Below the pieces are notes generated by a model that worked only from the letters and a program-made list of their open reading frames with translations, did no database searches and was not told the origin of the DNA. The position numbers and the translations under genes were made by a program. DNA of 53,356 bases, counting the filler, from Sluysia triapertura (taxonomy: Eukaryota): the NCBI GenBank assembly GCA_046118255.1. It is 3 parts of 3 records of this genome, joined end to end, with 100 filler letters (N's around TTAATTAATTAA, not from the genome) between each part and the next. Parts side by side here need not be neighbours in the genome. Positions count along the whole stretch, not along the records: positions 40,124 to 53,356 come from JBJNIA010051117.1; 2 more parts are not named here. The stretch is one strand, 5' to 3'. Position 1 is the first letter of the stretch. Each line of letters starts with the position of its first letter. Of the stretch, positions 1 to 53,356 are shown one piece after another.

Positions 1-659
1 CATCACTTTCTTTGTGCATGTCTATTACGAGACATCATCTGGAATCATACGTTTCTATTTAGAAAATGAAACATTTTATTCGGTTAATCCAATGAAGTAA
101 CGAAATAATTAATCCATTGGTGATAATGATAAGTTTAAATGATAATGATGATGATGGTGCAGATGATGACAATGATAGTTGATAAAATGATTAATTATAA
201 AATTATGATTAATATTTATTATTATTATTATCATTATTATTATTATAAATATATAATTATTAAAATTAAAATAAAGCTAAAGAATCTTAGTAACATTTTA
301 TCTCAGAAAATTGAGTCATGTTAAAGATGATTTCGTATTGCGCGTCTTTAATAAACTTGATAATGCTATATATAATGATAAAGATGTATAAAATGTGATT
401 TGTTCTGTATTGAAAATGATCATTTGCATAATCTGGTTTAATACGAACATCATAATTGGAATGTCTTGAAACCAAAATGCTTTTATGAGTAAGGCTGTGA
501 GTTGCATAAAGATGGTAGCGCCATAACCAATATGGTGCTGAACAAGTTGTCAGAATGTAATACAGGATTTCTAAGAAAAGTTAGTAAAACATAGAAAGGG
601 TAATTGCTGCAAATCAATATATAGTAAATTCAAACTACGACATAAGTTATGTTACTTAA

Positions 660-1400
660 TAGAAGTTACTTAAGTGGTTTTTCTAACACTTAACATACAG
701 CAAAATATTTCTTGACACGGTCCAGTATTTCTGCAACTTGATAAGTTAATAACTACTCTAATTCTAATCTTACAGCTTTAAAACTACTAACCACATTTAA
801 TACTCAAGGATCTTTGTACAATGATACTTTACAAATACTATTTTAACACGATGATGAATGGAACAAAAACTCAAACACTTTATTATTTAAAAATTTAATA
901 ATTTACAAAAATTGTAACAGATATAATGAGAAAACAGACAGAATAAAATTATTTATAAATATTAAAGTTAAAACCTTTTTAGTGTTTAATTAACTGTATT
1001 TTGCACCTCAATATATCGGAGAAACCTATTGTTTTCTTTTAAGATTTAAATTTAAGCGTATTTTTAGATACACTAAATAACTTACAGTTAACATGGATTT
1101 GATAATGCTTTTCCCCAAATCGATTGCGAATAAACTCCTTGTAAATCGAATAAAACAGCTAGCTAAAATTTCCAAATAATAGATTTTGAAATGGCGATTT
1201 TCACTAAACTGATACTAGTTTATATACTAGTCATTGACCAATGAGAATCGATGAAATAGAATATTCTAGAAATTTCATTTTCTTTTTTCGAAAATAATTA
1301 TTTTTAAAGTGATTTAAAAGATTTATAAATAATTTTAAAGCACTTTATATGATTCGAGAGTGTTTTGATGACAACCTAACAATAATAATAATAATGATAA
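660..1400 (-). repeat. Dispersed family A, copy A1 (promoter-like head plus decayed coding segments)
   Basis: The reverse complement of 1190-1400 aligns with 22965-23305. 994-1026 (rc ggtttctccgatatattgaggtgcaaaatacag) aligns with 23575-23605 and 29803-29835. 674-728 aligns with 14895-14952. Confidence 0.8.
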
Positions 1401-1442
1401 TACTATTGTAAATAAAATAAAATTAAAATAAATAGAAAATAA

Positions 1443-1581
1443 ATTCATTTCAAATTTAGCTTAATCTTCATTTCCAATATAAATTAATTCCTATATAATA
1501 TTCATTTCAAATTTAGCTTAATCTTCGTTTCCAATTTAAATTAATTCCTATATAATATTCATTTCAAATTTAGCTTAATCT
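1443..1581. repeat. Tandem repeat, 57-bp unit x ~2.4
   Basis: attcatttcaaatttagcttaatct restarts at 1443, 1500 and 1557. Confidence 0.95.
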
Positions 1582-1886
1582 GCATTAAATTAACTCTTAT
1601 ATAAAATTTAAATTAATCATTTTACATGTAAAATTTAATAACATAATAATAAACAAATAAGTGAATGAAATAGTAGTAATTAAAATTAACAAGGAAAAGT
1701 GATAACATATACACCATCAAATAATAACAGAATATAGTGTATATGAAATCAGACTATAGAATAAATGAAATAATATTTAAAAAGTAATTACACTATATAT
1801 TACTGTATTACAAAAAATTGAAAAATGTCATCATTATGGAAAGAATCAAGTATAAATAGACGGGTTTTATCAACACATTTCACAAG

Positions 1887-1933
1887 GTATCGATTTGGTT
1901 TCAAGTATTTAATTTGGTATCGATTTGGTTTCC
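1887..1933. repeat. Short direct repeat (ggtatcgatttggtttc x2, 30-bp period)
   Basis: Read directly from the sequence. Confidence 0.85.
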
Positions 1934-2649
1934 ATTACTGTTCGAGTTCAAGGTATTTATTGTATCCAGTTCGAGGTATTTGACATTTTACAATTTAAAA
2001 TACATTAGTATCTGATTTTAATTGTGAGTGAATTTTTAGAATAACATTTAAAATACTTCAAGTATTAAATTTGAATTTAATCTTAAAGAAGTTCTGTAAG
2101 CACCCTAAATACGTGTGGTACATTTTATATTGTGAATATTATTATCCGAACTATTTTTGTAGACTTAGTATTTGTTACTTACATTTGATAAATAAACCTT
2201 TAGCGAGTTTAGTTCGTATTATTTGATTTTAAGAAGAAAAGCTTGAATTTTCACATTTAGAATCTAGGCAACCACATTTTTGCACTTCCATCGTTCCATC
2301 TACGATGAGTGAACGAGCGATCCCAGATAAGTATAAATAAATATAAAAGCAAGAGCAAAGACAAAAAGTATCTGAAACATTTTAAGTTAAAAGTATTCAA
2401 AACAGTTAAGTTAATATTTTAAAGTTATTAGTGTTACATATTTTTTTAATAACAGTTTTATTATATAATTAATTTATCGATGTAATTTATTCTGGATTTT
2501 GTTCTTTCTAAAAAAAATTGGATTTTTCAATGTAAGTAATTTCTAATTGTTTATTTAATAATTTTAATATAAAGTTTATAAAATTTTGAAAGTTAATAAG
2601 TTAATTTTTATATAAAAATCTTTAAAAAATAAAGTTAATTGTTTTAATA

Positions 2650-3270
2650 TATTAATAAAATAATTTTGTTTTAGTCTGGCCAAGGTCATTTATCATTAAA
2701 ATTTATCATTAAAATTTCATGATATAGGAATTATAATAAATAATTCCGCGTAATATATTTCATTATTACCCAAATTTGTGTAATTTATTATATCATTATG
2801 TCTTTAATTCAGAAAGATTTCCCTTGTTAGATTTTAATTCTAACCTCGTAAACTATTTATTAAAGATCGTTTTTTACAGGATCCACGTAAACTATCAATG
2901 TAACATTATCTGGTTTATAAATAACAAAATTTGAATATTTAAATACCTCCAGAAAATTTCACTGAATAAAATAATTAAAATAAGAAGACCTTGTAGTAAG
3001 AATCTTTTAAGAAATCACTTCAGTTTTTAAAAAATATTTTATCTACAAATCAAACGGCTGGCTCTAACTGGTAAGCTCAGTACGCTGGTGTACTCACGTT
3101 AAAACTTTTGCTTTATTCTATCGTGTCTTTACTTTAAATTTCCACATTTATTTTGAGTATATTATTATTATTTTGAGTATTATTCATGTTCATAATGTAA
3201 ATATTGTAATTAAATTTGTGTATATATAATAAATCAAAGGATATTTATGCCACTTTTTAAATCAAAAGTT
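2650..3270 (+). repeat. Dispersed family B, copy B1 (decayed coding sequence)
   Basis: 3046-3100 (QIKRLALTGKLSTLVYS) matches rc 52205-52265 (QIQRLALAGKPSTLVNS). 2828-2895 matches rc 52390-52460. Confidence 0.75.
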
Positions 3271-5694
3271 AATACAAGTAACGTTCCTTAAGATCATTCG
3301 ATATTACTCATTATATTTAAATCATAAATATAAATTAGTAATAATTGTGTTACTTTTTTGTTAATTAATATAAAAGTAAAATTTCAGATAAAAGTAATGT
3401 TAAGTTATATTTCTACAGACAAAAGTCACGTTACTATGATTTAAAGTGTCAAGAATTTTAGGAACATATAAATTTCTATCTTTATTATTAGTAACAAATC
3501 AATTACATTAATATTTTAAACTTAGATTTGTTTAATTTAAAGCGTTATTACTAGTTGTTTCCTATAATTATATTAAGGGATAGGTGATACACCTCCTGTA
3601 GTTCAAAAATTGTCAACAAGTTACGTTGAAAAATTACGAAGTTTCTTAAAAGCAATACGAATGGTAGCCTATGTGTTTTTGAGTACTTTTTACACTATAT
3701 ATTAGTGTTACATATGCATATATATAATATATTATTAAGATTACTGAATTTATAGAAATAACTAAAGGAAAAATTTGAGATAAATTATTTTTATAAATAT
3801 TTTCTTGTTTTAATATTTCGAATGCCAAAATATTTAAATAGAAGACGTGTATCACCTTTGTTGAAATTTGCGACATCTGTATTTTACAATAAAAACAAAT
3901 TAATGATAATTAGGTTAACCGCAGGAACTTTTGTGTTGTGTATATGTGGGTCATTAACTTTATGGAAACATGAAGTTAAAAAGGATGCTTAAAAATTCGA
4001 TTCTTAATTAGTTTAATAAATTATGATTTCGTTTGATCTGGATTTATGAACTATAAGTTGTTATTTTTTTAATGGTTACTTTAAAGGATTTTTAGTGCAT
4101 ACAATGTATTCCTGTTAAAAATTTGAACTATTAATTTATTTAAGTATTAATGTAATTTCGTGATCTGAATTTTTGGTAATTTATTGCATTTAGAAAAAAA
4201 TAAGTTGTTATTTTAGTCATTACTTAAGTATGAATAAAATTTAGGTAAAGTGAGTTTATTTGAAGGTATTGCTATTTAATAGATGACTAACTGTGTATCA
4301 GATTATAATTTAATAATTAACAATTCTGTGTTAATTAATTGTGATGTACCGCATTTCTGCAAATACAAAATCTCATTTCTCATAATGATTTTAATGATAG
4401 TAAGTAATAGTTTATTATAGTTTATCCTGTGCTATTTAAATTTCGTAGGCCTTTATTTATAACACTAATGAAAACAATATAGTAATCATCCAGTTGTTTC
4501 CTTATGCGGAGTGTAATTTTATTGGTAAATATGTAATAATGTCATTTGTAAGAATCCCTTAATCCGTTGAATACCATGAGCACATTTATGCTGCTGGAGA
4601 TCGTTGATATGTGATGGTGTATTGTGATATGTAATCTTTAGACCTTAGGTAAAATTATTTGGTTTTACAAAGCACTTCTGCACCAAATTGGTTAAAATAT
4701 ATAATCGTGTCAATGAATGTCTTGTAAAATCTTTAAAGGTTTGCTTTACCTAGTAGCTCGAGTTTAACTAAATTTATTATCATTTTAAAATTTTGACAGT
4801 TGTGAATGTTATAAAGTAAGTAAATATCCATCTAAATTATTTTTTTTAGTTAAAATCAGGTTATCGATTAGTCATACCTCGGAGATGAATGCTTTTACTT
4901 GATTGCTTTGGTGAGATGAAGGATAAAAATTATCTTGAAAATAATGATTACAGCTTTTATATTCATTCCACACTAAACTAATTAAAGATTACAAAAATGA
5001 AAATTTTGTATGTATATTCTGCAATCTACAAAATGGAAGTGAAAGGTTCGCCTATAAAAGTGTCTTATGTCCTAATGGAAAGCAACCCTATAAGAACTTA
5101 GAACTTGTATTGTTTGAAGTACTATTCAGTTTTATGTGATTTCTAATCGAATATTAATCATATATTGATAAAACAGAATTAATCAAGTATTGTTAGTCGT
5201 ATATCAAATTTTATCAAGAAAATGTTCCATATATAACATTATTAAATAGAGCTTAAAAATCAAATATACATTATCTTGAATCTTATGATTTATTCAATTA
5301 AACTATTATATCTTCGAAATTCAAATTAATAAAACAAAAATAATTTAATAATCACGAAATCAAATACAATATCTTATGAGTTTAGACAATAATAATAACA
5401 ATGAATTAACTACGAATAACTAAATTAAAAAAACGTCACAAAAATTATATATTAATATCAATGTAATTATTTGATCAAAAAACCAGGAGTAGTGCAACAA
5501 TAATATACTAAATCTTAAATATATTATCTGCTTTATGTTGCTATTACAAATCGAAATATATTGCAAATCTTAAACAATTATTGGAAATCCAAAAGAATAA
5601 TAAATATGTTAACACTATGATTTCGAGTAATCCCCAATTATGTAAATATTATATTTTTAAATAATGATGGGCGCTTTCAAAAAATATACTAATA

Positions 5695-7031
5695 CAGTGA
5701 ACACTCTACATAAGCAACTTAATTTTTGAATATAGATTGTTGGCTTAGGTTTATACTTTTTAGGAAAAAAACTCATGACAATGGCTAATAAATTTAAAAA
5801 TAGAATAATTGTTTGAATATTTATGTGTTTTATGCTGCCATATTAAGAAAATATATCTGAAATTTGTTGGCTTATTAATAAATAAATAGTTATGTTTGAC
5901 TTTCTCTTAAAAATGAACCAGAAAGAAGAAAGGCGCCCTATTTCACTGAAGGATAAACTATCAATTTTGAAGGAAATTGAAAATGGTAAAAGAGCTAAAG
6001 AAATTTGTACTGAATATAAATTCACCAAGTCTACGATTAGCAGGCTAAAGGAAAATAAGGAAATTCTAGAAAAATGTGCATCCGAAACCTATGTGGATCA
6101 GGATAAAATAAAGTATAGAGAAATCGACAATGCGGTATATTCCGGTTAAAGCTTCACTCTTAGTAGATAACGCAACCTGCCATGGGTCTGAGGATAACTT
6201 TAATGGTGACCTCCAAACAATACGCCACCAAACAATCCCTAAAACAACGCTATCGAAAGCATGTATTGCAGCTTTAGGAGCAGAAAGTGGAATAGTTTCT
6301 GCACTTAAAAATATAGATTTAAAAGATATTGTTTATTTCGTTGTGCAAGCTTGGAATGAAATTCCTGTATCAGTTATACGGAATTCATTTAAACATCTTT
6401 TTCCGTCGGAGGATAAAATTCAAAACAATATCAATTCTGTTCACTTTTCTGAAGAAGATGATATTCACTTACCAAAATTGTATAATTCAATATTTAATGA
6501 TTATAACTTGGCGGATAATGAAATTATGGATTGGGCAAGTGGAGCGAGCGAGGCATATCATTTATCTGACCTTGAAGAAAATATAGAGCTAGAAAATGAA
6601 ATAATTCCTGCTGAACAGGGGGCGAAAATCTCGGGAGACAATATCAAATACATTGATGATGTTATAAATTCTTTTAATTTGGTGGTTGAATGGGCAAAAG
6701 AAAATGATTTACCTTGTAATGAGATTTTGTTGCTGCAAAGAATGAGAGAAAAGGCTATTATGAAAAAATATATTTAACTGCTTGTTTTGTTTAGGCAATT
6801 GGTATTGCTTTTAATTAAATATTTATTTAAATTTGATTCTTAATTCTGTAAAATCTGAACTAATATCTAGTTTTATAAAATAAAAAATTGTTTCATTTGT
6901 AAAATAACTAAAAATATTTATTCTAATTAGATGAAGTATACAAATGAATAGCTAAAAATATTTTCTCGGGGTGTATATTTTTATACTACTTTTTTCCCTA
7001 TAAGAAACTTTTTTTAAAAATTGGTTCACTG
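5695..7031 (+). mobile_element. Internally deleted pogo/Tigger-family (Tc1/mariner superfamily) DNA transposon
   Basis: Left end TA|CAGTGAAC (5693-5702) and right end GTTCACTG|TA (7024-7033) form an 8-bp TIR core with a TA duplication. Transposase remnants lie between them. Confidence 0.75.
5913..6777 (+). pseudogene. Tigger/CENP-B-like transposase remnant (HTH-psq plus partial DDE_1 and C-terminal region), frameshifted
   Basis: N-terminal HTH-psq motif RRPISLKDKLSILKEIENGKRAKEICTEYKFTKSTISRL. In a second frame, LLVDNATCH (second catalytic Asp motif) and IDLKDIVYFVVQAWNEIPVSVIRNSFK. The NxDETG and QPxDQG motifs are missing. Confidence 0.88.
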
Positions 7032-7316
7032 TATATACATACGTACGGAAAGGAAACAATAAGTACAAGTAATTGTAATAACGATAACAGTTATCATAAT
7101 AACGATTACACAAATCACAACAATTGTAATCATTATTATTGTGATTATAATCGTTATTATAGTAATTATTATTATGATAATAATTGTCAGGATCACAGAA
7201 ATGTGGAATCTGAAAAAATAATAAATAAATAACCTGAAAATTTGACATATGGCTATGTCAGGGTTTTGGGATTATTAAATAATAAATGCTAATATTTTAA
7301 CTTTTGTCTTTTTATT

Positions 7317-7508
7317 GTGAATCCCTACGACATTGGCCAACTCGTAGGTGCCAGTGAAAAGATAAAATGCAATATTTGCAATACGGTTGGAGGTCAAAGA
7401 TTGATATCTTTTGCTCTAAGATTAAAATCCGCTATTATAGAGAGGTTAAATTTATGTAAATTTATATACGATCCGTTTTATAAGGATCTTAATTTTAAAA
7501 TATTTTAG
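7317..7508 (+). repeat. Dispersed family C, copy C1 (YDxG...GGQR motif)
   Basis: The peptide YDIG...GGQRLISF...NLCKFIYD resembles the minus-strand translations at 37770-37975 and 19090-19262. Confidence 0.5.
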
Positions 7509-9853
7509 ATAATCATCAATGATAATTCTTTTTATTATTATTGTCAAATGTTTTTAAGCTACAAAATTTATTTATTTTTGTAAAGCCGACAAGGAATGAG
7601 CAGAAATCTCAAACAAAAGAAAACTTCTCATACAAAATGGTTAATTTTAATTATGTATTTCTTTTTACAAAAACAGACTACAATAATCTATAATTTTAAT
7701 AGGGCACACGATTTTAATCGATTAACTATGGTAATATAATGTCAATATAATAAAAAAAAAGCTAATGCAAAATTAAATATACAATTTTAATAATAAATAA
7801 CGTTTATATAATCTGAAAATCAATATTTTAACTAAATTATCCTTCGGATAATTCTTTAATTTTCAAAATATATTGATACGTTAGATATGCAATTAAATTA
7901 AAGGATTATTGAGAATGGCAAAGAAACTTTTAGTGCATTTTATCTTTAAAATTAATTCTTAAATAAACAATAAACTAACGAATATATTGTAAAGCAAACA
8001 AATTTTCAATAGTGATTAATAAATAATTTCCAACCACGTAGAACTTAAAATCGATCAAAAGTTTATTAATGTCAAACAATATAGTGATAATGATTGCAAA
8101 TGAATAAAATTTTTAAATAGTTTACAATAGAGTAACCACATGAAAGTGTGTTTTCAAAATTTATGCTCTAGTTATTTATATCACGTTAAACTATGAGGTC
8201 AATGACTTCATTGATGAAGTTTGATAAATCATAAATTATAACATTAAATGATAAAATATTTATAATAATATAATTTTAATTAATATTTTAAAATAATTTT
8301 AGTAATAATATTATAAAAATAATGACAACTATTTATATTAGTTTTATTAAATTTTACATAAATACAAATTTTTACGTATTACACATTTTTATATTATTAT
8401 ATATTACACATTATCTAAAAAATAAAAATGAAAATTATCAAATAAATTACCAAGAGAATTGTTCCATATTTTTATTATCTAAATAAATATTATAATTAAT
8501 TACTTACGACGACTCGAAACAACTATATATACGAATAAAAATTACAACTCTTAGTTATACTATATTATATCGTGATATTAGTTGGCATAAATATTATTAT
8601 TAATATTATTACCATTGTTCCAGTAAAGACAACAATTTCAGTTAATGTATTACCTAATTGTCAGAAGACAGTGAATTTTGTCTGATGTTATTGATTGTCG
8701 TTCCGACTAAAACAATATTCTAATTTATACAATTGAATTTTATCATTATTTCGAGTATCCGTAAGTTAATTGTTTTTTTCTTTCTATTAAGAAAGATAAT
8801 TTATCACTTAAACTTTTGAAATGAACGTTTAGTTTTACGATAAGCATAATTTAATTTTTAATAAAATTTAGAGATTCTAGAGATAATTCTAGACAATTTT
8901 ATTTGTTATATTTTATTAATTATTGTGTTTAGTTGTTTTTTATACAGTTAAGTTTGAGCTTGAAGAAATAATTATTAGTGATAAAAGATATAAAAGAAAT
9001 TATAATTATTAAGTTAAAAAGAACATTTTACTCAAGTTAATTAAAGAAATATTAAAGTCTTTTAATAATTAGGATTGTAATTGAAGATAATAAGACAAAT
9101 TAATTGTTAATTTAAAAGAAAGTTAATTAAATGTTAGATCTTGACATCATTGATAATAAGTAATTAAAAATTTGAAAAAACAATTCCATACATAGCTTAT
9201 AGAAAGATTAATTGACTGGTCTGTAAAAGTAAATAATTAGTTGAATTCGGAAAAAGGTTACGTTTTCTTTTGAGTTAAAGAAAATTAAATAAAACTTACT
9301 GATGCAATGCAAAAACAAGTATATTGTATTTGTGGTACTTGCAAAGTAATTAAAACTTGAGTTAGATTAATAGGTTAATTATTAATAGACCCTTAGAAAT
9401 CTCGTAAGAATCGAAATTATAATTCCTAGAAAAAGAAATATTACTGTAAGAAACAAGGCTGTTTATTAAGTTACGAATAATTACAATTAGAAAGGTATAA
9501 CACTAACATTTTAAAGAGAATAATCTCGAACCTATAAATGCTGTTACCTACGAATACGTCACCTTAGGTTTAAACCGTATATCGTAGGCTGGCCTTGATT
9601 ATTATTTACAATTTGCCAAATAAAAGAAAAATACTATCATAATTATGAAATAATTGCAAAGTTAGTAATTATAAAATAATTACAATTGTATTTATGTTTT
9701 GTATGAACTGAGAAATCTGTCTAGTCATTTATTTGTGGTGAAATCTGTACATTCTACCAATAGACATTACATGAATATCGGCTACGTTGCAAAAACTTTA
9801 TCAACCTTTTTTATTAAATATACATGTGAAAAAAGATAAATCAAAAAATTTCT

Positions 9854-10170
9854 CTGAAATAATTGATGCTCATTTTATTTAATTTCTTCTTTACCATTCT
9901 TCAGCACCGAATGTTTTGTGGGTCAAACAATAACATTTTGGAACCCATTTCTTTTTAAGGACATTTATGATTTTCTGCTTATTGGCTATTTCAAGTTCTT
10001 TGTAAATTCCCAGCTCTTTTCCAAACGTGCATCTTCAGTCAAGAAAAATGTTTCAATTTTTGGCCAAAGGCCATATCAGGGTAAAATTAGTAACTTCCTA
10101 CGCACATTTATAATAAAATTTAATTTTCTTACTAGCATCGCAATTATTTTGGTACAAGTTTGTCTAAATT
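9854..10170 (-). pseudogene. Probable decayed multi-exon gene of unknown family
   Basis: Two micro-intron-like GT..AG segments, 10098-10132 (35 bp) and 9854-9894 (41 bp), flank a GC-richer 203-bp block. The block is interrupted in all three frames; the longest open part reads RCTFGKELGIYKELEIANKQKIINVLKKKWVPKCYCLTHKTFGAEE. Confidence 0.35.
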
Positions 10171-10523
10171 TCCCAAATTTACATTACATTAATTATAATA
10201 TAAATTATTAACACGGTTATCGCAATTTTAAATCGCTTAAGAACGAAACCGCGCTACGGAGAGATAACAACTTATGAATAACTAGTATACTTGTTAACCC
10301 TAACAGATCCATATTTGTTTCGATATATCTAACTATAATTTCTGCATTCCTAACAATATATTCATTAAATAAAAAATTTAAAAAAGACAAAAAATGAGAA
10401 CCAATATGATTTAAGAAAATTCAGAACTATTTGGAGGGTCACAAAAAATATTTTAAGATAATACAACACATTTTATAAAATATATAAATTCATAATTTAA
10501 TTTATATTATATCGCAAAACATT

Positions 10524-11297
10524 TTAAAAATCCAAGTCATCGTCTTTATCAGGATCATCATCATCTTCATCATCAAACTCATCAGGACAGTAATTAATTA
10601 TACTACCACCTAATTCTTGCATTTTCTCTGTTTCTGATTTTATGTATGGTAAATGTATATTGTCTTTATCTGATTTTTCAGAATGAGTTAATTGTAAATT
10701 AAACGTTGATACAGGTTGAACAGAAAATTTAATATCTTCTTGACATTTTTCATTTGTATTCTTTTGAATTGATAATATTTCACAGTTTAAATCCATTATT
10801 ATTTCGACTGGCAGAGGTTCAAGTACTTTCATTTCTTTGTCATGATAAATAAAATTATATTTTATTTTATCGCTTAAAGTAGTAACTCCCACTGGAACAA
10901 TCCATTGTCCACTTAAAAATCGTAAGGAATCGCACTGAGAACTGCTCATACAATCTTCATTGCATAGTATAAATAAGGATTCTGCAATTTTATTTCGACA
11001 TATATAACATATTTCTCGAAAAATTACATCAAAACCAAATTTCATAATTAATTCACTGAAGCTTGTAATAAAAATGTTACATTTTGGAGAATTTCGTGAA
11101 GGAAAAACATCCTTTATATTTGAATAAGAAAGAGCATCTTTATTGATTTCTAAAAATAAACTTGTACTACCGTTCTTGTACCGATTTAATAATCCTGAAT
11201 AAAAAAAGTGAACTGATAAATCCCATTTATTAAAAATTGCGAATACGGTGGATTTTTTGGAAAATAAAAGTAATTCTAAATTGTCAATTTCTTTCAT
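10524..11297 (-). CDS. ELP5: Elongator complex protein 5 (Iki1/ELP5), single exon, 257 aa
   Basis: Intact ORF ending in the ELP5 signature STFNLQLTHSEKSDKDNIHLPY...IINYCPDEFDDEDDDDPDKDDDLDF (family pattern TFNL.L...E......LP...I.Y.PD..DD.D.EDPDDDL). Confidence 0.88.
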   Translation of the reverse strand: MKEIDNLELLLFSKKSTVFAIFNKWDLSVHFFYSGLLNRYKNGSTSLFLEINKDALSYSNIKDVFPSRNSPKCNIFITSFSELIMKFGFDVIFREICYICRNKIAESLFILCNEDCMSSSQCDSLRFLSGQWIVPVGVTTLSDKIKYNFIYHDKEMKVLEPLPVEIIMDLNCEILSIQKNTNEKCQEDIKFSVQPVSTFNLQLTHSEKSDKDNIHLPYIKSETEKMQELGGSIINYCPDEFDDEDDDDPDKDDDLDF

Positions 11298-14060
11298 TTC
11301 ATTTGATTAAATGTAATATTAAAACAAAATTTTATAAAACTTTCAATTAAATAAAAGGTATAATTATAAATTGCGAAGCACAAAAAAACCAAACATGTTA
11401 CACTTATAAAACGTTATACAACAGTTTTATATTTATGAAATTTTTTCAATATTATAAGTTTTGTGAACCTGCAACAATATAAGTAATAATGTATAGAAAT
11501 AAAAATTAACTATCATAAACTTTGATAAGTAGTTTATTTAACTTAAATACAGTAAAAGTTTGTTATTTAGTCGTCAAATTAGAGAAACTGTTAATCAGCA
11601 CATATCTAAAACCAACTTAAAACGATGAAAATGTCTTACAAAATTTATGCTTTTGTCTTATATATTTTATAAAATTAATGAAGGAATTCACAATCATGCA
11701 CGAATGTGCCATTTAATGAATAATTAGTTATTTTTAATTTATCGGCTCGGGTTTCTGCATGTACACAAATAACTACATATCATCGCAAACATGAATAAAA
11801 CTCACAAAACTCCTATTGTTATATAAAAGGTTAAAACAACTAATTGCATAATATCATTTTTTCCATATAATGTACAGCATTTTATATATCACTTTAAACG
11901 CGACTACTTATATAAGTGATTAATTACGTATTAGCAAATGTGATTAATAAACAACTGTCTCAGCAATAATAAAAAACCATTCTCTTGGTAGAAAATAAAC
12001 AATGAAGCCTTACGCGTGCTACCAATTAACCCAGTGGCTAATTAGGCGAGTTTTATAGTATTATCTGAAATATTTAATGCATAATAATGATGAGCAAACT
12101 AGAATATAGTAATATAAAAATTTTAAATTTATTTAAATTTGCTGGGTGTTTTACTTAACCTAAGAACTTACCTACAGCAAAATAAATAATTATTATGAGT
12201 CCGTTTACAGTATACGACTTACCTATGGCGTACCTGTAAAAATTACGTGAAAGTAATTATCAAAATTAACTCTTTAAAAGATGCTTCGTCTCAATTTAAC
12301 GATAATGAGCAAAATCGTTATTTTACAACAAATAACTTACAAGACCAACGTTAGATTATAAGTAATGAAACTATTACAAAAATGCCAATTAAGTAATGAA
12401 AGTGTAGAGTTTCTTGGTGTGAATTACTATGTCTTTATATCTAAATCAGTCTAGTAAAATAGTGTTACAATTACAATTTAACGTGAAATTATTCTAAATG
12501 AATCGAACAATGAAATCCTATTACAATTACAAATTTTAACTTTAACTTTCCAACTTTAACAATCAAAAAACAAAAGAAATTTTTTAATATCCTTTATTAC
12601 TATTACACTAAATTGAAAAATAAAAATTTTAAGAATAAACACTAATTTATAATAAATAGCACACAAAAATTAACAATATTATTAGTAAAAATAAGATATA
12701 AAAGTATAATAACAATAAAAATTTTAATTGTAATAAGGGTCTAGCTTAGAAAAAACTCTACCCTGTGATATTTATTTTATAATTGGTCTTAAGGACCAAC
12801 TAAAGTTTTTAGATTTTATATTTTAGAATAGATTTTGTAAATCAGTCTTAATGACCAACCTTTAAAAAATGATATTTTAGGTATAATTTTATAACTTTTC
12901 TGAAAGTTTAAAATCTTATTTACCAAACTTACGGATGAATTAATTGATCGAAGATTGATTTCCAAATCGTTGTTGATGTCGATGTGTTACCCCTCTAATC
13001 GTAGACGCGGGGATCACACAGATGATAAAATACCAAATTGAAAATATCGAAGAAATAGAGTTATTGGCGATGATGATGCTGCACAGTCGATAATCTTGAA
13101 TAAACTGGATACTCAAACCAATATGGCGACTAATAAAATTTTTTAACTAGTGATGAATTAATTATGGCTTCCAATTGATGAATTATGTCTTTATATATGA
13201 ATAAAGACATTTTTTATTTTGATTTATTAAAACAAACTTCTTTCTAGAAGTTTCGTTTGTAGTAATTTTTAATTTATAATAATAATATTTTTATTTTAAA
13301 TTAATTAATTTGGTAATTTTGTATAATATACAATTTTAAATAAATTTAAAAATTAAAAATTTTAAAAAATAAAAATAAAAATTTACAAAATTATGTACAT
13401 TCTTACAAATCTAAAAACAAGAGTATCCATTGTGACTTATTAAAAATGGATTCAAAATTTAAGTCGTGCAACTTCACAATTCGCCTTTTCTATTTCTCTT
13501 TCACCTATATTATTATCGCAAACCAATTGGGAATTATTAACATTATTACTTTTTATAAGCACATTTAAGTTGTTTGAAAATTTTGAATAATGCTTCTTAT
13601 TGCTCCAGTGTATCAGAATCACTAGAACCATTTCTATTTCTCTAGTATTTAGGTGCCAAATATTAGCGAAATAATTTACATTAATAATATCATGATGAAT
13701 AGTAACACAATCTTTGACAAACACAAACACTACACGAGTACACAATCATTTTATTTCAGTTTTCGGTAAACATTTCACTATACAATCATATCGCAAAAAA
13801 CGCACATTTTACTATTAATCCATATAACTTCATAAGTTTGCACGTGAAAACAAATGACACACTTATAGACCCTACACACATTCACTTTTCTTGATAATAA
13901 TGGCATTACTCATTTTTTTATCTGGCCATTTACTGTTCTTAGAAACACAAACGTACACACATACCTCGAGAACTCTAGAACAAAGGAAGTCCTTAAACCT
14001 GTTGGCCTAAAACATGCCATGTAGTATAATTGAATATATTAAAAATGAAATTGTTAGACG

Positions 14061-14132
14061 GGACTGATAGCTCAGTGGTAGAGCATCGAACTGCGCAGCT
14101 AGAGGTCCCGTGTTAGATCCCCGGTCAGTCCA
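14061..14132 (+). tRNA. tRNA-Ala-like pseudogene or tRNA-derived repeat, copy 1
   Basis: Acceptor stem GGACTGA/TCAGTCC plus discriminator A. D arm GCTC-AGTGGTA-GAGC. T arm CCGTG-TTAGATC-CCCGG with a mutated B box. The anticodon stem does not pair. TTTT follows directly. Confidence 0.75.
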
Positions 14133-14779
14133 TTTTATGAAGTCTAACAAACCCAAATACAAACTGAGTATTCCCTTTGTTTGAGAATCCCTAATTTCAT
14201 CTATTTAGATGATGTAAATAAAAATAAAAATTTATTTTTGGTTATTTATACTACTTTTGGTGGGTTCGAACAAAACTATTTTAGATATGTGCATCATGAA
14301 CCGTGAATTGCATATGAACGCACAATATTTTTGATGGGTATAACATGTGTGTACGACAAAACAATGATTATCTCCGTTTGCCCTATAATACTGAACTCAT
14401 ATTCCTATGACCAATTAATAAATATGAGTATCTGTAAGTAGTTTTGTAATTGTAAAAATGATTTAAATTAAATGAACGAACGTGAGAAGGAATACCACAA
14501 AGACCACAGAGAGTCCAAGAAAGTGGGATTCAACGTGAGCATAGACATAAGCAAGTTGGTAACATTCTCCGGTGGCAGATAACAGTGCTAACATAACTCT
14601 GCTTGTGACAAAAGAATAAAATATTGAGATAACATATCGCATAACAGTGGATTATTACAAATGCTAATTTCAACATAATTTCAAACTTCGGACTTAGAGT
14701 AGTGTTACTTCATTAATTATTGGACTTAACTCCTTTTAGTAAAGAATTAAGGAAAAACAAAAAAATCAAGTTATACATA

Positions 14780-14955
14780 AGCGAGCATTTTGTAGAGACC
14801 CTCGATTATTAAAGAGACAAAATTATTAAAGTGATATTAAATTGTTAGCTTATGTAGTTACATGAACGCCCACTCTACGACACAAGACATTTACTGTAAC
14901 CGGACCGTGCTCAAAAATATTTTGCCGAAAGTTAAGTGTTAGAAAAACCACAGAA
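14780..14955 (+). repeat. Dispersed family A, copy A4
   Basis: gaacgcccactctacgacacaagacatttactgtaaccggaccgtgctcaa...aaaaaccacag aligns with 23830-23931, 30066-30167 and rc 674-728. Confidence 0.8.
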
Positions 14956-16864
14956 TTTATGATACAAATAAGAAAACGTATGAATTGTTTACTTTTAATA
15001 ATTCTAATATCCAATCAATTGAATATCACACATAAATTCCTACAGATACGTCTTAGGCCTAATATTTTAGCTTACAAGAAATTGGTTGTAGATAAATGAC
15101 ATAAATCGGTAAATATACATGATTAACAGCTTTATTCAATGAGAGGTTTTTGCTGTGCATGTATTCTTTTGTCAAATATATTAAACTTAATCCTAAATTT
15201 ATTAAACAGTCATTTTATTATTTTCTAGTTATGCTTTCTGAAAGCATAAAATTTCAGATTTAATTGCATGGACGAATTATGAAAGGTTTTGCAAATATTG
15301 TTTTTATTGAAATGATATTTATGACTAACATCTAATGATCCAATTTCAAATTCAGATGAAGTACCAAATGTTTAAATAAAATATGCATAAATTTCATTGT
15401 CTTATTTTAATTGAGGTAGAAGTTATAATGTGTCCTAAAAATTGGACTTCATCCATTAATGGGTTAAAATGTGCATAACGTTTTGGTTATGGACATTATT
15501 GTTTTGCAGTCCAAAAGCTGCTTTTTAATTAACTTTTCTTTGGTATTTTTGAGTATTCTGATCCAAATCATCGTATCACGTGGCACTTTCTTTACTCATT
15601 CTAAATAAAATATGAAGTAACAGTCTATATGTCGACTTAAAAATATTTAATATAATATTAATAATACTAAAATAACAATAAATAAAGACAATGCACTTAT
15701 AATTTCATTACATAATCAAATAATTTTTATTGAAAAGCATTAAAACTATCTTATGCCGTTCACCTAGATAAATAAAGTTCAAACTGCCCAATGTAATTAT
15801 TAAGTATTTAAACTAACATTTATAAACGATAATAAATATTTAAATAATTAAATTCAATCTATAGTAAATTTATTTTTGCACATTAAAAAATTAAATAAAT
15901 GATAGTAGATACTGGTTTGGTGCGGGATGAACAAATATTAGAATACTTCAAACTGTCATATCAAATTTCAGCGTGAGTTAATAGTTTGTGTGCATTATTT
16001 TTGAGAAGAAATTCATAATATATTGGTCTATGTTTTAGAAAATTAAATTGTTTAAATTATGCACAAATTCGATGACAATTATGATAAACTATAATTTTTT
16101 AAATTAATGTTTTACTTATTTTATTTACATTAGCTAGCTGATTTAGTTTAATTAATAAAAAAATAGTGTACATTAATAAATTCTTGTTTAATGATTATTT
16201 CGTTTTTACGGTCTTTGAAATTTAAATTATGTATTTTATAGATGCACTTTTTTGAGTTAGTTTTACTAATTTGACCGGAAGAATGTAACATTTCTGGTGA
16301 TTTTGTTATCAAAATTTGTTCGTGATTATCCAAAATTTAGTAGTCATGAAATGTGTAAAATTTTCTCCGAGGGAGAGAATAAAAAATAATTTGTCGCCAT
16401 AATCTGTGTAAATAATAGTTTTTGATTTCGCCGAATAAGAATATTACAAGATGTGCATATATTACTAAACCAAAATTTAAAATGAGAAACTAAATCATTT
16501 GTTTAATTGTATGAAATTTAGGACGTAATTGTATGCATAAACTAAATTATTTTAATTAAAAATATATTGTTCATTACATTTATACATGAACCATATTTTT
16601 GTATTAAAATTGGATTTAGAATATGAATAAAACAAATCTAGAAAACTTATTAAAACGTGATAGCATCAATAAAATTATAGTATAAGCTTCTTGCCACAAT
16701 TTTTTTTCTAAAAATCACTGGCATAGATTATGTTGCATATAGATTAAAAATTACATTTGTTTCACTATCTTTAATAACTTACGACGAATTCAGTTTTTCA
16801 AGTGATTGAAGCACCAAACCATTTAAAGTATCAAAAAATGCAATAATGCAATTACATCTTTCGT

Positions 16865-17198
16865 TAGCAATTATAAACAATACATACAATGACAGAGCAT
16901 TTAATAACATGCTGTATTTAAAATCCGAACCAAGAAAATACTAAAATATCACCTAAAATATAAGTCATCTAATCCAACTCTTACAACAATCATCCAAACA
17001 AACTCTAAACACAAGTTCATCATCAATCATATATTATTTTCCATACCGCCTAGAACTTCAACACTTACAACACAAAAGCACTATTTCTCACAGTTTCAAA
17101 CATTCACACAACCCAATGGCATTATTATAAACAATACAGCCAACAGCAGAGAATTTAATAACATTCTGTATTTAAAATCCGGACCAAGACCACGCTAA
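16865..17198 (+). repeat. ~80-bp direct repeat pair about 250 bp apart
   Basis: 16865-16945 and 17117-17198 share attataaacaataca...cagag.atttaataacat.ctgtatttaaaatccg.accaaga. Confidence 0.85.
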
Positions 17199-19089
17199 CG
17201 CAAAAAATCTCCACATAATACAACGATCCCATATAGTACAAAACATGAAAATCCAAAATTTTTGTGTATGTAACAAAAACTATTCACCAACCCTTTAAAC
17301 AAATAAAATTTTCTTTTATAACCATGCAAATGAATTAAAAATGTACTTTGTAATAAACTTCCGAGTAATAATTGTTTCGAAAGAATTGATAAATATAATT
17401 AACCTTTAAAGATATAATAATTGATTTGAATCATGAAATGAAATAAAGAATGTTAGAATAAGTTCTTAAATACTGATTGAAGTTTATAATTGAAAACAAG
17501 GTTTAAATATTGAAAGATCGTAGATAAAAGGCTGGTTGAGAAGATTGTAATCTAGTAAATCTAAAAGGGGAGCTACAATACACCTCTTGGTATATTTAAG
17601 ATGTTATTATACTATGTTTTGTTTGATTTGTTTATTTGATGTTTTTAGTGTTATTGTACTGTGTTGTTGATGATTATGCACAGATGAATAGTGAATTTGA
17701 AATGTTGTAATTGGTTCGAAGATGTGAAGTAGGTATTTTATATGTTTCAAGTAGATTTACTGGTGTTGTCGAATGGTATTAAATGTAATTTTGTAACTTT
17801 TAGCTACAAAATTGACTATCAAAATTTTATTATAACATTTAATTTTGTATACACTCATTCGTATGCATTCTTTTATTCATTCTGAAATTCAACATGCATC
17901 ACTTATTTACAATATAATATGATCTTTTAATTTCCCAGTCAATATATTCAAATTTGTGGCTCACCATATATTTAATTTATTTTTATTTTCAGATATTTAA
18001 TTCAAACATATTGTAAGCTAATTAAGCATGTTTTATATAAAATAATAATCAGCGAATTTTGCATAAAATAAATAATTACTAAATTGTATGAAAACATTAT
18101 TAATTATTAAATTAAATCAAAATTTTTATTAAAATTGATAAAATAAATTATTGTGTAATTAAAATCTTACAAAAATCAAGATTAAAATAATATTAGAATT
18201 GAAAAATTGAAATTATTATTGTAAATTATTTTATTGTTTTAATTATTACGTTTATTTTATTGTTCTAATTATTATGTTTATTTTATTGTTTTAATTATTA
18301 TGTCAATAAAGTGAATCATTTCATTTAGTATAAATAACAGTTAAATTCCGTAAACAAGTTAATCAATTTTTATAAGTTAACAATTTTTGTAGAAGCATCT
18401 GAAGTATCTGAAGAACATTGTTTGAAATATATTATAAATATTGTTAAATAATTCGGCTCAATTTGAAGCAGTTTGGGTAAAATAGTTGATTGAAACAGTC
18501 AACGGATCAAAGATTACTAAATCATTGTTTTTGTATAACAATCGTTAAGAGTCCCTCGTTTTATAAGATAAATTCTACAAAAATAAAATCAAAAAATTTC
18601 TTTGTAAATTATATTACTACATAACATTTGCTAATAAAATACAACACATATATTAATTATAAAATTAATATTGTTAATAAAATATTGTTACATTATATTG
18701 ATTTTTATTTTAAACATCTTGATATAAATTGGAATATTACATTAACATTGACTTTGAATATTTTTGATATTAAATATCGGTATATTATACATTAATATCG
18801 ATTTTCTTTGAATATTTTGGTATAATTGAATGTTGTGGAAATAATTTTTTGTGTTGAATTACGTTATATACTGATTTTAATAATTGTTAAGTATCACCGT
18901 TCTGTTTGAATATTATATTGTACTCTTCGCAATTTAAGTTTTATTAATAAATAATTATATAATCAAGCTCTGTTTTTAAATTCGTTTTATAACAATGTAT
19001 AAAGTATAGCTTTTCCTTTCGTTAAGAAATTGTGATATTAAATAGATAATTCGAGATAAAGTTAAACAACCGGCAAAATATTATTGAAC

Positions 19090-19262
19090 ATTAAAGATTA
19101 TTTCAAGAAAGATCTTTTTAGATCAGAGATAAAATTATAATTAGCTGAAAACAAAAATACTTATAATTGACCTCCAATCACTTCCATATTTTTTATTTCG
19201 ACGCTGACATCTATGTGCTGGTCCTTGAGTGCGTAAGTCCAGTGGCATAGAGGACTCACATA
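19090..19262 (-). repeat. Dispersed family C, copy C2
   Basis: ttgacctcca...ccatatt...acgctgaca...agtg.gtaag...catagaggactc.cataa is shared with 37885-37975. Confidence 0.75.
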
Positions 19263-20912
19263 AGAAATATATATATATATATTAAAGCAAAAGCAGCAAA
19301 AACCTCTCAATATTATACTTGCAGCATTTTTCAAGCATACATTTTTTAATATTAAAGAATATATTATTGGATACATTACATTTATTGAATATTACACCTT
19401 GTTGAGTATTATGTTGTTGCTACATGCTACAAAATCATAATTCAATTTAACATCTTGAAGGCTTAAAAATTCGTTTGAAACCCTCAAAATAATAATAATA
19501 ATAAATTCCCGGATTTACAGCCTATATTTAAATTAACACAATTATTTTTATTTTGAAATAATTAAAATTATATAATCATGAAAATTAGCTTCAATTCAAG
19601 TGAATTTTAATAATTAGTACAGCAGTTGTTTAACACAAAAATTTTATAACCAGTATTTGACAATTTCTCAGCCAAACAGTTAAAAAGTCATAATTTATAT
19701 GCTCAGATTAGCCCTATGAGCAATGAATTGGCAAAGAAAGTTATTCACAAGAAAATTTTTGTTTATTTTCAATCTAGATTCCGTGTATGTATCAATAAAT
19801 TTATGACTCAGTAAAAAATAATAATCTTGATTGATCAATGACAGAAAATAGCTGATTATATTTATTATTTCTAATTTTTCGTTAGTATAAAATAATATAA
19901 GACTAGCTTGATTAAAAGAAGCATAAAATCCAAACAAAATACCAAAATTGTTTGTAGTAATTTAAAGTAGTACTCCAAAATATTTAAAAAGCACATCATT
20001 TATTAAATATCCCACATATGTAACCTTAGTAACGTTAATTTATTTTGAATTGTGAACGAATACGTTTTCTCTAATAGGAAACTTATATTTATCACAGGAC
20101 CATTAGTAATTTTTAAATATTGCACAATTCTAAAGGTACGCCTGTTTGATGTTTTAAGCCGTTAATTTAAAATTATATTTTAAAAGTCTCCTTCATTAGA
20201 AAATCACAGTATGCACAATGAATGCCCTTCAGACCGATATATGTAATGCGTCCTTGAGACAAAATCACATACTAGTCCATACCACTTGCATTAGCTTTCT
20301 AACGTAGATCGTAGTCTTGATAATTTATGCCTTTCCATAAACGATGTGTAATGTGTCTGAATCGAACGTTGTCGGAATTTAGAGCATTAACAATTACAGA
20401 TAGCAATGCTTTACAAGCATTAATGTAAGATGCCTTGCAACATCGCTCAACTACTAATGTCAAACTAAAAAACTTTATAAACCTTAAAAACCTTATAAAT
20501 AACCATAATAAACTTTAACAGGTGCTTAAGCTCCGTAAATTGCGTGAAGATACTTTTCAAATAATCTTAAAGAAATTAAAAATTCATGCAATCACTCATA
20601 GCAAAAATCGTGCGAAAAGTCATATTCCACGAAAAATAAAAAAGCCCATAAATAAAACTGTCTAAAGTAGAAAATTTAGGAATATATCAAATTAAAAACT
20701 TCCTAAAATTGGAAAAATAACGGAATACTCCAAAAATTTTCTACATTTAAACAAATTTAAATTTAGAATAATTTTAACTTTCCGTAACAAATCTTGAAAA
20801 TGAAAAAGTTATTATTAAATAATCCAAATTAAAATAATTCTTTTCCCAATTATGTAAAAATTAAAACCAAATCATAGTTAATATGGTTACAAAACTAAAT
20901 TAAATTACTCAC

Positions 20913-21176
20913 TTTTAATCCGAAGTCAAATAATCGCCACATAATATTAATTTCACGTCGTGCTAGATCGACAATTTCAAACATATCTAAATCTTGAGAC
21001 AACATGTAACCATTAAATAGAACTGCAGAAGATCCAGGTACTATACCATAAGTATTTTCCAAAATAGCTTGATTATACGAGATTTCATTACGTACATTTG
21101 TAGTTACTGGAACTGTAGATAAAAAATTGGCACGAATAGGATAATTCTGACTAATGTCTCGCATTATTTCCAGTGC
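20913..21176 (-). CDS. UGGT: UGGT exon 3 (last exon visible)
   Basis: ALEIMRDISQNYPIRANFL...LFNG...DMFEIVDLARRE matches UGGT. Preceded by a 38-bp intron (21177-21214) and followed by a GTGAGT donor at 20912. Confidence 0.88.
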
Positions 21177-21214
21177 CTGTGACAGAACATTATTTGTAAT
21201 TAGCATAAACCAAC

Positions 21215-21544
21215 CTGATTAGATTCTAATCCATTTAAAATTAGTTGTGACGCCTTTAAACTTAATTCTTGTACTTCCCAGGCTTTTAAAGGCCTAAGTT
21301 CAGAACCTCCTTTCAAAAGGTGTTGGCGAAATTGTTCAAGATTTGTCGTTGAATCAGGATAAAGCTCCTTTAATTTCGAAAATATAAATCCATCAATTTC
21401 ATCAATTTCTTCCGTAACATTTACATCTGCCAATGATCTTCCCGATTTTTCGGTCAGTTTACTATCATCTACTGCTTTGTATTCTGTACTTTTAATAGCT
21501 AATTCTACCCCATAACCACTCAAGCGTGTTTTACCTTCGCTATT
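21215..21544 (-). CDS. UGGT: UGGT exon 2
   Basis: Contains the UGGT signatures RLSGYGVELAIKSTEYKAVDD, EIDGFIFSKLKELYP and LRPLKAWEVQELSLKASQLI. Preceded by a 34-bp GT-AG intron (21545-21578). Confidence 0.93.
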
Positions 21545-21578
21545 CTAAATAAACATTATTTAATATTTAAATTTTAAC

Positions 21579-22226
21579 TTTTATCCGATGTCTGAATACG
21601 TAATAGGAATTTTCAGTAGTCACAAATTTCCTTAAAATATCATCAATATCATACACTTCGCTGTCTCTTAAATCACCATACAAAATAACAACATTTGCAT
21701 TTTCTGAAAGACTTCCAACATCAGAAACTGTCGGATATATTTTGTCATTACGATATAAAAACGGTTTTATTCTAGTACGTGTAGTAGAATGAAGTATTTT
21801 TAATAATTCAGAAATATCACAAATTATTTCCTCGTTAAATTGAACCACATATTGCTTATTAGGACAATCAATAGATTTTTCTAATAGCTGCTGGTGCATT
21901 TCCACAGAAGGTGAATAAATACGAAGAGATAAAGATAATTGTAATAAAGCTAGTTCACCAGAATTTAACAATTTCTTTGATATTTTATAAATTAATTCAT
22001 AATTTTTTATTTCAACATTATCCAGACTAAGCTGATTTTTTATTTCTTTTAAATTAAGAAAAAAATCCCAAAATTTATCAGTCGAAATTGATGCAAAATA
22101 TTCACTTGCTTCTGCAATTAATGGTGTATTTGGCCATTTGCTATCCAAAACGACTGTTAATGAATTAGATTTAATGTTTGCAACATTTAAAAACAATAAG
22201 ACAGTTACATAAAAAAGTTTTAGCAT
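21579..22226 (-). CDS. UGGT: UDP-glucose:glycoprotein glucosyltransferase exon 1 (signal peptide plus N-terminal thioredoxin-like region)
   Basis: ATG at 22226 and a hydrophobic signal peptide, then LDSKWPNTPLIAEASEY...FWDF...LSLSLRIYSPSVEMHQQ...VILYG...YVFRH. Confidence 0.92.
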
Positions 22227-22964
22227 TATTGCATATCTGAAAAATAATTTCAAAATATCCTAATATTTATGTAGATTATTTAAAAATTTAAAACTTTAAA
22301 CATTATTATAAACCAAGCGAACAACATTAAAGATGAACACAAATTAAATTATATGTTTAACCAATGCGAACCCAAATAAAAAAATATTACGAAAGAAATA
22401 ATTTTTGTAAAATGCATTAATTAATGTATTTCAGATATTTGCGCGCTGCAAAATATACGTGTAATAAATTCTTTAAATATTAAAACAAACCAAAATATAT
22501 TAATTTTGCGTTTAAATAAAGGCAGTACAGATAAACACAATTCAATTTAATGTTGATCTTTATTAGTTATTATTTATTTTGTTTTTTAAAACAATGACTT
22601 TTAATTCAAATCTTAAACTTAAATGACAATAATTGATTCATTTTTTACTGAATATTTATTTTTATAATACCAAAGGAAAAAATTTACAAAAATACATGGA
22701 ACAACCAGTATGATCACATTGGAATTGTTTACCAAAATATTAAACATTATCAAATTAATTGGTTGAATTACACATTACTGAATTCATTACATAAAACTAT
22801 TTCTGTTCTGAAACCGTACGTGCATATTTATTGCATTTCTAAGCAAGTGATTCTATATTGCCAAGTACTAATTCCTTAATAACTCCTTTACATCGTTTTC
22901 AAAAATTATCAAATTTGTTGTGGTACCTGAAATTAAAAAATAATGATAATATTAGAAATAATAT

Positions 22965-23935
22965 TATAATAATGTTAGGTTGTCATCACAACCTTAAAAA
23001 ATAATTCTAAGACGACATAATAACGCCTTAAAATTATTTAAAACTATTTAAAATCACGAAAAAATTAGTTAAAATCATAAAAAATATTATATAATCAATT
23101 AAAATTAATTAAAAACATTTATTTTCCAAAAAGAAAGTTTATTCTCCAAAAAAGAAATCTATTTTCCAAAAAAGAAATTATTTTTTCTAAAAAAGAAATC
23201 TAGCTTCTATAAATAACATAGAAGCTTCTAGAAGTTTCCGTCGATTTTCATTGGATGATGACTAGTATATAAACTAGCCTCAATACAATGAAAATCGCCA
23301 TTTGTAATAACTAGCCATTTGTATAATCAGTTGCAGTATTATCAAGAGCATTTTTAAATCTTTGCGACAGTGACAATTTCTACCAAACGGATATAATTCG
23401 TCATTCTTTCTACATGGATTAAAACTATCAAGACAGATCAGGAATATTTTGCTCAGTCTATTTTTATTCCATGCAACAAGTAATTTTTTTTATTAAGATT
23501 GATATTTGTTTTGTCTAAGAAAGCAAATATCATAAGCTCCACTTAAAATTATCTTTAGTTTAATTTATTTCTAAGGTTCTTCGATATATTGAGGGGTAAA
23601 ATCTACTCTAAACTAATAAATATCAATTATTCAAGACTTATAAAAGTTTTAATAATAAATTTTACTTTTCTTTCTATTCTGTTACTTCTATTTTGTATTA
23701 TAACTTAAATTGTATAAAATTTTAATTCATTAATAAATATTTTTGTTGGTTGTTCGTGAATTTATTTGACCCTCTAGTTGTAGGAGCATAAATTTAATTT
23801 ATTGTATTTGTTTAACTTATTTTGTTTCAGAGGTGCCTTCTTTACGACGTATGACGCTTACTGCAGCCGAACCCTGCTCGATTTTCTATTTTGCCGTAAG
23901 TTTCGACGTAAATTTTAATAAAAACCACAGCAATC
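22965..23935 (+). repeat. Dispersed family A, copy A2 (most complete)
   Basis: Starts tgttaggttgtcatca. Contains the ATTGG / ACTAGTATATAAACTAG / CGCCATTT block, the DILRGKI block and the LYDxxRLLQP block in the same order as A1. Confidence 0.8.
23250..23303 (+). promoter_or_regulatory. Putative Pol II promoter module of family A (inverted CCAAT, TATA between CTAG inverted repeats, YY1-like CGCCATTT)
   Basis: Motif order is conserved in the rc copy at 1189-1242 while the flanking sequence diverges. Confidence 0.4.
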
Positions 23936-37129: not shown

Positions 37130-37769
37130 TAATTTATTTAAAAAGACTATTATTAATATTATTACAAACTTTCTTCAATATAAGACATTATATTTATGCA
37201 CGATAAACTAAATATTGAAATTAATTATTATTATTGTTCATAAAAACCTTCAATTGATAAAACAAAACTAAATAAAAAATAAAACAGTTTAGGAAATTGA
37301 AAAATTGCAAAAGGTAAGAAAAATGAAAATATCCGGTGATAATGGCAATATGGGACAACGATTACTGTATTAAAATGTTAATAAAACGAATTTTATTATG
37401 CATCTGTATTTTATTGGTGATGAAGGATGTGATAATGCAGATATTATTAATGAATTTTATTTTAATGTGATTATTGTGATGAGGCTTATGTAAGTGGTTA
37501 TTGTGGTATATGTTATAGGTATAATTTTGCGGGTTGGGCCACCACAATTATAAAATAAAATAAAAATAAATTTTTCGAAGATATATTAACGATCAGGTTA
37601 AACATTAATTTTGAATATATTTTTAAAAGATTATAAGATATAATTCTTAGACGACTATTGTGTTCTGTTACTTATTCATAGATATCACAAAAAAGTCTGC
37701 AATTCTTTGACAATCGCATAAAAACAATTTATATAGTTTCAATTTAAATATAAAATATTCGAAAGAATA

Positions 37770-37975
37770 AATATCTTGTAATAAATCTAAATATTCCCGC
37801 ATAATAGATCGTTTAAGATCTTATATAAATTGATAAAGATTATAATCTCGCTGAATTTAGCGGACAATAAATCTAAATTTTCTTTGACCTCCATTACGTA
37901 CAACCATATTCTTACGCTGACACATGTGTATCAACCCTTCAGTGTGTAAGCCGGTATCATAGAGGACTCGCATAA
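37770..37975 (-). repeat. Dispersed family C, copy C3
   Basis: The minus frame reads YDTGLHTEGLIHMCQRKNMVVRNGGQRKFRFIVR*IQRDYNLYQFI*DLKRS. DNA matches 19090-19262. Confidence 0.75.
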
Positions 37976-38299
37976 ACATGAATAATAAACAAATAGACAA
38001 ATAAAAATTAAAGTTTTTAAATCAAATTCGCTTATGCATATGTAAACAACCAAATTATATAGTTTTAAAAGTCAATTAACTTCCTATTGATAATAACGAT
38101 CAAATAATAAACTAAAACTTAATTTATAGATCCTTATACATTGGATCAATTATAAAATACATTATTTAATCTCACTAAATCAGTGGAAATTCAATAGTGA
38201 ATTCTTTTATTGTATTTGATCTTCTAAGAGCTTGCATTAATATCCATGAATTGGCCCTTAAGTTGTAAACCACATATCATAGTTGTAAATTTCTTACAC

Positions 38300-38960
38300 A
38301 AATATCACACCATTCCATAATGGCATAGATCGTTTTTCACTAGAATACTTTCATATATCACTTTTTAAGCCTAATTTAAACCCTAATATATTAAAATGTG
38401 AAATTTATGAGCTTTTTGTTATTCATGTGCCGTATTTTAAAGAAATTATTCATCATTAATAGCGAATAATTAAAGAATTATACAAAAGATCATAACCAAA
38501 TGGATTTATAAAAATATAAAATACCATCCTGTACTCTATCAAAGTGACCTATATAGCTTTGAGAAGTAGCAAGAACGAGTTACTTTTATTCATCTACCAT
38601 AAATTACGATGATGAACAACACCAACATCGTTTACGTAGCAGTTCATGTAGCTCCTCATTGCCGAGGCAAACATCAAATCATATAGGCGCATTTTTCTCC
38701 ATATCACAAAATATTCCATTCAGTGAAAAAGATAATAACACATATTTGAATGAAAACTTCCTAACTTCCATATATGGCTTAAAAGAAGATGACTTGAAAG
38801 AAGCCAAGAATATATCCAGATCCTCCAATACTAGCTTATCTCTGATCATTTAAACATTTCAAATTCCATGCGGTTGGCTGCGAGGAGTGATTAATCTTAT
38901 GTGCACCAATATTGATTCATTGATATTTTTAATCCGGTAATCCTTTTTCACCAAGTACCT
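38300..38960 (+). pseudogene. Family D, copy D2
   Basis: PFHNGIDRF...NPNILKCE, SEKDN, NFLTSIYGLKEDDLKEAKN and FQIPCGWLRGVINLMCTN are collinear with D1. Confidence 0.75.
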
Positions 38961-39247
38961 CTTGTATTGAACAAGCTCATGACCTTATCGTATTATTCTA
39001 TATGATTAATACCACAAATTATACATTCTTACAGAAAATTGTAAAATGTTTATCTATCCGTGACAATACTTGTATCTACCGTTATTCACCACCATTAAAA
39101 TTTCCAGCTATTATACCTTTCTAAACAGACGATTCATGCAATAAATTTATTTTAGTAAACTTAACTTTAGGACATAAACATACCATGAATAAACATACCA
39201 GTAAATAATACAAATTCACACACAAAACACACAATCTCCAATAAAAA

Positions 39248-40021
39248 CTACAAAAGCCCAACTATGGATATAGGAGGTTGTGGTTTTATTCGTTTACAAG
39301 AATTTGAATTTATCGTTTTGTGTTTAGTTTCAATATGTAACAATTTATTATTGTATTCGTTAAGTATAGCTTGGTTGTTATGTGTCATGTGCTTAAGGCA
39401 CTTAACTTTTTTTACTTTTAATTTTCTAACACGTAATTCAATATAAGATACAAAACTTTTATTAAAAACATTTTTAAATACATCTACCATTAGTGGCATA
39501 TTAATATCATAATATTCATAACGTACTAGAATATCGTGGCACACCAAAATTCTGATTGAGAGAGGGTGAGGTTCGAGATACAAAAATTTAGCCATATCCT
39601 TGTCCAATTCGTAAACGATGCCGTGTTGAACAAGAACATTCTCGGTGTAAGGCGGCGGTATAATTCGATGGTCTGAGAACGAGGAAAAACAGCAGTAACC
39701 GTTGTAACATCTAATAACGTCAAGATCTACCTCACTATGTTTCTTCAGTTGGTGCATAGTCGTCATTAGGCAGTGACATCTTCTAACATGTGAGTAGGAA
39801 CACGATGTGATGTCACCACCATTAGGCGAGAGGCACTTGACCATCATTTCATAGTGATGCATATGACCATAGTAGTTTAAGTTGTTTTTAAAATGTCTAT
39901 GTAGCATATCTTTGAGATCTTTAAATTTAACAGAAGGTAACACATGTTTAAACTCTTTAAACTCTACGTGATATAGAACATAATCAATATCGTTTAATTT
40001 AAAATGAGATACAATGTCTGT
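39248..40021 (-). CDS. 3' part of an unknown Cys/His-rich protein; the frame stays open to the contig edge (at least 257 codons)
   Basis: Upstream of the called GTG start the frame continues stop-free (TDIVSHFKLNDIDYVLYHVEFKEFKH) to the linker. No introns, and the core is GC-richer than the flanks. Confidence 0.6.
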   Translation of the reverse strand, partial: TDIVSHFKLNDIDYVLYHVEFKEFKHVLPSVKFKDLKDMLHRHFKNNLNYYGHMHHYEMMVKCLSPNGGDITSCSYSHVRRCHCLMTTMHQLKKHSEVDLDVIRCYNGYCCFSSFSDHRIIPPPYTENVLVQHGIVYELDKDMAKFLYLEPHPLSIRILVCHDILVRYEYYDINMPLMVDVFKNVFNKSFVSYIELRVRKLKVKKVKCLKHMTHNNQAILNEYNNKLLHIETKHKTINSNSCKRIKPQPPISIVGLL

Positions 40022-40023
40022 AA

Positions 40024-40123
40024 NNNNNNNNNNNNNNNNNNNNNNNNNNNNNNNNNNNNNNNNNNNNTTAATTAATTAANNNNNNNNNNNNNNNNNNNNN
40101 NNNNNNNNNNNNNNNNNNNNNNN
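40024..40123. other. Artificial contig linker (44N-TTAATTAATTAA-44N)
   Basis: Same 100-bp structure as 27422-27521. Confidence 0.95.
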
Positions 40124-40689
40124 ATATAGGAAATGTAAAATATACTCAAAATCATTTCATCTTTCGTGTAAGACCTTAATACGGCTTGCATAATATAATT
40201 TTAAATTCATATGAAAAAAATTGAGTTTTTTATTAACTTGATGATTCATATTATAAAGGAATTTTATCAGTTTATTATTTTTATAATTAAAATTAATTAA
40301 ATTAAGGGTATTATTTTATTATTATTTTAATTGAAATTAATAAAATTATTTGAAATTATTTAAAATTGTTAAGTAAAAATATTTATTAAAAAATTTGAGT
40401 GAAAAAAATTTATTGCTATTTAAGAATTATAAACAAATAATAATATTCTTTAAATCTATGATTAATATTTACACTGCTTAGTTACGGCAGAATATAGATA
40501 CAAATTTTATTTCGATATATCTCAATAGTTATTTTGTATAGCAAAAGAGAAGGAAATTTTAATCATTTACTTGGTTTAACGTTTTATTTAGGAAGAATAA
40601 ATAATTCCTGATCACGGTCGATGGCTAATTAATTGAAGAATTACTGAAACTAATTTAATATTTTGTAAATCATTAGTTTTTATCATAAT

Positions 40690-40775
40690 TTTATTATTTT
40701 TTGTAATAAAATTATAAAACAAGTTTAAAAATCCCCTTAAACTTGTTTTATAATTTTATTGCAAAAAATAATAAA
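40690..40775. repeat. Near-perfect inverted repeat (39-bp arms, 8-nt loop)
   Basis: 40690-40728 versus 40737-40775, with one T/G non-Watson-Crick position. Loop aaatcccc. Confidence 0.95.
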
Positions 40776-40999
40776 CAACTAAATTTATTTATTCACTAAG
40801 TTATTACACTTCATTAAGAGATATAGACACAAGTCAATCAACTTAAATAAAAATATTCTTGTAGATTTAAGATGCTTAAATTGGTTAACAATTTTAAGTT
40901 ATATAATAAAGAGTTTACAAAATATGTTTCTAATCTATGTTTCAAAATTTTTTACTTATAGTTCGAATTTTATGTAATTAAAGAAAAACTGTTGATTCA

Positions 41000-42364
41000 A
41001 AAATTTATAATAAAAAGAATAAGATATATGAAAAGAAATTTTATTATATATAAAATATCCAAAATTTACATTACTAAATGCAAGAATAGTGTTCTCTACA
41101 TTGTCATTTACCCATGTTTCCCTACCTAAACCAAAAGTAACGGTTAAATCATCATCAGAATAAAAATAGATAAAATTTACGTTATTGTTGTAACTAAAGT
41201 CGTTGCTATTCGCTGGAGTTTGAATACCAATAGCTTGTAGTAGATCTTTCACTTTGAGTAGGTGATCCGAATGAGAATGATCGGGACTTGTACTCATCAT
41301 TTGACCAATCGTATGGACATACAGACAATCGTTGTAAATCTTGTGCAGATACAATCGAGGTCGCTTCCGTATGGGCACAGCGCCAACCCGACAAATTGTC
41401 TTGAATTTGGTTTTATTATAGTATTTATATACTTTTTAATTTCTGAATTTTTTTCACATGAGACAAACATTTAATCGACATATGATATTTGTTAAAACGC
41501 GTGGGAGAATTACTTTTTGACTGTACGTTTACTTGAAAATCATTATGGTGTAAACTGTTAACATTATTCTCATCATTTGCTTTACTTTCTAATGTGTAAT
41601 ATTTGTTGTCTAAGGTATAATCATTTACATTGATCGTAGTAGTGACTGAAACGAGAACTAATATTCGTTTATTTTGAGATAAAATGTAATCATCATTACT
41701 ATTTACAATAGATTTCGAATTCATTGATTCATCATCATCATTAAAGTCTTCGAATGAACTATCATAAGTTTTATTCATGTCTACATTGAAATCAATTAAA
41801 TTATTTGGTATCATATCTAAGCCAGATAATTTTAGTGCATCCGAATTAACCTATTTATCTAACAAAGGTGATCTTGTATACAGTTTAAAATATAAATCTT
41901 CAATCAATTTTAATAATCCGCAACATGCTTCAAACAGTTCAAGATCTCTTAGAAATGAATTCTTAGAATAAAAATGATTCGAAAATTTCGTGTCAAATTT
42001 TAATGATTCAATATAACGATTTAATGTTGATTCATTGATAGCATGCCAAATCCAAATTCTACTGTAACCAATATCTGTAACAGGATCATTATCATCATGC
42101 AGGTATTCAAAAAAAACTTTCGAAATTATTTCTTTCATGACTGTCCAAAATTCATGATCAAAAACCAGCTTGGGCTATTAAGCTTTCTGAAAACAGAGGT
42201 TTATATCTAAGTTGTTGATAAAGAAATATTAATTCTATGCAAGAACAGAAATTAAATGAATAAATAAAATCCGAAATTTCTTGACGGTTTCTACCTTCTT
42301 TATACATTAATATAGCTTGTCTAGATCTTTTCAAATATTATATAATTAACTCTTTTTCAAGCAT
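41000..42364 (-). pseudogene. PLEKHM1: PLEKHM1-like (RUN domain, acidic linker, possible PH remnant) pseudogene
   Basis: ATG at 42364. FCSCIELIFLY / EFWTVMK / TDIGYSRIWIWHAINESTLNRYI / FYSKNSFLRD / YTRSPLLDK*VNSDALKLSGL follow the PLEKHM1 RUN domain. Lesions: TAA at codon 9, a +1 frameshift in a T run near 42160-42164, and TAG at 41851-41853. Confidence 0.75.
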
Positions 42365-42534
42365 TTAAATTAACTTTTTAAATTTTTTTAACATGAATTA
42401 AAATTTTATTTTGTACTGATGTTGATTAATTATTATTATACGTTTTTCCAAATATATAGTTAAAAAATTACATAATTTTTATTTCCTTTTGTCTAAAATC
42501 ACTAAATTTGTTTTATGCATAAATTAATTAAGTA

Positions 42535-42850
42535 GGATAGTTTTATCCAACCATAGTGGTTTATTCAGTTAGGTGTGATAATAATTCTGAATAACTGTGT
42601 GTGTACTTAATTTTATTAATCTGAGTACACATAGTAAGTCATGTTAAGTCATGATAAGTAGAGAAACTGTTGATTGGGCAGTCAACCTAAGTGCAACTTA
42701 ATAACCGAATTTGATTGACTGTCCAATCATAAAAGCAAAATTTATGTACATTATCAATTAATATGCTTGTCACCATTAAGCCCAAAATCTGTCAAGGTAA
42801 TGATTAAAAATGGTGACAAGCAATTGTGATTAGTAATGATAAGTAGTCAC
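42535..42850 (+). ncRNA. Candidate structured RNA or cis-element (six stem-loops)
   Basis: Stems: 42535-39/42544-48; 42561-68/42587-94; 42598-609/42622-33; 42671-85/42715-29; 42764-77/42809-22; 42826-32/42844-50. The non-Watson-Crick pairs in these stems are G-U on the plus strand. Confidence 0.45.
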
Positions 42851-42999
42851 TACGAAGTGCGGCTGTTTGATTAACTATGAGTTGTAAAATTGACAATAAT
42901 AATAATAATGAAAAAATAAAATGATGATAGTAATAATAATAACAAGAATGTTATTACTAAATGGATAAATCCTTTTGAAAGCTGAAAACATAATCTTCT

Positions 43000-43800
43000 A
43001 ATTCTTCTATTTTTTCTAAACATATTTGAAGTTTTAAATTTATTTGATGTTCTTAGTGTGGATTTAAAGAATTGCGAACTTATAAAGTTTTAGTGTACCT
43101 GCACAACTTATCTTATAGTTCTAAAGTTAAGAGTTTGAATGTTGGAAGCTTATGATTTAAATATTTTAGAATAATATGAGAGTTTTATGTGAATTTCCAA
43201 ATAAATATTCATGTTTTGAATGAAAGTGATGTTTGGATGTTAAAAGATTGTGAATTGTTGAAAAAGAGTAGTTTAGTGGATGTGAATAAGATAGATCATA
43301 AGCTGTGTTTTGGTACGTTGAAAAGATGGTTGTACAATGTTGAAAATGTGATTTATTTTCTTGATAATTTTAAGAAATAATGTCTTCCTGTGATGTTAGA
43401 GATTAAGTGATAAAGAATTATGAATCTGGAATGTTTGAATTGATTTATAAATGTCTAGTAGTTAATTTCGGTTGTGGTTGAAATTGGATTGTTAAGAAAT
43501 GAAGGATAAAGTGTTTTAGATGAATTTTTAATGTAAAATGATGGTTTTGAATATAATTGTGGTTTGAATGTTGTAAGAATATGGATTTAAAATTTTTGAT
43601 ATGAGGAAATTGATTTTAATGGATGAAAAGAATAAAATATAAAAACGGTTTTAATAAATTCTAAAAGATTGTTGTGTAGTGTTAAGGAATGTGATTTTGA
43701 TATTATTGACATGGAACTATGTATAAAATGTTTTTAAGGGATTTTAAAATGTATATTGTATATTTTGAAAGTTTATGTGGTTTTGTAATGTTCAAAAAAA
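43000..43800. repeat. Dispersed family E (G/T-skewed tract), longest copy
   Basis: Shares short blocks with 27860-28320, and more weakly with 17600-17800 and 34600-34920. Confidence 0.5.
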
Positions 43801-44741
43801 ATTTAATAAAATTTGTCAAAAGTAATAGGTTGGCCACAACATATTTAATAAAAGCATTTAAAATTTTAAAGGTTATGGAATGCCTAATATATTGATGTTT
43901 AAAGATCTTTGCTATGCTATATTTGATTTAGCAAAGGTATTACTCTGAACACTCCATTTTCGCTTTAAAAAATAAAATGTAACACTATGTTATTACCAAC
44001 TTTATTACAAGTAGAAAAATGTAACAGCAAATTTATTCACCAGGGTTATTCGCAATAATTAGTTAAACATCTTATTTCCATTACTCGGTACTTAATTTAT
44101 CTTCCAGAAACCTAAAAATATTATCAAAATTCCCCAAATTTTCATTCAAAGCAAACATTAATCAATTACGGTAAATCTCAATGTCTAGCTCAACATTTAG
44201 TAAACACTTTTCATCTCAAATCAAAATAAAAAGTCATAAATATCCAAGTCATCTTTAATACAGTATCTTATAACAATAAACATTATTGCGTAAATTTATC
44301 GTTTTCAATCAACCTCAACAGATTCAATCTTCCTAAGAATTAAGAAAACCGTAATTAGTTCAGCTAAATATCCATCTAAGGTAAGTTAATTTATGCAAGA
44401 TCGGGTAATGAGCTCATAATTAAAGAAACTATGTAATTTTTTTCTCTTTAATTTTTTGTGATTTGTTTTCAAAGATAACTCTCGAGTTCACAGGTTCACA
44501 TCAATATTCTGTAAGTAGCTCCTGTTCGTAAATACAAAATTGATAGAAACAAATAGATATATTGGTTTTGAAGATCTTTAAGTTCAGAATTATAGCGAAG
44601 TTTAAATCTACTTTTCACAATCATAAACATTTCATCACAAATCAACACTTAATACATTCAAAACATAATTTATAATTACCATAAATTTACAATTATTTTT
44701 ATCACAGTAATAATTACTCATAATAATTTTAGTATTACCGC

Positions 44742-44742
<1 letters not shown>

Positions 44743-44789
<47 letters not shown>
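44743..44789. repeat. (AAT)n microsatellite
   Basis: Read directly from the sequence. Confidence 0.95.
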
Positions 44790-45179
44790 CGCCATAATAA
44801 TACTAAACCGTTATAATAATTCTGTTATCGTTCTAATTTTCTAATTATTGTTACAATTTCTTTTAATGTTTTCTTTTGCATGTATGTACGCATGTTTATA
44901 TTTTTTTGTATGTATGTTAATATGTTTTGTCAATAACACGTTTATTAGATTTTTCACTAACCAATAAAGATGTGGCAATGAACCAGTTCTAATAGATGAT
45001 ATTGTGATGATGATTAACAAAATTGTGGAATTATTTTCAATTTTTTTATTTATCAATCTTTTCAACATGATACAATAAATCCAAATGAACGAATTTGTTG
45101 CCTTATTCGAAAAGGCAACAATAAATAAATAAGAACAATCAATTACAACGACCAATCAAATTGATTTATACTGTGCAAT

Positions 45180-45830
45180 TTTGAAATTACTCACTGGTAT
45201 TACGTACAACTTAATATGAATTAATAATGACAATAAACAATTAACTAAAATAATATCACCGAAAATTACTGAACTACTGACATGTTTATATCGATAATTC
45301 GTCAACCTTATACGACCCATACAAACCACTGTTTAGTTCCCGGTGTCCGTATCTATTCCAGTAATGCCGTTTCCGCCTTACGTAAATGATTCGTTTGTGA
45401 TAGTTATTTTTACTTTTTTTACCACTGCTAATATAATTGGTTGCATAACACTGTACTGTTTTATAGTTAAGTCAGCTGTATTAGAAAAACAGAAAGACAC
45501 TAAATGGTATATTCGTATATTTGGTGTAATTTGGTTAGATAATTGGTTGTCATGGTTTTTGTTTTGCATGACTATTCTATTTGATGTATTTTGATAGAAT
45601 TTTGGTATATTATAAGTATTATAAGTATGTATCTTATTCTTTTTCATTCACATGTGAGGCTTTCTTAGTATTTACATTTTTCAATAGTTTTAAAATAGCA
45701 GGTATTGTTTCTGGTACCTTGTTATCCCTCAAAAAGAAGATTCATTAACAGAATGATATTATTGTGTATTATATTTATCATCACAAGTCAGTCTCTTTGT
45801 AGCATTTTCATGTATTCAGTTGGGAACAAA
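45180..45830 (+). pseudogene. ABCA-subfamily transporter pseudogene, copy 1 (first transmembrane domain)
   Basis: MPFPPYVNDSF...IVKSAVLEKQKDTKWYIRIFGVIWLDNWLSWF and YSFSFTCEAFLVFTFFNSFKIAGIVSG match ABCA motifs (PYPPY..D.F; IV.EKE..LKE.M..MGL....W.SWF; FL.STFFS....A). In-frame stops occur upstream and within. Confidence 0.82.
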
Positions 45831-45977
45831 CGACACCTTGTGTACAATATAAGTTATTCACAAACTTCATAATTCCTGAAATTATAAAAATTATAATAAA
45901 TATTAAAAAATTAATAATTAAAAAGTGTTAGGCAAAAAATTAAAAAATCGATTTATTCTAGTAAACTATTTTATGAT

Positions 45978-47830
45978 GTGAAAACTAATACTTATAATCC
46001 AATTTTATTACGCTTTCGGTTGCCAGAAAAATATTTCGATCATTTAATACATTACAAAAACAATGATAGAAGCAAAGGTAGTTTTCTAAAATCAGATCAT
46101 GAGGTATTATTACAAGAATATGTATATTCTTATTTTATCCGATTATCCGTTGCATATGTAATATTAATGATTTTAGTTCTTGAACGTGAGGGAATTATAA
46201 GAATTTATTGCTATATATCCAGCGAAGTTAAAATTGGTAATGAAGAAGTTGTGCGAAAAATGCACCCAAGTCCGTATTTGTGTATTTAATTTTACGTATA
46301 ACTTTATCATGCGTGTTCTTCATTTATTTGTTTTATAATAAAAAAATTTTGTTGAATTTGGTTAATTTCTTGATATCAAAAATTTTAATTGTTATTAAAG
46401 GTCATAAGCATAACTTGTTTATGAAATCTGTTAATTTAAATATTAGAGTTTCAGATAAAATTTCTTTAAATTCATTGTTATTAAATTTTACATAGTGTTA
46501 AACAATTATAAGTCCTCATTAGAAGAACATTTATACTGTTGTGTGTATACTAATAATATTTTACTTTTCAATACCAATAAAAGATTTCAGAATGTCAGAA
46601 ATAGCTTGCTGATTTAATGGTAAAGAATAATAAAAAAATTAACAATATGTGTATGTATTTGTTATGGTTTGATGTGTTTCTGTACGGATGCGTCTTTTAT
46701 AATATATACGTCATTTTTTATTGTATGTATGTCGTTTTTATGAAATACACAACTGAATAATGCTGAGAAAAAGTATCGAGCTAAAAGTAAATTTTTGTTA
46801 TGTCAAGAATTGAATGCGCCCGCACACATACGGTGATTGTTTAGTTGTTTGTATGCCAATTTTTTTCCTGAATTGAATGAGAATTATTTTGCATAACGGC
46901 AGAACCAGTATAAATAAATTGTTTTGTTGAAATTACAAAAAAATAGTTAAAACAATTTATGGTGGTAAAAGAAAAAAATATAAAGATATATTTTTATGTA
47001 ATAAACAAAACAAAAAAATAAAACAATACACCTAATCCGCAAATGGATAAGTTTATTCGCAAAATCAATATGAACGCACTAATTCGGAAACAAATAACGT
47101 GAGTTGATAATAACCATCAGCAGTTTTCGAAAGTATTTGGAGTTCTATTAATGAAACTTGAACGATAAAACTAAAAATACTAGGTACCGTTACACTTATA
47201 CGTGACTTTGTATTGAGAATGGTATTGAGACTGAAGCTTTAGTCCATGCTAATGGAACGATGAAAGCTATAGATAATATAAAGACAGTGATCAAAGAAGC
47301 ATGTGTTTCCACTATTGATGTTCTTGCGGTTGCGTCTGATTTGAAATTAATATTTCGCGAATTATCTGATGAATCAGTACCTAAAACTTACACGAATAAA
47401 TTATGCGAAACTTATTATCTTATTTAACTTATCTAACATCGATGAATGCAGAAGACGTTAAAACTGTTTCGGGGAAGTCATTTTCAGGAATCTATAGATG
47501 AATTTTCACCGGATATTATTAATTTCTTAGATATTTTAGATCACATAATTATTTTTGTGAAAGGTAGTGGATCGATACATTATGCTAAAATTCCAAGTCA
47601 CACGTGGAATTTTGTTTCCAAAAATTGCAAATCTATTACAGCCACTTGTTTAAATACCATAGAACAAATAAAGACAGTAAAAAGAAATTTCGCTAAAGTT
47701 AGAGAATTAATAAAGATGGAATTAATCGAAAAACATCTTTGTAATTATATATCTCATAATGTATCAGGTGACAGCAGTCATGTGTCAGTTTGTGCCGTGG
47801 AAGTTCATTTGTGTTCAGAAACCACATAAT
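45978..47830 (+). pseudogene. ABCA-subfamily transporter pseudogene, copy 2 (ECD end, TMD1, degenerate NBD1)
   Basis: Collinear remnants: VLLQEYVYSYFIRL, VRKMHPSPY, LLWFDVFLYG (~46660-46690), PIFFP, GIETEALVHANGTMKAIDNI (NBD start), TWNFVSKNCKSIT and LCNYISHNV. Walker A and the signature motif are not recognisable. Confidence 0.6.
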
Positions 47831-48619
47831 CCAGTGGTCAAAAATCAATTCCATCCTCAAAGCGTGATGTGAGCTCATTAGCAGCAATGATCATTAAAGT
47901 ATTTCAGAACCTCTACTAATAAATTATCCCTAGAAACAGTTATCGTCTATGAAAATAACCATTTATGTATATCCACATCAGAATGTCCTAGTATAGCACA
48001 TTTTGATCAAGAACTAGCAAATGTTTTTAACATGGAATCAGTAAGTTTTCACGTCATTATGTCGTAATGAACATTTGTTCTATTTTTATATCTTTTATTG
48101 TTTAATTAAAAATTGTTAATGTACTTTATTATGTCATTTAATTTTCAGCGTAAAACATTAAAGGCAAGTTTGCGCAGTTCTTTAAATCATTAAAATTAAT
48201 CTTGGAATGAATTTTATCTATAAATATTTCAGGAAGCGTAAATTTTATTTCAATTCAATAAAAACAAAGTATCTAAAGCCAGATAAAACTAAGGAAATTA
48301 AAAACACGATCTTACCTACATCAAGTACGAATGTCACAAACGTACCACGTACTAAAACCTATCACACATTCCATATATTTCTTCAGCACTGATACCATAT
48401 TTTGACTTATAACCTGTTGAATAACAATATTTTTAAATATACTGTCTTTTTATTCATGAACTGAAAGGTCTATAAGATGCTCAGAACTAATAGGATCACG
48501 AATTTGGTGTTTTTTTCAATAATCACTCTTCACAATGTTCGGGTGGAAACTCCGTCCTGGCCCTTTTTGAGAATTATGTATTCATCCTTAAAGCAAAAAA
48601 ATCAACAATTTATACCTAT

Positions 48620-49340
48620 AATAATAAATTGGATGCAAACACCTTAAATATTACTGAAATTAAGCATGTTAAACTTAATAATAATCCCAAATCACCGAAG
48701 TCTTCATTTATTCCTCTCTAAATTGTTTTATTTACTGCTTTAACATTATTCAAAATAACTTTCGATATTGTATTTGTTTCCACCTAATTTGTTATACATT
48801 TTATCACCTTTAACAACAGTATCATACGAATCGCATGATCGAGAATATATTCCATTTGACAATAACAATTCTTAGAACATTTTAGGATTAAATTTAGAAC
48901 ATTACGATTAGTAGTTGCTGATTTTGTAATAGTTTCTCCAAAAATTATATAACTCTTATAGTTGGTGTTTCAAATATATATATTTGAAAACATATATTTG
49001 CAGTAGTCAGTTAAATCTTTTATCGTATCCTTACAGAAGGTAAATTTTACTTTATCATCAGAATTCGTCATCATGCCGATATGTGGAACATTATCAACAT
49101 AACTCAGTAACTCTTGATTTTCAAAATGTCGTCCATAGTCACGATTTTCATGAATATATACTTATTTAAATGTATCTTTATTTAAATGTATACTTATTAT
49201 AAATAAAAAGACATTTTTAACTTGATCTGTAGGTTATTTCATTATGCATATATTGTACCATATTTCAATCATGTTAATAAATTGGACATCTATTTGGCAC
49301 CATTGATGTAATAATGTAATAAAAAGGAGAAATATATAAT
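48620..49340 (-). pseudogene. Decayed coding region, possibly a secreted protein
   Basis: One frame (IHENRDYGRHFENQELLSYVDNVPHIG...KCSKNCYCQMEY...EDFGDLG) runs about 175 codons with only a few stops. A hydrophobic leader-like segment lies near 49300-49345. Confidence 0.35.
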
Positions 49341-50356
49341 AAAACTAGTAATAATGAAATAAAATAATAATAGAAAAATGCAATAAGTAAACTTGTAAAT
49401 AATTAATAAATTATGCGTATTTTATTGTTTTGAGTATTTTATGAATTATTATAATTTTATAATTATTATAATTTTGATGATTGCGGTGAAAGGATAACTT
49501 TTACAACTAAGAACAGTGAAAGTTAAGTTTTATTTAAAAGTTTTATTAAAAAGTTTTATTAAATAAAAATTAAGTTTTATTTAATGACTTTAGAAAAATC
49601 AATGGTGTTGACATTCTACAGAGTCGATATATATAAAACTTATATGTGTTACATGTGTTATAAAACGTTAAAAGTGTTCTCTTTTGATACTATCTTTTCA
49701 ATTTGATATTCTGGATAAAAACCACTATATATATGATAATAGTTTTGAATGATCCTTTCACATCCTAATATATTCATTGTTAAGATGAATGAAAAAATAC
49801 TTTCATATTTAAATTACTATTAGAAAAATTTATTTAATATTGAAAATATAATGTAAAAAATAAAATTATTGGAAAAATTAAAATTCCAAACTCTATTCAA
49901 ACAAAACACCATTTGTGTAAAACGTTGACATTTTTTACAAAAAGTTTTTGTCAAATTTTTTCTCTTGTTAAGAGATGTTTATAATAACAATCTTTTATTA
50001 AAGAAAGTCGTGTACGGTGGTTTCGAAATGAGGCATAATGTATTTTTCATTTTGTAACTGTCTTGCATCTCATCTAGTGGGATTAAAACAGTGATTCTAG
50101 AATTAATCGAAACTACCACTGGTTGAAGATATAAGCAGCAATTAATTATTTTGAGTCACCATGAAAAAGGACAAGGTACTTTTCTGTATGAAAATGCTAA
50201 ACTACATATAAGTAAATCAGTCATTGGATATATAAGTATTATTCGATTTATGTTTTTTGAGGATACTAAACATTACTTTAATGATTGGATTGATTCAGAA
50301 AGACCAAATTTCTTTCGTTTAATCTATTTATTATCTGAAAACTAGAAAGATTTATA

Positions 50357-50358
<2 letters not shown>

Positions 50359-50401
<43 letters not shown>
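50359..50401. repeat. (ATA)n microsatellite
   Basis: Read directly from the sequence. Confidence 0.95.
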
Positions 50402-50403
<2 letters not shown>

Positions 50404-50603
50404 TATTTATTTTATAATTAAATATTATTTATAGCAGTCAGAGTAGTGGAAATCTGTTTAAGTAATCTATCCAAAGTATTTTATATTTTGTAAATACTCA
50501 ACCTTTACATTTGAATTTATATAACATTTTTATCATGAATAATCATAATGAAACAGTAAATGCAACTTTCTTTCGTTACAAATATTTATATATTATATTT
50601 TAG

Positions 50604-50807
50604 ATTAATGAATACAATTTCCTATATGAATCTTCGAATAATCTTCCAAAAATGTTGGTATCAGTCAAATCACCAATATCCAGACGGAATACAATCACAG
50701 AAGGATTGAATCGTGGGTCAAGTTTTTTAAATCCAACCACTTCAATTATTTTGCAAAATAAATCAATTCGTATTCGTCCTAATTTTCCTTTTCCATGGGT
50801 TTCTCAA

Positions 50808-50863
<56 letters not shown>

Positions 50864-51012
50864 CAATACTAATAATAATACCAATACTAATAATAATACC
50901 AATAATAATAATACCAATACTAATAATAATACCAATAATAATAATACCAATACTAATAACAATACCAATACTAATAATAACAATAATAATAATCAAAAAA
51001 TGAACCAAAAAG
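50604..51012 (+). CDS. Putative internal exon containing a ~61-codon poly-Asn/Thr tract
   Basis: ttttag acceptor ending at 50603, an open frame INEYNFLYESS...NNN(T/N)n...QKMNQK, and an AG|GTAAGT donor at 51013. Confidence 0.45.
50808..50993. repeat. Compound (AAT)n/(AAT ACC AAT ACT) microsatellite
   Basis: Read directly from the sequence; all units are multiples of 3. Confidence 0.95.
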
Positions 51013-52089
51013 GTAAGTAAAATAATTTTAAAATTCATTCTATTTATTAATGTTATTTTTATTTTAATTAAGTTATTCTCAAAGTTATTTCTTCAGATTT
51101 TAACAAAATTTATTTAACGGAGTTTAGTAAACATGGAATTTTTGAAATACTAAGTTTTCAATAAAATTAATGTGATATTTAGAAAAGAAATAATCAAAAG
51201 TTTTATTTATAAAATATCTAAATGAGCATCGCGTTTGTCTGTGCATTTCTGACATCTTTCTGAAGCAGAGCGACAAACTTTTTAACATAACAAAATCAGA
51301 TGCCACCACAACTCTTTTAGTTTAGCAATACTTGAAGATTTTGTTGAGTTAATAAAGTCTGCTCGTTAAGTCTAATGTCCTTCGAAGTTACCCATTCAAT
51401 CTAAGCATTAGGAATTTTTTTGATAAATTAAAACAAAAAATTAAATTCAAAAAACTGAATTGTTCAACGTGAACCTTATTGCTTATAAATGCAAAATTTA
51501 ACACTAAACGTACCGAAGTTTGATGTATACACCTACATATAAAATTAAAAGTCATATTATAAAATCGTATAAAAAACTATACAATTTCGTAGTATTTTTT
51601 ACAGTAAAAACGAAAACGTGTCATTTGACCAGTCGGGTTACATTTAGTGTTAAATAAAACTTTATTGAAAACTATATGAATTATATATTAGCATTAATTT
51701 ACTTTTCAAGCGTTTTTAAATTGTAATTTTGTTTTAATATTTTCTTTTATGAATATGTGAAAGAAATTTCAAAAAGGAAGAGACAAGATTTATTTGCAGA
51801 AGATAAACATAAGTTAATAGAATTATATCAACGTTTTTTTCATTGGGCTCTGCAAATAATTTTTTGAAATTCCGAAATTACATTTTCATTTCATATTTAA
51901 CAATAAGGAAAATCTTGATTCTTTGGCGTTTGGGTGAGTTTAGAATTAGAAATATAAGAGCAATAAATGTAGGTATCATTGGCAATATATTATAAATGCC
52001 GGCTTTAAAATTAACAGAATATTTCGGAAATTATGATTTTAATGAATGGTCTAATTCTTTTCTTTTGAGCCATGATATCATATAAAAGA

Positions 52090-52690
52090 ATCATCGAAAA
52101 CCGTGGATAAAAGGTTTGCTCTTAATTTTAAAGAATTGTATGTGACAAATTTGAAGGAATATAAAGATAGTGTGAGAAAATTAACGTTAGAATAAAATTT
52201 AATTTAAAGCTGTGAGTTCACCAACGTACTGGGCTTACCAGCGAGGGCCAACCGTTGGATTTGGTAAGATAAAAGTAATGAAGGTTAAGAGAGCTTTAAC
52301 TATAGGCTAATTGACTTAACTATTAATTTAGACTAAATAATTTAATTAATAATTTAATAATTATCAGTTATTCAAAAGTTTAAATAAGATTTTACGCTTG
52401 ATCATGTGAAATAGGATCGGAATAGTTATATTACGAGGTTAGAGTTACATTCTAACCAGAAAACTCTCAAACTAGTATATATGATTTTAATTTATTTTGT
52501 AACTATAAAAATTAGATAATCAAAGAAAAAACTTCAAATTTACAATGTGTATTATTAAAATATACAGAAAATTTTAGTTATAACGTAAATTATGAAGAAA
52601 AAATATACAAAAATTTATAAAAATAATTATATGTATATAGGTACGTTGCGACCAGAATTAAAAATTAATTATTTTAATTTATTGGATTTT
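52090..52690 (-). repeat. Dispersed family B, copy B2
   Basis: The reverse complement aligns collinearly with 2650-3270. Confidence 0.75.
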
Positions 52691-52857
52691 AAATTTAAAT
52701 TTACGTCTGAATCTATTATAAGATTCGAAATGTAATATTAAATGAGTTTAAGTCGGAGTTTACGAAGGATATTTAATAAATATTCGATCTTAACAAAAAT
52801 AAACTAACTATACAAAGAAATAAAATTCGAATTGCGTATTCCATCGAAGAGATTCTG

Positions 52858-52975
52858 TAAGCCAAAGAACTGTGCAATAAAGTTCGGAATTGATTATGTC
52901 TTTGATGAGCCAAAAATTGTGCAGTAAGATCTGGAATTGATTATGTCTTCGGTAAACCAAAAAGAAAATTGTGTC
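52858..52975 (+). repeat. ~48-bp tandem repeat x ~2.3 (KPKNCA..GIDYVF 16-aa unit)
   Basis: ggaattgattatgtctt occurs twice about 47 bp apart, each time preceded by tgtgca.taa. Confidence 0.8.
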
Positions 52976-53030
52976 AAAAAATTCAGTAAAACTATTGTGT
53001 TCATGGTTAAAATTTTATGCATATTTATAG

Positions 53031-53064
53031 TTGTTTTAGTCTGACCAAGGTCAGACTTAAACAA
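53031..53064. repeat. Palindrome ttgttttagtctgacc-aa-ggtcagacttaaacaa
   Basis: 16-bp arms with one mismatch and a 2-nt spacer. The left half matches 2666-2688. Confidence 0.85.
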
Positions 53065-53356
53065 AACAAATATTTAATTTAAAAAATATAATTTTAATTT
53101 TAATTAATAATTTTAAAATTTCGTGTTAATTTTGAATTAATTTTTAGAAGATTTTAAATTCTAATGTTCATTAATTAAAAGAATTAATTATCTTAAAAGA
53201 ATATTTCCAAAATAATCGATAGATGTTCCAAAAATTATCAGAATAAATGTAAAAATCAAAAATTATTAAAATTAATAAGGTGTACAAAAATCAATATAAA
53301 ATTTAATAATGTATACAAATCGATAATTTAGTTACAAAATTAGCTATTAACACAAT

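What the first reader, a model, noticed from the sequence alone, without database searches (positions are those of the whole stretch)
42535..42875. Dense array of six stem-loops with G-U wobbles: candidate undescribed structured RNA
Seen: six near-adjacent stems of 5, 8(+5), 12, 15, 14 and 7 bp within ~320 nt. The two longest are GC-containing (tgattgggcagtcaa/ttgactgtccaatca and tgcttgtcaccatt/aatggtgacaagca) and each closes a ~30-nt loop. The arms differ in sequence from stem to stem, so this is not a tandem repeat. Every non-Watson-Crick pair in the stems is G-U on the plus strand, which suggests RNA-level selection and strand polarity. The 11-mer ATGATAAGTAG occurs twice (42651, 42836), each time followed by CTGTT(T)GATT. 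Inference: an ncRNA, or the structured terminus of a mobile element, since it abuts the family E tract. I cannot match it to a spliceosomal snRNA, U3, SRP or RNase P/MRP RNA.
Basis: partly seen in the sequence, partly recalled or inferred. Interest (0 to 1): 0.7.

Follow-up and report, generated by a model that had tools for sequence, protein, structure and literature searches.

The report
Hairpin cluster inside a dispersed repeat
The cluster of stem-loops is real and far from chance, but it folds equally well on both strands and as DNA and occurs in tens of diverged copies in the same genome, so it is most likely a piece of repetitive (transposon-type) DNA and not a new structured RNA gene.

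Summary
Three are strong: H3 42598-42633, H4 42671-42729 and H5 42764-42822. The 341-nt stretch folds far better than shuffles: z -5.8 on the + strand, -4.9 on the - strand, -5.2 with DNA parameters. The signal is therefore DNA-level inverted-repeat symmetry. The claimed G-U polarity rests on 3 wobbles against 1.

Rfam and tRNA scans find nothing. Runs of four or more T lie inside the stretch on both strands, so a single pol III transcript is unlikely.

The only public run holding this genome shows the block is multi-copy:
- About 17 contig variants cover 42836.
- Summed depth is about 530-1070, against about 15-20 for single-copy DNA.
- One paralog of about 84% identity spans 42574-42859.
- Another copy lacks H3.

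The block lies between a multi-copy RUN-domain pseudogene and a very high-copy C-poor repeat. Its copy number is 10-100 times lower than that repeat's, so it is not that repeat's terminus.

Best reading: a module of a dispersed, transposon-derived repeat. It may be the 3' end of a retroposon, since an (AAT)n tail follows it. Neither that sub-model nor any RNA role could be tested, because no paralog sequences or RNA data were reachable. Interest is low.

The parts
42535..42548 (.). H1: 5-bp stem GGATA/TATCC with a 4-nt loop. Weak; expected by chance.
42561..42594 (.). H2: perfect 8-bp stem TTATTCAG/CTGAATAA with an 18-nt loop. On its own it is not significant (z -1.8).
42598..42633 (.). H3: 12-bp stem with 2 G.T wobbles on the + strand and a 12-nt loop. 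At least one paralogous copy lacks it: a contig skips 42601-42644 and has 6 other letters there.
   Evidence: z -4.0 on +, -2.8 on -
42635..42659 (.). Tandem 10-mer TAAGTCATGW, 2.5 copies. Its last unit runs into the left copy of the 20-nt direct repeat.
42671..42729 (.). H4: 59-nt palindromic module. The arms are 15 bp with 1 G.T on the + strand, and extend to 20 nt at 85%. The loop is 29 nt and the termini are TG...CA.
   Evidence: z -5.2 on +, -5.0 on -
42749..42838 (.). H5: a perfect 14-bp stem (42764-77 / 42809-22) with a 31-nt loop; the core is 59 nt with TG...CA termini. An imperfect outer stem of 5 + 6 bp extends it to about 90 nt.
   Evidence: z -6.1 on +, -4.75 on -
42642..42661 (+).
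42827..42846 (+). Right copy of the 20-nt direct repeat. It lies inside the repeat family, not at an insertion edge: 17 contig variants run across 42836, and nearly all read T there.
42574..42859 (.). Extent of similarity to one diverged paralog: a 392-nt contig with 31 mismatches and 14 gap letters, about 84% identity. This is the minimum extent of the repeat unit.
   Evidence: table 8
42885..42960 (+). Imperfect (AAT)n / A-rich tract 25 nt downstream of the last stem. It is a possible retroposon tail.
41428..42174 (-). Left neighbour: a RUN-domain gene copy with an in-frame TAG at 41851-53 inside the homologous stretch. It is itself multi-copy and is probably a pseudogene.
43024..43943 (.). 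Its summed depth reaches about 12000, which is 10-100 times that of the hairpin block.

Best explanation
The hairpin cluster is a module of a moderately repeated, non-coding dispersed repeat in an AT-rich (about 25% G+C) eukaryotic, probably metazoan, genome. The repeat is transposon-derived. The stems are DNA inverted repeats carried by the repeat unit and copied along with it. They look clean because this copy lies close to the family consensus, not because a single-copy RNA gene is under selection.

The class of repeat is unresolved. My preferred sub-model, at about 0.3 of the total, is a 5'-truncated retroposon (non-LTR or SINE-like) 3' end on the + strand. In that model the 3' stem-loops, followed by an (AAT)n tail, would be the part of the RNA that the element's reverse transcriptase recognises.

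The next sub-model, also about 0.3, is small foldback or palindromic modules, made either by a DNA transposon or by template switching inside an unclassified repeat.

Shown: the stems, their significance, the symmetry between strands, the multi-copy state, a diverged paralog, and a copy without H3. Inferred: the transposon origin and both sub-models.
For: The block is multi-copy:
- Contigs matching with no differences from 43808 to 46500 show that run X1 holds this same genome. Their depth is 11-19.
- Summed depth is about 94 at 42472-42655 and about 1068 at 42656-42839.
- Depth is 534 in 17 contig variants at 42836, where all but the window's own copy read T.
- Depth is 564 at 42784.
- A 392-nt contig aligns to 42574-42859 with 31 mismatches and 14 gap letters, and is unlike the window on both sides.
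- One contig skips 42601-42644, which removes H3.

The context is a mosaic of repeats:
- A multi-copy RUN pseudogene lies on the left (31-53 contigs per site).
- A repeat of about 12000 depth lies on the right.

The fold signal is symmetric and present at DNA level: z -5.83 on +, -4.92 on -, -5.23 with DNA parameters.

No known RNA family matches and there is no tRNA.

For the retroposon sub-model, four weak signs agree on the + strand:
- An (AAT)n tract lies 25 nt 3' of the stems.
- Depth is higher towards the 3' side (94 rising to 1068).
- There are more G.U pairs and a slightly better z on the + strand.
- An 8-nt direct repeat, TCCTTTTG, sits at 42484 and at 42970, just after the tail.
Against: - No paralog sequence could be read, so the family's ends, class and consensus are unknown.
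- No terminal inverted repeat with a target-site duplication was found.
- The candidate 8-nt duplication is at chance level: 14% of shuffles and 21% of other genomic windows give one.
- Depth is not monotonic. The bin mean of 1068 exceeds the 530-560 seen at 42784 and 42836, and summed contig depth is a crude measure.
- The one long paralog stops aligning at 42859, 25 nt before the (AAT)n tract.
- (AAT)n tracts are common here.
- Being multi-copy does not exclude transcription or small-RNA production.
Confidence: 0.62

Rival explanations
1. The block is a small-RNA hairpin locus: a young, repeat-derived cluster of miRNA-like or hairpin-siRNA precursors. H4 and H5 would be transcribed and diced. 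Known examples include MITE-derived miRNAs such as Made1/mir-548 and hairpins born by template switching.
For: - H4 is 59 nt with arms of about 20-22 nt and dG -22.7.
- Extended H5 is about 90 nt with 25 bp plus apical pairs and dG -30.2, which is in the size and energy range of precursors.
- Near-perfect stems are typical of young repeat-derived hairpins (PMC1784062; 10.1101/2023.04.19.537475).
- The host is probably a metazoan.
Against: - The stems are shorter than the roughly 35 bp preferred for animal pri-miRNAs (10.1101/2023.04.19.537475).
- The apical loops are large (16-31 nt unpaired), and H4 has no basal stem.
- No miRNA family matches.
- No RNA run holds the stretch, so there is no evidence of expression.
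Confidence: 0.12
2. The hairpins arose locally by template switching, that is inverted duplication during replication. They have no function and are unrelated to transposition. The repeat merely carries them, or some are private to this copy.
For: - H5 is a perfect 14-bp inverted copy and H4 and H3 are near-perfect. The mismatches are transitions only.
- One paralog lacks H3 altogether and has 6 other letters in its place. This is what a hairpin created or removed in one step would look like.
- Template switching is documented to create whole perfect stems (PMC8794818, PMC5453318).
Against: - H4 and H5 lie in the part with the highest copy number, so they were probably already in the family's ancestor and not made here.
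- Three or more independent events within 250 nt would be needed.
- No outgroup or ancestral sequence was available to test the diagnostic pattern.
Confidence: 0.13
3. The block is a novel structured non-coding RNA gene. It would be transcribed from the + strand, with the stems maintained by RNA-level selection.
For: - z is -5.8 on the + strand, slightly better than on the - strand.
- There are 14 G-U pairs in the + strand MFE fold against 6 on the - strand.
- All three non-Watson-Crick pairs in the core stems are G.U on the + strand.
Against: - The + strand is G- and T-richer, so its shuffles also fold better: -67.9 against -56.5.
- The - strand and DNA folds are nearly as significant.
- The wobble tally of 3 against 1 is not significant.
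- T runs of four or more lie inside the stretch on both strands.
- The block is multi-copy with about 84% paralogs and a copy lacking H3.
- There is no Rfam match.
Confidence: 0.05
4. The cluster is a chance run of inverted repeats in AT-rich DNA.
For: AT-rich low-complexity DNA in this piece makes even stronger hairpins elsewhere (40664-40783, z -12).
Against: - The stems here contain G+C.
- No shuffle out of 100-200 folds as well.
- Perfect G+C-containing inverted repeats of 12 bp or more are expected 0.1 times in the whole piece.
Confidence: 0.02

Closest known systems
3' stem-loop plus short-tandem-repeat tail of 'stringent' non-LTR retrotransposons and their partner SINEs (for example eel UnaL2; the (TAA)n tail of the Drosophila I factor).
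   Same: - Stem-loops lie just upstream of a simple-repeat (AAT)n tract.
- The block is multi-copy, with apparently more copies towards the 3' side.
- All the weak polarity signs point to the + strand.
   Different: - No reverse-transcriptase ORF, common 3' end or significant target-site duplication was shown.
- There are three or more stems spread over about 250 nt, not one terminal stem-loop.
- The paralog alignment stops 25 nt before the tail.
MITE or foldback elements that fold into hairpins, for example human Made1, the source of mir-548 (PMC1784062)
   Same: - Short palindromic modules (H4 and the H5 core are 59 nt each; extended H5 is about 90 nt) with near-perfect arms.
- Multi-copy.
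- Both modules have TG...CA ends.
   Different: - No target-site duplication flanks any module.
- The loops are about 30 nt, against 6 nt in Made1.
- The arms are 14-15 bp, against 37 bp.
- It is not shown that the single modules are mobile on their own.
Hairpins created by template-switch mutations (PMC8794818; PMC5453318; 10.1101/2023.04.19.537475)
   Same: - Perfect or near-perfect inverted copies tens of bases long.
- One copy of the repeat lacks a whole hairpin.
   Different: No ancestral state is available. The hairpins sit in the multi-copy part, so they are probably inherited by the copies and not made in place.
Polycistronic animal miRNA clusters
   Same: Several hairpins of 40-90 nt lie in a row within about 300 nt.
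   Different: - The stems are too short and the loops too large.
- The arms are unrelated to any Rfam miRNA family.
- There are no expression data.

Membership tests
Any described RNA family (Rfam 15) | A covariance-model match at or near the family's gathering score | tested here: not met
   Nothing was found in 42535-42875 at E up to 1 over the 13-kb piece. On the 511-nt stretch alone, the best hits are 10-18 bits against gathering scores of 35-140, with E 3-7.
Animal miRNA precursor | An imperfect stem of about 33-35 bp including an 11-bp basal segment, with an apical loop of about 10-20 nt | tested here: not met
   H4 has 15 + 5 bp and no basal stem. H5 has 6 + 5 + 14 bp and a 31-nt apical region. 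H3 has 12 bp.
Animal miRNA precursor | Reads of about 22 nt from both arms with precise ends | not testable with these tools
   No RNA run holds the stretch.
MITE / foldback DNA transposon | Terminal inverted repeats flanked by a target-site duplication | tested here: not met
   A scan of 42350-43100 for arms of 11 nt or more with flanking direct repeats of 2-10 nt found only AT-rich or sub-stem artefacts. H4 and H5 have no flanking duplication.
MITE / foldback DNA transposon | Many dispersed copies | tested here: met
   17 contig variants cover 42836, summed depth is 530-1070 against 15-20 for single copy, and there is a paralog at about 84% identity.
Non-LTR retroposon 3' end / SINE | A simple-repeat or A-rich 3' tail | tested here: met
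   An imperfect (AAT)n tract at 42885-42960 lies 25 nt after the last stem. Such tracts are common in this piece, however.
Non-LTR retroposon 3' end / SINE | A target-site duplication around the element plus its tail | tested here: inconclusive
   TCCTTTTG occurs at 42484 and 42970. Such a match arises in 14% of shuffles and 21% of other genomic windows.
Non-LTR retroposon 3' end / SINE | Copies share the 3' end and are truncated at variable 5' points | tested here: inconclusive
   Depth rises from 94 (42472-42655) to 1068 (42656-42839), but is 530-560 at 42784 and 42836. Summed contig depth is too crude to decide.
Non-LTR retroposon 3' end / SINE | A tRNA-type pol III head, or longer copies with a reverse-transcriptase ORF | tested here: not met
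   No tRNA-like sequence was found, and no RT domain was found in the ORFs tested. Longer copies elsewhere could not be fetched.
Template-switch-born hairpin | An ancestral or outgroup sequence lacking the inverted copy, with the source sequence adjacent | tested here: inconclusive
   One paralog lacks 42601-42644 (H3) and has ATACTG there. Its full sequence could not be read.

The most novel reading that the evidence does not exclude
The array is a functional RNA module of a lineage-specific repeat in an unsampled, very AT-rich metazoan. It would be either the multi-stem 3' recognition structure of an undescribed retroposon family, or a repeat-derived hairpin cluster that feeds the small-RNA pathway. 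In either case the + strand G-U bias would reflect real RNA-level constraint.
Probability: 0.12. Interest if true: 0.4.

Novelty: new member of a known kind. Interest (0 to 1): 0.2.

Why it matters
The result mainly serves as a caution. A very good fold z-score and tidy G-U wobbles are not enough to call a structured RNA when the signal is symmetric between strands and the sequence is a dispersed repeat.

If the retroposon reading holds, the block would mark the 3' recognition module of an uncharacterised element. The host lineage has no close relative in the protein databases searched: its RUN domain is at most 36% identical to anything in 1.8 billion representatives. That would be of modest use for annotating repeats in this genome.

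If small RNAs come from H4 and H5, it would be one more case of hairpin genes born from repeats.

Tried and rejected
Attempts to reach paralogs or relatives outside the window:
- A word-based protein search with the RUN exon and with an ORF of the high-copy repeat found no candidates.
- An exact look-up of ten ORFs found none in the collection.
- A metagenome scan for an 18-mer of H4 gave 7 hits. All were chance, with G+C of 42-67% and no similarity beyond the word.
- Both-arm patterns of H4 and H5, and a 23-mer of family E, gave 0 hits in viral and prokaryote-genome collections.
- The full HMMER search with the RUN exon found only distant RUN proteins, at most 36% identity and best E 6e-10. 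The nearest are named PLEKHM1 and Rubicon-like, from arthropods.

Ideas tested and dropped:
- A second copy of the cluster within the 13-kb piece: none found by blastn. The second RUN-like ORF at 47446-47826 is not a close paralog.
- A ciliate genetic code as the explanation for the in-frame TAG in the RUN gene. There is only one TAR codon in about 215 homologous codons and CAA/CAG are used for Gln, so this is a nonsense mutation or a small intron.
- Family E as a clean tandem satellite: the two putative units align poorly.
- Bacterial-type promoters and terminators: no excess.

Full report
**Setting**

The usable piece (40124-53356) is about 25% G+C and looks eukaryotic.
- On the minus strand at 41428-42174 lies a RUN-domain gene copy (Pfam RUN, E 8e-10).
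- Its nearest relatives among 1.84 billion representative proteins are only 31-36% identical. They are named PLEKHM1 (Diaphorina) and Rubicon-like (Artemia).
- The ESM Atlas neighbours are metazoan RUN proteins.
- Homology runs across an in-frame TAG at 41851-53, and the stretch is multi-copy. This copy is therefore probably a pseudogene of an expanded family.
- The host is most likely a very AT-rich metazoan with no close relative in the protein collections. I could not name it.

**Checking the observation**

- H1, 5 bp.
- H2, 8 bp.
- H3, 12 bp with two G.U (42598-609 / 42622-33).
- H4, 15 bp with one G.U (42671-85 / 42715-29, loop 29).
- H5, 14 bp perfect (42764-77 / 42809-22, loop 31). Imperfect outer pairs extend it to 42749-42838.
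- The sixth stem is 4 bp on the + strand and 7 bp only on the - strand.

The cluster is not chance:
- The 341 nt fold at -95 kcal/mol, against -67.9 +/- 4.6 for dinucleotide shuffles, giving z -5.83.
- H3, H4 and extended H5 alone give z -4.0, -5.2 and -6.1.
- H5 is the only perfect G+C-containing inverted repeat of 12 bp or more with a loop up to 60 nt in 13 kb. Shuffles give 0.1.
- Of the four inverted repeats in the piece with 12 or more matches and 4 or more G/C, two are H4 and H5.
- In a sliding 120-nt scan, the three windows over H4 and H5 rank among the most negative on both strands. AT-only palindromes elsewhere are stronger: 40664-40783 at z -12 and 53024-53143 at z -7.

**Strand polarity**

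This does not hold up.
- The minus strand gives z -4.92.
- Its H4 and H5 give -5.0 and -4.75.
- DNA parameters give z -5.23.
- The + strand is richer in G and T, so its shuffles also fold better.
- In the core palindromes there are three transition mismatches that read G.T on the + strand, two in H3 and one in H4. One, directly inside the H4 stem, reads C.A on + and G.U on -. Three against one is not significant.
- The signal is therefore the symmetry of DNA inverted repeats.
- Runs of four or more T lie inside the stretch on both strands, which argues against one pol III transcript.
- Rfam finds nothing at permissive thresholds, and there is no tRNA.
- The 11-mer ATGATAAGTAG does occur twice, but 7% of shuffles do as well. 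It belongs to a 17/20 direct repeat at 42642-61 / 42827-46.

**The block is repeated in the genome**

Only one public run holds the stretch. Its contigs match 43808-46500 with no differences at depth 11-19, so it is the same organism (table 8). When that run is laid on 41000-46500 at 80% likeness or more, the locus turns out to be a mosaic of repeats of very different copy number.

| Stretch | Summed depth | What it is |
|---|---|---|
| 41000-42471 | about 550-3000 | RUN copy |
| 42472-42655 | 94 | left part of the hairpin block |
| 42656-42839 | 1068 | H4 and H5 |
| 42840-43023 | 153 | partly masked (AAT)n |
| 43208-43575 | about 12000 | C-poor 'family E' |
| 43944 onward | about 30 | about 30 at 43944-44127; raised again at 44128-44863 (124-2253); single-copy from about 44864 |

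Further details within the block:
- 17 contig variants cross 42836 at a summed depth of 534. All but the window's own depth read T where the window has A.
- Depth is 564 at 42784.
- One 392-nt contig aligns to 42574-42859 with 31 mismatches and 14 gap letters (about 84% identity) and is unlike the window on both sides. This sets a minimum repeat unit that covers H3-H5.
- Another contig skips 42601-42644 and carries six other letters there, so that copy has no H3.

The cluster is therefore a dispersed repeat with tens of diverged copies, not a single-copy gene. Its copy number is 10-100 times below that of family E, and a low-copy stretch separates them. It is not the terminus of that element.

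**What kind of repeat**

This could not be settled, because no paralog sequence could be fetched.

A scan for terminal inverted repeats with target-site duplications around the block, or around single hairpins, found nothing convincing. One detail is worth noting: H4 and the H5 core are both exactly 59 nt long with TG...CA ends.

Four weak signs agree on a + strand retroposon 3' end:
- An imperfect (AAT)n tract at 42885-42960 lies 25 nt after the last stem.
- Depth is higher towards the 3' side.
- There are slightly more G.U pairs and a slightly better z on the + strand.
- An 8-nt direct repeat, TCCTTTTG, sits at 42484 and immediately after the tract at 42970.

Each sign is weak on its own:
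- The 8-mer match arises in 14-21% of controls.
- (AAT)n tracts are frequent here.
- The depth profile is not monotonic.
- The long paralog stops aligning at 42859.

If this sub-model is right, the stems would work at RNA level as the 3' structure that the element's reverse transcriptase recognises. I give it about 0.3.

The alternative sub-model is DNA-level palindromic modules. These could be foldback or MITE-like units, or hairpins made by template switching (PMC8794818; PMC5453318). The copy lacking H3 fits a hairpin gained or lost in one step. I give the foldback or palindromic-module sub-model about 0.3 as part of the repeat explanation; purely local template switching unrelated to transposition is scored apart, as a rival, at 0.13.

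**Rival readings with an RNA product**

H4 (59 nt, -22.7 kcal/mol) and extended H5 (about 90 nt, -30.2 kcal/mol) are in the size range of small-RNA precursors. Repeat-derived or template-switch-derived hairpins are known to become miRNAs (PMC1784062; 10.1101/2023.04.19.537475). Against this, the stems are shorter and the loops larger than the preferred pri-miRNA design described in the latter paper, no family matches, and there are no RNA data. I give it about 0.12. A free-standing novel structured RNA gets about 0.05, and chance about 0.02.

**Limits**

- No copy of the family other than the window's could be read base by base, so neither covariation nor element ends could be tested.
- No RNA run exists for the stretch.
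- Summed contig depth is a rough proxy for copy number.

**Verdict**

The 'undescribed structured RNA' interpretation is not supported. The 'mobile element' alternative is supported in general form, but not as the terminus of family E. This is an ordinary feature of repeat-rich DNA and of low interest. A small residual chance remains of an RNA-level role within a retroposon or a small-RNA pathway.

Noticed in passing
window 43125-43810: A strongly C-depleted stretch on the + strand: 20 C in 686 nt, with a 176-nt run without any C at 43470-43645. It coincides with a very high-copy repeat (summed depth about 12000, against 15-20 for single copy). The one-strand C loss in a high-copy repeat is unexplained. 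It could be a deamination-type hypermutation footprint or an intrinsically G/T-rich repeat.
   Followed up: partly
window 41428-42174 (-): A RUN-domain gene copy, nearest to PLEKHM1/Rubicon-type RUN domains at 31-36% identity. It has an in-frame TAG at 41851-53 inside the homologous region. The stretch is present in 31-53 contig variants in the run, so this is an expanded RUN-domain (pseudo)gene family.
   Followed up: partly
window 40690-40775: A 39-bp, 97% complementary, AT-only palindrome with an 8-nt spacer. It is the strongest hairpin in the piece (z about -12 on both strands).
   Followed up: no
window 53031-53064: A 15-bp inverted repeat with one mismatch and a 4-nt loop (TTGTTTTAGTCTGAC / GTCAGACTTAAACAA). 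The window over it gives z -7.3 on the + strand.
   Followed up: no
window 44496-44789: A multi-copy stretch (depth about 2250) ends in a perfect (AAT)16 at 44742-44789. This is a second case in the piece of a repeat followed by an AAT tract, and may be another retroposon-type tail.
   Followed up: no
window 47206-48718 (+): A series of + strand ORFs with weak, sub-threshold Pfam hits: RhoGAP 1e-3, RUN 9e-4, PH-like 1e-2. They may be exons of a single-copy multi-domain gene.
   Followed up: no
window 50127-50342 (+): By eye, a 72-aa ORF (…FLYENAKLHISKSV…) resembles the C-terminal part of a mariner-type transposase. Pfam gave no hit, so this is unverified.
   Followed up: partly
window 50808-50993 and 52858-52963: A 33-nt-period AAT/ACC-type array that reads as a poly-Asn/Thr ORF, and a 47-nt tandem repeat of 2.2 copies.
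   Followed up: no
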